Shown here: positions 1 through 64,000 of the stretch, piece by piece
Layout of the letters: each line of letters opens with the position of its first letter
How positions within the stretch are numbered: position 1 is the stretch's first letter
Source of the DNA: Nitrosopumilus sp.
Lineage (GTDB): Archaea > Thermoproteota > Nitrososphaeria > Nitrososphaerales > Nitrosopumilaceae
DNA length: 64,000 bases
Assembly: GCA_965203315.1 (NCBI GenBank)
Contig: OZ241857.1
Span: 1,408,001 to 1,472,000 of the forward strand
Direction: 5' to 3'
Position numbers and translations under genes: made by a program
The notes under the pieces: generated by a model
Seen by the model: the letters and a program-made list of their open reading frames with translations, nothing else
Databases searched by the model: none
Told to the model about the DNA's origin: nothing

Positions 1-444
1 AATGTAGTATACCTTACAGTTGGTGATCCATATCTGTATAGTACATGGATCTATATGCACAAAGACCTCGAGACCAACCATCCCGACATGAACATTACTG
101 TGATACCTGGTATCGTATCGATGTTTACATTTGCATCCAAAGTGGGAGTGAGTATTGCAGAGGGTTCAGAAAAGGTTGCAATAATACCGTCATGTTATGA
201 TCTGTCTAGTGTTAAAGAGATTGCAAAGAACTCTGAGACATTAGTATTTCTCAAAGATGGCAGATACTTTGATCAGGTTATTGAGGTACTTCGAGAGTCT
301 GGATTTCCATCAGACTCTATATTTGCTATAGGTCAAGATCTTGGAACAGACAAGGAGATCATCAGGCGACTAACACTAGGTGAAGTAAACGATCAAACAT
401 TAACTACAAAGTACTTTTCAATATTGGTGGTAAAACGTGTCTAG
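1..444 (+). CDS. cbiL: Precorrin-2/cobalt-factor II C20-methyltransferase (5'-truncated by window edge)
   Basis: Frame open from base 1 (NVVYLTVGDPYLYSTW...), tetrapyrrole methylase motifs GDP and VIPGIVS; directly upstream of cbiF. Confidence 0.85.
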   Translation, partial: NVVYLTVGDPYLYSTWIYMHKDLETNHPDMNITVIPGIVSMFTFASKVGVSIAEGSEKVAIIPSCYDLSSVKEIAKNSETLVFLKDGRYFDQVIEVLRESGFPSDSIFAIGQDLGTDKEIIRRLTLGEVNDQTLTTKYFSILVVKRV

Positions 445-1198
445 AGTATACTTTGTTGGGTGTGGACCAGGCGATCCAGATCTGATAACTGTCAAAGCAA
501 AGAGACTCATTCAAAAGGCCGACACACTGGTATACTCGGGTTCATTGATCCCAGATCAAATTATACAGATGGCTAAAAGAGCAGAACTGCATAATGCAGC
601 AGGGCTAGTGAGGGAGGAGATATTCGATATACTGTACAAAAGTGCCAAGAGTTCAAAACTGACTGTACGTTTACACGATGGTGATCCGTCAATCTATGGA
701 GCAATCAAAGAGCAGATAGATGCATTACGCGAAAAGAACATCGAGTCTGTCGTGGTACCTGGTGTCACAGCATTTTTGGCAGCAGCTGCAGCCTTGAACA
801 CACAACTAACACTTCCTGGCATAACTCAGACTATAATTTTAACTCGGGCTGAGTCTAGAACCAAGGTTCCAAAACGCGAGAGCATATCTACACTTGCAAC
901 TCATGGTGCAACTCTGGTATTCTATCTCAGTATACATCTGATATCCAAACTAGTAAAGGAGGCGATTGCAGGAGGATACAAAGAGACGACACCTGTAGCT
1001 GTTGTATATCGTGCAAGCTGGGAAGATCAAAAGATAGTTGTTGGTACACTATGTGATATCACATCAAAGGTAAAACATCAGGGAATTACAAAGACTGCTA
1101 TAGTTATAATCGGCGATGTTATAGATCCAAAACACTACGAGTATTCTCGGTTATACGACAAAGATTTTAGTCATGGGTATCGCAGATCAAAGAGATAA
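437..1198 (+). CDS. cbiF: Precorrin-4/cobalt-precorrin-4 C11-methyltransferase
   Basis: VYFVGCGPGDPDLITVK, RLHDGDPSIYGAI, LTLPGITQTIILTR, C-terminal SRLYDKDFSHGYR. Confidence 0.92.
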   Translation: MSRVYFVGCGPGDPDLITVKAKRLIQKADTLVYSGSLIPDQIIQMAKRAELHNAAGLVREEIFDILYKSAKSSKLTVRLHDGDPSIYGAIKEQIDALREKNIESVVVPGVTAFLAAAAALNTQLTLPGITQTIILTRAESRTKVPKRESISTLATHGATLVFYLSIHLISKLVKEAIAGGYKETTPVAVVYRASWEDQKIVVGTLCDITSKVKHQGITKTAIVIIGDVIDPKHYEYSRLYDKDFSHGYRRSKR

Positions 1199-1951
1199 AA
1201 GATTTACTGTTTCATGTATGCCCAGTTTTCCAAGTACATCTTGTAGTCTCTCTGGATCGTCTGACGTAAAGATATCTAGTGAACTTTGAGATGTGTTGTG
1301 TGGTATAATATCTGGTATAATATCTGATATGTGCTGCGCAACCATATCTCCAGGATCGATGAACTGTACATCATGTATGGTATCATTTAGTATCGATCTC
1401 AAAAACGGCAAGTGTGTACTAGATAGAGTTATTGTGTCTATGTTATCTATGTTATCTAGTGTGTCGTATATTACTCTAGTACAGTATTTGTTATCTGTGA
1501 GAAATTTGCCAGACTCGACTAGGTCTATCATACGTGTAGCGTCTATTGGATGTATGTGGAACGAGTCATCTGGTATATTGTATTTTATGTACTGGTTGAG
1601 ATTGTTACTGTACACTAGCGATCTAGTTCCTAGTAGACCAATATGTCTGGTCTTTGATATATCACACGCATGTGATATGGGTGGTCTGACACCAATGACA
1701 TCTGGCTCGTCAATGTCTAGTATGATGCTGGGAGTATTTGATGCCATTACGATCATATCTGGAAGAAACTCATTCCGTAGCATCTCTATCGATCCACGAA
1801 TGATGCGATCGAGCTCTGCAGCACTCTTGTTGCCATATGGAAAGTTGATCGAATCTGCAAAGTAGATGATCTCTGCATTGATCTTGTGCCTAATAGGCTC
1901 AATTATGGACAACGAGCCTAGCCCAGAATCAAAGACCGCTACCGTGACCAA
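1187..1951 (-). CDS. murI: Glutamate racemase-like protein (Asp/Glu racemase family), both catalytic Cys positions are Ser
   Basis: VFDSGLGSLS, FPYGNKS, ASNT and LSSTHLPF motifs. Confidence 0.8.
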   Translation of the reverse strand: MVTVAVFDSGLGSLSIIEPIRHKINAEIIYFADSINFPYGNKSAAELDRIIRGSIEMLRNEFLPDMIVMASNTPSIILDIDEPDVIGVRPPISHACDISKTRHIGLLGTRSLVYSNNLNQYIKYNIPDDSFHIHPIDATRMIDLVESGKFLTDNKYCTRVIYDTLDNIDNIDTITLSSTHLPFLRSILNDTIHDVQFIDPGDMVAQHISDIIPDIIPHNTSQSSLDIFTSDDPERLQDVLGKLGIHETVNLLSL

Positions 1952-2058
1952 GACATCTGTTGCCTTATATAGTCCCTTATAGTTTGTTAACTAAATTTAG
2001 ACTAAGGTTGATCTAAATATACCACGTCTTTTAAGACTAAATTTGTAGACTAGATGTT

Positions 2059-2706
2059 GTGACAAGCTTCAACAAGAGCTGGGCTCAGCAAGAGTCCCAG
2101 AGTGTAACTGGCAAACTCAAGGACGCAGTAAAGCCACAAGGTGCTCTAAAGCCACGAATACAGACAGCAGTGAATAAACTTCAAGTCCAAATCAGCAAGA
2201 TGGATGCGATGTTGAACAAACTGAACGAACGAGACGCCGCGCTATTCAAGCGTGTCGTGGCCGCGATGCAACAACATGATACTAACACTAGTAGAGTTTT
2301 GTCCAACGAATTGGCAGAGATTCGCAAGGTTGCAAAGATGCTTAGTAACGCAAGAGTATCGTTAGAACAAGTGCAGTTAAGACTCACAACCATTCATGAT
2401 CTAGGCGATGCTATGATAGCGATTGGACCAGCAATGTCCACAATGAAGGGGCTCAAATCCTCTCTAGGTAGATTCATGCCAGAGGCTGACTCTGAACTGA
2501 ACTCTATGACTCAGACACTAAACGGTCTAATGGTGGACTCGCTTGCAGGTGACTCTTTCAGTATGGAGTCTGATATTTCAAATGAGGAGACCGAGAGAAT
2601 TCTGCGCGAAGCATCAGCTGTAGCTGAACAACAGATTGGGGATAAATTCCCATCTGTACCATCCTCAACCGGACTTGCGTCTCAGAGCTCGACATCACTC
2701 GAGTAG
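2059..2706 (+). CDS. cdvB: ESCRT-III/Snf7-family cell division protein (CdvB paralogue)
   Basis: Helical Snf7 pattern SNELAEIRK...LEQVQLRLTTIHDLGD, EETERILREA. Confidence 0.85.
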   Translation: MTSFNKSWAQQESQSVTGKLKDAVKPQGALKPRIQTAVNKLQVQISKMDAMLNKLNERDAALFKRVVAAMQQHDTNTSRVLSNELAEIRKVAKMLSNARVSLEQVQLRLTTIHDLGDAMIAIGPAMSTMKGLKSSLGRFMPEADSELNSMTQTLNGLMVDSLAGDSFSMESDISNEETERILREASAVAEQQIGDKFPSVPSSTGLASQSSTSLE

Positions 2707-2790
2707 AGACAAGTCTATTCTTTTTTCTCTTTTGGATTTTTGTATGGATACCAATTCTATTTGACAAATCTTAATGTCCGATATTAGATG

Positions 2791-2953
2791 TACCAACGAA
2801 AATAAGTTTTGACATAAATAGCATATCAAATCTCTATAGATCAAAATGTAGGATTCAAACCCTTTTTTACTCTATGAAAATAGCGTTTTTAATCAACCAA
2901 CATAGAGATTGATAGCATTGATGTATTGTTTGTGTCAGAATTTTTTGGCGATA
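2791..2953. mobile_element. MITE family A, copy 1
   Basis: ~160 bp non-coding; imperfect terminal IRs (taccaacgaaaataagttttgacata / tgtgtcagaattttttggcgata); diverged reverse-complement copy at 3993-4380. Confidence 0.75.
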
Positions 2954-3006
2954 TAGATGCTTTTTATAGATCTTTCTATTTTAAAATTAAAAGATAAAAA
3001 CAAAAA

Positions 3007-3918
3007 CTAATGTTTAATCTTCCTGTAGAGTTTTAAGAGTTGTTTAGTTCTCGACTGACCTATTGTACTGTACAGTAAACTTTGATAAAACATTCGAAAT
3101 CTATTTCTATTGGAATATGTTTTCCACATTGATTTTTTATACCAAAATCGTTCATAAAAACTCAATTCTTTTAGAATATTCGAATTTATATTTTTTGTTT
3201 CTTGACAGATATCACTAGTGACTTGTAAAGAATCTTGATGTTTTCTAACTTTAGCCAAACTTTGATCTATAAAATGAATTTTATATTCATATATGATACA
3301 TAATCTACACAATATCTCCTCTTCTCCAATTTTTAGTGATTCATCAAACATCACATAGTCAAATGCTGACTTGTGTATTAGAGTAGTGATAATACTATAG
3401 TTGAAATTCGTTAGCATTATGACATTTATTGATTTTTGATCTAGATAGTTATAATCTTTGCACACGTTACGTTTTAATATATTTTCTCTTGAATCTACTA
3501 AATCATAATTAGTGTATAATATTAACTTTGGATCATTTTTCTCTAATGCAGTTTTAATCAAAACTTCAACGCAGTTTGATTTCAATACATCATCCGAATC
3601 TACAAACTTGATCCATTCGGCACTTGCTACTCTTATCCCAGTATTACGTGCGGCCGAGACTCCTTTATGTTCTTGATGTATTATAATTATTTTTTTTGGG
3701 GGGAGGGGGAGAGGAGTCGTAACACGTTCATATTCATCTAATATACTGGCTGTGTTATCTGTAGAGCCATCATCTATTACTATTATCTCTATATTCTTGT
3801 ATGTTTGGTTTATGATACTATCTAAACATTCCTTAATGTGCGTCTCTCTATTATACGCTGGTATGATGACTGATATCAGTGGATTTGTATTCATAATGTC
3901 CTTAGATTTGATTTTCAT
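3007..3918 (-). CDS. Family 2 glycosyltransferase (AT-rich; start may be 3894)
   Basis: ISVIIPAYN, IIVIDDGSTDNT, GVSAARNTGI, FVDSDD (DxD). Confidence 0.92.
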   Translation of the reverse strand: MKIKSKDIMNTNPLISVIIPAYNRETHIKECLDSIINQTYKNIEIIVIDDGSTDNTASILDEYERVTTPLPLPPKKIIIIHQEHKGVSAARNTGIRVASAEWIKFVDSDDVLKSNCVEVLIKTALEKNDPKLILYTNYDLVDSRENILKRNVCKDYNYLDQKSINVIMLTNFNYSIITTLIHKSAFDYVMFDESLKIGEEEILCRLCIIYEYKIHFIDQSLAKVRKHQDSLQVTSDICQETKNINSNILKELSFYERFWYKKSMWKTYSNRNRFRMFYQSLLYSTIGQSRTKQLLKLYRKIKH

Positions 3919-3992
3919 ATATAAAATTAGCTGGTTGCCCTATGAATAGGAATATGTGGGATCCAAAAATAATTTGCTCCTTATTTGATGTG

Positions 3993-4380
3993 ATATGTCG
4001 CAGAAAATAAATTTTGACATAAACAATACATCCCTGCTATCAACCACTATGTTGATTGATTAAAAACACTATCTTTAAAGGTAAAAAAAGGGTTTGAGCC
4101 TTACATTTTGATTCATAGAGATTTGATATGCTATTTATAGTGCCCGAAATAAATAATTTTAGGTTGTTATTTATCCATAGGCCATATGCAAATTATGATT
4201 TGTTTATACAATATTCAATAAGAATTACATTTAATCGATTTTTACCTCTAGAAATTACACCTTTTACTAAATTTCAAAATGTGTATAAAATATAAGAAAT
4301 TTGAGTTAGTCTTATGGAAAAATAACTACCTAAAGTTAGTTTTTCCGAGTACTATATGTCAAAACTTATTTTCGTTGGTA
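3993..4380. mobile_element. MITE family A, copy 2 (inverted), interrupted by MITE B
   Basis: 3993-4137 plus 4355-4380 is the reverse complement of 2791-2953; terminal tatgtcaaaacttattttcgttggta matches copy 1 exactly. Confidence 0.75.
4138..4354. mobile_element. MITE family B nested in MITE A, TA target duplication
   Basis: ~35 bp imperfect TIR (tagtgcccgaaataaataattttaggttgttattt / aaataactacctaaagttagtttttccgagtacta); removing it plus one TA restores the MITE A sequence. Confidence 0.75.
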
Positions 4381-4382
4381 TA

Positions 4383-4513
4383 TAGTCACGAACGGAATTG
4401 TTTTCTTGTTTACTTTTGCGTATGTGAGATCAGAGACGGAATTTACCTCTAGCGGAACAGATAACGCCAAATTATGATACTATGCACTCGGAAAATTATT
4501 ATGTTCACGACTA
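4383..4513. mobile_element. MITE family C (IS630-type ends), copy 1
   Basis: Ends tagtcacgaac... / ...ggaaaattattatgttcacgacta resemble TIRs of the IS630 at 32861-34393; TA flanks; second copy at 13451-13581. Confidence 0.85.
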
Positions 4514-4578
4514 TATAACAATAATGTGTCAGATATTCCAGATACAAATAGACACCACTCTTACCAAAAGTCATCGAT

Positions 4579-4965
4579 CTAACAACATGTAATTGGATTA
4601 CTTTGATCAGTATTGATATTGATCTTTATATCTGATTTAATCTCATCAAACTGAGATTTATCCAAAACAATTAGAGGAATATTGGCCAATGCACAACCAG
4701 TTACAACAGTAATATCTGCCTTTGCACACAACATTGCACATGGCCCGACATTGTTTTGTTTTATAGAGTATATGGTATATGCTCCTACGCTGCTACCAAC
4801 ACCACTAGGAAAGACCAAAACCACATCTTTAAGAGATCTGTTGTACAATGGATGATCACTGTCTGTAATTACACCAGTATCTTTGTTTACCGTGCCAAGG
4901 AAATTTATCGCTGCCGATGATCGTAATACTGTACCCCTTGCCTGACCTCTTACTAGGACCTTCAT
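4579..4965 (-). CDS. Aconitase X swivel subunit (DUF126), probable phosphomevalonate dehydratase small subunit
   Basis: INFLGTVNKDTGVI, VLVFPSGVGSSVGAY; coupled to DUF521 gene. Confidence 0.85.
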   Translation of the reverse strand: MKVLVRGQARGTVLRSSAAINFLGTVNKDTGVITDSDHPLYNRSLKDVVLVFPSGVGSSVGAYTIYSIKQNNVGPCAMLCAKADITVVTGCALANIPLIVLDKSQFDEIKSDIKININTDQSNPITCC

Positions 4966-6113
4966 TGTGTCTCGTCCTGAATTATATCTGAGAGGGGCTT
5001 TAGATTGACACCAACACCATTAGAGTTTTTGAGATAGAATGCTCCTTTGATACTGTTTGTAGTTACAGAATCGACTGTATCTTTGTTGATCAATGGAGTG
5101 AGACATGTACAACAATCAGCAAGTATCTCACATCCTGCTCGCTCTAATGTATCTACACACCCAATCTCCGTTGCCTGCTCTTTTACCACTCTGGGGCAGA
5201 ATATCATACATCGTCTTTTAAAGAAGCGCCCCTTGAGGCGTGTAGCGACGTCAACCATCTCTTCCAATCCAAGTTGTGGACTACCTAGTGTAATCAGATC
5301 GCCATGCTCGGCTGTGTTTAACTCGTCATGTATCTCTTGTAGTTCTTTTTTATCAAAATCAATCTTTTCTGTATCTGGTTGATCACCAAAGAGAAATTTA
5401 GCACAAGTGCCAGATGTTCCCATCCCGCCACACATCGCTTTACATTGTCTATGATCCATCTCTTTTAGTCCTGATATTCCAACTGACGTATCACCAACTT
5501 TTCCTGCAAAATATCCAAGCATTCCATATGTTAACTCGTCAGGTTGATCGACACTCATTCTAATTGTAATGTTTGGTTTGACATCTGCGCGTAATGACGA
5601 GTATGGACTCTTTCCTGTCAATGCACTAGCCAATGCACTAAATGCACTCTCTTTATTGGTCTTTAGATCATCATACGAGTTTGCATGTATTGCAGCATTA
5701 CTCTCAGCAAATGCTACCTGAGTCCCAGAACTAGGAATATCATATATCTCATATGGAATACATGAAAAGGATAAATCTACACCCATTCTCTTATACGACT
5801 CTCGTATAGAGAGCTGTTTTGTAATAAAATTTTCATCGAGATTATATTTTTGCACAGAGTCTTGATCAAAACCCATTGGATTTAGTGTAGTCTGTATCTT
5901 TACACGCGCATCTCTGCTCAATTCATCTAGAAACTCTTGACCTACATCGCCTATGGTATTATAATTTACACCTGAGAGGTGTGCCCATCTTACCGGTACA
6001 AGTCGTTCTGCGTCTGTTGCCTCGCCTGTCGCAGCTAGCACTCTGTATGCCATCTGCAAGGTACTCCCATGTTTACCATCAAGTGCCTCTTCTTCATATC
6101 TATCAAGTTCCAT
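4962..6113 (-). CDS. Aconitase X catalytic subunit (DUF521), probable phosphomevalonate dehydratase large subunit
   Basis: MELDRYEEEALDGKHG, AHLSGVNY, SCIPY, AFAESNA, DCCTC, TNSIKGAFY; start moved to 6113 because the longer ORF overlaps nth. Confidence 0.88.
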   Translation of the reverse strand: MELDRYEEEALDGKHGSTLQMAYRVLAATGEATDAERLVPVRWAHLSGVNYNTIGDVGQEFLDELSRDARVKIQTTLNPMGFDQDSVQKYNLDENFITKQLSIRESYKRMGVDLSFSCIPYEIYDIPSSGTQVAFAESNAAIHANSYDDLKTNKESAFSALASALTGKSPYSSLRADVKPNITIRMSVDQPDELTYGMLGYFAGKVGDTSVGISGLKEMDHRQCKAMCGGMGTSGTCAKFLFGDQPDTEKIDFDKKELQEIHDELNTAEHGDLITLGSPQLGLEEMVDVATRLKGRFFKRRCMIFCPRVVKEQATEIGCVDTLERAGCEILADCCTCLTPLINKDTVDSVTTNSIKGAFYLKNSNGVGVNLKPLSDIIQDETQ

Positions 6114-6159
6114 GTGATATACGATATATACTACAGTTATAATACTTGTATCTGATGTA

Positions 6160-6819
6160 TTGATATTGAAACGAATTCTCAAAGGGATGACCGATACAAT
6201 GAATATGGTAAAGCCACCTAGAATGACAGCATTACGTGAACTACATGAAGCAGAGACTGGCAACTTTAGTATCTTGATCGGAACTATTTTGTCTGCACGC
6301 ACAAAAGATGAAACCACAACAATTGCAGTCAAAAAACTCTTTAGCAAATACAAGACACCTAGAGCACTAGCTAGAGCAAAGATTCGTGATGTTGAAAAGA
6401 TCATACATTCGATAGGATTCTATCATGTAAAGGCAAGACGAATAGTAGAGGTAGCAAAGATAATCGACACCAAATATGGTGGCAAGGTGCCTAACAACCT
6501 AGACGAACTAGTATCGTTGCCAGGTGTAGGTCGCAAAACTGCCAACTGTGTCTTGGTGTATGCATTTGACAAACCAGCAATACCTGTAGACATTCATGTA
6601 CATCGAATATCAAACAGACTAGGTCTAGTTGATACAAAGACTCCGGAAGAAACGGAGCAAGAGTTGATGCAAAAGGTACCAAAAAAGTTTTGGTTGAACA
6701 TCAATGATACTTTTGTGATGTATGGTCAAAATATCTGCAAGCCGATATCTCCGCTATGTGATGTATGTAAGATTAAACAACATTGTAAATACTATAAAGA
6801 TCGATCATCTCTACAATAG
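6160..6819 (+). CDS. nth: Endonuclease III
   Basis: HhH LPGVGRKTANCVL, PVDIHVHRISNRLG, FeS motif CKPISPLCDVCKIKQHC. Confidence 0.95.
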   Translation: MILKRILKGMTDTMNMVKPPRMTALRELHEAETGNFSILIGTILSARTKDETTTIAVKKLFSKYKTPRALARAKIRDVEKIIHSIGFYHVKARRIVEVAKIIDTKYGGKVPNNLDELVSLPGVGRKTANCVLVYAFDKPAIPVDIHVHRISNRLGLVDTKTPEETEQELMQKVPKKFWLNINDTFVMYGQNICKPISPLCDVCKIKQHCKYYKDRSSLQ

Positions 6820-7186
6820 AGATCTATCTGGACTAGTGTTTTAATCTTATTTTCATTCGTTGCCAATTTTAATTCTACGTGATATGAATTTTCGCATGCG
6901 TGTCGTTTGTTGTAAATTTACAAGATGTTTTATAAATTTTGATTAGCTGATATATGCATATTTGTGACATCATTTATTGTTGAAATATACTCTATAATGA
7001 TAACAGTAAACATTTTGATACAATCTGTCAAGATAAACCTAATGTACATCTCAGAGGATCAGTATATCACACTGTAGAGGTACAATTGTCTACGAGTAGA
7101 GATCTGTTGTTATGTGCCTTGATACAGATCGGATACTCCATAAGCCAACTTTTTATAAGTTAATATGCATTTGTTTTAGAGAATCG

Positions 7187-8338
7187 ATGATGAACAATCC
7201 ACAGGTCTCCATAATTCTGCCTACGTACAACGAGTCTCAGAATATATTGGACATAATAAGATCCATACACGCACACATTCCAAAGGGGATTACAACCGAG
7301 ACTATAATAGTTGATGATAACTCGCCTGACAAGACAGGAAAGATAGTAGAAGACTATATCTACGATATAAAGCGCCTAGCTGAGAATACGATAAGTGTAA
7401 TACATCGAAAGACAAAGAGTGGACTATCATCTGCAATCCTGAATGGAATCCAAAACGCAAGAGCAGATACCATAATTGTAATGGACTCGGACTTTTCCCA
7501 TCCACCACAGATAATACCAAAGATGATCGAGGCCATAAAGCAGTACCAATGCGATCTAGTAGTGGCCTCTAGATACATGACGGGTGGCAAGATAAAAGGT
7601 TGGACCATCAAACGAAGACTGATGAGCAAGGTAGCAACCATCATTGCAAAGAAGGGACTAGGCATACATACCAAAGACCCAATGTCTGGATTCTTTGCCT
7701 TCAAGAAGAATATAATCAAAGAGATAAATTTTGATGCTTTAGGCTACAAGTTTCTACTAGAGTTGTTGGTTAAAACCAAAGGGATCAACATTAAAGAGAT
7801 TCCATATACATTTGAGGATCGCAAGTACGGTTCTAGCAAGCTAGGAGTTACAACGATACTCGACTACTTTAAATCGATCTGGAAGTTGTATAGATACGAA
7901 AAGATCAACACATCCACAGAGCAACGCAAGTCTGTAAAATTCTTCTCAAAGGCTGCACGATTCTTTACGGTTGGTGCATCTGGAATTCTAGTCAATTATG
8001 TGATATCATCATTATTCTCATTTGGCATAACAGATCTGTGGTATATTCACGCAAACGTGTTGGGTATTGCAGCATCGATATCCACCAACTTTATCTTAAA
8101 CAAAGTCTGGACTTTTGAGGATCGAAACTTTGAGCGAAAGCGAACTTTGGTACAGTATGGTAAATTTGGATTATTTAGCTCACTAGGTGCCATCGTACAG
8201 CTTGCAATGATGTTTTGGTTGGTAGAGGCGCACGAAATGTCGTATCCACTAGCGTTAATTCTTGCTATAGGAACAGCTGCGTTTGGTAACTTTTTACTCA
8301 ACAAGAGACTTACATTCAAAGAGAGACTTTGGGGTTAG
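7187..8338 (+). CDS. Polyprenol-phosphate mannosyltransferase-like GT2 fused to GtrA membrane domain
   Basis: IILPTYNE, VDDNSPDKT, MDSDFSHPP, DPMSGFF; C-terminal RFFTVGASG...NFILNKVWTF. Confidence 0.9.
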   Translation: MMNNPQVSIILPTYNESQNILDIIRSIHAHIPKGITTETIIVDDNSPDKTGKIVEDYIYDIKRLAENTISVIHRKTKSGLSSAILNGIQNARADTIIVMDSDFSHPPQIIPKMIEAIKQYQCDLVVASRYMTGGKIKGWTIKRRLMSKVATIIAKKGLGIHTKDPMSGFFAFKKNIIKEINFDALGYKFLLELLVKTKGINIKEIPYTFEDRKYGSSKLGVTTILDYFKSIWKLYRYEKINTSTEQRKSVKFFSKAARFFTVGASGILVNYVISSLFSFGITDLWYIHANVLGIAASISTNFILNKVWTFEDRNFERKRTLVQYGKFGLFSSLGAIVQLAMMFWLVEAHEMSYPLALILAIGTAAFGNFLLNKRLTFKERLWG

Positions 8339-8627
8339 AGTAACATTTCATGTACAATACAATAATACAAACATGTTATCATGGTTATCATGGTTATTCA
8401 TGTTAAAACGTGAATATCATTCTGTATAGTAAGAGAGTCACTCTTTTAGTCAGAGTTAGAAAATTTACAGCATAATAGAACTAGATGTATGAGTTTATGT
8501 AATGAACTTGATAGATATGAACTAAAATCTAACTCTAATTAGAAAAGTTTGGCTATTGCACTACAAGATATAGTTGATGAATATCTCAAATCTTGTTACT
8601 CAACCAGATGTGAGGCTCTAAAATGCT

Positions 8628-9356
8628 TTATGATGTCTTGTAATTCTGCTCTCGTACCTGTTGAATACACTTCTTCAATTTGTATCTGTCTACTAGCTGT
8701 TGTTGCATCTTGGCATACATCTCTGGATATACAAACTCTTCTGCCGTATACTGCATAATCTTGTCATACTGTTTAGTATAATAGTGTGGAAAGAGATCAC
8801 TACCGCGCTCACTCTTGGTTGGAAGATCATATGCCATAGCTACAGCATTGTGATTTAGACCTCTCCTAGACCAATCGTTGAGATGTAAATGCATCAACAT
8901 AATATCATGTATAGTAAAATCATGAAACTGTCTGTAAAGCCAAAATTCATCATGGCTATCAAAATTGTTTTGTATCTTGTTTCTAACAGAGCGTTCGTAG
9001 AGAAACGGTAAATCAAAACTAGCAATATTGAATCCAATTACGTTTAACGGTCTATCTCGATTTGCTCTATGTTCAAATAATACTCTGTACATCTCTTCTA
9101 GAATATCTTTCTCGGATGACTCCCATTCGAGTAGACGAACAGTATCACCATAATCTATCTGATATGCAATCATGATTACCTTTCCATCAATTGGACTTAG
9201 ACTACCTTGCTGAAACTTCCAGTACTCTTTCTCGATTGACTTGTCACTATGCTTGCCAGTAATCTCATACTTTTCTATTCCTTCTTTAACTCTCAAAAAC
9301 TCTTCATCAGAGTCATATCTAGGTACAGTCTCAATATCGATATAGAGATTTGTCAT
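8628..9356 (-). CDS. Stand-alone DEDD/PolB-type 3'-5' exonuclease-like protein
   Basis: LYIDIETVP (ExoI), EKDILEE, IGFNIASFDLPFL (ExoII). Confidence 0.75.
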   Translation of the reverse strand: MTNLYIDIETVPRYDSDEEFLRVKEGIEKYEITGKHSDKSIEKEYWKFQQGSLSPIDGKVIMIAYQIDYGDTVRLLEWESSEKDILEEMYRVLFEHRANRDRPLNVIGFNIASFDLPFLYERSVRNKIQNNFDSHDEFWLYRQFHDFTIHDIMLMHLHLNDWSRRGLNHNAVAMAYDLPTKSERGSDLFPHYYTKQYDKIMQYTAEEFVYPEMYAKMQQQLVDRYKLKKCIQQVREQNYKTS

Positions 9357-9476
9357 ACTAGTACAAATATTTCGAATATTATTATAGTTTGATATGGACA
9401 CAAGATTGTATTGTGTATGATGTACCGAGTACTATTTGTTGCTGTGCGTATATCCAATATTCATTTAGAGATTGAA

Positions 9477-9551
9477 TGGGCCCACGGGGATTTGAACCCC
9501 GGATCTTCGCCGTGTAAGGGCGACGTCATAACCGATCTGGACTATGAGCCC
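9477..9551 (-). tRNA. tRNA-Val(TAC)
   Basis: Cloverleaf gggctca...tgggccc-a, anticodon arm tcgcc-cttacac-ggcga, T-loop ttcaaat. Confidence 0.95.
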
Positions 9552-9628
9552 AGAAATTCACATTGTTAAAAACCATTTAAACTTTGAGACTAATCTAGAA
9601 ATTTACCCTACCTGTAACATGAACCATT

Positions 9629-10636
9629 ATGAACCATTATGACTTTTTTACTAGTCCGATTGGTCTAGGTCATGTCACACGAGATATCGCAATTGCTAAA
9701 AATCTTGATGTTAAACTAGACTTTATCACTGGGAGTGGTGCTGTAGATATGCTGAGAGCAACAGGTTGGAGTGTTCAGGATCGTTACACTCCACCATCTT
9801 TTGTAGTGGAAAACGGGACATTAAAGAGTTCAGCTAGATGGTTATGGAGCTATTATAGATACTACAAAGATTGCAAAAAGATAGCAGCAGATATCTTGGG
9901 GGTACGGCCAGATCTAGTCCTGAGCGATGAGGACTTTGCAGCACTTGTAGTGGCTCAAGAACAAGGAATTCCAACCATTCTGATAACTGACATCTTGGAG
10001 ACTCGTTTTACTAGTGGTGTGGCACAAATGATAGAACGTAAGATGAATCGCACTCTATGTGATATCATCGATCGCTGTGATACGGTAATAATACCCGAGA
10101 ACGGTACCAGTACAGGAAACATAAGACGAGTGGGTCCAATAGTTCGACAGACATCCAAGACTAGAGCCCAAATACGAGAAGAGTTTGAACTAGACAAAAC
10201 CACACTTGTCATAACAGTAGGAGGAACAGATCTGGGAAGATATCTGATCCAAAAGACTTTGGCTGCTGTATCAGAGATAGATCAAGATCTTGATGTTGTG
10301 TTGGTATCTGGTCCTGCAATGAAAGACTTTGATGGTGTTAGGGATCTTGGTTTTGTACCAAATATGCACGAGTTGATCTTTGCAGCAGATCTACTAGTAT
10401 CACTTGCAGGAAGATCAACCATAGATGAAGCGGCAGCATATGGAACACCTGGAATATTCATTCCTATCAGAGATCACTTTGAACAAGAAGATAATGCAAG
10501 ACGATACGGATTCGTGGCAGATGATATATCGAGACTAGCAGAGTTGATACCTGCAGGATTAGAACGTAAACGACTAGCCAAGAGAACAGACGGTGCCAAG
10601 ATAGCAGCAGATATCATAAAACAGTCAAATGCTTAA
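9629..10636 (+). CDS. MurG-like/GT28 glycosyltransferase
   Basis: SPIGLGHVTRD, VTVGGTDLG, AGRSTIDEA, PIRDHFEQEDNA. Confidence 0.85.
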   Translation: MNHYDFFTSPIGLGHVTRDIAIAKNLDVKLDFITGSGAVDMLRATGWSVQDRYTPPSFVVENGTLKSSARWLWSYYRYYKDCKKIAADILGVRPDLVLSDEDFAALVVAQEQGIPTILITDILETRFTSGVAQMIERKMNRTLCDIIDRCDTVIIPENGTSTGNIRRVGPIVRQTSKTRAQIREEFELDKTTLVITVGGTDLGRYLIQKTLAAVSEIDQDLDVVLVSGPAMKDFDGVRDLGFVPNMHELIFAADLLVSLAGRSTIDEAAAYGTPGIFIPIRDHFEQEDNARRYGFVADDISRLAELIPAGLERKRLAKRTDGAKIAADIIKQSNA

Positions 10637-10666
10637 TAGATGAGACATAAAACTCTAAAAAGTATT

Positions 10667-12082
10667 ATGACAAAGTTGATCGTTGTCAAGTTTGGTGGGA
10701 GCGCAATAGGTCCATTTGGTAGATCCATCCCACAGATAATCAATCGAATAAACAAATTAAGAGAGAATGCAAAAGTACTAGCAGTCTTTTCAGCGCCACT
10801 CACTATCCAAGACAACACGATATACTCCCTGACGGATATAGTCTTACAACAAGGTCATAATGCTGAGCTAGGCATATCGCCTACATTAGATACAGTAAAA
10901 CACACATATCACGAGATCCTAAAGATGGTAGATGAACGATATCAAACCGCATGTAATGATGCGGTGTCTACTCATTTACAATATACTCAAACTGCTCTAG
11001 ATTCTGCTTATGTAAAGCGCGAGTTTGCAGACGAGATCCGCTCAAAAGCACTCGGATTTGCAGGCGAGATTCTAATGTCTCATGTCATGAATTACATACT
11101 GTGTAGTAATGATATCCAATCTGCAACGATAGAGTACAAAGACTGGCCAATCATAACTGACAACAATATCGAGTCAACAAACTTTTTGATCTCCGAGTCT
11201 AGAGAGAGAATGTCAAAATTGTCCGAACTTGTCGCACAAAACGATGTCGTAACTATAGGTGGATTCATAGGCAAGACTGTGGATGGTATCGTAACGACAT
11301 ATGAGCGAGGTGGTTCAGATAGAACTGCTGCTGATCTAGGTATATTATTTCACAAAGAGTATGAGACTAGTATCGATTTTGAGAAGGACAGCTCTGTAGT
11401 ATCTGCTGATCCCAAGATAGTCCATGATCACTTGGCAGATGTAAATCAGCTCTCATATAACGAAGCTAGACTTGCAGGCATGTTTGGAATGAAGATACTA
11501 GATCCGATTGCAATAAAGGAGATCTTGGAGAACGGTGTTGATGTACCAATTACTATAACAAACATGAACAATCCAACTAAAATTACAACGATCAAACGTA
11601 TTTCTACTCAAAATAAAGGACATCCGATAAAGATAGTTGCAGGAAGAGAGAACTGTGCCATACTTCGAATCGAGTCTAGTCTAGTTGACAGACTACTCAA
11701 GTCACTAGATAACGAACGTCGATATAACGAGTTTATAATACTGTCTCCATTCACAAAGGATGGAATCGCATTCTTTAGGATATTATTTTTAGATGGAGAC
11801 TATGTAAAACGTAATGAAAAGTATCTGTTGGGCTTTGACTCGCTTGCAACAATAACGTATAACCGCGGTGTGATAACTTTGATTGGTGATGAGATGTGGC
11901 GTGTTCAACAAGTTGCGTCCAGAACTAGTGCAAAGATAGGTGAATCTGATCTAAACATTCTAAATATGGATGCGCAAGAAGAGACATCTAGAATAATTAT
12001 CATCATAGAGGATGCAGCAGATAATGTAAAACGCGCAATATCTGCAGTACATAAAGAGATATCTGAGATACAATTCATTTAG
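10667..12082 (+). CDS. Aspartate kinase
   Basis: VVKFGGSA, GFIGKT..TTYERGGSDRTA, ADPKIV, LSYNEA, C-terminal ACT-like region. Confidence 0.9.
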   Translation: MTKLIVVKFGGSAIGPFGRSIPQIINRINKLRENAKVLAVFSAPLTIQDNTIYSLTDIVLQQGHNAELGISPTLDTVKHTYHEILKMVDERYQTACNDAVSTHLQYTQTALDSAYVKREFADEIRSKALGFAGEILMSHVMNYILCSNDIQSATIEYKDWPIITDNNIESTNFLISESRERMSKLSELVAQNDVVTIGGFIGKTVDGIVTTYERGGSDRTAADLGILFHKEYETSIDFEKDSSVVSADPKIVHDHLADVNQLSYNEARLAGMFGMKILDPIAIKEILENGVDVPITITNMNNPTKITTIKRISTQNKGHPIKIVAGRENCAILRIESSLVDRLLKSLDNERRYNEFIILSPFTKDGIAFFRILFLDGDYVKRNEKYLLGFDSLATITYNRGVITLIGDEMWRVQQVASRTSAKIGESDLNILNMDAQEETSRIIIIIEDAADNVKRAISAVHKEISEIQFI

Positions 12083-12127
12083 AGGATAGATGGCGTACAG
12101 GCCTCTTCGCCAGTAGCGCCACAATAG

Positions 12128-13362
12128 CAGTTAACGCAAATGTGCCTCTTCCTCGAGGTGAATGTTTGGTGGTGGCCACATTTCCATAAATTTATTTACA
12201 AATTGTTCAAGTTTCTTTTTAAATCCGTACTGCGAAATTTGTCTGCCATTCACATAAAACATATCATTCTTTTTTCGTGGATTGCGTGCGATTATCCACC
12301 CATTATAAATCGCCGAACTTAGTATATACATGAGTTTTCTCACTCTGTGATCCCTACTTGATGTTTTTAGTTTGAATCTATCAACACTGCGATATCCTGT
12401 TTCGATAATCCATCTCTTTTTGTACTTGTCAATGTTAATTCGTGCATTGTTTGTCGCAAATGCAATATATCCAGACTCGGTTCTAGTACTCTCTTCAATG
12501 ATCATCGAATACTCTGCAGCGAGACCTTTCTTTCGGTTTTTCATCGTGCGTTTTGATACTCGTTTATATTTTCCTTTACCGAATTCTCGAATACATTTTT
12601 TGACTGGAATACTTTCTTTGCAAGGCATGAGATAAGTCAAATGTCTTCTGTTAAACAGATCAATCACTTCTGTTATGCAGAACTCTTTATCTAGTGTGAA
12701 TGTGCCTGGATTTATCCCAAATTTCTTGGCTTTTCCGAGGATTTTACGTATACAATCAACGTTTGTGTCTTCGTCTGACATGCTAAATATTGCAAACACT
12801 ATTGATGACCCGTTGATGGTGATTTGAGCTGTGATGTGTTTTTGATACTGGCATGTCTTCTTGTCAATCTTACCATGATGCAGATAATCACTTTCTGTTT
12901 TATCGAACCTCAGATCCTTGTGTATATCTATTGCAATGTCTTGAACACTAGGCCAACGCCCCTTGCGTTTTAATATTCTAATTTGTTCCTTAACTACCCT
13001 ATCAAACATTGCTGCTGGATCACATTCATTTACCATTTTTATGAATAATGTTCTAACCCATTCACCAGTAGGCATACCATTGTCTTTATTATTATTTGCA
13101 ACATCTGCAATATTTGCTTTTGACATTATCGACTTAAACAAGAGAGAAAAAACTGTAGAAGTACCATACATGGCATTGTAATTTTGTGATATTGGAAAAG
13201 ATATTTCGGTTAACCATTTTGTAATTTTATTATCTTCAATGTATTTTGCAAACTTTCGTTCATATTTTTCAATTTGATTTTGCAATGGTTATTGATTTTT
13301 AATACCCTTTATAGATCTTTCTATTTTTGTTTATAGGTTTAAGATCACATTTGCGTTAACTG
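12128..13362. mobile_element. ISH3/IS4-like insertion sequence
   Basis: Perfect 17 bp TIR cagttaacgcaaatgtg; 5 bp target duplication AATAG (12123-12127, 13363-13367). Confidence 0.92.
12131..13285 (-). CDS. DDE transposase, ISH3/IS4 type
   Basis: IAIDIH, TLDKEF, YKKRWIIETGYR (YREK-like); stop codon lies inside the TIR. Confidence 0.9.
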   Translation of the reverse strand: MQNQIEKYERKFAKYIEDNKITKWLTEISFPISQNYNAMYGTSTVFSLLFKSIMSKANIADVANNNKDNGMPTGEWVRTLFIKMVNECDPAAMFDRVVKEQIRILKRKGRWPSVQDIAIDIHKDLRFDKTESDYLHHGKIDKKTCQYQKHITAQITINGSSIVFAIFSMSDEDTNVDCIRKILGKAKKFGINPGTFTLDKEFCITEVIDLFNRRHLTYLMPCKESIPVKKCIREFGKGKYKRVSKRTMKNRKKGLAAEYSMIIEESTRTESGYIAFATNNARINIDKYKKRWIIETGYRSVDRFKLKTSSRDHRVRKLMYILSSAIYNGWIIARNPRKKNDMFYVNGRQISQYGFKKKLEQFVNKFMEMWPPPNIHLEEEAHLR

Positions 13363-13450
13363 AATAGGGTTTGTTCTTGGACCATTATCTAGAGTTAGTC
13401 CGGCGTTACCCAAAACACGCGTTACTTTGATTACACTCTACTAGTATATA

Positions 13451-13581
13451 TAGTCACGAGCGGAATTGTTTTCTTGTTTACTCCCGCATATGTGGAGCCA
13501 GAGACGGAATTTACCTCTGGCAGAACACATAACATCAAATTATGATACTGAACACTAGGAAAATTATTGTGTTCACGACTA
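13451..13581. mobile_element. MITE family C, copy 2
   Basis: Same-orientation diverged copy of 4383-4513; TA on both flanks. Confidence 0.85.
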
Positions 13582-13605
13582 TAGAGCTGTTCTATATAGA
13601 CTAGG

Positions 13606-13809
13606 TTAGACCCGTTCAGCTACATACCACAATATGATGCCTATTCCGATCACTCCGTACCACTTGAAGTTACGCCTGTGGAGAAATATGTTGGGAGAAC
13701 CTAGTTCATCACCATGTATGCTAGTTCTAATCTTTCGCATCTCAAATGCTTGTCCAACTAGACCTACTACCAAACATGCGATTGCAACAAATCCCAGAGT
13801 CCAGTTCAT
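13606..13809 (-). CDS. Small two-helix membrane protein
   Basis: MNWTLGFVAIACLVVGLVGQAFEM...KWYGVIGIGIILWYVAERV; host-like composition. Confidence 0.7.
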   Translation of the reverse strand: MNWTLGFVAIACLVVGLVGQAFEMRKIRTSIHGDELGSPNIFLHRRNFKWYGVIGIGIILWYVAERV

Positions 13810-14021
13810 GATTATATGTGGTCGTGAGTATGATATGTATCTGTGCTTTTTCTGTAACCGTTCATCCCACATGAATCGAAAAGATCTCCCACAACTGAAC
13901 GATTCATGCGTAAATTTTATTAGAAACTATTCATCAAATAACCTGATGAAGTCAATATACGTTATATCCATCATAGCGCCAAGTTTTGTTTCTATAACTA
14001 TGACAAGTTCAATAGCTCAAG

Positions 14022-14612
14022 ATGATGAATGTAATGTATAATTTGTACATAATATTTTTGTTGTCGCTAATTCCAATTGCATTTATGGTCGGGTATTTTT
14101 TCGATCCTGTACATAATAGCATCACAATAAATTCCAGAGACGACTTGAGAGATGTATTAGACGAGATATATGATGAACAGAAACGAACAGGCATATATCT
14201 ATACTATCACGATGTAGAATTCTTGTTGGGGCTTAATGACGATATCGAAAAGATTTCAATCAATTTAGCATCTCCAAACTCTTATCCGATCAAAGAGCCT
14301 TGGGATTATGAGACATGGACGTTTCATTTCTTTGGCAACAAGACAGATCTAGAGTATGTCGCATGGATGAATCAGTTCTTAAATGAGACAGAACCAGAGA
14401 TAGATTTTGACACATGGCAATCTCATTTCTTCAGTGAGCAGGCACCTCCAAATGTAGATTATGCCAAATGGATGTCTTATTTCTTCAACAAGACAGATCC
14501 TAACATCGACGGCAGATCAAAATACATTCACGTAAAGATTTCACCGGGAGAACAGGGTGTGTTGTTGATTCAAAAAGGAAACTGGACATATCGTAATTTA
14601 TCTCTTGAATGA
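14022..14612 (+). CDS. Membrane-anchored hypothetical protein with short Trp/Phe-rich internal repeats
   Basis: N-terminal TM helix; repeats DYETWTFHFF / EYVAWMNQFL / DFDTWQSHFF / DYAKWMSYFF. Confidence 0.6.
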   Translation: MMNVMYNLYIIFLLSLIPIAFMVGYFFDPVHNSITINSRDDLRDVLDEIYDEQKRTGIYLYYHDVEFLLGLNDDIEKISINLASPNSYPIKEPWDYETWTFHFFGNKTDLEYVAWMNQFLNETEPEIDFDTWQSHFFSEQAPPNVDYAKWMSYFFNKTDPNIDGRSKYIHVKISPGEQGVLLIQKGNWTYRNLSLE

Positions 14613-14636
14613 CATATGATCGTCAAGAAAAAAATT

Positions 14637-14887
14637 CAGTTCTTAACTTATCGGGGGAGGTATTTGGAATTTAGGAGATCTCTTGGAAATTTACTGTCGG
14701 TGGCAATCCCACAAACGATTCACAAAGAATTACATATTATTAAATAATTCATCTTTTTTATGTAAATTTTTGATATTTAGAGCATAAATCATGTAATTTT
14801 TTTTAGTTTTTTATCTTGATAATTTTACTGGGAGTATAATTCCACACACACCCCTAAATTCCACATCTCCCGATAAGTTAAGAACCG
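14637..14887. mobile_element. MITE family D
   Basis: TIR cagttcttaacttatcggg / cccgataagttaagaaccg (18/19), extended by tggaatttagg / cctaaattcca; no clear target duplication. Confidence 0.7.
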
Positions 14888-14956
14888 AACGACTTTCATA
14901 TCCGGTACAAACTCTCTCTTGGAAAACTCTAAATTAGCGACGATCTTTTAGGTAAT

Positions 14957-15871
14957 ATGAAAGAGGTAGGCAAGATATGGATGAATGGCAAACTAGTTCC
15001 ATTCAAGTCTGCCAAGGTTCATGTACTTACACATGGTTTGCATTATGCAACTGCAATATTTGAGGGCATTAGATGTTACAACACTTTGAAAGGATCTGCA
15101 ATATTCCGACTAGAAGAACATGTAGATCGACTCTTTACATCTGCAAAGTTGTACTCTATGAAGATGCAGTTCTCTAAAAGACAGATCATGGATGGTGTAA
15201 TTAATACTGTAAAGGCGAGCGGTCACAAAGAATGTTACATCCGACCTCTTGCATACTATGGATATGGTACCATGGGACTGACTCCAACACAAAACAAGGT
15301 CGACTTGTCGATATCGTGTTGGGAGTGGAAGATGGGCGAATCAAAAGCAGGCAAGTTTACTGGTGCAAAATGTGAGATATCTAGCTGGATCAAGATCGAT
15401 TCTAGATCACAACCGATGCAAGCAAAGGCAGCATCAAACTATGCAAATGCAGCACTTGCGCGCGTAGAGGCTCTAAACAACGGCTATGATGAAGCTATAA
15501 TGTTAAACTTGCATGGCAAGGTCGTAGAGGGTAGTGCTGAGAATATCTTTATCGTAAAAGATGATCTAGTATATACTCCACCACTATCCTCGGGTTGTCT
15601 TGCAGGAATAACAAGAGACAGCATAATTCAGATAATCGAAGCAAATGGTGGTGGTGTCATCGAGAAAGACTTGGAGCGTGACGATCTGTACATTGCTGAT
15701 GAGATATTCATGACAGGAACTGCAGCGGAAGTAAAGTCTGTCACGCAGATAGATAACGTCAAGATTGGAGATGGCAAGATGGGCAAGAACACAAAGATGC
15801 TACAAAAACTATTCTCAGATGCAGTGATGGGTAGAGACGAGCGATTTCTATCATGGCTAACTTACATTTAA
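14957..15871 (+). CDS. ilvE: Branched-chain amino acid aminotransferase
   Basis: HGLHYATAIFEGIR, CYIRP, AKAASNY, EGSAENIF, LAGITR, FMTGTAAEV. Confidence 0.95.
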   Translation: MKEVGKIWMNGKLVPFKSAKVHVLTHGLHYATAIFEGIRCYNTLKGSAIFRLEEHVDRLFTSAKLYSMKMQFSKRQIMDGVINTVKASGHKECYIRPLAYYGYGTMGLTPTQNKVDLSISCWEWKMGESKAGKFTGAKCEISSWIKIDSRSQPMQAKAASNYANAALARVEALNNGYDEAIMLNLHGKVVEGSAENIFIVKDDLVYTPPLSSGCLAGITRDSIIQIIEANGGGVIEKDLERDDLYIADEIFMTGTAAEVKSVTQIDNVKIGDGKMGKNTKMLQKLFSDAVMGRDERFLSWLTYI

Positions 15872-15876
15872 TACTC

Positions 15877-16014
15877 TAGTTCTCGGTAAGGGATCTTTTC
15901 GGTTTATGTGAGATGAATGGTTACAGAAAAAGCGCTACAAGATTCTATAAAGGAAAATTATCGAAAAAGCCTTGTGAAAAGATATCCAATGTAAATCGAA
16001 GAGATCCTGCGAGA
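15877..16014. mobile_element. Degenerate MITE family F
   Basis: Imperfect IR ggatcttttcggttta / taaatcgaagagatcc; a related end recurs at 16554. Confidence 0.45.
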
Positions 16015-16226
16015 GGTTCTGTTCAATTGACTGGGGCTCTACACTTTACAATTGTGAAATTTGGAATGAAAACATCCTGATTTGTCTCCAATTTTTCTAA
16101 ATTTAGCAAAATAACGAACATTTTTTGCAATCTGTATCAACAACACAAAAATCTAGGATCAATCGGTTATTAGGTAAAACGTCTAAATTCATGAAAACTG
16201 ATAACTCGTGACAATTGAACAGAACT
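16015..16226. mobile_element. MITE family E (IS6-like ends)
   Basis: 14 bp perfect IR gttctgttcaattg / caattgaacagaac; GGTTCTGTT start resembles IS6-family ends. Confidence 0.65.
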
Positions 16227-16243
16227 CAATAAAACACATCTAT

Positions 16244-16308
16244 AAAAAAGATGGTTACTGCTGTGCTGCAGACTATACCCATTTGTTTGTTTTATTGGGA
16301 GTAACCAA
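16244..16308 (-). ncRNA. Candidate small hairpin RNA complementary to the adjacent tRNA-like gene
   Basis: 8 bp closing stem tggttact/agtaacca, T6 run downstream on minus strand, AT-rich TATA-like box near 16327-16334; carries complements of tRNA 16382-16389 and 16389-16400. Confidence 0.45.
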
Positions 16309-16342
16309 TCTATATAGCATACTACTTAATTTAACTATTACT

Positions 16343-16428
16343 GACAGTGTAGTTTAGATCGGTTAGAACGCCCAACTGAAGATTGGGAGCTGTGCTGCAG
16401 CACGAGGGTTCAAATCCCTCCACTGTCG
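16343..16428 (+). tRNA. Atypical tRNA with GAA (Phe) anticodon, 16-nt variable region and G73
   Basis: Acceptor gacagtg/cactgtc, D-arm gttt-agatcggtta-gaac, anticodon cccaa-ctgaaga-ttggg, variable agctgtgctgcagcac, T-arm gaggg-ttcaaat-ccctc. Confidence 0.85.
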
Positions 16429-16553
16429 TATATGTCTGGATCCAATAACGTTCAACATTCTATTCGACACTATAAGCCAATCATCAAAAGTGAACATATC
16501 TGTTAACACAAATGTGTGTTTCTTGACAAGTATTCTGACCGTATTTGATATAT

Positions 16554-16610
16554 AGGATCTCTTCGATTTATGCGAAATGGAATTTTGACATAAAAAGTAA
16601 TACACTACTT
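16554..16610. repeat. Partial second copy of MITE F end
   Basis: aggatctcttcgattta is the exact reverse complement of the right IR of 15877-16014 and aligns loosely with its left end. Confidence 0.4.
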
Positions 16611-16714
16611 TGACATGTCAAATGATTAGGCGAACTATTCTTCATATACCGCAGTAGCAGAATAACTCTTACATAATCACTTGATTCATAAATACATGTT
16701 TTGGATATTTGTTG

Positions 16715-16900
16715 TTGAGTCTCACACCATCTAAATTGAGAGAACCTAGATGCTCTACAAGTACCGCAGACATATGCTGGTTTTGTCACAAAGGTCGTCA
16801 TGATGACTGTATGTTAGAGATCCCTACATATGCAGAGACCGATGGACCACATGACTGTACATTTGACACAAAGATGATTCCATGCAAGTGTCAACACTAG
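16715..16900 (+). CDS. Small Cys/His-rich hypothetical protein (possible metal binder)
   Basis: CWFCHKGRHDDC...HDC...CKCQH; abuts methyltransferase gene. Confidence 0.6.
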   Translation: MSLTPSKLREPRCSTSTADICWFCHKGRHDDCMLEIPTYAETDGPHDCTFDTKMIPCKCQH

Positions 16901-16912
16901 GTGTTTTGTATC

Positions 16913-17461
16913 ATGGATGATACATTTTGGGATAGATATGCTCAAGAGAATGAGTCTAGATACAATGTAGAGTTTGCCAAGTTTACAAGAGATCTCGCAG
17001 TATCGCTACACTGTTCTAGCGTACTTGAAATAGGATGTGGCACCGGAATCGATCTACGACTATTTCCAGATACGTTTGAGATGTATGGTCTAGATCCCAA
17101 CCATACGGCGTTATCTATAGCTCGAGAAAAACTACCAAAGGTACGTTTTGAGATAGGTACGATCACAGATCTACCGTTTGACGAATCACAGATCGACTTT
17201 GTCTTTACACATCAGCTACTAAACTATCTAGATGATCATACGCTAGAGTCTGGTATGTCAGAGATGTACCGCGTCGCAGGGCGGTACATAATGAACTGTG
17301 AAAAATTTTCCGAGTCAGAGACACCCATAGATGAACACCACAAGTATCGAGACATGAGAACTAGATGGTCCAACTATAACGTAAAGATCATAAGTAATGT
17401 AAACATGCATAAAGAGATCGAACCTGATGAGGCGAGATTTACGTTAGTCAAAAAATTATGA
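16913..17461 (+). CDS. Class I SAM-dependent methyltransferase
   Basis: VLEIGCGTG, LPFDESQIDFVF. Confidence 0.9.
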   Translation: MDDTFWDRYAQENESRYNVEFAKFTRDLAVSLHCSSVLEIGCGTGIDLRLFPDTFEMYGLDPNHTALSIAREKLPKVRFEIGTITDLPFDESQIDFVFTHQLLNYLDDHTLESGMSEMYRVAGRYIMNCEKFSESETPIDEHHKYRDMRTRWSNYNVKIISNVNMHKEIEPDEARFTLVKKL

Positions 17462-17541
17462 ATCGTACACAATTAATTTAGAATCAATCTCCAAATTACT
17501 AGTCGGTACATTTTAAAACTAGATACAGACGATTCATCTCT

Positions 17542-20500
17542 GTGAGTGATCAAGAGACCAATCAAAAAAAGTTAACCAAAAACTACAAACACTATCAAGA
17601 CAAACTCTTACAAGTCACAAAGCGAAATCGTTCTGTCCTTCTCAAAAGAATTTACACCAAACATAACTTTGATCTAAAACAATTGGATGATCTAAAAGAT
17701 GGCACCGTAAATAAAATACTCTTAAAGGCAATTAAAAATATCAGCGCGTCTATCGATGATAAAATAGACGAAGGCAAGTTACAGAATATTCTCTCGGACT
17801 CGATCGAAGCCGAGTCTGCTGATTCGATGCGATCTAAATTAAACTCTCTAAAGAGAAATCTTGTATTAATTGAAGAAGAGACTGGACAGCAGACCGGTTA
17901 TCTAGGATTTCCGTTTCTCGAAGGTCATATAGATCCAGACTTTTATGTTAGAGGACCAATCGTCTTGTTTCCAATATCGATAGAGTATATCAGACGATCA
18001 AGAAATAGCGGTTGGTTCTTGCGTCTTGAGGATAGACGACCGATACTAAACGGTGCATTGATTGTAGCACTCAAGAAGAGAGGAGGATACACACTACCAG
18101 AAGACTATGAAGAGACGTTTGATGAGATGATCGAGAGTATCCCCAAATCTACAGATCAAAGTACATTCTTTGATATGATAAACGAGTGGGTCAAGACATT
18201 GATCCCTATACAAGACACACTAAATGTACCCGAGAGTGTAAAGCTTGACACATTAAGTAAAGAGAGACTATCGACTCTAGATACACAAAAGTATCATCTG
18301 GTCAACTATACAATAATAGGAAACTTTCCACAAGCAGATAATCAGATATACAAAGACTATAACAAATTGATCGAAGATGCTAATCCAGGCCAAGTAGTAT
18401 CAAATCTATTAGATATTGTAGACGATATCACACATACAGATGAGATCGATGATCCATATACAGACGAGTATGATCCTGATACAAAAATAAACGGCAACGA
18501 TATGCTCCTAAACCTAGCACTCCCAAGTGACTCTAGTCAAGATCAGGTAATTCTAGAATCAAAGAGTTCAGATCTAGTAGTTGTGCGAGGACCGCCAGGC
18601 ACAGGCAAGTCTCAAGTTATAGTAAATCTCGTAACAGATGCATTATGCAACAATAGACGAGTTGCAGTGATATGTCAGAAACGTGCTGCACTCCAAGTCG
18701 TTAAACAGAGATTGGGAAAGATCGGATTAGATCAGTACGTGGTATTTTTAGGAAAAGAGTCAGATGATAGAAGAAAGATGTATCAACAGTTACATGATAT
18801 TATCATGAGAGATCCAGAACCGATATCTAGTTCTGAGAAGACGATTCAAGATATCTCAAATGATATAGACAATTGCATAAAGTACCTAGTAGATATCGGA
18901 ACTGCACTAGTACGAGAGTACGATGGCGCAACTGCACACAAGATATACTCTAAAGCAGATGGCAAGTACAAACGTGTACTAGATATCTCTGATCTCAATC
19001 TAGAGTGGAAAAGGTTGGACAGATACATACAAGATATCGCAGATGTTGAGGATCAGTTTAAAAGATTTGAAGACCAATCTCACCCGTGGTTTGGTAGAAT
19101 AAACTTTACAGATATTGGTATATTGGAGAGAGACGAGATGATAAGAGATCTAGAGTATCTCCTAGAGATCACTCCCAAGTGTATACTTGTACAAGATCAA
19201 AAACTTCAGATACGTTTAGAGTCACTCTTTGACACATATCTCAATGATCCTGGCTTTTTAAAGTTCAGACGGCGAGGAGCAAAAAAGGAGATCAAGAGTA
19301 TAATGTCTCGTGATATTACAGATCAGTTTGTAGCAGAGTCGTTTGACAAGATCAAGAGTGGTATAAAATTTTGGAGGCGATTTGAGAGACTATTAGGGAG
19401 GTTTGGTGATGATAGAGCAGATGTGTTACGATCTCATATAGGTACAGATACTCTGACATCTAGACTTACAAAGATGAGAGAGACACTTGATCAGTTTGAT
19501 GCCATGCAAGAGTTTGATAAAAAAAAGTTGGAATACGACAAATCGATATTTGCACTGTTATCTCAAGCAAAGACTCGTATGAGTATGGACTCTAGCTGGG
19601 CTCCAAATATCAGACAAGAGATATACATACATTGGCTCGCACATATCGAACGAGAGAATCCAATTCTAAAAGGTGAACCTAAAGCCAACTATGAATCACA
19701 TAGAATGAGACTTGCAGAACTGATGGACGAGAAACAAAAGATAGTCATAAAGACCATAACACGAAACATAGTAGGAAGAATAAGACAGAATGATATCTAT
19801 GGACGAAAGACTAGAGCCAATCAAAAGTTAAAAGACTTTGTAACAGAGTTGAAGCGCAAACGCAAAGTGAAACCTGTTAGAAGATTGTTTGAAGAGTACT
19901 CTAAACAGATGTTTCAAATTGCACCCTGCTGGCTGTTGTCACCAGAGATGGTCTCCAAGGTATTTCCATTAGAGAGAGATCTATTTGATCTCGTAATAGT
20001 AGACGAAGCTAGTCAGCTTGCAGTAGAGAGATCCATACCGTTTATTCATAGAGCGAAACATGTGGTTATTGCTGGAGATGAGAAACAACTCTCTCCATTT
20101 GATCTCTTTCAGATCAGTGAAGACGAAGATGAAGACGACGAGATAGTGATAGAAAAGAGTCTGCTAGAACTTGCTAGAACTAGATACAAGACCACCAATC
20201 TCAGTTGGCATTATCGATCCAGGTATCAAGAGTTGATAGACTTTTCAAATCATGCCTTTTACAATGGACTGCTAAACGTTGCACCAAATGTGATGATATC
20301 TCCCCCACGCCCTCCAATTCGATTCATAAAATGTAATGGAGTGTGGGAGAATCGCAGTAATATTGTTGAAGCAGAACGAATAGTAGACGAGATAAAGAGT
20401 ATCTTGAGGAACAGCAGAGATCTGGGAGAGGAGTATCCATCGATCGGCGTTATAACCTTTGGTGATGAACAACGTGATATAATAGACGATAACATCAACA

Positions 20501-21249
20501 AGATGCAGTATAACGATCCAGAGTTTGCAGAGATGTACAATACTGCATATGCCAATGCAGATAAAGACGACAGACTCTTTGTAAGAAATATCGAGAACGT
20601 TCAAGGTGACGAACGTGACGTAATAATCTTCTCGATCGGATACGCGAGAGATCATGATGGAAACTTTGCAAACAGATTTGGAACCCTTAGTGTAAAGGGA
20701 GGAGAGAATAGACTAAACGTAGCAATAACTAGGGCAAGACGTTCCATGATTGTGGTATCTTCCATCGAGCCTCAAGAGATCAAAGAGACATCAAAGAACG
20801 ATGGACCTAGACTGTTACGTAAATTTTTAGAGTATGCAAAGATGGTCGATAGCCTCGATACAAAGGGCAAGGAGAGGATTCTCGGTGAGATCATACCAGA
20901 CATGCCGAGAAGACAAGAGGAGACGATCTTTGACTCAGAGTTTGAGAAAGAGGTCTGTCAGCGTTTGAGAGAGAATGGCTATGAAGTGGATACACAGATT
21001 GGGTCTTCTGGTTATAGAATAGATCTCTGCATAGTACACCCCAACGATCCCAAACGTTATGTCCTCGGTGTAGAGTGTGATGGTGCAACGTTTCATTCTG
21101 CAAAGAGCGTAAAAGAGAGAGATGTGATGCGACAGAGATTTCTAGAAGACAAGGGTTGGCATATTGAGAGGATTTGGAGTAGCAACTGGTGGAGAGATCC
21201 GGAACGAGAGATATCTAGGATCAAGACTGTTATTGATGGTCTTTTATGA
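17542..21249 (+). CDS. DUF4011 + Upf1/Dna2-like SF1 helicase + C-terminal restriction-endonuclease/Vsr-like domain
   Basis: N-term KLLQVTKRNR...EETG...YLGFPF; GPPGTGKS, VDEASQ, GDEKQL, HYRS, ENVQGDERD, RLNVAITRAR; C-term DSEFE...RIDL...VECDGATFH...RQRFLE..GW..ERIWS. Confidence 0.88.
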   Translation: MSDQETNQKKLTKNYKHYQDKLLQVTKRNRSVLLKRIYTKHNFDLKQLDDLKDGTVNKILLKAIKNISASIDDKIDEGKLQNILSDSIEAESADSMRSKLNSLKRNLVLIEEETGQQTGYLGFPFLEGHIDPDFYVRGPIVLFPISIEYIRRSRNSGWFLRLEDRRPILNGALIVALKKRGGYTLPEDYEETFDEMIESIPKSTDQSTFFDMINEWVKTLIPIQDTLNVPESVKLDTLSKERLSTLDTQKYHLVNYTIIGNFPQADNQIYKDYNKLIEDANPGQVVSNLLDIVDDITHTDEIDDPYTDEYDPDTKINGNDMLLNLALPSDSSQDQVILESKSSDLVVVRGPPGTGKSQVIVNLVTDALCNNRRVAVICQKRAALQVVKQRLGKIGLDQYVVFLGKESDDRRKMYQQLHDIIMRDPEPISSSEKTIQDISNDIDNCIKYLVDIGTALVREYDGATAHKIYSKADGKYKRVLDISDLNLEWKRLDRYIQDIADVEDQFKRFEDQSHPWFGRINFTDIGILERDEMIRDLEYLLEITPKCILVQDQKLQIRLESLFDTYLNDPGFLKFRRRGAKKEIKSIMSRDITDQFVAESFDKIKSGIKFWRRFERLLGRFGDDRADVLRSHIGTDTLTSRLTKMRETLDQFDAMQEFDKKKLEYDKSIFALLSQAKTRMSMDSSWAPNIRQEIYIHWLAHIERENPILKGEPKANYESHRMRLAELMDEKQKIVIKTITRNIVGRIRQNDIYGRKTRANQKLKDFVTELKRKRKVKPVRRLFEEYSKQMFQIAPCWLLSPEMVSKVFPLERDLFDLVIVDEASQLAVERSIPFIHRAKHVVIAGDEKQLSPFDLFQISEDEDEDDEIVIEKSLLELARTRYKTTNLSWHYRSRYQELIDFSNHAFYNGLLNVAPNVMISPPRPPIRFIKCNGVWENRSNIVEAERIVDEIKSILRNSRDLGEEYPSIGVITFGDEQRDIIDDNINKMQYNDPEFAEMYNTAYANADKDDRLFVRNIENVQGDERDVIIFSIGYARDHDGNFANRFGTLSVKGGENRLNVAITRARRSMIVVSSIEPQEIKETSKNDGPRLLRKFLEYAKMVDSLDTKGKERILGEIIPDMPRRQEETIFDSEFEKEVCQRLRENGYEVDTQIGSSGYRIDLCIVHPNDPKRYVLGVECDGATFHSAKSVKERDVMRQRFLEDKGWHIERIWSSNWWRDPEREISRIKTVIDGLL

Positions 21250-21264
21250 TCGTGATAGTATAGG

Positions 21265-21338
21265 CGGGTCTAGAGGGATTCGAACCCACGACAGCAGGAT
21301 TAAGAGTCCTGTGCGCTACCTGGCTGCGCCATAGACCC
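21265..21338 (-). tRNA. tRNA-Lys(CTT)
   Basis: gggtcta/tagaccc acceptor, cagga-ctcttaa-tcctg anticodon arm, ttcgaat T-loop (one T-stem mismatch). Confidence 0.93.
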
Positions 21339-21387
21339 ATCGCCTGAGTACAGTAAAAAATCGAGTTGTTATTAATCTTGAGATTAT

Positions 21388-21987
21388 CTATTGAACTTTT
21401 GCTTCGATCTCGTTGTATCTTTCGAGGATTGCAGTGAGAACAGTTGATACTGGAACATCATTCATCTTCTTCTTCTCTGTTAGCAGTTTCTGGTATGCAT
21501 CAAGCGTAATGTATACGGGGATGGAACCATTTCCTTCTAACAGACCACGAACGTTATACAGAGCAGTCTCCATACCGCGCTCGGCAGATTTTGCAAACTT
21601 GGCCTTGTCTAGTATGTTGCCCAGAGGACCAAAAGGCATCTCGTAATCAACCGACATCGTAACTCGTGTCAGATTGTTGGCAAGTGCTTGAAACTCGTTT
21701 GTGATATGCCATCGCTTGAATGGTCCATCGATCTGTTTTGCAGATATTCTCTCATTTCGTACAAACTCTGTCGTCTCACAGTCCCACTCTAGACGCTTAC
21801 CACCAAAGTCACCAATCACTCTAAATGTAGTACCTACACCCATCCCCTCCTTGATATCCATGGGAATGACGGTCATGCCTACCGCATCAGACTTTAACTG
21901 ATCAGATACATGCTCGGGTCTTGCAAAGTATGTAAAGACATTCTCTACAGGCGTCTTTATGTCAATAGACTTTGTAACTAAAGTCAA
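21388..21987 (-). CDS. SRPBCC/START-like protein
   Basis: KSIDIKTPVENVF, GVGTTFR, QIDGPFKRW, VDYEMPFGPLG. Confidence 0.8.
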   Translation of the reverse strand: MTLVTKSIDIKTPVENVFTYFARPEHVSDQLKSDAVGMTVIPMDIKEGMGVGTTFRVIGDFGGKRLEWDCETTEFVRNERISAKQIDGPFKRWHITNEFQALANNLTRVTMSVDYEMPFGPLGNILDKAKFAKSAERGMETALYNVRGLLEGNGSIPVYITLDAYQKLLTEKKKMNDVPVSTVLTAILERYNEIEAKVQ

Positions 21988-22091
21988 CGATTTGGCTTCT
22001 AGTCAATAAGGATTTAAAGGTTTGTAAGATGTTGTGATCGTTGAGTATATCTGGATAAAATCTTGTAATATATTTGTCGATTGTACAATAA

Positions 22092-22598
22092 ATGTACATG
22101 AAATATACCTGCATGTGGCTCATAGTTCTTGTTGTGATGATACCGTTTGTAGATGCATCAGCACACTCTATGTTCAACTCGGCAGAAAAGTTTCATGCTG
22201 GATATAGAGTGCAGGTTGCAACGGCTCCCGAGTTTCCACAGATAGGTGAACCATCAGAGTTTCTCATTCGTGTGACGGATAGCAACTTTGAAGAGGTTGA
22301 TCGCTTTACCATGGGAATAAAGATCTTTTTCAACGGAGTCCAAGTGGATACGATCCCACCAACCAGCATCGAGGGTGGTCATTGGGACTTTGACTATACG
22401 TGGAGAACGCAAGGAAATCATATTGTAGAGGTATATCTGTACGGTATGGATCCAGATATCATAGTTTACAAGTTTAACATGGGTACACAGAGCCCATTCG
22501 GATACATCTTTATCATTGCAATAACTGTGGGTGCACTATGCTTTGCTGGTGTGATGGGATACATTTACGTGCCCAAGATCTTCAAGTCTAGACTCTAG
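22092..22598 (+). CDS. Exported, C-terminally anchored hypothetical protein
   Basis: Signal peptide ending ASA-H, beta-rich domain, C-terminal TM helix; start may be 22098. Confidence 0.7.
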   Translation: MYMKYTCMWLIVLVVMIPFVDASAHSMFNSAEKFHAGYRVQVATAPEFPQIGEPSEFLIRVTDSNFEEVDRFTMGIKIFFNGVQVDTIPPTSIEGGHWDFDYTWRTQGNHIVEVYLYGMDPDIIVYKFNMGTQSPFGYIFIIAITVGALCFAGVMGYIYVPKIFKSRL

Positions 22599-23031
22599 TA
22601 GATATAACATTACGAGATATCCTAAACGCAAAGAGTGTAGTTAACAGAACCATCGCAAACAATAGTATCCCGATACCTAGATGGGTGGCAACCAGTACTG
22701 CGTGTAGTTTTAGATCTATGACTAGAGCGCCTAGCGTGATCTGTGTTATCACAAATGCAGTGGCAAGAGAGCTCGTGATCTTTATCTTTAGATCTGCATT
22801 ACGGTTGATCAGTGCAGCAACCATCGTTGCAATGACTAGTCCGCCAGTAGTGGCTGCGACGAGTCTGTGGATCCACTCTATCAGGTACTCCTCAGACGGC
22901 AGCACTCCATTTGGACATAATGGCCACTCTGGACATGTGAGTCCTAGACCGGCTGCAGAGATGTATCCTCCTATAAACATCAAAGAGTACAGTACAATCA
23001 TCGTTGTTAGAGCTAGATATTGAATGGCCAA
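22588..23031 (-). CDS. ctaA: Heme A synthase (short 4-TM CtaA/COX15 type)
   Basis: GLGLTCPEWPLC, EWIHRL, QITLG; in oxidase cluster. Confidence 0.88.
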   Translation of the reverse strand: MAIQYLALTTMIVLYSLMFIGGYISAAGLGLTCPEWPLCPNGVLPSEEYLIEWIHRLVAATTGGLVIATMVAALINRNADLKIKITSSLATAFVITQITLGALVIDLKLHAVLVATHLGIGILLFAMVLLTTLFAFRISRNVISTRV

Positions 23032-23033
23032 AA

Positions 23034-23987
23034 CTATTCAACGATAAAGGTCCCTTGCATTCCTTGAATCGAGTGTCCGGGTACAGTACATATGTAATAG
23101 TATGTACCAGGAGCACCAGCAGTAAAAGTTACACTACCTGTCTCGCCTCGACTCATGGGGCTGGTAGCTGACGCAATCTCTGAGTCCCAGACGATGCTGT
23201 TCAAGTCATTGGGGTTTGATACTATAGCAAACGAGTGGAGTGATATTCCTTTATGCTCTACATCTATTGTGACCTCGTCACCAGATGCAACTCGAATCTC
23301 GGGATTGTGTCCCTCTTCACCTGGTAATGCATTAAACGCCATGGTTACAAAGTCGTCACCTTCGATAAAGTCTAGTTTGAACTGATGTGATATACCGGTC
23401 GGTTCAGCTGCCTCAGCTGCTGGCTCGTCTGATGAAGGGCCTACGATGATCTCTCCCTCCATCCCTTGAATTCGATGACCTGGAACTGGACATATGTAAT
23501 AGTATGTACCCTCTTCGGCAGCTATAAACTCTGATGTACCACTCTGATCCTTTCTCAATGGATTTGCTGCAGTACCGATCTCGGTTCCTGGAATGATCCC
23601 TTCGAGTCCTTCCTCGTTTGCGGTTACACCAAATGCGTGAAATGATATTCCTTCGTTTACTAGATTGAATACAACTTTATCGCCTACATTCATGTGTATG
23701 GTGGGATTGCTACCCTCTTCACCTGGTACAGCATTGAACCCCATAGTGATAAAGTCATCAGCCTCGACGAATGTCATGTCTTGGATTATGGTGTCGCCAG
23801 TATGTGGTGCTGGAGCGTCGATCTCTACTGTACCTGCCATCATTGCAACTATTGGTGCAGGTTCTGATATCCAATAGTCCCAGAGCGAGAAGAATATCGC
23901 ACCACCTACTATACAGATGCCTAGCATTATCGCCATCATCTTGCCTGTCCTAGCGGGTGTCGTTCTGTATACGTACTCTTGTTCCAT
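23034..23987 (-). CDS. Membrane-anchored two-domain blue copper (cupredoxin) protein
   Basis: Two type-1 Cu motifs YYYICPVPGHRIQGM and YYYICTVPGHSIQGM. Confidence 0.9.
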   Translation of the reverse strand: MEQEYVYRTTPARTGKMMAIMLGICIVGGAIFFSLWDYWISEPAPIVAMMAGTVEIDAPAPHTGDTIIQDMTFVEADDFITMGFNAVPGEEGSNPTIHMNVGDKVVFNLVNEGISFHAFGVTANEEGLEGIIPGTEIGTAANPLRKDQSGTSEFIAAEEGTYYYICPVPGHRIQGMEGEIIVGPSSDEPAAEAAEPTGISHQFKLDFIEGDDFVTMAFNALPGEEGHNPEIRVASGDEVTIDVEHKGISLHSFAIVSNPNDLNSIVWDSEIASATSPMSRGETGSVTFTAGAPGTYYYICTVPGHSIQGMQGTFIVE

Positions 23988-23995
23988 GATATCTC

Positions 23996-25522
23996 CTAAT
24001 GTGATGGGTTCTTGGCCTCAAACGGATAATAGTATTTGCCACCTAGTCCAAACGGATCGTCGGTGTTTGCCAACTTGCCTTTGCCTGAACTATATATCAT
24101 ATTTGCTAGAAATATTGCCATACTTACACCGATTATCATGGCACCAATACTGGCAATCTGATTCATTGCGATCCATTCTGGAATTGGTGGATAGTCGAAT
24201 ATTCGTCGTGGCATTCCGTACAATCCCAGTACGTGTTGGGTAAAGAAGACCATGACGGTTCCGATAAACGACAGAATAAAGTGAATCTTGCCCATCGCCT
24301 CATTGTACATTCGTCCCGTAACATATGGAAACATGTAGTAAAAGTAGGCGATCGAACCAAAGGCTATCGTTCCCATTACAAATAGATGAAAGTGTCCAAC
24401 GACCCAATAGGTATCGTGCGTAGTAAAGTCCAATGGCATTGCGCTGTTTACTACCCCACCAGCTCCTGCTGAGAAGAAGAGTGCAATTCCACCTACTGCC
24501 CACATCATCGGAGTTGAGAATCGTATACGCCCGTTCCACATAGTTGCTATAAAGTTAAAGACATGCATGGCAGATGCTGGAACTGCAGCTAGTGTTCCTA
24601 CCATGAATACAGTCTTTTCAGTAAATGACATACCTGTAGCATACATGTGGTGTGCCCACGATGAGAAACCAACTATAGATAGTAAAACAAACGCAAAGAC
24701 CCCCGAGTTGTAACTAAAGATGGGCTTGCGTGAAAAGCGTGGAATGATCTCATACATCATTCCGATGGCAGGTATGACCAGTACATAGACCTCTGGATGG
24801 AATGTAAACCAAAAGAGATGTGCATAAGCTATAGGGTCACCTCCAAGTGCTGGATTGAAGAATCCACTTACGCCCAATCTGTCTGTTAACAGCATCAAGA
24901 GTGCAGCTGCAAATGTGGGTATTGCTACTAGAATTATCAGTGATGATGAGAGAAAAGACCATGCAAGGAGTGGAACTTGGCCTATAGACATGTCTGGGTG
25001 TTTACATTTTAGAATTGTAACAACAAAGTTTATAGCTCCAAGAACAGAAGATATGCCTAGAATCTTCAATCCAAATATCCACATGTCTGCAGCAGGACCA
25101 GGGGCACTGATTATCGAGTATGGTGGAGTCGCATACCATGTAAAGTCTGCAAAGCCCAACCAGATCAGTGCACCGGATGGAGGGATCATCCAAAATGCGA
25201 TCGCATTCAGTTTTGGATATGCCATGTCCTTGTATCGAACCATTATTGGGACATAATAGTTACCTACAGCTGATGCAAACGGAATTATAAACAGAAAGAT
25301 CAATGTTGTGCCATGAACTGTAAATATTCGATTGAACGTCATAGCGTCTGCAATGATCTGAGCGCCAGGCAGAAACAGTTCCAGACGTATTGCAAGTGCT
25401 AGCGCACCACCTAGGAACAAGAATCCAAGCGATGTTATCAAGTATAACAGTCCGACATCTGTATGATGCGTAGAGAACATGATCTGCCAGATTGGACGTG
25501 GTCTCTGTAGTTCTAAAACCAT
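23996..25522 (-). CDS. coxA: Heme-copper terminal oxidase subunit I
   Basis: HLFWFTFHPEVY, WAHHMY, VGHFH, GMPRR. Confidence 0.97.
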   Translation of the reverse strand: MVLELQRPRPIWQIMFSTHHTDVGLLYLITSLGFLFLGGALALAIRLELFLPGAQIIADAMTFNRIFTVHGTTLIFLFIIPFASAVGNYYVPIMVRYKDMAYPKLNAIAFWMIPPSGALIWLGFADFTWYATPPYSIISAPGPAADMWIFGLKILGISSVLGAINFVVTILKCKHPDMSIGQVPLLAWSFLSSSLIILVAIPTFAAALLMLLTDRLGVSGFFNPALGGDPIAYAHLFWFTFHPEVYVLVIPAIGMMYEIIPRFSRKPIFSYNSGVFAFVLLSIVGFSSWAHHMYATGMSFTEKTVFMVGTLAAVPASAMHVFNFIATMWNGRIRFSTPMMWAVGGIALFFSAGAGGVVNSAMPLDFTTHDTYWVVGHFHLFVMGTIAFGSIAYFYYMFPYVTGRMYNEAMGKIHFILSFIGTVMVFFTQHVLGLYGMPRRIFDYPPIPEWIAMNQIASIGAMIIGVSMAIFLANMIYSSGKGKLANTDDPFGLGGKYYYPFEAKNPSH

Positions 25523-25596
25523 GACTCGTTATCCTCACATGTTGTGTTGTATATATCTGATAAAAGCGTTATCAGGTGTAGTGGAGTTGTAGTCAA

Positions 25597-26022
25597 TTAT
25601 GGCTCCTCCACGTATAATGTTCCACGCATATTATAGTGTATTAGACCACAATACTCTCTACACTGTATATCATGTACTCCGGGTTTGTCTGGGGCAAACC
25701 ATACGGTGTTGACTCTACCCGGTATTGCATCCATTAATACGACATAGTCATGAATGTTAAAAGAGTGATTTACATCGGTAGACATGATCTCAAACTTGTA
25801 TGCTTTGCCTGCCTTTACATGTAGTTGACCGATCTCTTTAGTGCCGTCTTCGTGTTCAAATGTCCAGAACCACTGTTGTCCAGTAACCTTTATGATCTCG
25901 GCGTCCTCTGGCACATGCTCTACTAGTCGTTCTACCTCCCATGCTTCGGCTCCAACCCAAGTCATCAATGCTATGACCACGCCTACATAGATCCATTCTG
26001 GCCAGTTTGAATGTCCGCCCAT
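25597..26022 (-). CDS. coxB: Heme-copper oxidase subunit II (CuA domain)
   Basis: GQQWFW, DVNHSF, CREYCGLIHYNM. Confidence 0.93.
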   Translation of the reverse strand: MGGHSNWPEWIYVGVVIALMTWVGAEAWEVERLVEHVPEDAEIIKVTGQQWFWTFEHEDGTKEIGQLHVKAGKAYKFEIMSTDVNHSFNIHDYVVLMDAIPGRVNTVWFAPDKPGVHDIQCREYCGLIHYNMRGTLYVEEP

Positions 26023-26024
26023 CT

Positions 26025-26276
26025 CTACCAGTCCGTACCCTCGTATGGTGTTGGTTTGGCCTTGGGGTGTGACTCTCTAAATCTCCAAACGAGCCAGATT
26101 ATTGTACCCGATACCACTGCACCTACCGTAAACGCAACAGTCATCATTCTAAAGAACAGATTCCATATCACTACACGTCTATCTAGATACTCACCAGGCG
26201 CATCACCTGCAGCTAGTGCTATCTCTATAGCTGGAACCATCAATAACGACATAAAAAGAATCAACATCCACTTCAT
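26025..26276 (-). CDS. Small oxidase subunit (separately encoded subunit II N-terminal membrane part)
   Basis: Signal plus TM helix ending WRFRE; first gene of the cox operon. Confidence 0.7.
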   Translation of the reverse strand: MKWMLILFMSLLMVPAIEIALAAGDAPGEYLDRRVVIWNLFFRMMTVAFTVGAVVSGTIIWLVWRFRESHPKAKPTPYEGTDW

Positions 26277-26379
26277 TGTGATTGAATCTCGTGAACTGTA
26301 ATTTCTATTTAAGGGTTTACTAAAAATTTGCGATCTTGTCGGTAAGCGATCAATACTGGTTCAAATGCTGAAGAATCCT

Positions 26380-27003
26380 CTAATAGACCTGACCAAAGCG
26401 AGTCGGATGCATGACGTTCAGTCCACCAACTGTAAAGCCGTTCTCATTTGGATAAAATATATTCAATGACGCATTTGCAATAACCAACTCGAAGAGGTTT
26501 GTAGATGAGAGATCTACTGCCATTGATAACATAGCTTTTATCGGATCCATATGTGTAACCAAGACAACATTCTCGTTGTGATGTTTATCCATAACGTGTT
26601 TTGTAATGCTGGTGACTCTGGACTTTACCTCTGCAAAGGTCTCTACACCATTGTGTGCTATCTCTAACTCGCCGTTGTAAAATTTTAGAAATACATTTCC
26701 ATGCGTCTGAAAGATATCATCATATGCCATACCAGTAAACTTGCCCATGTCGAGTTCGATCAAACGATCATCTGATATGACATCTAGATTGTTGTATTCG
26801 GCGACGATCTTTGCTGTGTCATCTGCTCGCTGTATTGGGCTCGAGTATATTGCAGATATGTCCATCTCTGATAGAAACTTTGCTGCATCTTGAGCTTGAG
26901 TTACCCCTGTCGGTGTTAATGGAATACCTTCAGTACGACCTGCAAGTACTCGTTTTATATTGTTCTCTGCTTGGCCATGACGCAGAAATATGATCTGACC
27001 CAA
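26380..27003 (-). CDS. Histidine phosphatase (phosphoglycerate mutase) family protein
   Basis: FLRHGQ, IYSSPIQRA, RLIELDMG, LVTH. Confidence 0.9.
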   Translation of the reverse strand: MGQIIFLRHGQAENNIKRVLAGRTEGIPLTPTGVTQAQDAAKFLSEMDISAIYSSPIQRADDTAKIVAEYNNLDVISDDRLIELDMGKFTGMAYDDIFQTHGNVFLKFYNGELEIAHNGVETFAEVKSRVTSITKHVMDKHHNENVVLVTHMDPIKAMLSMAVDLSSTNLFELVIANASLNIFYPNENGFTVGGLNVMHPTRFGQVY

Positions 27004-27054
27004 TAGACCAAGATTTGAATAGAGATAATAATAAGATTGGCTGGACACGTTTTA

Positions 27055-27720
27055 TTGAGAGTTGGAATAGTTGGTGGCACAGGTGGTATGGGTAAAGGTT
27101 TTGCATTACGTTGGTCACCTAGACATGATGTTATTATAGGCTCTAGAGATCCTAAAAGAGCGGCACAAGTAGCTACCGAGTATACCGAGCTTGCGCGTAA
27201 TGCATTTGGTGATATAATGACTATTACGGGTAGTGACAATAAGACTGTTGCAAAGAGTAGTGATGTGTTGATACTGTCTATACAATATGAGAATATCGAC
27301 TCTGTATGTAGTGAGATATTGCCTCTAGTTAGTGACACATGCGTTATAGTATCTCCTATTGTTCCTATGGACAAGACCGATGTAGGATTTGAGTTTATTC
27401 CGTTACGTGACAATAAACCATTCTCGTACCAACTCGTATCAAAGTATGTACAAGATACATCGAGATTGGTATCTGCATTTCATGTAATATCTGAGAAGAA
27501 ACTTGCAGATCCAAAACTAGATCTAGATTATGATATCTTTGTCTGTGGACAAGGTTCAGCAGTAGATACAATTAATCAATTGATATCAGAGATTCAAGGA
27601 CTGCGTTCCATATATCTTGGACCTGGTAGTCTATCATATATGGCCGAGATTGCAACTCCGATACTACTAAACGCCATGATCCGAAACAAGATAAAGAATC
27701 CCGGAATCAAGATTGTATGA
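27055..27720 (+). CDS. npdG: NADPH-dependent F420 reductase
   Basis: VGIVGGTGGMGKGFALRW, IGSRD, SAFHVISE. Confidence 0.85.
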   Translation: MRVGIVGGTGGMGKGFALRWSPRHDVIIGSRDPKRAAQVATEYTELARNAFGDIMTITGSDNKTVAKSSDVLILSIQYENIDSVCSEILPLVSDTCVIVSPIVPMDKTDVGFEFIPLRDNKPFSYQLVSKYVQDTSRLVSAFHVISEKKLADPKLDLDYDIFVCGQGSAVDTINQLISEIQGLRSIYLGPGSLSYMAEIATPILLNAMIRNKIKNPGIKIV

Positions 27721-27947
27721 GTAGCGAGTATTATAGACGTGGAAGAAACTGGTTTACTGCAATAGGCGTAATGTTTATTGTAATGGCCGGAATAGTTCTG
27801 GTGCAACAGTTGTTGATATGGGGACACGAGTTTGTCTTGGAGTTTCTAATGAATGATCAACTCACAAATGAAAAGTTCTCATTTGGAATGCTTGGGTTTG
27901 GTACGTTTATGGTTGTTTGGGGGTTTAGACATGTCAAGACGCGATGA
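27717..27947 (+). CDS. Small two-TM membrane protein
   Basis: Two hydrophobic helices; overlaps both neighbours like an operon member. Confidence 0.65.
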   Translation: MSSEYYRRGRNWFTAIGVMFIVMAGIVLVQQLLIWGHEFVLEFLMNDQLTNEKFSFGMLGFGTFMVVWGFRHVKTR

Positions 27948-28326
27948 GTTTCTACGATCACAAAAGATCTTACATCTAGGAACATTTGGAGAGACTCCTC
28001 ATGTAGTTCCTGTTTGGTATATGTATAGCGCAAAAAAATTTTACGTTGGTACAAACACTAGAACACAAAAAGTGAAAAACCTGAGACAGAACTGTAATGT
28101 TGCTATATGTGTAGATACTGGAGTAAACTCACCTGACATCTATGGAGTGATGGGTCAAGGAAGAGTAGAGTTGATACTAGACATGTCACGAGTTAAAAGA
28201 ATTGCAATCAAGATACTATCTAGATACTATGATGATATACAGAACAAATCTGCACAAGAGTTGTTAAATGATACGGACTGTATACTAGAGATTGTACCGA
28301 CTAGACTCGTTGTCTGGAAGTACTAG
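27931..28326 (+). CDS. Pyridoxamine 5'-phosphate oxidase-like (probably F420/FMN-binding) protein
   Basis: PHVVPVWY, KVKNLRQN..VAICVD; follows npdG. Confidence 0.85.
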   Translation: MSRRDEFLRSQKILHLGTFGETPHVVPVWYMYSAKKFYVGTNTRTQKVKNLRQNCNVAICVDTGVNSPDIYGVMGQGRVELILDMSRVKRIAIKILSRYYDDIQNKSAQELLNDTDCILEIVPTRLVVWKY

Positions 28327-29491
28327 TCACAAACTCTTCGATCTTGTTCATAGCAGACTCTAATGTATTAATATCTGGCAGATACACGATCCTAAAGTGA
28401 TCACGTCCATACTGCTCACCAAAACCTGAGCCGTGTACTGTCAGCACGCCCTTGGATTCCAGTAGGCCCATCACAAACTCTTTGTCAGACTTTATGTCTA
28501 ATGATATCTTTGGGAATGCATAAAATGCGCCATCGGGTACTGGACACGAGATGCCTGGCATGTCGTTGAGTCGGCGTACCGTATAGTCTCGGCGTATCTT
28601 TAGTTGTGATACAAAGTCGGCGATATATTCTTGCGGACCTGATAGTGATTCTAGTGCCGCATACTGTAATGGTAGATTTGTTGTAATGCGTACGCGAGCA
28701 AGTTTTGGAAGAGCCTCTCGCAGTGGTTCTAGTCTTTTAGAGTTGTTAAATGCGATATAGCCTATTCGCCAACCAGTCATTAGATGAACCTTTGAGAAAC
28801 CGTTCAATAGTATTACTGGCGAGTCTGCAGCTACACTACCAATTCCTACAAACTTGCGATCAAATACTATCTGATCATATATCTCATCACATATGATGTA
28901 CAAGTTGTGTTCGTTTGCAATATCTACTAGTTGTTTTAGGGATGTATGATCAAATACAATACCAGTTGGATTGTTTGGACTGATGAGACAGATTGCTACT
29001 GTACGTGATGTGATCTTTGATCGAATGTCATCGATATCTGGTTTTGACTGTTCCAAGTCTACTGCAAACTCGACTGGTCTTCCACCGTGTAATCGGACAT
29101 ATGAGGCATATGGTGGATAGTATGGTCCTGGAAGTAAGATCTCGTCACCCTCTTCGACTATTGACGACATCACCATGTCGAGCCCCTCTGAGACACCATT
29201 TGTAATTAGAATATCTGTTGCAGATACATCGAGTCCTTTGGCATGTTCCTTTACTGCAATAGCTTGACGTAGTTCGTGTATTCCTTCAGATGAAGAGTAG
29301 TGATTGTCGCCACGCCTTATTGCAGCGATATATGCATCTTTTACATTATCTGGAGGTTGAAAACCAAACTGTACTGGATCGCCGATATTTAGATAACTGA
29401 TCTCGATTCCGCGTTCTTGAACCTTTCTAGCTGCAAGTACAATATCTCGTATGGCATACTCTACCCCTGCAACCTTTTTTGATACTTTCAA
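28301..29491 (-). CDS. Class I/II PLP aminotransferase (alanine aminotransferase-like)
   Basis: EYAIRD, LNIGDP, ISPNNPTG, DEIYD, NGFSKVHLMTGWRIGY. Confidence 0.92.
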   Translation of the reverse strand: MKVSKKVAGVEYAIRDIVLAARKVQERGIEISYLNIGDPVQFGFQPPDNVKDAYIAAIRRGDNHYSSSEGIHELRQAIAVKEHAKGLDVSATDILITNGVSEGLDMVMSSIVEEGDEILLPGPYYPPYASYVRLHGGRPVEFAVDLEQSKPDIDDIRSKITSRTVAICLISPNNPTGIVFDHTSLKQLVDIANEHNLYIICDEIYDQIVFDRKFVGIGSVAADSPVILLNGFSKVHLMTGWRIGYIAFNNSKRLEPLREALPKLARVRITTNLPLQYAALESLSGPQEYIADFVSQLKIRRDYTVRRLNDMPGISCPVPDGAFYAFPKISLDIKSDKEFVMGLLESKGVLTVHGSGFGEQYGRDHFRIVYLPDINTLESAMNKIEEFVTSTSRQRV

Positions 29492-29535
29492 AGTATTTAG
29501 ACAAATATTTACACATGTTAAAGCTTTACCTTTTT

Positions 29536-29610
29536 GGACTCGTAGCACAGTCAGGATAGTGCGGGCGGCTTCGGACCGCCAGGTCGAGGGATCGAAGCCC
29601 TCCGAGCCCT
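29536..29610 (+). tRNA. tRNA-Arg(TCG) with deviant T-loop
   Basis: ggcgg-cttcgga-ccgcc anticodon arm, gcac/gtgc D-stem, T-arm gaggg-atcgaag-ccctc, A3:C70 mismatch. Confidence 0.85.
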
Positions 29611-29647
29611 TTAACGATTATTAGATGTTGTATTACATGTTGATATC

Positions 29648-30133
29648 ATGAGGATCTCGTTGTTTAAGATTGGATTGACACTAGTTGTTGCTGGTGGTAT
29701 ATGGATGATGATAATATTTGATGATAATGTCAAGATATCTGATGATATAATATTGAAGAAAGCCGGCTCTGCCACACTCGGCATCGAGTTTGTCGGTAGT
29801 GATATTGCATATTATACAGTATATGTCAAAGAGTATAGTGGACAAGAGATCTTTATACAAGTCTTGGATGATCGTGGAAATGTTATGGATGAAGAGCTAG
29901 TCAATACTAGAATGTCGATAGGATACTTTGATTATACGGACGGTTTATACTCGATTCAGGTAACCAACATATCTGATATACCTGCCCATCTTGCAGTGGA
30001 TTTGGGAGACACAAACTCTCACGCAATGGCTCCTGCTGGTTTACTAGTACTAGTTGGGAGTATTACAATAATGATGATGTCTTTCTTTAAGATCAAAAAC
30101 TATAGTATTGCACAACCAGATGAGAATATCTGA
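29648..30133 (+). CDS. Hypothetical membrane protein (TM - beta domain - TM)
   Basis: Hydrophobic termini; host-like composition. Confidence 0.7.
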   Translation: MRISLFKIGLTLVVAGGIWMMIIFDDNVKISDDIILKKAGSATLGIEFVGSDIAYYTVYVKEYSGQEIFIQVLDDRGNVMDEELVNTRMSIGYFDYTDGLYSIQVTNISDIPAHLAVDLGDTNSHAMAPAGLLVLVGSITIMMMSFFKIKNYSIAQPDENI

Positions 30134-30690
30134 TATACCGGAATACACTGTATGACATAACCAAACACCAGTACTAGATTGAATGCAAGCCATGTCGTAA
30201 AGAAGAGAAACGAGACTGTTGCAAACGGCAATAGGTGATTATCAGAGTTGTGTCCTTTTATGATTAGGATCGCTCCAAGGGTTGCCAAGACCAGACCTGC
30301 TTCTAGAGGTTGATGTGACCACGAGATCAAGCCATCTATACCAAAGAGTTCATGTGATATCGAATCTCCAAATCCCGCTACTAGTTGTACAATTGAACCT
30401 ATCACCACTAGTTTGATTCCTAGTTTTAGTATGCGATGTAATGTATGCGATCTATGTCGATATAGCACCAAACTACCCAACACTGCTGCACATGTAGTTA
30501 TCGAGACGCCTGTATACACTATGATATGTGGTGTACTCCAAAAGAACTCTGGTTCTTGTTGAAGATGTGATATTGCATCCCATATTCCGGCCGAGACTAC
30601 TATTACCGGACCAATTACTGCTAATACTGATGTTAGAGTGAGTAGGTGATCTGATCTAATCCGTGCAGCAAGTATCTCTTGTATCTTCAT
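30100..30690 (-). CDS. Hypothetical multi-pass membrane protein
   Basis: Repeated WDAISH / GDSISH...WSH motifs in a 5-TM protein. Confidence 0.7.
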   Translation of the reverse strand: MKIQEILAARIRSDHLLTLTSVLAVIGPVIVVSAGIWDAISHLQQEPEFFWSTPHIIVYTGVSITTCAAVLGSLVLYRHRSHTLHRILKLGIKLVVIGSIVQLVAGFGDSISHELFGIDGLISWSHQPLEAGLVLATLGAILIIKGHNSDNHLLPFATVSFLFFTTWLAFNLVLVFGYVIQCIPVYQIFSSGCAIL

Positions 30691-30801
30691 ACGCTCTCTG
30701 ATATTTGGTAATATGTATAGTATGGATTTGATAGATCAACTGTATGGTTTTTCCACAATAATTTAACTAACTATATTAGAGATGATACATCACATAATGT
30801 A

Positions 30802-31041
30802 TTGAGTCCTGGAATTGGATTAATGAAGAGGAGACTAGAGACAGAGAGATCGGCTATATCTCTAGCAGTCTCTGAAATCAGCAAAGAGTATAGTGTCAAA
30901 CCAGACTGCATAAAGACCCTCGAGACCAAATACGATGACGATGCTGGAGACTGGTATGTTGCTTTAGGATGGGATGAAAAGAGAGCGATCATAAAGATGG
31001 ACTCGGTGCACGGAACCATCACCGAGATCAAAGAGATCTAG
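30802..31041 (+). CDS. Small hypothetical protein
   Basis: 79 aa ORF, host-like codon usage, PepSY-like tail IKMDSVHGTITEI. Confidence 0.7.
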   Translation: MSPGIGLMKRRLETERSAISLAVSEISKEYSVKPDCIKTLETKYDDDAGDWYVALGWDEKRAIIKMDSVHGTITEIKEI

Positions 31042-32860
31042 TAATCGTGAGAAAGATGGTCATGTTGTATCCTCGTGTACGGTTAAAACACATCAGCAAT
31101 TCCATTAACTTTATGATTAGAACCTCTAAAGAGATCTATTGAATCAGATTTCAAGTGTCAGAAATTACGATCTCAGATTGGGTCACATCTTTTAACGTGA
31201 GTGTGGTCTACACATTTCCCGTAGATACAACATAATACAATTTAATAATATCAATTTATTATAGTAATCTAGTATAAAATCTTGATCTCTTGTAAATCAA
31301 GGTCGTGAATTTTCACCATTCCAAACAATGTAATAATTGTGTCATGTATGATAAACGATCGTGAATTTTCACCATATCCATTATAATCAAAATCTCGCCA
31401 CTCAACTCCTAGATCTTTATGTGTTATGAAACCCAGTTCTTCAATTATATAATTTGTAATATTGTATATTTTAAATCCATCTCTTAAATCTTGCTCTACA
31501 TAATTTCGTATTGAATATGGGATAATGATTACACCATACATATCATCAAGGTAAAATGATTTGTAATCATTTTGTATTTTTAATGGTATGCTGTATCCTT
31601 CACCAACTAATACAGAACTTGATATGATTGGATTTTTTGGATTTGACATATTTATGATATTTATATCTCTATTTACATGAATACATATAGATTGCACAGT
31701 ATCGCATTTGTATATATAACCAGTTACAGACCCAAATGGATTTCTTTCTAATTCTACTAATGACATATTGGTTAGATTAACAACAAGCGAGTTATAATTC
31801 AATAAATATAGTGTACTTTTATAAAAGTGAGGTGTGTATCTTGCAGGTATATTATTATCCATTTTATCTATTATGTTTAAATATTCATCGAGAACATAAA
31901 CATTAGTTATATCGATATGGTATTTCCTATAAAGATCCACGAAGAAATCATATTTTGTAATCTCTGTCATTTCTGTGGTTGTTGTAGTAACAATTCTCAA
32001 TTTATCATTATATTCATTTATTGCATTTTGATTTATCAGTGAGCCACCACTAGATAATTTATTGGTTGCTATGTATGTAATGTCAGTGCCCTCAATACCA
32101 AGTTTATGTATTGTTATGGGTTGATCGTTTGTTACTGGTTTTTGAAACTCTTCCAATAAAATATCTCTTGCATGGTTTATGATCGTCTCTTTTTCTCGGT
32201 CATTTAACGAATTGTAAAAACCTGATAGTACGTGATTTATTTGTTCAAGTTTTAAACCATTACTGGTATTAGAATTTAAAATTTTGTCTATGTTATTTTG
32301 TGTTTCATTTGGAAACAATTTTGTAATGTTGACAAAAAATACGTTTTTAAAAATATCATTATAGGTAAGAGCTACAAAGTTTTTATTTTCAGCATAATAT
32401 CGTTCGTTTAATCTAGTACTTGCTGAACGATCATTTTTAAACTTGAATGACTTTTGATCTATCAAGTATATATGATTTGGCGTGATGTATGATACAGTAT
32501 CTCTACCCACAATAAATGATTCATGGTTTGTTTTATTACTGAGCATATCAATTAATGTTATACCCATGAATTTTACATCTCTATTGATATTCAATACGTA
32601 ATGCCATTTATGAGGCAGATCTGTACCATTATACTCATAGCTGAGATGTGGGAGCTTTTTATTATTGCCGTCTAAAGTGGTTGACGTTATAATGTAGAGT
32701 GTATCATTAATTAATATTGAGTCAGTAAGAATACCGTCTATATACAAGTCTTTTTGATCTAGTATATTTCCATTATATACCTCTAATGTTATAACATGTG
32801 TGATATCTTGCTTTGTTTCATCACGAAAGTTGTACAGGATTACAAGCGTATTATCATATA

Positions 32861-34393
32861 TAGTCACGAACATAATTATTTTCCGGTTCGTTGTTAAGCA
32901 ATCGTGTTGCCTTTTGTTAATCGTGTAGCTCAAATCACAACGATTATCATAAAATACGAAAAAAGTCAGATAAATTTTGATTTGTTGTAAAGATATTCAC
33001 GCCAATACACAAAACAATCAAAATTTTATGGTCGTCTGCATGATTTATTCTTGCACGACACAATGATTTTTGTAATTTCAAGCTATATTTTTGGCGTAAT
33101 TATCTTTCTCTTAAGACAACCCATGACATTTGCGTTGCATTTCATGATTTTCATAGTTTCATCTGCATGTTTCTCTAGAGATCGTAGTGTTTTAAAGACT
33201 TTGTTGACTGGAGTATATTGTCTAAACTGTTTCCAGAGTGCTTCTGATGCATTGAGTTCAGGAACAGCAGCTGGTAATTGCACTAACTTTATGTTATTTT
33301 CTTTTGCAAATCGTCTACTTATTTGACTAGTGTGACAGGATGCACCGTCAAGGATGAGTATTATTGGTTCTATCATGGGACGCATCTTTCGTATGATCTT
33401 CATAAATGCTATAAAGTCTTTAGAATTTGCTGAATGACGTATTGTATGACATATTTTTCCGTTAGTGCTGATTCCTCCAAATATTGTTATTCTCTCAGCT
33501 TTTCCTGCTACTGCTAGCATGCGTATCTTTTCACCTATCCTTGACCAACTTTTTACACGACGTTTTGTGTGGGTGTTGATGTGCATCTCATCTACTGCCA
33601 TCACTAGAAATCCCATGTTGTTTAGACGTGAAATCCAAGATATGTTGGCTCTTTGGAATTTTTTTATCATTTCATCACTGGCTCGATTAGTGAAATGTAC
33701 TTGGACATAGCTCTTTGCAGAGCGTCTTAGCTCTCTCATTCTGCGTCGTATTGTGCTGGGATGATATCGTACTTTTGTTATATTGAAAACCAACTCTAAA
33801 ATTCTTTGTACTGTTGTGGTGCTGTCGAGTCCCAGTATGTACTCAAACATTCGGTTAGATACTTTTGGTTTCCTTCCTCGACCTGACTTGTCTTTGAGTC
33901 CCTCAATTCCTTCTTTCTGATACCGTGTAATCCAATTAAATACGGTGCGAGGTGTAATTCCTGCCATCTCTGCAGCTTTTACTTGTGTGTAACTAAAATT
34001 TAGTACCATTAGTACAACAATAATTCTTTTTTGTACGTTATGGTTTGGCATGTTTTTGATGTAGTTAACCATATCCTCACATACTTGATTCATTACATAT
34101 CATAAAAGATAGTAACAAATAAACATGTATAGTCAACTAAACATGATCAATTAGTTAATTATTATTGTTCAATACCAACATTAACAAAAATTTAAATTTT
34201 TTGTGCGCCATTGGACATTTTAAATTTTGGTCACTAATCATCTTTGTTTATTTCCAACCATGAACTAATAATCAGTGATTTTTTGTTGTTATTGCCTCGT
34301 ATGTTTTATGATCAATGTGATTTCAACGAGTATGTTGAAAGAAATCACATCATTTGGCAAAAACGAACCGGAAAATAATTATGTTCGTGACTA
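32861..34393. mobile_element. IS630-family insertion sequence
   Basis: Perfect 32 bp TIR tagtcacgaacataattattttccggttcgtt; TA target duplication. Confidence 0.95.
33083..34093 (-). CDS. IS630-family transposase
   Basis: N-terminal HTH (TVFNWITRY..EGIEGL..GRKPK), DDE residues in VDEMH, LDGASCH, PELNASE. Confidence 0.93.
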   Translation of the reverse strand: MNQVCEDMVNYIKNMPNHNVQKRIIVVLMVLNFSYTQVKAAEMAGITPRTVFNWITRYQKEGIEGLKDKSGRGRKPKVSNRMFEYILGLDSTTTVQRILELVFNITKVRYHPSTIRRRMRELRRSAKSYVQVHFTNRASDEMIKKFQRANISWISRLNNMGFLVMAVDEMHINTHTKRRVKSWSRIGEKIRMLAVAGKAERITIFGGISTNGKICHTIRHSANSKDFIAFMKIIRKMRPMIEPIILILDGASCHTSQISRRFAKENNIKLVQLPAAVPELNASEALWKQFRQYTPVNKVFKTLRSLEKHADETMKIMKCNANVMGCLKRKIITPKI

Positions 34394-35228
34394 TAGATAC
34401 ATCTCTTGTATAGAATTTGCATCCATTTTATCACTGATATTTGAAAATAATGTTTGAGATATTATGTGAGTTTGATTGGGAGGATTGATATCAAATATAG
34501 TCAAATTACCATTAGAAGCAACATACATATGCGCATTGTCGTGTTTAATATAATCTGATTTGTCTATTATATAATCAGGATGGTTCAAGAAATAATGATC
34601 AGAATTATATCTAATATTGGTATAATGAGGCGGTTCAGAATGAAGTACCAATTGTTGTGTTTCAAAATTTAATGGTAATTTATCAATAGAACCAAAAAAT
34701 TCATTTATGAAATGTGACTCAAACAACATATCATTTATGTTTTGTATTTTGGGGTGTTCTTTTAATAGTTTATCAAGACCTGAATCATCTATTATAAAAG
34801 GTAGTGATTTAGCGTCTCTTTCAATAAATAGTTTTGTTATATGATCTTGTATGTTTTGATAAAAACCGTCATCAAATTCATATTCTGCGCTAGTGTTGAC
34901 TGCTTGACCAATTAATTCACTAGAATTTATTGTAATGTCTAAATACAATACAACTGTATATACTGATATAATTGATATAATACCTAATATTATAACATAA
35001 TATGTATTCATATATTATGTGCAACAATACATCATTTATAAAGATATTATATATTGTCATAAGATGTTATGTACAATCCATATGGGCTCATACATAACAA
35101 AAAATCAAAAACTACAAGTGTTATTACTAATGGTTAAGGATAGTATTATTTTTAATCGATATTTGGAGAAATTTAAATTTGTGCGCAATGCTTGTTGACA
35201 GAATTCTAACTGTACAGTTTGTCACACA

Positions 35229-35777
35229 TCATACAAAAGATCTCCAGATAATCTTCTCGCCTGGCTTTAGTAGTGATTTGGCTCTCTTTGGTAGAGCAGG
35301 GTTTTTGAATGATCCTTTGCTACGAGATCTGGATACTATAACATTGGTATCAAAGTTACAAGTAAGTGTATTTGGATTGATGGTAGGCACCTTTACGATC
35401 TTGGCAGCTTGGAGCAGACCATGATCGCTTGTGACCAGAATGGTCTTGAGACGTAATGCATATGCAAGAATCTCACTATCCCCAGGATGGAGAGTTGGAC
35501 ATCTCTTCAAGAGGTCTTTGGCCATACATCTCAACTCGTTTGTAATCCTACCGTACACAACTTTGGTTTGAAGACTCGACTCGATCTGTCTCACTATGTT
35601 GTCAAAGTTGTATCCATTTTTAGTAGCCTCGATCTGAGTTCTAGAAGTTAGATGAATGACAGAGTTTTGAAACTCGATTCTGCACTTGAGAAGATTCTCG
35701 AGGTTCTTGATCTCACGCATACTTATCCCTACACACGTATCAAAGGTAAATCCATTACCTGATCGATTCGCTTTCAT
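35229..35777 (-). CDS. PIN-domain protein
   Basis: FTFDTCVGI, LHPGDSEILAYA, LVTSDHGL. Confidence 0.78.
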   Translation of the reverse strand: MKANRSGNGFTFDTCVGISMREIKNLENLLKCRIEFQNSVIHLTSRTQIEATKNGYNFDNIVRQIESSLQTKVVYGRITNELRCMAKDLLKRCPTLHPGDSEILAYALRLKTILVTSDHGLLQAAKIVKVPTINPNTLTCNFDTNVIVSRSRSKGSFKNPALPKRAKSLLKPGEKIIWRSFV

Positions 35778-35868
35778 ACCAACTATACATAATATCATCT
35801 AATAAGAAATTCGTATCTTTGATCCATGACACCGTAGATACAGTAGATATGGATACAAAAAAAGAGCC

Positions 35869-36429
35869 TCAAGCAACGCTTGAGGTGGAGGAGATGGATT
35901 TTGTTCTTGTATTTAATACATCTTGAACATGAGCGTTGATGTTAGACTGCTCGCCTCTTACGATACATGCATACCTAGATACTGGGTTTGGCACGTTGGT
36001 ATCGGATGCAAGTATGTCTGGATTGACAACGTTGACATCTGCAAGATTAGCTGCTTCAGCTAGGCCCCTGTCACAAGTAACCAGAGTTGTTTGATTGAGT
36101 TTTGAATCTGCAAGGATTAGACTATCTGCATCATGAAGCATTGGGCATGTTACTTGGAGGGATTTTGCAATGTTTCTAATCTCTTCAGTAGCTGTAGTGT
36201 ATACTATATCTACTCCTAGACATCTGTGGATATGTGTAGAGACACTGGCAAAGTCATATCCTTTGTTGGTTAGCTCTAATGCGGTCTGGGAGGTTAGGCG
36301 AACTATGGAATCTTCACAATCGAGCCTACATGAAAGGAGGCTTACAAAGTTGGGATTATCGACCATCTTGATGCCGATACACGTATCGAAGGTGTATCTA
36401 TTTTCGACTTGTTCGTACTTTTGACTCAT
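35869..36429 (-). CDS. PIN-domain protein (paralogue of 35229-35777)
   Basis: YTFDTCIGI, LHDADSLILA, LVTCDRGL. Confidence 0.78.
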   Translation of the reverse strand: MSQKYEQVENRYTFDTCIGIKMVDNPNFVSLLSCRLDCEDSIVRLTSQTALELTNKGYDFASVSTHIHRCLGVDIVYTTATEEIRNIAKSLQVTCPMLHDADSLILADSKLNQTTLVTCDRGLAEAANLADVNVVNPDILASDTNVPNPVSRYACIVRGEQSNINAHVQDVLNTRTKSISSTSSVA

Positions 36430-36614
36430 ACATTATCTATATCCTAGTTATTAATAAGAGTATCTTTTTTTATATAAAAAGAGCTTTTTTAGTATATAAG
36501 TGACATATAACATCCACTGAGAGATATCTGAAGTCTAAATCATAATCAAAAAGACTTTTTTCATAAAAAACAGGCTTTCATAGGGTTTTTAACTACTAAT
36601 TATCAATAAAATGC

Positions 36615-37883
36615 ATGGTAGAAGAGATCCAAGTCATGCCCATGCAGCAGAGGCAAATAAGAGAACTTGTAAAAGACTCGGAAAAATTCTTGACGCCAAA
36701 CGACTTTCTAAAATCAGCGATCGAGATCCTATTGGCATGGGAGAGTGAGCATCCCGAAGACTGTATCGAGTTGATAAAAAATCTTCGACCACTGTCAGAG
36801 AAACAAGAACAGATCAACATAAACACAAAGAGAACTGAAGAGTCTGTTGATCCAAGTATCTATGAGAATGTGAATCAACAATCTATCGGTTCAACTGAAC
36901 CGCGAGATGTCCATATCCAAGAGAGTGAACGCAGACTATTAGACTATGATCACAAAGTCGTAGAAAACTTTGGAGATACTATAAAGTATATCGAGTCGCT
37001 AGAGATAACAAAACCACAAAATCTAATTCCATACGACGAATATCCAATACTATCACTAAGTTATCGAAGATTTCTGCCAACAAAACTTACAATGTACATG
37101 CTCGCGTATCTACTTGCAAGTAAGAGAACCACAAAAGTCGAACTGAAAGAGATTCGTGTTTACGCGTATAATATGTTAGAAGAGTATGGAGAGATGATCA
37201 GAAGATATGAAAAAGAGCATGATATCCCAAGAAATAACAAGTTATCTACTAGTCTCCCAAGAAAGACGGACTCTGACGACGAACGAGATTTAGAGACAAA
37301 GATTCGAATAAAAGATATTGAGATAGGAAAGACACGTAATAGCAGAATCCTAGATGGAAGATATTTTGATGGAGCATTATCTGCAATGGGATTGGTATAT
37401 GCATTTGAAGAGTTTGATAAAGAGTTTATATCATTAACTGAGTTTGGAAAGAGATTCATCCTTATCGATAATCCAATATTTCCTAAACACGACTTTACAC
37501 GCGGTGCATTATCAACACAAGAGGCAGAGTTTATTCTAAAGGAGATTATTCCACAACGAGAGTTAGAATACAGTATAGTTCAAAAGATAATAAAGACTGT
37601 ACGAGAGTTTGATCCCGAGAGATCAAATCCCAAAGTAGATTTGGAGACATTAGAATCAGAGATTCACTCCACAATTAAAGAGTACATAGCTAAGGATAAA
37701 TCAGCTGCTGAAAAGTACAACATTGCACATCTGGATATAGATGATGACAAAACAAAGAGAAGGATCGAACATATCCGACTAGTTACTATGGGTAGGCTGT
37801 CAGAGTTGGGAATAATACGATGGGAGATCACTCCCGATAGTGTATCAAAGTACTCTCTAGTAGACCAACATAATACATTCTAA
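36615..37883 (+). CDS. Hypothetical protein, possible N-terminal ribbon-helix-helix-like segment
   Basis: 422 aa ORF; QIRELVKDSEKFLTPNDFLKSAIEILL resembles RHH helices; no catalytic motif recognised. Confidence 0.7.
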   Translation: MVEEIQVMPMQQRQIRELVKDSEKFLTPNDFLKSAIEILLAWESEHPEDCIELIKNLRPLSEKQEQININTKRTEESVDPSIYENVNQQSIGSTEPRDVHIQESERRLLDYDHKVVENFGDTIKYIESLEITKPQNLIPYDEYPILSLSYRRFLPTKLTMYMLAYLLASKRTTKVELKEIRVYAYNMLEEYGEMIRRYEKEHDIPRNNKLSTSLPRKTDSDDERDLETKIRIKDIEIGKTRNSRILDGRYFDGALSAMGLVYAFEEFDKEFISLTEFGKRFILIDNPIFPKHDFTRGALSTQEAEFILKEIIPQRELEYSIVQKIIKTVREFDPERSNPKVDLETLESEIHSTIKEYIAKDKSAAEKYNIAHLDIDDDKTKRRIEHIRLVTMGRLSELGIIRWEITPDSVSKYSLVDQHNTF

Positions 37884-37916
37884 AGAGATTTAATACTTTT
37901 AAAAATATGATCATAC

Positions 37917-38564
37917 ATGACCAAAGCTCTGGTTCTAGGAGGTTCACGAGGAATAGGCTCTGCAATCGCGAGGGCACTAGAGTCTATAGAGATAGATGTA
38001 TTCGCTGCATCAAGTAATGATATCGATACCTCAGATCTGGATAGTGTGGATCAATTTGTTAAAGATCATGATACAACAGACATTCTGGTTCTAAATACTG
38101 GAGGTCCGCCTCCAAAACACTTTGAGATGATAACTAGGGATGACTGGCTGAAATATCACAATCAGCTGTTTTTGGGATTCTGTACTATACTTCAAAAGAT
38201 GACAATAAACGATGGTGGCTACATCTTTGTGATAACATCTAATATCATCAAGGAACCCAATCCAAAACTAGTGCTCTCCTCAGCATATCGTGCTGCATTT
38301 ACAGCTGTATTCAAGACTCAGAGTATAGAGTATGCAAAGCGAGATATATCTTGTATAAACATCGCGCCAGGTCCTATTCATACTGACCGAACAGGAGAGC
38401 TGATAAACGACATTGAACAGTTTAAAGAGACACTACCTATGAAACGGTTAGGTAAACCAGACGAGATTGGCAACTTTGTAAAGAGTATAATACAAAATAG
38501 GATAAAGTATCTGTCAGGAGTTGTAATCAACTTTGACGGTGCAGACTCGAGTTTTATCTTTTAG
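37917..38564 (+). CDS. Short-chain dehydrogenase/reductase
   Basis: LVLGGSRGIG, LNTGGPP, SSAYR, NIAPGPIHT, PMKRLGKPDE. Confidence 0.92.
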   Translation: MTKALVLGGSRGIGSAIARALESIEIDVFAASSNDIDTSDLDSVDQFVKDHDTTDILVLNTGGPPPKHFEMITRDDWLKYHNQLFLGFCTILQKMTINDGGYIFVITSNIIKEPNPKLVLSSAYRAAFTAVFKTQSIEYAKRDISCINIAPGPIHTDRTGELINDIEQFKETLPMKRLGKPDEIGNFVKSIIQNRIKYLSGVVINFDGADSSFIF

Positions 38565-39203
38565 CTATTTTCTAAACTCTACATTTGGAACGTCCGGCTG
38601 ACCAGCAATCACTACAAGACCACCATCTCGTAGCTGTTGTAATAGTTGCATGACTTCCTTCTCTACTTGACCTCGCTGCAGACCTGTCTGTTGTGCAAAT
38701 ATCTCTACCAGATCGGTAACCTTTCTCTGGCCATTACAAGATTTCCAAAAATCAACGATTGCTTGATTTACCATAAATCCTTGCTCGTGTTCATTTGCAA
38801 GTATCATTGAACCATCCTCTTGTTTTATGATCTGGCCTACACCTTGCGGCAGTGCTGTCTCGTAGTTTATCGGAGCGGGAGTATTCATTGGAGATCCCAT
38901 GCTCTTCAACTTTAGTTTTGCATCTTCAGACATCTTGTCCATCGACCAAGGTGGATCCCAGACAATATCGATCTTTACATTATTTACGCCTGGCACCTTT
39001 TTGACATATCGTGTAGCATCCGATACCAGAGTATCATGTAGTGGACAACCTTGAGTGGTCATAGTCATCTGTATATTGACGTCATTGTTATCTGCCACGT
39101 TGATCCCATATACAAGACCCATCTCGATTATGTTGAGTGGAACTTCGGGATCCATACACTGTTTTAGTGATTCCTTTATAGCTTGTTCAGTTATTGTACC
39201 CAT
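38565..39203 (-). CDS. DUF59/SufT-like Fe-S assembly protein fused to PqqD-like domain
   Basis: DPEVPLNIIEMGLVY, MTMTTQGCP, VWDPPWS; C-terminal FWKSCNGQRKVTDLV. Confidence 0.85.
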   Translation of the reverse strand: MGTITEQAIKESLKQCMDPEVPLNIIEMGLVYGINVADNNDVNIQMTMTTQGCPLHDTLVSDATRYVKKVPGVNNVKIDIVWDPPWSMDKMSEDAKLKLKSMGSPMNTPAPINYETALPQGVGQIIKQEDGSMILANEHEQGFMVNQAIVDFWKSCNGQRKVTDLVEIFAQQTGLQRGQVEKEVMQLLQQLRDGGLVVIAGQPDVPNVEFRK

Positions 39204-39289
39204 ATTTCTACAAGAAGATTAAAAACAATAAAAACTTTTTAAAATCAGACTGTTCATAGATATGTCTACAAAGTGAGCATCGTATCGAC

Positions 39290-39385
39290 ATTAAAAGTTA
39301 GTTTAGACTAATTTTATCGACATCCTTTTTGGTGTGGAGGATTATGGCATTATTCAATTATTAAAAGTTAGTTTAGACTAATTTT
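39290..39385. promoter_or_regulatory. Two identical 26 bp boxes with imperfect palindrome (candidate metal-repressor operators)
   Basis: attaaaagttagtttagactaatttt at 39290-39315 and 39360-39385; core TTAGTTTAGACTAA. Confidence 0.5.
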
Positions 39386-39823
39386 TTATCATCACACATG
39401 TTGATCTCTAGATCATTTCTCTCGAGATATACTTGGGAGTCTGCCAAGCAGTTTAATACATTGCTATCTTTATGAATCGACTATACGTTCAAATCGTTTC
39501 GTGGATAATTTACTATCTGTAAATTCTCTAGTTCTATTTTGAATATTATGTAGTCACATGTATGAACAATAAGAATTATTTTAGATGATATTTACGCAGT
39601 TGTCAATCTGTCTGTTGAATAATAGTATGAACTTTATTGAAATTAATTTATCCAAAATATCTAGTATCTAATTGTATTCAAAATGAGAATAATACTTGAT
39701 ATAAAATACACGTGATTTTTGTGTATGAATATACATTTTATGTTTACTTGTGTGTCACTTTAAGATTTTTGGTTAGATCTATTAATCTACTACGAGTTTA
39801 GAGAATTCACTATATCATCGGTA

Positions 39824-40828
39824 TCAGAGCCAATGTGATCTCTCTAGATATTCATCTATCTCTTCACCATGTAATAATTTGATTAGTGCATTTGCCTGTG
39901 GTGTTGATAGTACAGGTTTACTAAATTTGTTATCAGTAGATATTCTGGGACATGCTACCTGAATAAATGCATCAATGCCCTTTAGATTCATTAATCGTTC
40001 ATTTGTAATATCAGTTAGTGCAAAGAGTTGAACTTGAAGGCCCAACTCTTCTAATTCTCTCTTTATCTGTAGTGCAAAGACTTTGGAGAGCTGACCCTCC
40101 TTGAGTCCTACTATAACACCAAATGACTTGGCATCCATTGCTTTGTATATGGCAAGAGTTGCCTTTCGTTTCAACTTTTGTGCAAACTCTGATATCTCTC
40201 TAACTTCATTAAAGTGTGGATCAAGTACATATGTGGGCAATCCCGTTGATAGTACAATTCCTGCTGCATGAAAGTTACTCTGTCCTAAAAATACAAAACA
40301 ATCAACATCTTGTTTTAGTTTCACAGCTGGATAAAACTCGCAACCAAATACCTGACCATCATTTAATTGCCCGCCCCCGCTTCCAACCTTTACAATGATG
40401 TTGTGATCTTTTAGAATCTTTGCCACTCTATCTATCTGATGTAGATGTTGACTGTCTGTAACCAAACCTATCGTCTTATTAGATAATATAATACCACACT
40501 TTTCTGCTACATCATCAAATTCTACATCATCAAATGCGTCAACTAGTATTACATCATCAATTCTATCTGTATTTACGGTATGACCTATATTGAATTGAAT
40601 GTCTGCTCCTAAAACTTTACCCGCATTTGAATTGAGATCACAGGTACCCCATGTAGTATCTGCTAGTACATATGCTGGAATTTTATATCGTTTCATAATG
40701 TCTAATGCCATCTCTTGAACTTGAGCTAGTATGCCATCAGGGCCATTGAGCGATACTGATGCTGGATTCTTTGACTCGATCTCTCTATAGATCTTTTGTT
40801 TGTCTATTACTATCAAATCATCTTGCAA
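39824..40828 (-). CDS. dph2: Diphthamide biosynthesis enzyme
   Basis: NGPDG, TTWGTCD, GQVFGCEF, GLKEGQ, VACPRI. Confidence 0.92.
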   Translation of the reverse strand: MQDDLIVIDKQKIYREIESKNPASVSLNGPDGILAQVQEMALDIMKRYKIPAYVLADTTWGTCDLNSNAGKVLGADIQFNIGHTVNTDRIDDVILVDAFDDVEFDDVAEKCGIILSNKTIGLVTDSQHLHQIDRVAKILKDHNIIVKVGSGGGQLNDGQVFGCEFYPAVKLKQDVDCFVFLGQSNFHAAGIVLSTGLPTYVLDPHFNEVREISEFAQKLKRKATLAIYKAMDAKSFGVIVGLKEGQLSKVFALQIKRELEELGLQVQLFALTDITNERLMNLKGIDAFIQVACPRISTDNKFSKPVLSTPQANALIKLLHGEEIDEYLERSHWL

Positions 40829-40891
40829 TCTAGTACTAATAATTTAAACCAACATACAAACAAGTAAAAATGTTATAGTTTCATGTTATGT

Positions 40892-42208
40892 ATGGTTAAG
40901 AGTATACTGCACGTTGGTTTTGATGACACCGACTCTCCAAAAGGTATGTGTACTACATTTCTAGCCTACAAGATAGTATCTTCATTGTATAGAACAGCAG
41001 AGTTTCTTGACTTTCCACGACTGATTCGATTTAATCCAAATATACCGTGGAAGACTAGAGGTAATGGTGCAGTATCATTATACATGCGCACTCAAAATCC
41101 CAATGCTGTAAAGAACAAGATAAGACAGATTGTATACAAGTATGCTGATTTAAAGAACGGTGCAAATCCTGGCCTAGTCTTCTTTGAGGGTCAACAAATG
41201 CCAGACGAGTTTGCAAAGTTTGCTAATTTAGCTCTGTGGCAGTTGATCAGTCGTGATTATGTAAAAAAATTTGTAAACAAACATAATTTAGAGTCTACAT
41301 ATTATGGAAATGGTCAAGGACTAGTTGGTGCTGTAGGAGCAATAGGATACAAATTTGGTGATCACACTTTGGAGCTACTAAGTTATAGGAAACGCTCCAA
41401 GTTTGGTAAACCAAGAGTTATCGAACCAATTAGCGTTAAAAATATGCAAGAGCGTACATGGCCTGAAACGTTTTCTAGTTTTGATACAAAAAGAGGCAGA
41501 GTCTTGATTTCACCTCATGGTCCAGATCCTGTGTTTTATGGAATACGTGGTGAGAGTGTCAACTCGTTACTTGTTGCTAGTACGATGATCAAAACTCCGG
41601 AACAACTAGATGGGTTTATGATATTCAGATCAAATCAAGGTACTGGTGATCATCTTCAAAATACTCTAGATCCAAATAAACTCAGACCCTACATGTCTGG
41701 TATCGTAACTGGTACTGTATGTAGTACACCAAAGATCATTCTTGGCGGTCATGTACTGTTTGGTGTTAAAGTGGATGATACATGTGTTTGGTGTGCAGTG
41801 TACAAACCTACTGGAATTACATCTATTGCAACTAGTCTGATGCTAGGAGATCGTATAACAGTAGGCGGAGGAATACGAAAGGCATCTAGAGATCATACCC
41901 GTGTACTCAACGTCGAGTTTGTTAACGTGATATCTCTTACAAAAAAGTTTATCGTACATAATCCCAAATGTATGAAATGTAGCAAGAGTATGAAGTCCAA
42001 AGGCCGAGGTCAAGGATTTGAGTGCATTAGATGCAAGACCAGATCTGATACAAAGACACATGACCTAGTACGTCGTAATATCTCGAAGAGACTCTACCTG
42101 CCAAGTATCTCTGCTCACAGACATCTCAGTCGTCCAGAACAGCGACTAGGCAAAATTAATCATATATCGTTTGAAGGTGACTCTTGGTTGCGTATATACA
42201 AGAGATAG
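40892..42208 (+). CDS. tiaS: tRNA(Ile2) 2-agmatinylcytidine synthetase
   Basis: GFDDTDSPKGMCTT, NPNIPWKTRGNGA, PHGPDPVFYGIRG, SNQGT, C-terminal Zn ribbon. Confidence 0.95.
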   Translation: MVKSILHVGFDDTDSPKGMCTTFLAYKIVSSLYRTAEFLDFPRLIRFNPNIPWKTRGNGAVSLYMRTQNPNAVKNKIRQIVYKYADLKNGANPGLVFFEGQQMPDEFAKFANLALWQLISRDYVKKFVNKHNLESTYYGNGQGLVGAVGAIGYKFGDHTLELLSYRKRSKFGKPRVIEPISVKNMQERTWPETFSSFDTKRGRVLISPHGPDPVFYGIRGESVNSLLVASTMIKTPEQLDGFMIFRSNQGTGDHLQNTLDPNKLRPYMSGIVTGTVCSTPKIILGGHVLFGVKVDDTCVWCAVYKPTGITSIATSLMLGDRITVGGGIRKASRDHTRVLNVEFVNVISLTKKFIVHNPKCMKCSKSMKSKGRGQGFECIRCKTRSDTKTHDLVRRNISKRLYLPSISAHRHLSRPEQRLGKINHISFEGDSWLRIYKR

Positions 42209-42295
42209 CGGGGAGTAGATTTGAACTACTGATTTGCGGGTTATGAGCCCGCCGGGATGACCTAGTCCTTAATAGTCTGACTTCCCCACCCCGCT
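42206..42295 (-). tRNA. Initiator tRNA-Met(CAT) with ~15 nt intron in the D-loop
   Basis: A1-U72 (agcgggg/ccccgct), G-C-rich anticodon stem gcggg-ctcataa-cccgc, extra sequence (approx. tcagactattaagga) between D-stem halves ggga/tccc. Confidence 0.88.
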
Positions 42296-43093
42296 AAACA
42301 CCAAATGATCCATACCTTATATACGCTTTAGGCTCTCATTCTGCGAATTGAGGCAACTATGTTGAAAAACTGTACAGTTTTGTTGTCATTACAATTGAGA
42401 TGATTCTCATGCTTGTGTTTAGTATCAACTTTATCCATGCGTTAGAGATGATCAAAGCCAGCTGATTATTCATCTAAATGAGCTATTGGATTAAAGGCCA
42501 CTAATTTAGGGAATGCCCATTTTTATCATGCATGCGACAATAGCCTTTGTTATATTCCGGAGGATTGTTGCCGTCTGTCATCCATGACTGATATAACGTC
42601 TTAACCTTGGCACCACATTTACCAAAGAACAACATCGTCAATCATAGCCACAACTTTCTTTCTGGCTAATCATACTTGTATATTTTTAATAATGTGATTC
42701 AGAAGCGATTAAACACTACTCTAAGACAGTAAGCGTCTCTTGCTTTATACTGTACCAGAAAAAGAGTGTCTTCAGATGTTGTGCATATGATTCTTTTTGA
42801 TTTATGTGTGATGTAATTTTTAGAGATACTAGATTTTACAAGAACATTTTTAGAAAAAATCACATAAAATATCATCCCATGTAAATCAGGGCCACTAACC
42901 AAGCTATGAAGAATACTCAATACAAACACTCTACAAGACAGTCAAAACTTGTCGATTCTGTGAAATGTAGATTTTGTATGTGACGTACAAGATATCTGAT
43001 CTGGCATCTCAGACAACTAGATACTTTCTAGCCTATACTGGCATTTAGCTTGATACAGATTCAAATTAATATCATTCATGTTTTATATTGTTT

Positions 43094-44185
43094 ATGAACA
43101 AGTGGGTCAGCATTATTGCCGTTGTAGGGGCATTAGCATTCTCGATATCTGTTATCACGTTACCATCTGATCCAATACCTCTTCCTCCTCCGCCCAATAC
43201 CACTAAAAATGCCTCTGTTACTGTTATTGCTCAAAACCTAGAGAATCCTAGAGCATTAGCGACCCATGGTGATCGTATATTTGTCACAGAGAAGGGTGGC
43301 GCACTTCGTGTAGTCCAAGATGACACTCTCTTAGAGTCTCCTCTAGCAACATTTAGGAGTGTTGACACATTTGATGGCGGTCTAATTGGAGTTGCAGTAC
43401 ACCCCAATTTTGACGAGAATCATTATCTCTACGTGTTTGTGACCTATGAGCGAGGAGACCAACTCTACAACAAGATCGTACAAATAACCGAATCTAACAA
43501 CAGATTAGAGTCTACCAAGACCATCTTGGATGATATACCTAGTTCCCAGTTTACAAACGGCGGTTTCATAAAATTTGGACCAGACAATAAACTGTATATC
43601 GGTACAGGAGCTACATCTGATGCATCTCATCTACCACAAGATATCAACTCGTTATCTGGCAAGATTCTACGCATCAATGACGATGGAACTATACCTGATG
43701 ATAATCCATGGCCCAACTCTCCTGTCTACTCTATAGGACATCGAAATCCACAAGGAATGACTTGGGATGATAACGGTCGTCTATTTGTAGCAGAGTTTGG
43801 ACCAGAGAAGAACGACGAGATAAATTTGATACTGCCCGGCAAAAACTATGGTTGGCCGGAACTAGAGTGTACCGGTAATGAGCGATTCGAAGCAGCTGTA
43901 CTATGTTATGATCCTAGTATTGAACCAGGGGGAATCTTGTATTATGCAGGAGACCGACTAGATATCGACTCTCCGTTTATTATGGCGTCACTACGCTCGT
44001 CAAATCTATATCAACTAGACTTTGAAGAGGGTCTTGCATCGCAAAAGGCTATGCTTGGCGGCGTTGGTCGCATTCGTGATGTTGTTGTATCTGCAGATCA
44101 AAGCATATACGTCATTACATCAAATACCGATGGAAAAGGATTTCCAGATCCTATGGATGATAAACTGTTGAGGGTATCGAGATGA
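43094..44185 (+). CDS. PQQ-dependent glucose/sorbosone dehydrogenase family protein, membrane-anchored
   Basis: GGLIGVAVHPNF, KFGPDNKLY, GKILRINDDG, GHRNPQG, DEINLI..GKNYGWP, GRIRDV. Confidence 0.9.
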   Translation: MNKWVSIIAVVGALAFSISVITLPSDPIPLPPPPNTTKNASVTVIAQNLENPRALATHGDRIFVTEKGGALRVVQDDTLLESPLATFRSVDTFDGGLIGVAVHPNFDENHYLYVFVTYERGDQLYNKIVQITESNNRLESTKTILDDIPSSQFTNGGFIKFGPDNKLYIGTGATSDASHLPQDINSLSGKILRINDDGTIPDDNPWPNSPVYSIGHRNPQGMTWDDNGRLFVAEFGPEKNDEINLILPGKNYGWPELECTGNERFEAAVLCYDPSIEPGGILYYAGDRLDIDSPFIMASLRSSNLYQLDFEEGLASQKAMLGGVGRIRDVVVSADQSIYVITSNTDGKGFPDPMDDKLLRVSR

Positions 44186-45435
44186 CTAGTTCCATTCCCA
44201 AGTTCTTTGCAAAGTCTAGAGAGGAGCGACTAGATATCATAAAAGACTTTGCCAATCTCAACAGTGCCGATATCGCTATTCTAAATGATATTGATGGTGG
44301 AGTCTCTTTTGAGCGCGCAGACAAGATGGTCGAGAATGCGATTGGTACTTTTTCGTTACCATTGGGTATTGCGACAAACTTTACTGTAAATGGTAGGGAC
44401 CATCTAGTCCCTATGGCAATAGAAGAACCATCTGTAATTGCAGCAGCATCCAAGGCCGCCAAGGCTGCTCGTTATCATGGTGGATTCACAGTTGTATCTG
44501 ATGAGCCATACAGCATTGGTCAAATACAGCTGATCTCTGTAGACTCGAACGCGGCATCTAGAATTCAAGAACATGCTGATGAGATCCTCAGCTTGGCAAA
44601 CTCAAAGAGTTCAACATTATCCAAACTTGGTCGCGGTGCAAAACAGATCCAATGTAGAGAGATCACTACACCATCTGGTGAGATGCTCATAGTCGAAATT
44701 ATAATAGATGTTGGAGATGCAATGGGCGCAAACGTCACAAATACAATGTGCGAAGCTATATCTCCATTACTTGCTGACATCACTGGTGGTAGACCTCTAC
44801 TTCGTATACTGTCAAACTATTCTACTAAACGAATGGTAGACGCAACTGCTGTCTTTGCTGTTGATCAAGTTGGTGGCAAAAAGATAGTAGATGATATCAT
44901 ACTGGCATACGAGTTTGCAGACAATGACATCTATCGTGCAGTGACTCACAACAAAGGAGTCATGAATGGCATTACTGCAGTTGCAAACGCTATAGGTCAA
45001 GATAGTAGAGCCATAGAGGCAGCAGCTCATGCATATGCAGCTCATACTGGTAGATATCGATCTCTGACACAATGGAGTAGTGACGACTCGGGTAATCTAG
45101 TTGGCAGACTCGCAGTTCCACTAGCTGTAGGTATAGTCGGTGGTATCTCAAATGTTCATCCTGTTGCCAAAGTATGTGCCAAGATATTGGATGTAGACTC
45201 TGCTCGTGCTCTAAGTTGTGTGATGGCAGCAGCTGGTCTTGCACAAAACTATGCTGCACTCCGAGCTCTTGTTACAGATGGAATCCAAAAGGGCCACATG
45301 AGACTTCACGCGCGTAATCTAGCTGCCGCTGCCGGAGCATCCCCAGATCAAATAGATCATATAGTTGAAACAATGATTGAGCAAAGAGATATCTCTCTAG
45401 ATAATGCAAGATATCTAGTATCTGGCATCGCTTGA
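44182..45435 (+). CDS. mvaA: Class II HMG-CoA reductase
   Basis: ENAIG, PMAIEEPSVIAA, DAMGAN, THNKGVMNG, GIQKGHMRLH. Confidence 0.93.
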   Translation: MTSSIPKFFAKSREERLDIIKDFANLNSADIAILNDIDGGVSFERADKMVENAIGTFSLPLGIATNFTVNGRDHLVPMAIEEPSVIAAASKAAKAARYHGGFTVVSDEPYSIGQIQLISVDSNAASRIQEHADEILSLANSKSSTLSKLGRGAKQIQCREITTPSGEMLIVEIIIDVGDAMGANVTNTMCEAISPLLADITGGRPLLRILSNYSTKRMVDATAVFAVDQVGGKKIVDDIILAYEFADNDIYRAVTHNKGVMNGITAVANAIGQDSRAIEAAAHAYAAHTGRYRSLTQWSSDDSGNLVGRLAVPLAVGIVGGISNVHPVAKVCAKILDVDSARALSCVMAAAGLAQNYAALRALVTDGIQKGHMRLHARNLAAAAGASPDQIDHIVETMIEQRDISLDNARYLVSGIA

Positions 45436-45716
45436 TTCTGGTTACATTCTATCTATTCGACTCCATGTCTATCCAATCCTGTAGGCAACTCTTCGTTATC
45501 CATAAATTTAGCAAAACACACAATTCAAAACTTTATGAATAAACTCATCATATCTTACAAACTTTAGCTAGTCATATGCTGGGGTATATATCATTGAGAT
45601 CAATACACCGAGACATCAAACACACAGTACTGATCATGACATCTTTGATAGTAAATGACGTACAAGAATCCATAGATATCCATAGAGATTAATAGTATAA
45701 CTTGAAATAATAATAC

Positions 45717-46595
45717 ATGTCGGAGTTGGGTACCTTTTATGATGATATAACATCATTTCTGAGCTCACAGCGATTCAGCGTGTTCACATGTAGTAGTAAC
45801 TCTAAATTTTCAAAGTCGATGTCTACTATACTATGGAATGAGGATGAAGAGTATGAGGACTTTTTTCAGATTGCAAAGAATGAAGGTGTAACCATCATCT
45901 TTGAATCTGTACACGAGCTCACAGAAGATGATCTCGAAGACTTGTTTGATAAACTCCCTGATGATCTTAGGGATACTATGGAATCAGAGCTAGAAGAGAC
46001 TCGTGAAAAGATCCGATCCACCGACAATAGAGTAAGCGTCTCATTTTTTTGGATCAAAGATAATATCAGATATATGATTCAGAAAAATTCTTGGTTAGAG
46101 GACATCATCTTTGTCTGTGAGAGTTATGGAAAACTTGCTCAAGACTCTGAGAATCTACCAAAACCACAACATGCCCGATCTGATTATGTATATGAAGAAC
46201 TGAGAAGTCAAGATCCTAATGAACTAGCTAGAGAGTTACACGAGTATATCATGGATGTCGATCCTGATCCATCTGATCGTATGCGGAGTAAATTAACTAG
46301 TGCTTTTTGGGATGAGAAAGGTTTGAAGGGTACAGAACACCTAGATTTTAAACAAGAGATCGATATACTTGCGCATCGAATAACACGAAAGAAGAGTCGT
46401 AAACAACCGGCTTGGACAAAGACAAGTAATCTGTCACTTGCAGAGCTTACTCAAAAATGCATAATATGGGCTAGAAGGAAGAAGATAAAACCAACACAAG
46501 CAGTATTGCGTAGCTATCTATTGGATAATGATGTAATATTAAATCCTGCAGACCTGAAACTTTTGCATCGCAATGTAAGTTCATCATTAAAATAA
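45717..46595 (+). CDS. Hypothetical protein (acidic N-terminus, basic helical C-terminus)
   Basis: 292 aa ORF; no motif recognised. Confidence 0.65.
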   Translation: MSELGTFYDDITSFLSSQRFSVFTCSSNSKFSKSMSTILWNEDEEYEDFFQIAKNEGVTIIFESVHELTEDDLEDLFDKLPDDLRDTMESELEETREKIRSTDNRVSVSFFWIKDNIRYMIQKNSWLEDIIFVCESYGKLAQDSENLPKPQHARSDYVYEELRSQDPNELARELHEYIMDVDPDPSDRMRSKLTSAFWDEKGLKGTEHLDFKQEIDILAHRITRKKSRKQPAWTKTSNLSLAELTQKCIIWARRKKIKPTQAVLRSYLLDNDVILNPADLKLLHRNVSSSLK

Positions 46596-46668
46596 CTATT
46601 GTTCATTTGCATACAAAATCAAATATCTATAAATGCCATTATATACCTGAGAGTCAAGAGTACTGCTA

Positions 46669-47646
46669 TTGTCCGAGATAAGATTTGCAATTCCAAAAGG
46701 AAGTCTAGAAGATGCCACATTCAAGCTCTTGGAGCGTTCTTGGACACGTGTAGCTCGCAAGAGCAGAACATATCGTGTATATCTGGATGATCCCAAGATC
46801 GTGGTCAAGATGTTGAGACCACAAGAGATACCGACTCTGGTGGCAGAAGGACTATACGATGTAGGGATTACTGGCAAGGATTGGGTTGGTGAGACTAGAT
46901 CAGACGTCGAGTCGGTTCTAGATCTAGAGTATGGTAGGATACGACTGGTCGTCGCATTTCCAGACAACTATCGCTATAAAGATATAGATTCTATGATAAG
47001 TGATTACGCAAAGAAAAAGAAGACACTTCGCATATCTTCAGAGTATCTGACTACAGCTAGTAAATTTCTAAAGTCATCTGCATCGTACAAGAGATATCAC
47101 GGTTCAGCGGATCCATTAATAGTCACTCCGTGGGTACGACTAGGAAAGAACAAGAGCGTCCAGATTCATCTCTCTTTTGGCGCAACAGAGGCCAAGCCTC
47201 CCGAGGACGTTGACGCAATCATTGATGTAACAGAGACCGGCACAACTCTAAAACAGAACAAACTAAAGATCGTAGATGAGATCCTTGTATCATCTGCACA
47301 TCTGATAGCAAACAGAGAGTCTATCAAAGATCCAAAAAAGCGCGAAAAGATATTTGATATCATAACTCTACTACGAGGAGCTGTACATGGCGCCAAGTAT
47401 CTGCACATATATCTAAATGTAGAAGAGAAGAATCTCAAAGAACTGTTATCCCAGATGCCTTCATTGAAACGTCCTACAGTTAGTCCACTAAGTGAAGAAG
47501 GTTGGTATGGCGTAAATACAGTAATCCAAAAAACAGAGTATCACAAACTTGTTCCAAAACTTCGCAAGATTGCACAAGGTCTAGTAGTACATGAACCGCG
47601 TCAGATACTCGAACTCGAAGAGATAAAGCGTGACGAAGAGAATTGA
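46669..47646 (+). CDS. hisG: ATP phosphoribosyltransferase
   Basis: FAIPKGSL, RPQEIP, GITGKD, GATEAK, DVTETGTTL. Confidence 0.95.
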   Translation: MSEIRFAIPKGSLEDATFKLLERSWTRVARKSRTYRVYLDDPKIVVKMLRPQEIPTLVAEGLYDVGITGKDWVGETRSDVESVLDLEYGRIRLVVAFPDNYRYKDIDSMISDYAKKKKTLRISSEYLTTASKFLKSSASYKRYHGSADPLIVTPWVRLGKNKSVQIHLSFGATEAKPPEDVDAIIDVTETGTTLKQNKLKIVDEILVSSAHLIANRESIKDPKKREKIFDIITLLRGAVHGAKYLHIYLNVEEKNLKELLSQMPSLKRPTVSPLSEEGWYGVNTVIQKTEYHKLVPKLRKIAQGLVVHEPRQILELEEIKRDEEN

Positions 47647-48908
47647 TAAAGATACTCCAAGTCTCAAACCCTACCAAGTTTGTCAAACAAATATCACATG
47701 ATATCTCTGACCTATCAAAGGTCCAAGGTATCATACATGATATCAGACACGAAGGAGATGCTGCAGTACGCAGATATGAGCAACAATTCTCTGGTACAAA
47801 ACTCGGTTCACTGCGAGTATCTGACTCTGAAGTGTCTCAAGCGCGTCGCCAAGTCACATCTCAAGAGATCTCTGCAATATCACTCATGAAACAACGACTA
47901 GAACGTACAGAGCGTGCTGTATACGCAACGCTCCGAGATATCAAGATACGTGAAGACGGAATAAAGATATCAAAGACCTTTGTTCCGGTATGTACGGTTG
48001 GATGTTATGTACCTGGTGGTCTTGCTAGATATCCCAGCTCTGCCATAATGAGTATAGTTCCAGCCAAAGTTGCAGGTGTACAGAATATTATAGTCGCAAC
48101 TCCTCCAGATCGAGATGGGAATATCGATCCATTGACTATAACTGCAGCAAAGATGTGTGGAGCTGATAATATCTACAAGACAGGTGGAGTTCAAGCTATT
48201 GCCGCAATGGCATACGGGACACGTTCTATACCTAAAGTCGACAAGATCGTAGGGCCAGGTGGCCCATTCGTAACTGCAGCAAAGCATCTAGTCAGTAATA
48301 ATACATCGATAGACATGACTGCAGGACCTACCGAACTAGGAATAGTAGCTGACTCTGATACAGATCCCCGACTGATATCACTAGACCTCATATCTCAAGC
48401 AGAGCACAGCCGTGACACATCATGTTGTGTTGTTACAGATTCGCAGAGTCTTGCCACTCGTATAGATGATACTCTAAAAGAGTTGATTCCACATGTACGT
48501 CGATCTGATATAGTATCTTCTAGTATTACAAATAATGGATTTATTGCAGTCTGTAGAGACAGAGCAGATATCGTACAACTAGCAAATCTACTTGCGCCAG
48601 AACATCTCCAAGTCATGACCAGAGATGCTTCAAGACTAGCGAGAGAGTTTACGACTGCGGGTCTAGTGTTGGTAGGTAGATACACTCCATCTGCAGCTAG
48701 TGACTATCTGTTGGGATCAAATCACATACTCCCAACGTCTGGTCTAGGAAGAGCCCGTGGCTCGTTATCTGTTTTAGACTTTGTAAAACTACACACCAGT
48801 ATAACATCATCCAAACGTGCTCTATCTGGTATAGCGTCTGAGATGAATAGTATAACTAGTGCCGAAGATCTCACAAATCACTACAAGGCAGTTGAGGGTA
48901 GATTATGA
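47643..48908 (+). CDS. hisD: Histidinol dehydrogenase
   Basis: GCYVPGG, KIVGPGG, AGPTE, SQAEH, APEHL, GSNHILPT. Confidence 0.95.
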   Translation: MIKILQVSNPTKFVKQISHDISDLSKVQGIIHDIRHEGDAAVRRYEQQFSGTKLGSLRVSDSEVSQARRQVTSQEISAISLMKQRLERTERAVYATLRDIKIREDGIKISKTFVPVCTVGCYVPGGLARYPSSAIMSIVPAKVAGVQNIIVATPPDRDGNIDPLTITAAKMCGADNIYKTGGVQAIAAMAYGTRSIPKVDKIVGPGGPFVTAAKHLVSNNTSIDMTAGPTELGIVADSDTDPRLISLDLISQAEHSRDTSCCVVTDSQSLATRIDDTLKELIPHVRRSDIVSSSITNNGFIAVCRDRADIVQLANLLAPEHLQVMTRDASRLAREFTTAGLVLVGRYTPSAASDYLLGSNHILPTSGLGRARGSLSVLDFVKLHTSITSSKRALSGIASEMNSITSAEDLTNHYKAVEGRL

Positions 48909-49969
48909 CAAAAGGTTGGTTTGAGAAGCGAGTATCAGAGTTGTCGAACGATACAGGATACAAGAAACCAGATCTCTATCAAGACACACTAAAACTCGAC
49001 TCGAACGAAAACTATGCGATACCAAAGAGTATTCAGAGTGAACTGGTAACTATGGCCAAACGTAGATCTGATATCAGATCATATCCACTTGGCAGAGTTG
49101 ATCGTCTTATTGAACAGCTTGCAAGTTATGTCGGAGTACCGCCATCAATGATCGGCGTAGGCAACGGATCAGATCAGATCCTAGATATGCTGCTGGCAAA
49201 CTTTGCTAAAAACAAGAGAGTCTTGCTAGCAAATCCATCATTCAGCTTTGTACAAGATCGATGTCGTCTATACGACATACAAACGACGCATGTACAATTT
49301 GTAGATCATAAATTTGATATCGCAGAGTTTGAGCGACATGCTAAATCTGCGGATATTCTATATATCGACTCACCAAACAATCCAACAGGTTTTCAGTTTC
49401 CCAAACGAGATCTGCAGAGACTGATACGATCCTTTGATGGTCTAGTAATAATCGATGAAGCATATGCCGAGTTTGCAGACTATACATTGCACAATATGAC
49501 ACGCAAGCAAAAGAATCTAATCATAACTCGAACACTCTCCAAGTCGTTTGGACTAGCTGGACTACGTCTAGGATACTGTATAGCAGATAGAGAGTTTACA
49601 GAGACGTTCCAGAATGTGATACAGTATCCATATCCGTTGAGTTCACTTACGATCGAGGCAGCAATATCTGCCCTTGATCGAGTAGATACATTATTGGGAT
49701 ACATTGAAACGATCAAAGCAGAACGTACACGCGTTATTAATGCACTACAAGAGTATGACGACTTTGAAGTCTTTGACTCTAGAGCCAACTTTGTACTCTT
49801 TGATGCGCGTGGTGGATATAGCAGAATACATGCAGCCCTACTAGAACAAGGAATCTCGATTCGTAAGTTGGGTACGATCGGTAGCTACGAGGGCTGCCTT
49901 CGAGTAACTATAGGTACAAGAGAGATGAACTCTAAATTTCTACTAGCAGTGCGTGATCTATTCAGATGA
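48905..49969 (+). CDS. hisC: Histidinol-phosphate aminotransferase
   Basis: KLDSNEN, GNGSD, SPNNPTG, DEAYAEF, RTLSKSFGLAGLRLGY. Confidence 0.95.
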   Translation: MTKGWFEKRVSELSNDTGYKKPDLYQDTLKLDSNENYAIPKSIQSELVTMAKRRSDIRSYPLGRVDRLIEQLASYVGVPPSMIGVGNGSDQILDMLLANFAKNKRVLLANPSFSFVQDRCRLYDIQTTHVQFVDHKFDIAEFERHAKSADILYIDSPNNPTGFQFPKRDLQRLIRSFDGLVIIDEAYAEFADYTLHNMTRKQKNLIITRTLSKSFGLAGLRLGYCIADREFTETFQNVIQYPYPLSSLTIEAAISALDRVDTLLGYIETIKAERTRVINALQEYDDFEVFDSRANFVLFDARGGYSRIHAALLEQGISIRKLGTIGSYEGCLRVTIGTREMNSKFLLAVRDLFR

Positions 49970-50964
49970 GTCTAAAAGAGATATCTCGTGGTATGTACAT
50001 AGATGATACTGTACTAGAGTTTATTGTACCGAACGAGATCGATGGAATAGTCTTTGACTGCGACGGTGTACTGGTAGATATATCTGACTCGTACAACTCT
50101 ACAATAATCAAGACATCTCAACACATACTATACGCACAGTCTGTATCTGACGAGATAGTAGAGATACTCTCTTCTGATCTGATGTATGGTATAATCGATG
50201 ACTTTAAAGCTACAGGTATGTTCAACAATGATATCGACATCACATATTCTATTATACTGACTCTTTTAGCTGTAGATAGATTGGGTGGTGATCCAAGTTC
50301 ACTACTCTCTAATGTATACGAGAACGCAACTCTGGGAATAACCGGAGTTGTATCTTATCTGCGTTCACTGCTAGACATATCTGATATAGAAGAGTACTTG
50401 TCGTATCCTAGTGACTCTAGTGTATTGATGCATACTTTTGATCAGCTATTTTATGGACCCGAGTTGTATAACGCGCGATATGGCCTCGAGTCTAAATTTA
50501 CCGAGCCCGGACTCATCAATCGCGACAGAGTGATACTCGATCTTACGCTACTCGATACTTTGACAGAACAGTTTGAGCATATTGCTATGATTACCGGTAG
50601 AGGATACTCTTCGGCACATCACTCGCTGGGTTCACTGCTTGATCGATTTGATATACAAAACTCTCTCTTTTTAGAGGATCAACCTCGTAGTCTAGCAAAA
50701 CCAAATCCTGCTACATTACTCAAGTCGATATCGAACATGGGATGTAAAAATACGATATACGTGGGTGATTCGATGGAAGATCTGAATATGACACGAGCTG
50801 CAAACTTGGGAACGAAGCTACTCTTTTGTGGTGTATACGGTACCAACCATGATCCAAAACGCCGACTAGAGATGCTACAAGATCAACACGTCGATATGTT
50901 GGTCAACTCTATACACGATATACCAAAGATATTAAATTTGGTACAACGTATCAGAGATACATAA
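49966..50964 (+). CDS. HAD-superfamily hydrolase inside his operon
   Basis: [26 protein letters not shown]. Confidence 0.85.
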
Positions 50965-51545
50965 TGCGTACAGCACAATATAGTCGCGAGACCAAAGAGA
51001 CTAGTGTCTCTGTTACATTAAATATAGATGGCACAGGCACAACTGATGTCAATACTGGTGTTGACTTTATAGATCATCTGTTAGTATCGTTTGCAAAACA
51101 TGCAATGATCGATATCACACTTGTAGCTAAATCATCAGATGGTATAGTACATCATCTGATAGAAGATACTGCAATAGTACTTGGAAAGACAATCGACAAA
51201 GCACTAGGTGATCGTAAGAGTGTTGTTAGATTTGGTCACGCACTAGTACCTATGGATGAGTCTCTTGCAGAGTCTGTAATAGATCTAGTTCGACGTCCTT
51301 ACACCATGATATCTCTCTTGTTGACACGCGACACGATCGAGTCTGTATCTCGTGAAGATATACAGCACTTTATTCTGTCACTAGTACAAAATCTAGATTG
51401 TTGTGTACATGTATTCGTAAAGTATGGTGATAATGATCATCACAAAGTCGAGGCTGCAATAAAGTCACTGGCAGTTGCTCTACGATCTGCTGCAAGCATA
51501 GATCCAAAACAACATGATATTCCTAGTACAAAGGGTTCGATGTAA
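50964..51545 (+). CDS. hisB: Imidazoleglycerol-phosphate dehydratase
   Basis: [30 protein letters not shown]. Confidence 0.95.
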
Positions 51546-52145
51546 TTGAGACTTGCAATATTTGATTATGGTGCAGGAAATATCTTTAGCCTCAAAAACT
51601 CAATAGAGAAGACAGGGTCTACAGTAGACGTGATCACTACATTTGATCACAATGTACACTACGATGGACTGTTGTTACCAGGCGTTGGAAACTTTGATCC
51701 AGCTATGTCGAGTATATACAATACAGGAGTACAGTTTACAGAGTATGTTGGAGATACGCCTGTACTGGGCATCTGTCTTGGAATGGAGATGTTCTTTGAA
51801 AAGAGTCAAGAAGGTAACCAACGTGGACTAGACGTTATAGATGGAGATGTAGTTGTACTGCCTGATACCTTTAAAGTTCCTCACATGGGATGGAACGAAC
51901 TTGAGATAAGACGACCAGGCGTTCTACTCGCAGGAGTAAAAGACGCGGCTTGGGTATACTTTGTTCACTCTTATCATGCACGACCAGAATCATCTGATGT
52001 TGTTACGGCCGAGTCCGACTATGGCATCAAGGTACCTGCCGTCATAGAGTCTGCAAATTTTTTCGGGACCCAATTTCATCCAGAAAAGTCTGGCAAGGTT
52101 GGGCAGACGATAATTGCCAACTTTCTCAAAGAGTGTCACAGATGA
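51546..52145 (+). CDS. hisH: IGP synthase glutaminase subunit
   Basis: DYGAGN, PGVGNF, GICLG, PHMGWN, QFHPEKS. Confidence 0.96.
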   Translation: MRLAIFDYGAGNIFSLKNSIEKTGSTVDVITTFDHNVHYDGLLLPGVGNFDPAMSSIYNTGVQFTEYVGDTPVLGICLGMEMFFEKSQEGNQRGLDVIDGDVVVLPDTFKVPHMGWNELEIRRPGVLLAGVKDAAWVYFVHSYHARPESSDVVTAESDYGIKVPAVIESANFFGTQFHPEKSGKVGQTIIANFLKECHR

Positions 52146-52846
52146 AGATAATTCCCGCAATAGATATCATGGATGGCAAAGTTGTACGACTGTACAAGGG
52201 TGATCCAAAACGACAGACCATCTACTCTAACGATCCAGTAATGATCGCCAAGAGATGGGAGTCTGATGGTGCAGATATGCTTCATGTCGTCGATCTCGAC
52301 GGTACAATCGGAACCGGCTCCAATCTAGATATCATACGCGATATACTATCAGCAGTAGATATACCTGTAGAGGTTGCAGGTGGTCTCCGCACACGCTCAC
52401 TTGTAATGGATATGGCAGATATCTGTGATCGTATTGTATTGGGTACACTCGCATTCAATGATCGTGTATTGTTAGAGTCACTCATCGACGAGCTAGGTTC
52501 GTCACGTATAGTGGTATCTACTGATCACCATAATGGAAAAATAGTGACGCATGGATGGCAACAGAGATCAGAGATCGATCTCGTATCAGCTGTAAACGAT
52601 CTCTCGCGTATTGGAGTATCGGAGTTTCTAGTAACAAGCATAGACACAGATGGAACACTAGAGGGACCTGACATCAGATATTTGAGCAAAGTCTGTTCGA
52701 TACCAGACGTAAACATTATTGCAAGCGGTGGTGTATCTGGTGTACACGACATACATGAGATAAAAAAGTATAATCCATTTGGTGTAATATTGGGAAAGGC
52801 TCTATATGATGGCAAGATTACCATACAAGAGGCCGCACAATGTTAA
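52142..52846 (+). CDS. hisA: ProFAR isomerase
   Basis: [40 protein letters not shown]. Confidence 0.95.
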
Positions 52847-53631
52847 CGAAAAGGATCATTCCATGTCTTGATGTCAAGGATGGTCGAGTAGTCAAAGGAT
52901 TAAACTTTGAGTCCATACGCGATGCAGGTGACCCAATAGAACTCGCAGCGCGATATAGCGACGAGGGCGCAGACGAGTTGATATTTCTAGATATCACTGC
53001 GTCTGGAGAACAACGAAAGACGCTCAAAGAGTTGGTGCGTGATGTAGCTACCGTAATTGATATACCGTTTACGGTAGGCGGTGGAATACACTCGCTTGAA
53101 GACGCGCGTGAGATTCTACTGCATGGTGCAGACAAGGTTGGAGTCAATACAGGCGCAGTTAGAGATCCTCAGGTTATAACTAGACTTATGGAGATCTTTG
53201 GTAGACAGTGTATAGTAGTTGCAATAGATGCAAAGCGAAACTATGGTTCTGGTGGAACAAATCTATTTGACGATGGGTCGTACTGGTTTGAGGTCTATAC
53301 ATATGGCGGTTCAAAGAGTACAGGACTCGATGCAATATCGTGGGCCAAAGAGGTTCAACAGTTAGGAGCAGGTGAGATACTATTAACCAGCATAGATAGA
53401 GATGGAACAAAGGATGGATATGACATACCGTTGACGAACGCAATCTCTGACGCTGTATCTATTCCTGTAATTGCGTCGGGCGGGTGTGGCTCACCTGATC
53501 ATATGGTGGATGTCTTTAAACGATCCAAAGTTGATGCAGCACTAGCAGCATCGATATTTCATTATCAGACACACGGTGTACAAAGAGTAAAACAGTACAT
53601 ACAAGACCATGGTATTCATGTACGATTATAA
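52840..53631 (+). CDS. hisF: IGP synthase cyclase subunit
   Basis: [43 protein letters not shown]. Confidence 0.97.
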
Positions 53632-53655
53632 TATCAGTTGTATTCTGTACGTTTG

Positions 53656-53982
53656 ATGGACATATCTATAGACGAGATCGATTTTGACAAAGGTGGTGGT
53701 CTAGTACCTGTTATTGTTCAAGACTACAAGACACGAGACGTTTTAACCCTAGCATATACAAACCGCGAGTCACTGAAACTTGCACAAGAGACATCTAAAT
53801 CATGGTTTTGGAGTCGTTCTCGTAATAAACTATGGATGAAGGGAGAAGAGTCTGGTAACACTCAGGCCATACGCGAGATACTAGTTGATTGTGACTCTGA
53901 TGCAGTGATATATCTCGTCGAGCCGGCAGGCCCTGCATGTCATCTGGGTAAAGACGTCTGTTTTCATAACAGACTGGTATGA
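53656..53982 (+). CDS. hisI: Phosphoribosyl-AMP cyclohydrolase (monofunctional)
   Basis: WSRSRNKLWMKGEESGN, DCDSD, ACHLG...CF. Confidence 0.95.
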   Translation: MDISIDEIDFDKGGGLVPVIVQDYKTRDVLTLAYTNRESLKLAQETSKSWFWSRSRNKLWMKGEESGNTQAIREILVDCDSDAVIYLVEPAGPACHLGKDVCFHNRLV

Positions 53983-54167
53983 TCGATATCTAGTGTCTTT
54001 ACAGAGTATGATGTGATCTAAATCAAAGTGTACATACCTTGATATTTCTATCTGTGATATTTAACAAACGACGAAATATTTTAGAATAAATTATTTTCAT
54101 TCAATTTCTGATATGCCGATAAATCCATATAATAGATCCGTGATTGATTTAGTTGCAAAATAATCAT

Positions 54168-54721
54168 TTATTTTACCGTTAATGTTTTGATTAAAGATAC
54201 TCCTTGTTTCACATCTTTAGTACTTAACTCCCATCCAACCTCTCCCATCCGTGCCTCAATCTGTTCGTTACCAACACTCTTCATTCTAGATTCATTTAAA
54301 ACATAATGCAACTTTGCTGCATGTGATAATAGTTTTGGTTTTAGACTGCATGCTTTATTGCATTTTATAATCAATGTTTTGATACTATTGTAACCGTCTT
54401 TAGATTTGTTTCGATTCAAAATAAATCTTCCATCATCATTTAATCTATACTTGTATGCATTATAACGTCTTCCAAGTATTCTTTTTCATCTACAAAAGAG
54501 TATGACACCAGATCTTCTAGAGCCATTCCAACCTCTGGACTAAAAGGTCCATAAAAATATGGTCTGAATTCAGCCAGTTCTAGACCACTACACGTTTGCT
54601 GTACGAAATATGTTAGCTTTTGAATCGAAGCCCCTCCAATAATTTCATCACGGTTTTGATTTGAGCCTGATACTCCTTCAGCAATCTCGATTATTGATAA
54701 CAACGTATTATAGACATTCAA
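54168..54721 (-). pseudogene. Frameshifted Panacea/SocA/YwgA-like winged-helix protein
   Basis: IQKLTYF...FRPYFYGPFSPEV...L; adding one A to the A5 run (T at 54482-54486) fuses the two ORFs: DEKRILGRRYNAYKYRLNDDGKIYLNRNK, about 184 aa. Confidence 0.7.
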
Positions 54722-55026
54722 GTCAAATCACTTTCTAATACATTATAGACATTGCAACTGATCCCTGTCCCGCATCAAAGATTGTACGTCTATTCATCTC
54801 TACCAATATATCAAAACTTGCTGCTAAATATAATGTCGGTTATTATGTTGCGGCCTACTCGTAAACACAGATTTGAGGCATTCTGATACCCTCGATCATC
54901 TATTGACTAATCTGAGCATCTATGTTATCTATCTGTGTATATATTCGACACACAGTAATACTAAACTTTTGCGTGAAAAAATATAGTATTACTTAACTTG
55001 ATATTAGGATTTTTTATGTATGTATA

Positions 55027-56253
55027 ATGAGCGTTCAAATAGTATTGAGTAAGCTACGTTGTAGAGAGTGTAGACGCGAGTATGCACAATCTATGAGATA
55101 TGTATGTGATGACTGCTTTGGACCACTAGACGTAATCTATGACACATCTCCTATATCTGCTGATATATTTACAGGTCGTGAACATACTTACTGGCGATAC
55201 TTTGAACTATTACCCATAGAGTCCAAGTCTAATATAGTCAGCCTAGATGCTGGAATGACTCCTCTAATAAAAGCAGAGAAACTAGGTGCCAAACTAGGTC
55301 TGCGCAATCTATACATAAAAAATGACTCTGTTAACCCAACCTTTTCGTTCAAGGACAGACCAGCTGGAGTTGCAGTCTCTAAAGCAAAAGAGTTTGGTCT
55401 ATCGGCAGTAGGATGTGCATCTACTGGTAATCTAGCTTCTGCTACTGCCGCACACGCTGCAAAGGGAGGACTCGACTGTCACATCTTTGCACCTAGCAAT
55501 ATCGAGATGGCAAAGATAACTCAAGCACTATCTTATGGTGCAAACTATGTTGCAGTCGACGGTACATACGATGATGCAAATCGTATAGCTGCACAAATTG
55601 GAGACAGCCGTGGATACGGTATTGTAAACATAAACATGCGCTCACACTATGTCGAAGGTTCCAAGACACTTGCATTCGAGGTTGCCGAACAACTAAACTG
55701 GCAGACTCCTGATCAGCTAGTCGTTCCAGTTGGCAGCGGTGCGATGCTGAATGCGATATGTAAGGGATTTGAAGAACTAGAGTCGGCATCATTGATACAC
55801 GACACATCAAATATGCACATGATTGCAGCACAACCACATGGGTGTGCACCCATAGTTACAGCATTCAAGCAAAAGAGTAACCTTGTCGTACCTGTCGAGA
55901 CTCCTAACACAATTGCCAAGAGTTTAGCTATAGGTGATCCTGGAGATGGACGATATGTACTAAAACGTCTAGCACAATATAACGGATATGCTGAAGAGTG
56001 TACCGATCAAGAGATCTTGTCTGCAATAATATTACTTGCCAAGACCGAAGGAATATTCACCGAACCTGCAGGTGGTGTATCGGTTGCTGTTCTACAAAAG
56101 ATGATCCAGCAAGGAAAGATTGACTCTAATGATTGTACTGTGTGTTATGTTACTGGCAATGGACTAAAAGCAACAGAGTCTATAATGTCTGTGCTTAAAA
56201 AACCTGATATCATCAAAGCTGATATTAACGAGGTTGCAAAGGTGGTACTATGA
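55027..56253 (+). CDS. thrC: Threonine synthase (with N-terminal Zn ribbon)
   Basis: NPTFSFKDR, CASTGN, EGSKT, PVGSG, EPAGG, VTGNGLK. Confidence 0.9.
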   Translation: MSVQIVLSKLRCRECRREYAQSMRYVCDDCFGPLDVIYDTSPISADIFTGREHTYWRYFELLPIESKSNIVSLDAGMTPLIKAEKLGAKLGLRNLYIKNDSVNPTFSFKDRPAGVAVSKAKEFGLSAVGCASTGNLASATAAHAAKGGLDCHIFAPSNIEMAKITQALSYGANYVAVDGTYDDANRIAAQIGDSRGYGIVNINMRSHYVEGSKTLAFEVAEQLNWQTPDQLVVPVGSGAMLNAICKGFEELESASLIHDTSNMHMIAAQPHGCAPIVTAFKQKSNLVVPVETPNTIAKSLAIGDPGDGRYVLKRLAQYNGYAEECTDQEILSAIILLAKTEGIFTEPAGGVSVAVLQKMIQQGKIDSNDCTVCYVTGNGLKATESIMSVLKKPDIIKADINEVAKVVL

Positions 56254-57569
56254 CCAACATTGTATTTGTTATACCCTCTGTATTGAACCAAGGCGGTGGC
56301 GAGAGACGTCTAGATATGTCTGTTGACTCATTATCTGCCGCATTTACAAAAGCTGTTGATGTAATGGGATCTGACTTTGAACGACGTGTTTTAGAGTCAG
56401 ATGGTACGCCTCGTTCTCTGATTAATGTGTACATCAATGGCAAGAATGCGCAATTTGTGGGCGGAATGAATTGTACTCTGCATGACGGCGATGAGATATA
56501 CATTCTACCTGCAGTAGCTGGCGGTTCTGATCTATCTGCAGAACAACTAGATCGATTCTCGCGCCAAGTGATGTTGGAGGACATTGGATATCAAGGACAG
56601 ATAAAGTTAGTCGAGTCCAAGGTATGTATAGTTGGAACTGGAGGTTTAGGAAATCCCATAACATCGAGACTAGCTGCAATGGGAGTAGGAAGTATGCGAA
56701 TCGTAGATCGTGATGTTATCGAAATGTCTAATTTGCATAGACAGACGATGTTTGATGAAAACGATATAGGCAAGGTAAAGGTCGAAGTAGCTGCTGATAA
56801 ACTACAGAGACTAAATCCATCCTGTAATGTAGAAGCTCTTGCAGTATCTGTAAACGAGTATAATGCAGCCGAGATCATACAAGGATGTGATGTCATAATA
56901 GATGCGCTAGATAGCGTCAATGCTAGATATGCATTAAACAAGGCATGTGTCGAGTCTAACATACCGTTTGTTACAGGAGCTGCAGTTGGTGTATCTGGTC
57001 AGGCATTTACTGTAATGCCTGGCTCTAGCGCGTGTTACTTTTGTCTATTTCCTAGTTTGAATGAAGACGCAATGCCTACATGTAGCATCGAGGGAGTACA
57101 TCCGTCTATACTCTCTATTGTTGGCGGAATCCAAGTTACTGAGGCTGTAAAGATAATTCTTGGTAAAGAGCCGAGTCTTGCTACTCGTATACTGCACATA
57201 GATCTTACCAATCTAGACTTTAACTATACCAAGACTAGTCGCGTCTCAGAGTGCCCCATATGTGGAACAGGAGAGATCACCCCTACTGTAAAAGAGGATC
57301 TGTTACTAGAAGAGCTGTGTGGTCGAGGTCGTGGCAAACGAACATTCTCCATTACACCTACACGTACATTTGATCTAGACATTCCTACAATAACCACATC
57401 TGCAAAACAACAGGGGTTTATAGTCGAGAATCAAGGTGATCTGGGACTATCATTGAGAAACGATCAACTAGCTGTAAACTTTATGAAACGTGGGTCTGCT
57501 GTACTAGTTGGTCCAAAAGACGAGACTGCTGCTGTTACTCTGTACAAGAGTCTATTGAATAGCGCATGA
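56250..57569 (+). CDS. Ubiquitin-like (MoaD/SAMP) domain fused to ThiF/MoeB E1-like adenylyltransferase
   Basis: Beta-grasp ending ILPAVAGG, then RFSRQ, GTGGLG, SNLHRQ, CYFC, PTC..EG, CPIC. Confidence 0.9.
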   Translation: MTNIVFVIPSVLNQGGGERRLDMSVDSLSAAFTKAVDVMGSDFERRVLESDGTPRSLINVYINGKNAQFVGGMNCTLHDGDEIYILPAVAGGSDLSAEQLDRFSRQVMLEDIGYQGQIKLVESKVCIVGTGGLGNPITSRLAAMGVGSMRIVDRDVIEMSNLHRQTMFDENDIGKVKVEVAADKLQRLNPSCNVEALAVSVNEYNAAEIIQGCDVIIDALDSVNARYALNKACVESNIPFVTGAAVGVSGQAFTVMPGSSACYFCLFPSLNEDAMPTCSIEGVHPSILSIVGGIQVTEAVKIILGKEPSLATRILHIDLTNLDFNYTKTSRVSECPICGTGEITPTVKEDLLLEELCGRGRGKRTFSITPTRTFDLDIPTITTSAKQQGFIVENQGDLGLSLRNDQLAVNFMKRGSAVLVGPKDETAAVTLYKSLLNSA

Positions 57570-57982
57570 AATTTCTGACACTTGATCTCACAAAATTAGA
57601 TTTTATAGATGTATTCAAATTTTGTTGAGATTGAGATTGTATTCAATAAATGCTCTAGTTGATATCTATTGAAGAGATCAGATAAGTGTCTTTAATGGGA
57701 TCTTTGTCAACTTGCGAGGCATGTAAGATTACTCGTAACTAAATTTCAGGTTCTAACATGTGTAAAACACCAAGTTTTTTAGTTTTGTACCCTGACTGTT
57801 TAATCTCTTGCGAGTTGAAGAGATCCATTTGAATTGGCAAGTTTTACGAATCATGAAATTATAAAACTCTTGCTTTGCGAAAAAATTCTGACTAGGAATG
57901 ATTTATTGGTCGTAGATGTGTTTCTTTTTTAACCATCTATATTTGAGTTAACTGATATATGGTATTATGTATAATACATGTC

Positions 57983-58684
57983 ATGGCAATCATATATGGA
58001 AAATCAGATGCAGAAAAAGAATTACTACGTATTTTACCAAAAGAAGTAAAGAGCCTTGAGGATGTATACAACATCAAATTCAAATTTGAAGATAGACTAA
58101 AAAACACAAAGGGATTTTGGGGCTTTATCAAAAGACGGTATTATAGATACCAGTTATCTAAATTTGAGGGACGAGAGTTTAAGATTTGGTACAAGGGAGC
58201 ATCAGGTGAAAAAAAGACATTATACAAATTACTAAAATTAAACAATTCATATCATGTTCTAGTAGGGTTGAGATATAAAAATAGACGTCGTAAAACAGTA
58301 CAGTTTGATTTTGTTGTGGTGGGTCACACAGGGGTGTATTTACTAGAGGTAAAACATTGGTCAGATTCTTATGCCAAGTCACCTGATAAAGATCCCTTTA
58401 AACAAACTACGAGAGAAGAAGACGCACTTTATGAATTATTTGGTCTTGGGTTTTATTGGGGAGGTGATTTTGCTATTAAATCAATTATATTGTCAATAAA
58501 AAATAACATATTGCCAAATTCTGATTATCAAAATATACAAACAACTGGTTTAAACAATATCTATAATATTATAACAGGAAATAGAGATATTATGTCAAAA
58601 AAGACCGTTTTAAAATTGGTAGAAAAATTGACGAGAAAATGTACTTATGAACAACATACTGAATATCAATCTCCTAATGAATAA
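57983..58684 (+). CDS. NERD-domain nuclease (AT-rich)
   Basis: GASGE, QFDFVVVGHTGVYLLEVKHWS, DPFKQ. Confidence 0.85.
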   Translation: MAIIYGKSDAEKELLRILPKEVKSLEDVYNIKFKFEDRLKNTKGFWGFIKRRYYRYQLSKFEGREFKIWYKGASGEKKTLYKLLKLNNSYHVLVGLRYKNRRRKTVQFDFVVVGHTGVYLLEVKHWSDSYAKSPDKDPFKQTTREEDALYELFGLGFYWGGDFAIKSIILSIKNNILPNSDYQNIQTTGLNNIYNIITGNRDIMSKKTVLKLVEKLTRKCTYEQHTEYQSPNE

Positions 58685-59140
58685 TGAATTGTAACGCTGT
58701 ACATTCAGGCTGATGACTTTATTGTTACTAGGATCACAGAAGCACATAACACCTCTTTGTATGGTTGTTTAGTTGCACCATTTCATAAAAATACGTTGAT
58801 CAGTGGTTTACATAACTATCTCAAAGTGTACCCACACGTATTGAATTTCGTCAAAATCGTCCACTCTGGGTTGATGATGCACTCGGACACGAAAATCAAT
58901 CGTCTCATCAAAACTCATATCAGAATGTAATACTATGATATCTCACATCTTATACATGTCGGTCTCAAGGATCGCTACATTCATGAGATCAAGTATAGTT
59001 TGAGACTGACATATCAATCGTACCTGAACTGAATCATAGTAATGAACAAATCGGTTATAGTCTTTAAATACAAACTTTAGAAAGAGACATCAAATAGATT
59101 ATACATTAATGCTTAATTACAAAAATGTAGACACATAATA

Positions 59141-60769
59141 TTGAACAAACCTCATTATGAGTATCGAATAATCCAAAAGATCGATGCAGATCTACTTCCA
59201 AAGCGAGTTCCAAAGAGGATCCGTACCATCATATCTAGCATCTCGCCTGATGATATAGTATCGTCTGCATCGATTCTTACTAAATATGGCCAAGAACTAG
59301 GCGAGATAAACGCTCACTATCCAAAGAATGTGATCTCGTTTGCATTACATGCAGCATACAAGATGAATCTAGTAGAGAGATTGAACGATAATCAGATCCC
59401 AGATTGGTTCCAAAACCTCGATACAGTAGTCTATTGGTCGTCACAACTACGTGGCAGCAGATACAAGAACACAAAAGATGTAGGTACCGGAGGCACTAGG
59501 CCCGTATATCTATATCATCTATGGAACTTTAACAAATGGATCAAAGATCGAATGTTCAAGATAACTATACTAGAGGGCGCCGGCACTAGCATCTTTACTC
59601 AGCGTACCACTATGCGTAAATTTCAAACGGTTGAGGAGGTACTACGACTATTAGACCAACCCATGGTCGATCCCAAGAATGTAATTCGTATAGTTAAACA
59701 GTATCTACTTGATCCCACACATTTACACAAAAAAGCAACATACATGTCAACAATAAAGAATGCACTACAGTCTTATTTTGTAAAGAATGAACATGAAATA
59801 CACATACATTATAATCCAAAGAACTTGCACAGTACCGAATCTGAAGAGCAGAGTATGTCCCTGTCCGATCTTAGAAAATTCCTAACAGTATCCTCGGTAA
59901 TTGAACGAGCAGTGTTTCTCTCAAAGTTTCAGCGAGGTCTAGATGCATCAACACTAGTAGATCGATTCAACTTTGTTGTATGGGATCAACTGGTATCTCA
60001 CTTTGGCGATTTAGATCATACTAGGTGGGATCTCTCAAAGTGTCCAGTACCTATACGGTGCGTCAGAATGAAGACTGATTTCAAACATACTGGTTTTTTA
60101 GATCGTGATGCAATATCTGCTATAATCACATATCTGGATCATAGACAAACAAAGACTGGAAGATCTATGAGTACAAACCAACCACTATTCATAAACAAGT
60201 TTGGCAATCCAATAACAACAACTTGGATATTCCGTAGCTTTGCAAAACTAGCAAAAGAGTCTTCAATTCAAAACTGTACCGAAGTTGACGGGAAACGTTT
60301 CTACAAACTAGACTCACATGAATTACGCGATCTCTTAAAGTCGACTCTGATCGATTCTGGATGCAGACTCGATGTCGCCGAACACGTCATAGGCCACAAA
60401 CCACGTGACTCGTACGAAAAACAGTCCAAACTATATCCCGAGACTATGCGCAACGAGTATGCAAAAGCGTCCTCTAGACTGAATCTCATGTCGACATCAG
60501 TCTCTACGTCTGATCATCCTCTAGACAATGACATCCAAAACAGTATGCAAAGTATACAAACCATCACAAACTCTACAAAACAGTACACGCAACTCCAATC
60601 AACGCATGTACAAAAAGATAACTTTAGAAATATAGAATATGCAGATATCCAATCTCATATATCCAATTTACAAAATACCGTATTTGCACTAACCAAGATA
60701 TTCAATCAAAGTATGTGTGCTGATTGTAATACAATACATGTCAATCCTTGCCCAAACCACAGTATCTAG
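59141..60769 (+). CDS. Tyrosine recombinase/integrase, atypical first catalytic box
   Basis: FQRGLDASTL, RMKT, PLF, SHELRDLLKS (HxxR), VIGH, DSY. Confidence 0.85.
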   Translation: MNKPHYEYRIIQKIDADLLPKRVPKRIRTIISSISPDDIVSSASILTKYGQELGEINAHYPKNVISFALHAAYKMNLVERLNDNQIPDWFQNLDTVVYWSSQLRGSRYKNTKDVGTGGTRPVYLYHLWNFNKWIKDRMFKITILEGAGTSIFTQRTTMRKFQTVEEVLRLLDQPMVDPKNVIRIVKQYLLDPTHLHKKATYMSTIKNALQSYFVKNEHEIHIHYNPKNLHSTESEEQSMSLSDLRKFLTVSSVIERAVFLSKFQRGLDASTLVDRFNFVVWDQLVSHFGDLDHTRWDLSKCPVPIRCVRMKTDFKHTGFLDRDAISAIITYLDHRQTKTGRSMSTNQPLFINKFGNPITTTWIFRSFAKLAKESSIQNCTEVDGKRFYKLDSHELRDLLKSTLIDSGCRLDVAEHVIGHKPRDSYEKQSKLYPETMRNEYAKASSRLNLMSTSVSTSDHPLDNDIQNSMQSIQTITNSTKQYTQLQSTHVQKDNFRNIEYADIQSHISNLQNTVFALTKIFNQSMCADCNTIHVNPCPNHSI

Positions 60770-60814
60770 TCTCAAACTTTAAAACATAAAAAACACACGT
60801 ACAATTCTCATATA

Positions 60815-62422
60815 ATGCAGTTAACGCTATCAGATATCAATGACATGATAAACAACGCTGCAATTCCACTTGGAACACTGATATCTCCTTCTAGCATCCA
60901 AGGTGGTCACATGCTGCTTCGTAACGAGAGTCAACGTAATCAAAAACTGCTAAAGAGTTTGGTCTGCTTTAGCATGAACGGCACTCCTTGTCTGGCATCG
61001 ATTGCAAGCGTTGAGACTCAGAATCCATTCATGGATATGAGATCTCCTTTGGGTGTTGGAAACATGAGCTTTATTGCAAATCGAGGACGTGTGCCTCACA
61101 CCGAAGACTCGGATATGCGATTTGTAAAGGTTCAATTTCTCACAAAACTTGACGAAGAGGGTAACAGAGAGCAGCTCTTAACTTCCCCGGATATTGGTTT
61201 AGACGTTATTGCAGCAAGCGATCAGATCTTTGAGGCATTCTATCCATTTCAATTTCCACAAAATATTGCAGTAGGTCGCTATCTTGGACGAGAACTTCCC
61301 GTGCCACTAGATGTATATCAACTAAAGACCGTTCACTGTGGAATATTTGGTGAGACTGGTTGGGGCAAGAGTGTTCTCCAAGCATTTCTTGCAGCGACAC
61401 TTGCAAGGTCTGGCTGTAGATTACTGATCTTTGATCACTCTGGCGACTATTCCAATCAAGAGACCGATGTAAACAAGATATTCTCTACTCTGGTTGGAGA
61501 GAAGGGTCAAAAGTATGTCGTGTTTGACGCAACCCAGATCCAGGCAGATCACAATCTATTACGTATAAAATTGAACAACGTAGACTTTTGGAATCATGTA
61601 TTTCAAACCACTCCCGAGTATGCAGAACGTCTAGCAATAGAGATAGTCGATCAGATCGAGTCTCAATTTCCAGAGATCAACGATCTAAAGAATGTCGATG
61701 GTGGAAGGTTTTACAACTTTGTGATGGATGCAATATCTCAAACTTGGTCAGGTCAGGGAACCATAGAACAAAAGAAGAGAATAGCAGACTCTAAACAAAA
61801 GAAGATAATACATTGGTTCGTAGACGAGATTCGACCATACATTGATAGAGATATAACCTTTGATGACGTAAAGAATACAATCCTCTCACAGACTGCTGTG
61901 GTTATAGATCTATCTGGTCCAAATATGGATGATGCAGAGAAGGCACTCTATGTAAGCAAGATAGGCAATATGATCCTTGTCGAAGGCAACAGATGTTATC
62001 CAAGATCGAGACTGAATCTTATGGTGATGGTAGACGAGGCTCATATCTATGTCCCACAAACAATACGAGATGTAGAGAACATTTACTGGATAAAACAGTC
62101 CAAGAAGACGATAATCGAGATTGCAAAACAGGGACGCAAGTATGGTCTAGGACTCTGTCTAGCAGATCAACGAATAACTGCAGTAGACAAACAAGCAATA
62201 GATCTGGGTACCTACTTTCTTGGCAAGTTAAAGATGGCCGGAGATCGAGCAAACATTCGCGAGATGTTTGGAGCAGATGAGGCAGATGCACTACGAACTA
62301 TACAAAAGTTTCAGTTTCTAGTTGTCGGTAACGCCAGTCCGCTAGAGGATGTTACAGCGCCGATATCCGTATTTGATCCATCTACAGATCTAGACCTAGT
62401 GAACAATCTACATACTCGGTGA
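60815..62422 (+). CDS. HerA-like ATPase/DNA translocase
   Basis: HCGIFGETGWGKS (Walker A), IFDHSGDY, MVDEAH (Walker B), KQGRKYGLGLCLADQR (Arg finger); HAS-barrel-sized N-terminus. Confidence 0.9.
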   Translation: MQLTLSDINDMINNAAIPLGTLISPSSIQGGHMLLRNESQRNQKLLKSLVCFSMNGTPCLASIASVETQNPFMDMRSPLGVGNMSFIANRGRVPHTEDSDMRFVKVQFLTKLDEEGNREQLLTSPDIGLDVIAASDQIFEAFYPFQFPQNIAVGRYLGRELPVPLDVYQLKTVHCGIFGETGWGKSVLQAFLAATLARSGCRLLIFDHSGDYSNQETDVNKIFSTLVGEKGQKYVVFDATQIQADHNLLRIKLNNVDFWNHVFQTTPEYAERLAIEIVDQIESQFPEINDLKNVDGGRFYNFVMDAISQTWSGQGTIEQKKRIADSKQKKIIHWFVDEIRPYIDRDITFDDVKNTILSQTAVVIDLSGPNMDDAEKALYVSKIGNMILVEGNRCYPRSRLNLMVMVDEAHIYVPQTIRDVENIYWIKQSKKTIIEIAKQGRKYGLGLCLADQRITAVDKQAIDLGTYFLGKLKMAGDRANIREMFGADEADALRTIQKFQFLVVGNASPLEDVTAPISVFDPSTDLDLVNNLHTR

Positions 62423-62426
62423 TATC

Positions 62427-63671
62427 ATGTCTAGTAACTTTACGTTTGACTATGAAAGTCCATATGATATATCAAATGAACTTCCAATCCCACCAAAGAT
62501 GATCGAGTCTTCCATGAGTATAATCCAAGACCAATCTACCCGACAGTTTGATGATATTCAAAGATTGGTGAGCGATATCAACGAGGCCAGATCCAAACTA
62601 GAACCGATAATTCGTCTAGTCAATACTAGTGACACGTATACTGACTTTTATGGTATAGATGGTGGACTTGGTATCTCTAATGCTACCATTGGTGGTACAT
62701 ACTCGTCTGTGGTGGGTGTAGCATATCCGGCACACAAGGCTGCCGAGTCTTACATGTTGATCGATCCAATAATAGTTCCGGCTGGTCTCGGCGCACCGCA
62801 TCAAAACTACTTTCAGATGTGGATGAAAAAGTACGAACTTGCAGTAGCTGCAAGAGCCACCAAACGAGGAGACTGTATCTTCTTTGACGGTACACTAGTC
62901 CCAACCATCTTTGCTCGGTTCTTACAGTCTGCAGCAGACTATGAGGCGCTACGTCCAGCTTTTCTGACGATGTTTCAAGATGCATTTGTAACCACAGACA
63001 AGAGATGTCTGGTAGACGAGATCCTAGACAGTAATGTTCCTATTGTGGGTATACCAAAACGTGTCCACTCTAGAAATATCATAAACACACGACTACGCTT
63101 TATGAAACTCCCTACATTTATGAGCGATCTGATGGCATGCTCTCTCTTGCTCAAGCCTGGTGAGTATATCACACCAATGGATTACAAGATGGTCTATCAG
63201 ATGCAGGCAGGAAAGAGCGATCCATTGACCGATGAGGAACTGGCACTATCCAAGCGACATTGGGATTTAGTTACAAAACTTCTCCGAGAGCCAGACGAGA
63301 TCCCAAAGCGAGCAGGACTCGATGCAAGCGTCAAGACGATCCCTTATCTTGCAGAGAATACTCTGGTTACATACTTTAAGCCGGTATCTGGTTCTATCGC
63401 AATTCGCGTCGAGTTTCTGAGACGTGACCTAGACTCTCTATCAAAGATATTGGCTACGATCCAGGCCGACTTTGACAAGGTGTCGAGACTACCCTTTTGT
63501 GTATTCATGGCGGACAAGTACTCTAAGAGCAATAGAAACATACCACGGATGATAAAGACGTCGATAGCAAACAAGCTGATCAAGATTGCACGCGAGCGTG
63601 ATGTGACTGATCCCAATACATTATGGTACATCAACGAACTATCTTCATCACTAGGGAGTCAGACCATCTAG
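62427..63671 (+). CDS. NurA-like nuclease
   Basis: FYGIDGG, KKYE, IFFDGTL, IVGIPKR, SDL..LLKPGEY, IRVEF, LPFCVFMADKYS; 4 bp after herA. Confidence 0.8.
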   Translation: MSSNFTFDYESPYDISNELPIPPKMIESSMSIIQDQSTRQFDDIQRLVSDINEARSKLEPIIRLVNTSDTYTDFYGIDGGLGISNATIGGTYSSVVGVAYPAHKAAESYMLIDPIIVPAGLGAPHQNYFQMWMKKYELAVAARATKRGDCIFFDGTLVPTIFARFLQSAADYEALRPAFLTMFQDAFVTTDKRCLVDEILDSNVPIVGIPKRVHSRNIINTRLRFMKLPTFMSDLMACSLLLKPGEYITPMDYKMVYQMQAGKSDPLTDEELALSKRHWDLVTKLLREPDEIPKRAGLDASVKTIPYLAENTLVTYFKPVSGSIAIRVEFLRRDLDSLSKILATIQADFDKVSRLPFCVFMADKYSKSNRNIPRMIKTSIANKLIKIARERDVTDPNTLWYINELSSSLGSQTI

Positions 63672-64000
63672 AGCCATCCACGTTTGGCAAGCTCTCTCTC
63701 CCTCTTGAAGAGAAACTGTTGTACGTATCCACAGTGTGTGCCAAATCTATCTACTATTGTATTGTGTATGCTGTGATACTGTTTAGATGTGATCGTCTTT
63801 GTACATGTGATATTATAGTCTCGTTCCAAGACTCGGAGCATCCATCTGTCTATTGGAAATGCTTCTAACTTGTCTAGTGCAAATAGCATCAGACAGTCTG
63901 CAATCTTTTCTCCAACTCCTTGTATATTGCATACTAGATCTCTTGCAGTGGTATAGTCTCGTTTACGCATGTCAATCAGATCTATTGATCCATCTGCAAC
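63668..64000 (-). CDS. 8-oxoguanine DNA glycosylase/AP lyase (Ogg1-like), 5'-truncated by window edge
   Basis: HhH GVGEKIADCLMLF, AFPIDRW, GYVQQFLF. Confidence 0.88.
   Translation of the reverse strand, partial: VADGSIDLIDMRKRDYTTARDLVCNIQGVGEKIADCLMLFALDKLEAFPIDRWMLRVLERDYNITCTKTITSKQYHSIHNTIVDRFGTHCGYVQQFLFKRERELAKRGWL

Follow-up and report, generated by a model that had tools for sequence, protein, structure and literature searches.

A tRNA-like gene with the anticodon GAA (Phe88), situated in a 64,000-nt stretch of archaeal DNA (the window; contig C1, positions 1408001-1472000), is preceded by exact, same-sense copies of two adjacent blocks of its own sequence, and the order of these blocks is swapped. 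The relation recurs elsewhere in the same genome between other sequences, each upstream copy matching the tRNA-like gene of its own locus, and it is absent from the relatives that were surveyed. The units amount to at least four pairs in this genome, and they are lineage-specific, dispersed and partly decayed. Judged from their sequences, four such pairs in one genome suggest a two-RNA system that has not been described before. The best reading, which we put forward tentatively, is that a divergently encoded small RNA pairs with the neighboring tRNA-like RNA.

The tRNA-like gene in the window and its swapped upstream copy

The source genome (2.47 Mb, 39% G+C, seven contigs) carries an archaeal amoA gene, and mcrA was not found in it. 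Many of its tRNA genes possess introns, and miniature inverted-repeat elements are crowded throughout. Such repeat elements also bound the segment 16234-16521, which comprises the hairpin and the tRNA-like gene and is single-copy in the genome. The features of this region are the following (window coordinates).

15890-16008, no strand assigned: miniature inverted-repeat element of family A, with many genome-wide copies (inverted repeats I1 and I2 found across 15890-16233)
16014-16233, no strand assigned: miniature inverted-repeat element of family B, with many genome-wide copies (inverted repeats I1 and I2 found across 15890-16233)
16244-16307, minus strand: candidate small RNA of about 60 nt, made up of an 8-bp terminal stem, two blocks complementary to the tRNA and a 4-bp helix inside, with U6 as its tail (from the sequence)
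16252-16259, no strand assigned: TGGTTACT, one half of the 8-bp stem and exactly complementary to AGTAACCA at 16300-16307 (from sequence and fold)
16260-16271: block Y, GCTGTGCTGCAG, an exact copy of tRNA positions 16389-16400, the variable-arm insert (repeat family D4)
16278-16299, no strand assigned: inner hairpin CCCA...TGGG (from the sequence; paired in the fold)
16294-16301: block X, ATTGGGAG, an exact copy of tRNA positions 16382-16389 (repeat family D20)
16310-16317, plus strand: likely TATA box of Phe88, CTATATAG (tatata at 16311-16316), at -33 to -26
16326-16342, minus strand: A/T box, candidate minus-strand promoter, AGTAATAGTTAAAT (taatttaa at 16327-16334; 4.9 bits with the promoter matrix)
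16343-16428, plus strand: tRNA-like gene with anticodon GAA (Rfam tRNA, 60.7 bits; ARAGORN, Phe(GAA), 88 nt)
16382-16400, plus strand: 19-nt tRNA stretch that recurs upstream as two swapped blocks (repeat search)
16522-16598, no strand assigned: fragment of a family A repeat, closing the unique segment 16234-16521 (repeat comparison)

A preliminary description of this DNA had claimed that the 19-nt stretch of the tRNA reappears upstream in two permuted pieces. Every coordinate given there proved right when the sequence was re-read, and both blocks are indeed present as exact copies in the same sense. Block X corresponds to the anticodon stem's 3' strand followed by AG; block Y reads CUGCAGCACAGC on the minus strand. 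The inner hairpin mirrors the anticodon stem of the tRNA (CCCAA/TTGGG) with a different loop, and a run of six A residues at 16244-16249 becomes U6 when read on the minus strand. The candidate small RNA is unique in the genome. Its predicted minus-strand fold has an energy of -13.2 kcal/mol (z = -1.6), a value equalled by 18 of 200 shuffled sequences, and a search with the Rfam families at E<=10 over positions 16000-16700, covering both strands of the hairpin, returned none that matched it.

The body of Phe88 is that of a tRNA with a short variable arm into which an extra 4-bp arm has been fitted: its variable region measures 16 nt and contains a 4-bp stem, the trinucleotide AGC is repeated at either edge of the insert, and the base following the acceptor stem is G. 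A second gene for tRNA-Phe(GAA), located at C1:1784347-1784421, differs in these features (5-nt variable loop, A after the acceptor stem, 71% G+C) and is the canonical one; Phe88 is therefore supernumerary and atypical. The discriminator of tRNA-Phe is, as a rule, A73. Phe88 does form a cloverleaf with a GAA anticodon, but its G discriminator, its 16-nt variable region and its absence in relatives rule out that it is a canonical tRNA-Phe.

The match between the hairpin and the tRNA is real and not a matter of chance. There are two exact copies of the 12-mer in the 64-kb window; when one mismatch is allowed, three matches are found, compared with a mean of 0.23 in shuffled sequences, and none of 100 shuffles reached three. 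When the upstream 80 nt were subjected to 20,000 mononucleotide shuffles, a same-sense tRNA match of at least 12 nt arose in only six cases.

Phe88 lies between a gene for a class IV aminotransferase (14957-15871) and one for a methyltransferase (16901-17461). The spacer between these two genes is 1,029 nt long in the window versus approximately 260 nt in two genomes of the same genus (G006 and G007), where it harbors a small Cys-rich reading frame; the unit therefore resides within a strain-specific insertion of approximately 880 nt. A helicase-nuclease gene whose product matches PDC-S37 and Hhe is found near the unit, at 17542-21249.

Recurrence within the genome and absence elsewhere

When the 46 tRNAs detected by ARAGORN were scanned against their own 150-nt flanks, a same-sense upstream match of 10 nt or more emerged for three of them: Phe88 (12 nt), Asp87, called as an 87-nt Asp(GTC) (11 nt), and Gly87, called as an 87-nt Gly(GCC) (14 nt). 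The longest such match did not exceed 9 nt in any of the remaining 43. These three are also the only tRNAs, other than those for Leu and Ser, that are drawn with long variable regions and lack a splicing motif. Gly87, Asp87 and a fourth, degenerate tRNA-like gene (c192) all have a permuted copy of their own sequence 33-60 nt upstream. In Gly87 (C5:238808-238894), the order within the tRNA is ACTTGTCGCCAA-C-AAGTTGTTAAGTAC, and that of the upstream copy, at -60 to -34, is AAGTTGTTAAGTAC-A-ACTTGTCGCCAA; Asp87 (C1:1671758-1671844, minus strand) is arranged in the same manner, its blocks being 10 and 11 nt long. The matches of c192 (C1:192645-192728), a gene that Rfam does not detect at E<=1, are 11 and 7 nt long. 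In a fifth copy, c610, which is truncated, the match has decayed, and further weak tRNA-like matches in the genome are not accompanied by upstream copies.

Each of the four tRNA-like genes was compared with each of the four regions from -100 to -21 for same-sense exact matches of at least 7 nt. The diagonal of this 4 x 4 matrix is occupied throughout (Phe88, 12+8; Gly87, 14+12; Asp87, 11+10; c192, 11+7), and the off-diagonal cells contain two 7-mers only. The pairing relation that the preliminary description had proposed for a single locus is non-random, and it is seen again at three others, where the sequences differ and are cognate only within their own locus. All copies can be described as a circular permutation of one module, consisting of the 5' strand of the anticodon stem, the loop, the 3' strand and the variable region; in the permuted copies, the variable region abuts the 5' stem strand. 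In Gly87, Asp87 and c192, the module is broken between loop and 3' strand; in the Phe88 locus, the break comes after the 3' strand and before the variable region. It should be noted that all of this evidence comes from paralogues of one genome.

Like Phe88, Gly87 and Asp87 are supernumerary and atypical tRNA-like genes. Canonical Gly and Asp tRNAs are encoded elsewhere in the genome, and the scores of Gly87 and Asp87 with the Rfam tRNA model are 48.1 and 31.9 bits, respectively. The two have the D arm (TGTGCYAGAGC..GG), the T arm and the 3' trailer in common. They look like tRNAs of the long-variable-arm kind: their T arms and ACCA ends resemble those of the tRNA-Leu genes of the genome, the tRNA-Leu variable arm can be aligned with their 11-nt 'inserts', and their anticodon loops (UCGCCAA and UCGUCAA) carry a C where U33 is expected. 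The D-arm motif was additionally seen in a tRNA on a metagenome contig that has a TGA anticodon and a long variable arm.

The regions upstream of Gly87, c192 and c610 belong to a repeat family of approximately 105-125 nt, which comprises seven copies; the other four (c382, c1672, c243 and c1658) have no tRNA-like gene attached, and for the module-only copies c243, c1658 and c1672 no matching tRNA-like sequence was found elsewhere in the genome. The flanks of the seven copies are unrelated to each other. The most variable part of the family is a stretch of approximately 9 nt that is complementary to the anticodon loop, the rest averaging 72% identity, and its two hairpins are inverted repeats with spacers of 5-10 bp. 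A covariance model (R1) built from the seven copies recovers only these from the genome, with scores of 92-117 bits (the next best hit scores 19 bits). It does not detect the upstream regions of Phe88 and Asp87, and homology of the Phe88 unit to the family is therefore not established. Kinship of these two regions to the family is indicated by the shared layout and, by eye, by a similar minus-strand end (...CCAUCU followed by a U run).

Five of the nine loci adjoin defence-type genes of the restriction-modification or helicase-nuclease kind. In addition to the helicase-nuclease near Phe88, these neighbors are Type ISP enzymes at Gly87 and c243, an MmeI-type enzyme at c610 and an SNF2 helicase at Asp87. 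The c192, c382 and c1658 loci are surrounded by housekeeping genes, and no protein partner conserved across all loci was found. Two side observations concern individual loci: Cys-rich paralogues of 222-225 amino acids are present at the Asp87 locus only, and the spacer corresponding to c192 has diverged too far in two related genomes (G002 and G003) for the ends of an insertion or target duplications to be placed.

Outside this genome, the units were not found. Both the tRNA and the hairpin are missing from 24 and from 150 genomes of the same genus, the latter searched by pattern; a DNA-level comparison with the 150 congeners yielded nothing apart from T-arm matches to tRNA-Leu, and the covariance model found the repeat family in none of them. 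Among the matches listed for 400 genomes of the order, all those outside the source genome fall within query positions 151-190, which represent the T arm, and a pattern search in 400 genomes of the family was negative. Viral contigs gave no matches, and phage records gave either none or T-arm matches only. Seven matches to a 19-mer in public genome contigs stem from unrelated bacterial bins and one Methanotrichaceae bin, roughly the number estimated to occur by chance. Three matches in metagenome contigs are all ordinary tRNAs, at least two of them with long variable arms, and no upstream copies lie beside them. The relatives and public collections consequently provide no homologous pairs usable for covariation. 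DNA contigs from two studies match the window without a difference along the whole stretch and may be its source; one sequencing run presumed to be RNA gave no match to the locus.

Strand, pairing and the competing readings

Promoters were assessed with a matrix derived from 41 tRNA genes of the genome (consensus CAAAAGATTTTAAT; motif start usually 40 nt before the mature 5' end; training scores with a median of 6.8 bits and a minimum of 3.7 bits). The likely TATA box of Phe88 is located where the canonical tRNA genes have theirs, as judged from 41 upstream regions, and the best plus-strand matrix match at this locus scores 5.0 bits, with its motif start at -41. Plus-strand matches at the canonical distance are present in six of the nine loci (5.0-9.8 bits), three of which score 8.4-9.8 bits. 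On the minus strand, a box at the edge of the module scores 4.8-7.0 bits in five of the nine loci, with motif starts between -3 and +5, and the score is 4.3 bits or less in Gly87, c243, c382 and c610. The canonical spacing would place the minus-strand 5' ends at -35 to -43, a position that coincides in the repeat family with the onset of complementarity to the anticodon loop. Of the features named in the preliminary description for a divergently transcribed RNA, the U6 tract and the TATA-like boxes are there; the minus-strand box of the Phe88 locus (motif start at -1) reaches only 4.9 bits against the training median, and the predicted 5' end, near 16302, would cut into the 8-bp stem. At Asp87, the hairpin is followed by U5 on the minus strand; no consistent U run follows the module in the seven copies of the main family.

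Substitutions within the family give a further hint as to the strand. If the family hairpin is read opposite to the tRNA, columns 20-35 form a G·U pair in five of the seven copies and columns 18-37 in two of the seven; in the seven-copy alignment as a whole, seven cells with G·U versus A·C favor the strand opposite the tRNA and one favors the other strand. Because the seven cells trace back to approximately three events in related copies, this evidence is modest.

The cofolding check on RNA pairs envisaged in the preliminary description favored cognate over non-cognate partners. The gains calculated for cognate pairs are -7.0, -8.9 and -11.9 kcal/mol, values that 3, 5 and 7 out of 200 shuffled partners attained, compared with 0 to -3.6 kcal/mol for non-cognate pairs, with one exception at -8.1 kcal/mol. 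Nested cofolding accommodates only one block at a time, and RNAduplex energies calculated over the whole molecules do not tell the partners apart. Inspection suggests that simultaneous pairing of the two blocks would be possible only in the form of two side-by-side helices linked at both ends.

We infer minus-strand transcription, RNA-RNA pairing and an effect on the tRNA-like RNA from these sequence features. According to the reading that we tentatively adopt, a tRNA-like gene and a divergent small RNA of about 60 nt would constitute one unit. The terminal stem of the small RNA would hold the blocks CCCAAU and CUGCAGCACAGC, whose pairing partners in the adjacent tRNA-like RNA would be the anticodon stem's 3' strand and the variable arm, and this pairing may unfold or sequester the tRNA-like RNA. 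At the other loci, the 5' tail of the small RNA is predicted to be complementary to the anticodon loop, and its hairpin loop to the variable region. Speaking for this reading are the specificity of the matches for their own locus, the fact that every copy is a circular permutation of the same anticodon-arm/variable-region module, the 7-to-1 excess of G·U cells on the strand opposite the tRNA, the end of complementarity where the minus-strand box predicts the RNA to start, the U6 and U5 tracts after the Phe88 and Asp87 hairpins, the cognate cofolding gains, and the supernumerary and atypical nature of the tRNA-like genes. Several observations weigh against it. The minus-strand promoter scores are modest. 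The plus-strand matches are stronger, so that the repeat might largely represent upstream sequence of the tRNA gene itself, and its 'hairpins' could be palindromic protein-binding sites in the DNA. The Phe88 hairpin is equalled in stability by 18 of 200 shuffled sequences, its stem would be cut by the predicted 5' end, and the upstream regions of Phe88 and Asp87 escape the covariance model. Furthermore, the G·U cells reflect about three events, a simple nested duplex cannot hold both blocks, the evidence is confined to one genome, and an exact identity over 20-26 nt exceeds what RNA pairing needs and could reflect copying.

The main rival takes up this last point. It holds that the upstream copies are a DNA-level by-product of a recombination, repair or transposition process as yet unknown, that no antisense RNA exists, and that the match is functionless; we regard this as less probable than the adopted reading. 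Intact pairs match exactly, as would be expected from one copying event. The seven dispersed copies of the 105-nt module with unrelated flanks, the absence of the units from 150 congeners, the many miniature repeat elements in the surroundings, and the position of the Phe88 unit within an insertion missing from two relatives would all fit such a process. However, we could not derive the observed order, in which the variable region is followed by the 5' stem strand and the loop, from a tandem duplication, a site-specific integration into the anticodon loop or an inversion, and the break point differs among the three architectures. In addition, the hairpin is maintained by G·U-type changes on one strand, and no recombinase lies consistently next to the loci.

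A further reading, which appears unlikely, assigns the function of the upstream element to the tRNA strand or to the DNA itself: it would be part of a long leader that competes with the anticodon stem while the RNA folds or is processed, or its palindromes would serve as operator sites at which a regulator of the promoter of the tRNA-like gene binds. Promoter-like matches on the plus strand, directly downstream of the copies in six of the nine loci, and the 5-10 bp spacing of the repeat 'hairpins', which resembles that of dimeric DNA-binding sites, are in line with this view. It is at odds with the A·C mismatches that arise on the tRNA strand in five of the seven family copies. An operator would not be expected to reproduce the anticodon loop and variable region of its own target gene, or to change along with these in the paralogues; a leader would require a promoter further upstream, and none was found within -70.

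A more far-reaching version of the adopted reading, in which the pairs serve as RNA-only toxin-antitoxin or abortive-infection modules with a mis-decoding tRNA-like partner, strikes us as quite improbable; an RNA antitoxin for a mistranslating tRNA had also been named as an example in the preliminary description. Seryl- and leucyl-tRNA synthetases ignore the anticodon. A long variable arm together with the discriminator might render the tRNA-like RNA a substrate of one of these enzymes, and the tRNA, although mis-charged, would go on decoding Phe, Gly or Asp codons. By clamping its anticodon arm and variable arm in a complex of two helices, the cognate small RNA would block use in translation; shut-off of transcription, for example by infection, would release the tRNA. 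The mis-decoding idea derives from G73 in Phe88 and from A73 in combination with the tRNA-Leu-like T arm in Gly87 and Asp87.

That the variable-region insert of 11-12 nt represents a non-canonical archaeal intron, the upstream copy being unrelated or a relic of intron movement, is very improbable. Introns in tRNA genes are numerous in this genome, AGC is found at both edges of the Phe88 insert, and a variable-loop intron does exist in tRNA-Val(CAC) (C5:163333-163424), where the script used here recovered, as a positive control, a clean 17-nt bulge-helix-bulge intron. The same script, applied to the archaeal motif of a 4-bp helix between two 3-nt bulges on opposite strands, detected no arrangement of helix and bulges by which the insert could be removed from Phe88, Gly87 or Asp87, and the suggestion made in the preliminary description that the hairpin RNA is a trans-guide for the removal of the variable-arm insert is not supported. 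Moreover, the long region of Gly87 and Asp87 aligns with a natural tRNA-Leu variable arm, and an intron would leave the upstream copy unexplained. A fortuitous similarity in an A+T-rich spacer, for which one might cite the unremarkable 8-mer and the not unusually stable Phe88 hairpin, is practically refuted by the shuffling results for the 12-mer alone and by the recurrence of the layout at three more loci. The probability left over by the adopted reading, the copying process and a function on the tRNA strand or as DNA falls to the intron, to chance and to explanations that did not occur to us.

If the minus-strand RNAs exist and bind, they would represent regulatory RNAs with a tRNA-like RNA as their dedicated target, and blocks in swapped order would recognize the variable arm jointly with the anticodon loop or stem. 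Neither this mode of recognition nor a small RNA dedicated to a neighboring tRNA-like gene was found in those parts of the literature that we consulted. The adopted reading would also assign a function to odd supernumerary tRNA genes that annotation pipelines simply label 'tRNA-Phe/Gly/Asp', and it could tie deliberate mistranslation to archaeal defence islands. If the relation has instead arisen at the DNA level, the cause would be a mechanism that writes circularly permuted copies of the interior of a gene in front of that gene; to our knowledge, such a process has not been described.

Comparison with known systems

Disrupted tRNA genes of archaea, which include genes with non-canonical introns as well as split and circularly permuted ones, are the subject of published work (PMC4090602, PMC3978253, PMC4033280). 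In split and permuted genes, the tRNA halves are encoded apart or in exchanged order and are joined by way of a splicing motif that their flanks form. The units reported here share with them an intron-rich archaeal host, circular permutation and a complementary sequence beside a tRNA gene. They differ in that the tRNA-like gene is complete and collinear, and the upstream piece comprises only the anticodon arm and variable region. The completeness of the gene, along with the lack of D, T and acceptor parts in the upstream piece, rules out a split or circularly permuted tRNA. A bulge-helix-bulge motif could not be drawn in cis (by script) or between the two RNAs (by inspection).

The bridge RNA of IS110 elements was considered because an IS110 transposase gene adjoins Gly87. 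In the excerpts of the published account that we consulted, the 5' side of each bridge RNA loop forms base pairs with the target's bottom strand and the 3' side with the top strand (PMC11208160). As far as these excerpts go, there are two points of likeness: two short guide segments, located on either side of a stem-closed internal loop, match the two halves of a single uninterrupted target, and the guide parts vary among copies of a conserved scaffold. On the same basis, the units differ from bridge RNAs in that both blocks match the same strand. A bridge RNA or seekRNA is encoded next to its recombinase, in the end of an IS110 or IS1111 element. There are 14 matches to IS110 (PF01548) in the genome; one of the nine loci (Gly87) has such a match within 1 kb, and none lies near the locus in the window. 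Same-strand blocks and the presence of an adjacent recombinase at just one of nine loci rule out a bridge RNA or seekRNA. Duplication of an integrase attachment site, in which the 3' part of a tRNA gene is repeated directly and contiguously at the far end of the inserted element, is likewise ruled out: the blocks are swapped and located upstream, and the last 25 nt of Phe88 occur once in the 64-kb window. No integrase families were found among the neighboring genes scanned.

C/D box and H/ACA guide RNAs direct the modification of archaeal tRNAs. The candidate RNAs resemble such guides in being small archaeal RNAs with complementarity to the anticodon-arm region of a tRNA. They differ in that C, D and ACA boxes, a kink-turn and a pseudouridylation pocket were not seen; the missing boxes, together with the lack of an Rfam match at E<=10, rule out an assignment to either class. 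In group II introns, EBS2 and EBS1 pair with IBS2-IBS1. The similarity is that adjacent target segments are paired by two guide segments whose order is swapped and which each occupy a loop of their own; unlike group II introns, the units have no intron, ribozyme domains or reverse transcriptase.

Among RNA regulators, type I and type III toxin-antitoxin systems and CopA/CopT-like kissing pairs lend themselves to comparison. In those systems the target is an mRNA or a protein, whereas here it would be a tRNA-like RNA; the blocks are swapped instead of collinear, and there is no toxin reading frame. As with antisense RNAs and RNA antitoxins, a small, structured candidate RNA is encoded beside its putative target and ends in a hairpin followed by a U tract, its predicted complementarity resides in a tail and a hairpin loop that face exposed loops of the target, and some of the copies are situated in defence islands.

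Inverted-repeat elements and the syntenic block

The hairpin-tRNA unit is surrounded by miniature inverted-repeat elements of two families, A and B, each of which is present in dozens of copies genome-wide. Family A elements are about 118 bp long and have ends like TAAATCGAAGAGATCC, and those of family B measure about 180-220 bp and end in GTTCTGTTCAATTG. A perfect 17-nt inverted repeat in the window (15992-16008 / 16554-16570) is just two family A ends.

Features around the unit (window coordinates)
12131-13285, -, DDE transposase (PF01609), in the block that runs from the amino-acid kinase gene to the aminotransferase gene
15890-16008, 16014-16233, 16522-16598, miniature inverted-repeat elements
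about 16775-16900, +, small Cys-rich reading frame inside ORF 16709-16900, kept in relatives

Apart from the transposase, the block around 12131-13285 is syntenic. The small Cys-rich frame is conserved in relatives in the aminotransferase-methyltransferase interval, with 88% DNA identity between window 16841-16900 and the same-genus genome G006; its start adjoins the insertion in the window and may be altered there.

The Asp87 locus and other tRNA genes

The 87-nt tRNA-like Asp(GTC) gene (Asp87 unit) is flanked by three Cys-rich paralogues, with an SNF2 helicase adjacent. These paralogues are 22-52% identical, with several CxxC pairs, and neither Pfam nor PADLOC gave a match for them.

Features at the Asp87 locus and tRNA features elsewhere
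C1:1668000-1676000 (L047), at 2117-2794, 2864-3532 and 4290-4967 of that stretch, all -, Cys-rich paralogues, 222-225 aa
C5:163333-163424 (stretch L026), tRNA-Val(CAC) with intron
C1:939799-939904 plus 50 nt downstream, intron-bearing tRNA called Ser(AGA)
window 42214-42271 (C1:1450214-1450271), -, weak partial tRNA-like match, 24.9 bits, under the Rfam threshold

Several redundant tRNA copies are present in this genome, and the Asp anticodon GTC occurs in four genes (C1:718538, 845138, 1406350 and 1671760), one of which (C1:1406350-1406421; 39.9 bits) was missed by ARAGORN. The 17-nt intron of tRNA-Val(CAC) forms a clean helix-bulge-helix-bulge-helix and is sited in the variable loop, where AGGTC remains after predicted splicing. 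Downstream of the Ser(AGA) gene, its 3' end recurs as a 22-nt direct repeat, along with a repeated trailer; this looks like the scar that an integrated or excised element would leave at its attachment site. Upstream of the partial match at 42214-42271, no copy of itself was found.

The helicase-nuclease gene downstream

Window feature
17542-21249, +, helicase-nuclease protein, 1,235 aa (DUF4011, superfamily 1 helicase, MTES_1575 nuclease domain)

This gene lies between a conserved methyltransferase gene and tRNA-Lys(CTT) (21263-21338). These two neighbours are 1-2.4 kb apart in the same-genus genomes G007 and G006, and the compared regions around them contain no match to the protein. The protein's top PADLOC match is PDC-S37 (E 3.7e-190), with Hhe next.

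What the first reader, a model, noticed from the sequence alone, without database searches (positions are those of the whole stretch)
16343..16428. tRNA with Phe anticodon but long variable arm and G73 (identity mismatch)
Seen: all four stems pair, but the variable region is 16 nt (can fold gctg/cagc or gtgc/gcac), the discriminator is G and pair 2:71 is A-U; the D-arm resembles the class I tRNA-Val in this window. Established: archaeal tRNA-Phe normally has a short variable loop and A73; long variable arm plus G73 are serine identity elements. I found no bulge-helix-bulge to explain the extra bases as an intron. Inference: could be serylated and read UUU/UUC (programmed mistranslation), serve a non-ribosomal role, or need unusual processing.
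Basis: partly seen in the sequence, partly recalled or inferred. Interest (0 to 1): 0.78.

Follow-up and report, generated by a model that had tools for sequence, protein, structure and literature searches.

The report
Spare serine-like tRNA reading phenylalanine codons
An ammonia-oxidising archaeon carries, beside its normal phenylalanine tRNA, an extra strain-specific tRNA that has the phenylalanine anticodon on a body with the marks of a serine tRNA, and similar extra genes turn up in many related genomes, often next to mobile or defence genes.

Summary
Window 16343-16428 is a strong tRNA (Rfam 60.7 bits) with anticodon GAA, a 16-nt variable region that folds into a fifth arm, G73 and A2-U71. 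The extra bases are not an intron: a bulge-helix-bulge scan that recovers real introns in this genome finds none here.

It is not the cell's tRNA-Phe. A canonical 75-nt tRNA-Phe (A73) lies elsewhere and is conserved in 36 of 40 same-genus genomes. The odd gene sits in a ~0.85-kb insertion absent from 11 syntenic relatives, between MITE copies, 1.1 kb from an inserted Hhe/PDC-S37-like defence gene. No homologue was found in 400 class genomes or three public collections.

It is not an isolated freak. Long (83-93 nt) GAA tRNAs with class-II bodies and G73 were verified in 17 other genomes of four genera. One genome holds ten such genes interleaved with restriction-modification genes. Stems, including the extra arm, covary.

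Best reading (about 0.45): an accessory, mobile tRNA with serine-type identity marks, probably serylated, that could put Ser at UUY. Charging and expression are untested. I found no description in print. The closest known are bacterial allo-tRNAs.

The parts
16343..16428 (+). Accessory tRNA gene ('PheA'): anticodon GAA, five-armed cloverleaf, G73, no encoded CCA
   Evidence: Rfam 60.7 bits. ARAGORN. MFE fold is a cloverleaf plus an extra arm. Single copy in the genome.
16378..16380 (+). Anticodon GAA within the loop CTGAAGA (G37)
16388..16403 (+). 16-nt variable region AGCTGTGCTGCAGCAC, forming the extra arm. It contains the 12-nt perfect palindrome GTGCTGCAGCAC.
   Evidence: Its helix columns covary with those of nine genes of genome G467.
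16428..16428 (+). Discriminator G73
16310..16317 (+). TATA-like box CTATATAG, 33 to 26 nt upstream of the tRNA 5' end (inferred promoter)
   Evidence: The genome's other tRNA genes have A/T boxes at about the same distance. This was read by eye and not tested.
16260..16271 (+). Upstream exact copy of 12 nt of the variable arm (GCTGTGCTGCAG)
   Evidence: These are the only two copies in the 2.47-Mb genome. Meaning unexplained.
15872..16750 (.). About 0.85 kb of intergenic DNA that syntenic relatives lack. There, 40-70 nt separate the aminotransferase from the small Cys-rich ORF and the methyltransferase.
   Evidence: 11 same-genus loci.
15894..16008 (.). 115-nt MITE copy on the left of the tRNA segment
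   Evidence: 114 near-full-length copies in the genome. Its end forms a 17-nt perfect inverted repeat with 16554-16570.
16554..16597 (.). Truncated copy of the same MITE end on the right of the tRNA segment
   Evidence: (repeat edges seen in contigs).
17542..21249 (+). Context: inserted 1235-aa helicase-nuclease gene (DUF4011, AAA_11/12, MTES_1575), absent between the methyltransferase and tRNA-Lys in relatives
   Evidence: Pfam. PADLOC PDC-S37 632.8 bits and Hhe 366.1 bits. Synteny.
21263..21338 (-). Context: tRNA-Lys(CTT), the conserved right-hand anchor of the locus
   Evidence: present in 3 of 11 relatives' loci within the DNA fetched.

Best explanation
The gene encodes a real, five-armed tRNA that is an accessory to the cell's ordinary tRNA-Phe.

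Shown:
- The extra 11 or so bases are a structural variable arm, not an intron.
- The gene lies in strain-specific inserted DNA between MITE copies, beside an inserted defence-type gene.
- The conserved 75-nt tRNA-Phe is elsewhere in the genome.
- tRNA genes of the same kind (GAA anticodon, long arm, G73, mostly class-II bodies) recur patchily in at least 17 other genomes of four genera of this ammonia-oxidiser family. They sit at non-syntenic places and keep their stems through compensatory changes. In 3 of the 7 other contexts examined, genes of the restriction-modification type lie beside them.

Inferred:
- SerRS ignores the anticodon and reads the long arm plus G73, and this genome has a SerRS with the arm-binding N-terminal domain. 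The tRNA is therefore most likely serylated, and when expressed could insert Ser at UUU/UUC.
- Its selective value probably lies in conflicts between mobile elements, viruses and host. It could be a translational poison or addiction factor, or a regulated recoder. It is unlikely to serve housekeeping translation.
For: **Real tRNA.**
-.

**Not an intron.**
- The scan ranks the true 17-nt intron of tRNA-Val(CAC) first (helix TGCG/CGCA, mature loop AGGTC). It also finds the splice sites expected for Met, ranked first, and for Tyr, in fifth place.
- In PheA, only 2 of 75 site pairs inside the variable region have a full 4-bp central helix. Both lack an outer helix and would leave 7-9-nt loops.

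**Accessory.**
- Two GAA genes are present.
- PheB is kept in 36 of 40 same-genus genomes at 80-97% identity.
- PheA was not found in 40 relatives nor in 400 class genomes, 83 of them same genus, where only T-arm hits appeared.
- It lies in a 0.85-kb insertion.

**Serine-like marks.**
- The native Ser arms have the layout 1 + 4 bp + tetraloop + 2 nt, and G73. PheA has 1 + 4/5 bp + loop + AC, and G73.
- A SerRS gene with the Seryl_tRNA_N domain is present, 87.6 bits.
- The SerRS rule is stated in a passage of PMC7609411.

**Recurrence.**
- A pattern search of 101 genus genomes gave 63 matches against 8 for the reversed control. By eye, 24 of the 63, in 15 genomes, are tRNA-like.
- Verification by ARAGORN and/or Rfam.
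- G73 is present in 14 of the 15 intron-free rows.

**Covariation.**
- Alignment A2 (PheA plus 9 G467 genes): 97.1% of cells paired, 15 of 24 pairs changed on both sides, extra-arm helix 3 of 4 pairs.
- Alignment A3 (16 genes): 96.6% paired, 15 of 20 pairs, anticodon stem 5 of 5.

**Context.**
- (G467 island: 7 GAA, 2 GAT and 1 CAG tRNAs among nine methylase- or restriction-type genes).
- (MTase-HNH, Eco57I-like gene, transposase).
- (Hhe/PDC-S37-like gene).
Against: - No charging, expression or processing data exist. No RNA run holds the locus.
- PheA differs from most relatives of its kind. It has a class-I-type D arm (4-bp stem, U8-A9) and the loop CUGAAGA with G37, as in real tRNA-Phe.
- By sequence it is no closer to the G467 genes (52-58 identical nt) than to its own genome's tRNA-Ser(UGA) (62). 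Kinship with the other genes therefore rests on shared architecture: G1-C72, A2-U71, C3-G70, G73, the D loop and the arm layout.
- The pattern search asked for GAA, so the excess of GAA over other anticodons is ascertained. The only open-anticodon check covered five genomes including G000.
- A proteome-wide Phe-to-Ser change should be harmful. Seven promoter-bearing copies in one genome are hard to square with free expression.
- The link to defence genes was seen in 4 of 8 contexts, with no background rate.
- PheA is found in one genome only, so it could be young and neutral.
Confidence: 0.45

Rival explanations
1. Young, neutral or decaying duplicate. A spare tRNA gene picked up an 11-nt templated insertion in its variable loop, copied from the sequence 129 nt upstream, and is now inert or nearly so.
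For: - The 12-mer GCTGTGCTGCAG occurs only twice in 2.47 Mb: in the arm and 129 nt upstream.
- 1-2 nt of microhomology at both junctions would fit a template switch (read; inference).
- The gene is unique to this genome.
- The genome is full of repeats and of decayed tRNA-like genes.
Against: - All four standard stems are intact, the universal positions (U8, A14, G18G19, U33, T-loop) are kept, and a TATA-like box lies at the usual distance.
- The inserted bases give exactly the arm layout of native tRNA-Ser and of the G467 genes.
- Independent genes of the same design exist in 17 other genomes, under structural selection.
Confidence: 0.15
2. Spare phenylalanine tRNA. PheRS reads mainly the GAA anticodon, tolerates the extra arm and G73, and the gene simply adds Phe-decoding capacity, for instance for the A+T-rich genes of a mobile element.
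For: - Anticodon GAA, with G37 and the loop CUGAAGA, exactly as in the conserved tRNA-Phe.
- A class-I-type D arm.
Against: - It lacks A73 and G20, both kept in the conserved tRNA-Phe. That these are PheRS identity elements is recalled from work in yeast, human and E. coli and was not tested for this lineage.
- The body shares only 51 of 74 positions with PheB. In the comparison made with 11 nt of the arm left out, PheB was not among its 12 closest tRNAs.
- The relatives of its kind have full class-II bodies with G73.
Confidence: 0.15
3. tRNA-like element with a role outside translation. It could be a recombination (attachment) site or a structured RNA of mobile elements, used when cassettes such as restriction-modification genes are inserted or exchanged.
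For: - Ten such genes, all on one strand and with conserved flanks, alternate with methylase and restriction genes over about 50 kb in G467.
- Flanks of the other genes are not syntenic.
- Neighbours include a transposase and a weak integrase match.
- Thaumarchaeal integrated elements use tRNA genes in 39 of 68 cases, have att sites of 8-26 bp and often carry R-M genes (PMC6563490, passages). The 12-nt repeat here is in that size range.
- Many allo-tRNAs are thought not to serve translation (PMC5389517, section 16).
Against: - The genes keep full cloverleaves, anticodon loops with U33, their own TATA-like boxes and T-rich ends. A bare DNA site would not need these.
- No integrase lies beside PheA.
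- The two 12-mers are only 129 nt apart, with the spare copy on the 5' side, so they do not bracket an element.
Confidence: 0.15
4. Small intron or other unusual processing removes the extra bases and leaves an ordinary 75-nt tRNA.
For: - The lineage has a two-gene splicing endonuclease. The heterotetramer type cuts non-canonical introns (PMC4090602 passage; PMC5829648 abstract as listed).
- This genome has a real 17-nt intron at 44/45 in tRNA-Val(CAC).
Against: - No splice-site pair in the variable region has a central helix plus a flanking helix, and none leaves a 4-5-nt loop.
- The bases form a stable hairpin of their own, and that hairpin covaries in related genes.
- G73 and the un-Phe-like body would remain even after removal.
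Confidence: 0.05

Closest known systems
Allo-tRNAs of bacteria (Mukai et al. 2017, PMC5389517; abstract and section 16 read. Review PMC7609411, passages read.)
   Same: - Extra tRNAs with serine-type identity (long variable arm) and many non-serine anticodons.
- Found patchily, often beside toxin-antitoxin systems and transposable elements.
- Some insert Ser at sense or stop codons in E. coli, while others seem not to be used in translation.
   Different: - Allo-tRNAs are defined by an 8/4 or 9/3 acceptor/T-stem split and come from bacteria and their phages.
- The gene here, and its archaeal analogues, have the standard 7/5 split.
- The neighbours seen here are restriction-modification and Hhe-like genes.
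Serine tRNA anticodon variants that put Ser at Phe codons (human tRNA-Ser-AGA-2-3 G35A, PMC12993449; abstract as listed only)
   Same: A serine-identity body with a Phe-reading anticodon. This shows that such a tRNA is charged with Ser and used on the ribosome.
   Different: That case is a point mutant of a normal tRNA-Ser in a eukaryote. Here the genes are separate, diverged and multi-copy in places, and PheA has a class-I-type D arm.
Archaeal tRNA genes with non-canonical BHB introns (this genome's tRNA-Val(CAC); reviews PMC4090602 and PMC8450103, passages)
   Same: Extra bases at the variable region of a tRNA with a class-I anticodon, in a lineage rich in such introns.
   Different: The Val gene has a proper helix-bulge motif, is the only Val-CAC copy, and yields a normal AGGTC loop. 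PheA has no such motif, and its extra bases form an arm.
tRNA genes at the edges of integrated mobile elements in Thaumarchaeota (Krupovic et al. 2019, PMC6563490; passages read)
   Same: tRNA genes associated with mobile DNA that carries restriction-modification cargo, and with short direct repeats.
   Different: Those are ordinary host tRNA genes used as targets. Here the tRNA itself is unusual, accessory and non-syntenic.

Membership tests
Canonical archaeal tRNA-Phe | Anticodon GAA with purine 37 | tested here: met
   Loop CTGAAGA.
Canonical archaeal tRNA-Phe | Class-I body with a 4-5-nt variable loop | tested here: not met
   The variable region is 16 nt and forms a hairpin. The conserved tRNA-Phe has 5 nt.
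Canonical archaeal tRNA-Phe | A73 and G20, as kept in the lineage's own tRNA-Phe | tested here: not met
   PheA has G73 and U at position 20 by my numbering. PheB and its orthologues have A73 and GGGAG in the D loop. Their role as PheRS identity elements is recalled, not tested.
Canonical archaeal tRNA-Phe | Vertical conservation in relatives | tested here: not met
   PheA was found in 0 of 40 genomes and 0 of 400. PheB was found in 36 of 40.
tRNA-Ser (class II) | Long variable arm with the native layout | tested here: met
   Native Ser: 1 nt + 4 bp + tetraloop + 2 nt, 15 nt in all, in 4 of 4 genes. PheA: 1 + 4/5 bp + 5/3-nt loop + AC, 16 nt.
tRNA-Ser (class II) | G73 | tested here: met
   The four native Ser also have G73.
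tRNA-Ser (class II) | Serine anticodon | tested here: not met
   The anticodon is GAA.
tRNA-Ser (class II) | Class-II D arm (3-bp stem, U8-C9 in this genome) | tested here: not met
   PheA has U8-A9 and a 4-bp D stem. Native Ser and Leu have TC and GCC/GGC.
tRNA-Ser (class II) | Charged by SerRS | not testable with these tools
   A SerRS gene with the arm-binding domain is present.
Intron-containing archaeal tRNA | Bulge-helix-bulge, or a relaxed form, around the extra bases, leaving a normal mature tRNA | tested here: not met
   The same script recovers the introns of Val-CAC, Met and Tyr.
Allo-tRNA (Mukai 2017) | 8/4 or 9/3 acceptor/T-stem arrangement | tested here: not met
   The arrangement is 7/5.
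Allo-tRNA (Mukai 2017) | Serine-type arm with a non-serine anticodon; patchy, near selfish or defence genes | tested here: met
Accessory long-arm GAA tRNAs of this archaeal family (group defined here) | GAA anticodon, variable arm of 14-21 nt, G73, intact cloverleaf, additional to a canonical tRNA-Phe, not syntenic | tested here: met
   PheA. Group.
Accessory long-arm GAA tRNAs of this archaeal family (group defined here) | Common descent with the other members | tested here: inconclusive
   PheA shares G1-C72, A2-U71, C3-G70, G73, the D loop AGATyGGTwA and the arm layout with the G467 genes. Sequence identity is only 52-58 nt, no better than to its own tRNA-Ser (62).

The most novel reading that the evidence does not exclude
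Ammonia-oxidising archaea carry, on mobile restriction-modification and defence islands, a class of serine-accepting tRNAs that read phenylalanine codons (and in one genome isoleucine codons). These would be kept silent or in check, and released to corrupt translation. They could act as an abortive-infection weapon against viruses, or as an addiction factor that stabilises the island. PheA would be this strain's copy, beside its Hhe-like gene.
Probability: 0.15. Interest if true: 0.9.

Novelty: new variant of a known kind. Interest (0 to 1): 0.66.

Why it matters
- If these tRNAs are serylated and used, they would be natural missense tRNAs in Archaea, where none has been described to my knowledge. 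They would also give a testable link between mobile defence islands and deliberate corruption of the genetic code.
- If they are not used in translation, they are a new kind of tRNA-shaped element of archaeal mobile DNA.
- In either case they will be annotated as ordinary tRNA-Phe by anticodon-based tools. That miscounts the tRNA sets of a globally important group of nitrifiers.
- Their 7/5 five-armed scaffolds could also interest people who engineer orthogonal tRNAs.

Tried and rejected
- **RNA evidence.** No RNA holder was listed for window 15900-16900. One possible RNA run laid nothing. This says nothing about expression.
- **Donor search.**
  - Anticodon-arm to T-arm patterns, strict and loose, gave 0 hits in genome contigs, metagenome contigs and viral contigs.
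  - The arm 24-mer gave 0 hits in viral contigs.
  - The D-arm 21-mer gave 0 viral hits and 3 metagenome contigs. Those are tRNA-Ile(GAT) genes in tRNA arrays with encoded CCA, unlike PheA elsewhere, so I treat them as coincidence.
- **Viral carriage of the related genes.** A 16-mer and a 17-mer gave 19 and 7 viral contigs. ARAGORN finds no tRNA in the 23 loci L115-L137. In L138-L140 the 17-mer lies within tRNA-Glu(TTC) genes. By my rough estimate these numbers are what chance gives. A longer pattern gave 0.
- **A BHB built on the anticodon stem itself** (top hit for PheA). It would cut out the anticodon and leave no foldable arm, so I rejected it.
- **Pattern hits of the form CTGAAAAGATATCTTGAGG...** in about a dozen genomes. 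They have no T stem and no ARAGORN call, so they are not tRNAs.
- **Hits in the other family f19** (G058, G063, G071). The one I parsed (G058) is a canonical tRNA-Phe with a roughly 12-nt intron after position 38. The other two have near-identical matched strings. I excluded all three.
- **The 8-mer ATTGGGAG shared with the leader.** It is at shuffle level once the 12-mer is masked.
- **nhmmer with the 'tRNA-like plus leader' family.** It does not hit PheA.
- **The earlier-findings tool.** It was closed.
- **Supplements of papers.** They were closed. Table S2 of PMC6563490 and the supplement of PMC5389517 might list similar tRNAs.

Full report
**1. What is there**

ARAGORN and Rfam both call a tRNA at window 16343-16428 on the + strand. 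Rfam RF00005 gives 60.7 bits against a gathering score of 29, over the whole model. Read from the sequence:
- The acceptor stem GACAGTG/CACTGTC has seven Watson-Crick pairs, with A2-U71.
- The D stem has four pairs.
- The anticodon arm is CCCAA-CTGAAGA-TTGGG, with anticodon GAA.
- The T arm is GAGGG-TTCAAAT-CCCTC.
- The discriminator is G.

Between the anticodon stem and the T stem lie 16 nt, AGCTGTGCTGCAGCAC. In the minimum-free-energy fold they form a fifth arm with one free base on the 5' side and two (AC) on the 3' side. Contigs from three runs of two studies carry exactly this sequence, so it is not an assembly error.

**2. The extra bases are not an intron**

The genome encodes an archaeal AmoA, so it is an ammonia-oxidising archaeon. 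It has two splicing-endonuclease genes. A passage of a review (PMC4090602) gives the heterotetrameric type for Thaumarchaeota. An abstract seen in a search listing (PMC5829648) says this type cuts non-canonical introns. A small intron was therefore a serious candidate.

I wrote a scan for the bulge-helix-bulge geometry: a 4-bp central helix, 3-nt bulges, and a cut after the second bulge base. The geometry is recalled from memory.
- On this genome's own genes the scan ranks first a 17-nt intron at 44/45 of the only tRNA-Val(CAC). Its helix is TGCG/CGCA and the mature loop is AGGTC.
- It also finds the expected sites in tRNA-Met, ranked first, and in tRNA-Tyr, in fifth place.
- In PheA, only 2 of the 75 site pairs that lie within the variable region have a full central helix. 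Both lack any flanking helix and would leave loops of 7-9 nt.
- The scan's overall top hit for PheA is the anticodon stem itself. I rejected it, because cutting there would remove the anticodon.

**3. It is not the cell's tRNA-Phe**

The genome has a second GAA gene, PheB, at contig 1:1784347-1784421. It is 75 nt long, with a 5-nt variable loop and A73.
- PheB is found in 36 of 40 other genomes of the genus at 80-97% identity, full-length or nearly so in 35 of them.
- PheA shares 51 of 74 positions with PheB.
- PheA has no counterpart in 24 same-genus and 16 same-order genomes.
- It has no counterpart in 400 genomes of the class, 83 of them same genus. Only T-arm matches appeared there. That set includes one unpublished genome, G390.
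- Patterns spanning its anticodon and T arms gave no hit in the genome, metagenome or viral collections.

**4. Where it sits**

In 11 same-genus loci the class IV aminotransferase is followed after 40-70 nt by a small Cys-rich ORF and a methyltransferase. In three of them tRNA-Lys(CTT) comes next. In this genome two blocks are inserted.
- The first is about 0.85 kb (15872-16750) and holds PheA.
- The second is the 1235-aa helicase-nuclease gene at 17542-21249. It matches the PADLOC models PDC-S37 (632.8 bits) and Hhe (366.1 bits).
- PheA lies between a 115-nt MITE (15894-16008; 114 near-full copies in the genome) and a truncated copy of the same MITE at 16554-16597. The facing ends form a 17-nt perfect inverted repeat.
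- PheA, its 117-nt leader and most of the flank are single-copy.
- A TATA-like box, CTATATAG, lies 33-26 nt upstream, where other tRNA genes of the genome have theirs (read by eye).

**5. The marks of a serine tRNA**

The four tRNA-Ser of this genome all have G73. They also share a variable arm built as one free base, a 4-bp stem, a tetraloop and two free bases (AC in three, GC in one), 15 nt in all. The tRNA-Leu have A73 and a different layout.
- PheA has the Ser layout, with a stem or loop one base longer, and G73.
- The genome has a SerRS with the N-terminal arm domain.
- Against a simple serine body, PheA has U8-A9 and a 4-bp D stem, as class-I tRNAs do, where the native Ser and Leu have U8-C9 and 3 bp.

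**6. The same design recurs in relatives**

I searched 100 other genomes of the genus for a GAA anticodon loop followed at long-arm distance by a T loop.
- There were 63 matches in 42 of 101 genomes, against 8 for the reversed pattern.
- About a dozen belong to a conserved stretch that is not a tRNA.
- By eye, 24 matches in 15 genomes, PheA among them, are tRNA-like.

Verification:
- ARAGORN calls tRNA-Phe(gaa) of 83-93 nt in 4 of the first 6 such loci tested and in 15 of 20 more.
- Rfam passes its threshold in 3 of 6 and in 14 of 20. One of the 14 is an ordinary intron-bearing tRNA-Phe of another family, which I excluded.
- A class-wide draw of 200 genomes gave matches in 26 genomes, against 13 control hits.
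- Verified cases lie in three further genera of the same family.
- In all, 17 genomes other than G000, in four genera, hold at least one verified gene.
- Several of these genomes also have the canonical tRNA-Phe: G007, G009, G014, G015, G052 and G055.

The commonest type has these features:
- Acceptor GTCAGGG.
- U8-C9.
- D arm GCC...GGC.
- Loop YUGAAAA.
- An arm of 14-21 nt.
- G73 in 14 of the 15 intron-free rows.

In 16 genes of this type:
- 96.6% of stem cells are paired.
- 15 of 20 pairs change on both sides.
- All five anticodon-stem pairs covary.

One gene, in G092, is a near-typical tRNA-Ser body with the loop CUGAAGA.

Flanks are not homologous between species.

**7. One genome holds an array**

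In G467, a 60-kb stretch holds nine Rfam-positive tRNAs (29-63 bits).
- By pattern it holds seven GAA, two GAU and one CAG genes, all on one strand and sharing the anticodon stem.
- The seven GAA genes have conserved leaders with a TATA-like box, and T-rich ends.
- Their arms are A/U + GUGC + loop + GCAC + AC. The same stem is found in that genome's own tRNA-Ser(UGA).

Aligned with PheA:
- 97.1% of stem cells pair.
- 15 of 24 pairs change on both sides.
- Three of the four arm pairs covary.
- PheA itself supplies part of these changes.

PheA shares with these genes:
- G1-C72, A2-U71 and C3-G70.
- G73.
- The D loop AGATyGGTwA.
- The arm layout.

By sequence it is no nearer to them (52-58 identical nt) than to its own tRNA-Ser(UGA) (62).

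The genes between the tRNAs are mostly of the restriction-modification kind:
- Five N6_N4 methylases.
- A C5 methylase.
- An MmeI-like gene.
- Two Eco57I-like genes.
- A HaeIII-type endonuclease.
- A secretion-type ATPase.
- A transposase.

Elsewhere:
- One gene lies beside a methylase-HNH fusion and a transposase.
- One lies beside an Eco57I-like gene.
- One lies near a weak integrase match, below Pfam's cut-off.
- One lies beside a core GTPase.
- Two lie beside small ORFs without matches.

Counting PheA, 4 of 8 contexts hold defence-type genes. I have no background rate for comparison.

**8. What I conclude, and how firmly**

Shown:
- It is a real five-armed tRNA gene.
- It is not intron-bearing.
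- It is additional to the conserved tRNA-Phe.
- It sits in strain-specific inserted DNA.
- It is of a design that recurs, under structural selection, in related genomes.

Inferred:
- It is charged by SerRS and could read UUU/UUC as Ser.
- Its value lies in conflicts involving mobile DNA.

Not known: expression, processing, charging, use on the ribosome.

Three points weaken the inference.
- The GAA bias is partly built into my search. The open-anticodon check covered five genomes including G000. Beyond Ser and Leu it found only GAA in three of them, plus GAU and CAG in G467. In G000 it found PheA and one decayed GUC tRNA-like gene.
- Seven expressed Ser-tRNA(GAA) genes should be toxic.
- PheA's D arm and G37 look Phe-like.

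The rivals are:
- A young, inert duplicate with a templated insertion.
- A tolerated spare tRNA-Phe.
- A tRNA-shaped recombination or regulatory element.
- Unconventional processing.

I give them 0.15, 0.15, 0.15 and 0.05.

**9. The unexplained repeat**

Twelve bases of the arm (GCTGTGCTGCAG) recur exactly at 16260-16271. These are the only two copies in the genome.
- The flanking likeness is at shuffle level.
- Possible readings are the trace of a template switch that made or converted the arm, or a short att-like scar. Thaumarchaeal att sites are 8-26 bp long (PMC6563490 passage).
- I could not decide between them.
- A separate family of at least five decayed tRNA-like genes in this genome shows a clearer version of the same theme. 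Each has a leader that repeats, in permuted order, its own variable region and the 5' half of its anticodon arm, and these copies covary between paralogues.
- That family is not found in 120 other genomes of the taxonomic family.

**10. Comparison with what is known**

- The nearest described things are bacterial allo-tRNAs: serine-type arms, many anticodons, neighbours that are toxin-antitoxin genes or transposons, and some members inactive in translation (PMC5389517, abstract and section 16). They are defined by 8/4 or 9/3 stems, which these genes lack.
- A human tRNA-Ser variant shows that a Ser body with a Phe-reading anticodon does put Ser at Phe codons (PMC12993449, abstract as listed).

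Searches for a description of such tRNAs in archaea:
- Nitrosopumilus + variable arm + tRNA, 0 papers.
- the 10 papers listed, of 21 that held the terms.
- the 10 listed, of 60.
- the 8 listed, of 17.

None of the papers listed describes them. Supplements were closed and could hold relevant tables.

Noticed in passing
G000 contigs: C5:238679-238937(+), C1:1671716-1671975(-), C1:192600-192855(-), C1:610759-611011(-), C1:1217715-1217979(+); outside the window: A genome-specific family of at least 5 'tRNA-like gene plus leader' units. Anticodon loops read GCC or GUC, some with C33. Arms are 12-13 nt, and the two members read at the 3' end have A73. About 45-34 nt upstream, each unit repeats its own anticodon-stem 5' strand and loop, preceded by a copy of its variable region. 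These copies covary between paralogues. The family was not found in 120 other genomes of the taxonomic family.
   Followed up: partly
G000 C5:163333-163424 (outside the window): The only tRNA-Val(CAC) carries a 17-nt intron at 44/45 with a clean helix-bulge motif (TGCG-TAA ... CGCA-AAG). It served as the positive control for the intron scan.
   Followed up: yes
window 17542-21249: A 1235-aa DUF4011/SF1-helicase/MTES_1575 nuclease gene is inserted between the methyltransferase and tRNA-Lys(CTT). Relatives lack it there. It matches PADLOC PDC-S37 and Hhe.
   Followed up: partly
window 15894-16008 and genome-wide: The genome is crowded with MITE-like repeats. One is a 115-nt family with 114 near-full copies. 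Another, of about 140 nt, has many tens of copies. There are also several IS ends, and a DDE transposase gene at window 12131-13285.
   Followed up: partly
window 16016-16029 / 16212-16225: A 14-nt perfect inverted repeat (GTTCTGTTCAATTG) bounds a 210-nt segment. Of 6 BLAST hits, 5 copies of its left end (22-24 nt) lie elsewhere in the genome. By eye, its right arm also lies 36 nt upstream of a tRNA-Asp gene (C1:718538).
   Followed up: no
window 16751-16900: A small Cys-rich ORF (CWFC...C...C..C motif) upstream of the methyltransferase is conserved in all 11 relatives' loci. Pfam was not run on it.
   Followed up: no
G467:C2:172000-232000 (another species of the genus): An island of about ten class-II-like tRNA genes (7 GAA, 2 GAU, 1 CAG) alternates with methylase- and restriction-type genes. 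It looks like a cassette array with tRNA genes as spacers.
   Followed up: partly
window 42214-42271 (-) and G000 C1:1406350-1406421 (-), C1:170835-170909 (-): Further weak or odd tRNA-like matches: 24.9 bits, 39.9 bits, and a 33-bit gene to which ARAGORN assigns a four-base anticodon (tcgt). Not examined.
   Followed up: no
G000 tRNA set: ARAGORN finds no Trp, Glu(UUC), Leu(UAA), Arg(CCU/CCG) or Gln(CUG) genes. They are probably hidden by multiple or non-canonical introns. Extra copies exist for Asp(GUC) (3) and Gly(GCC) (2).
   Followed up: no
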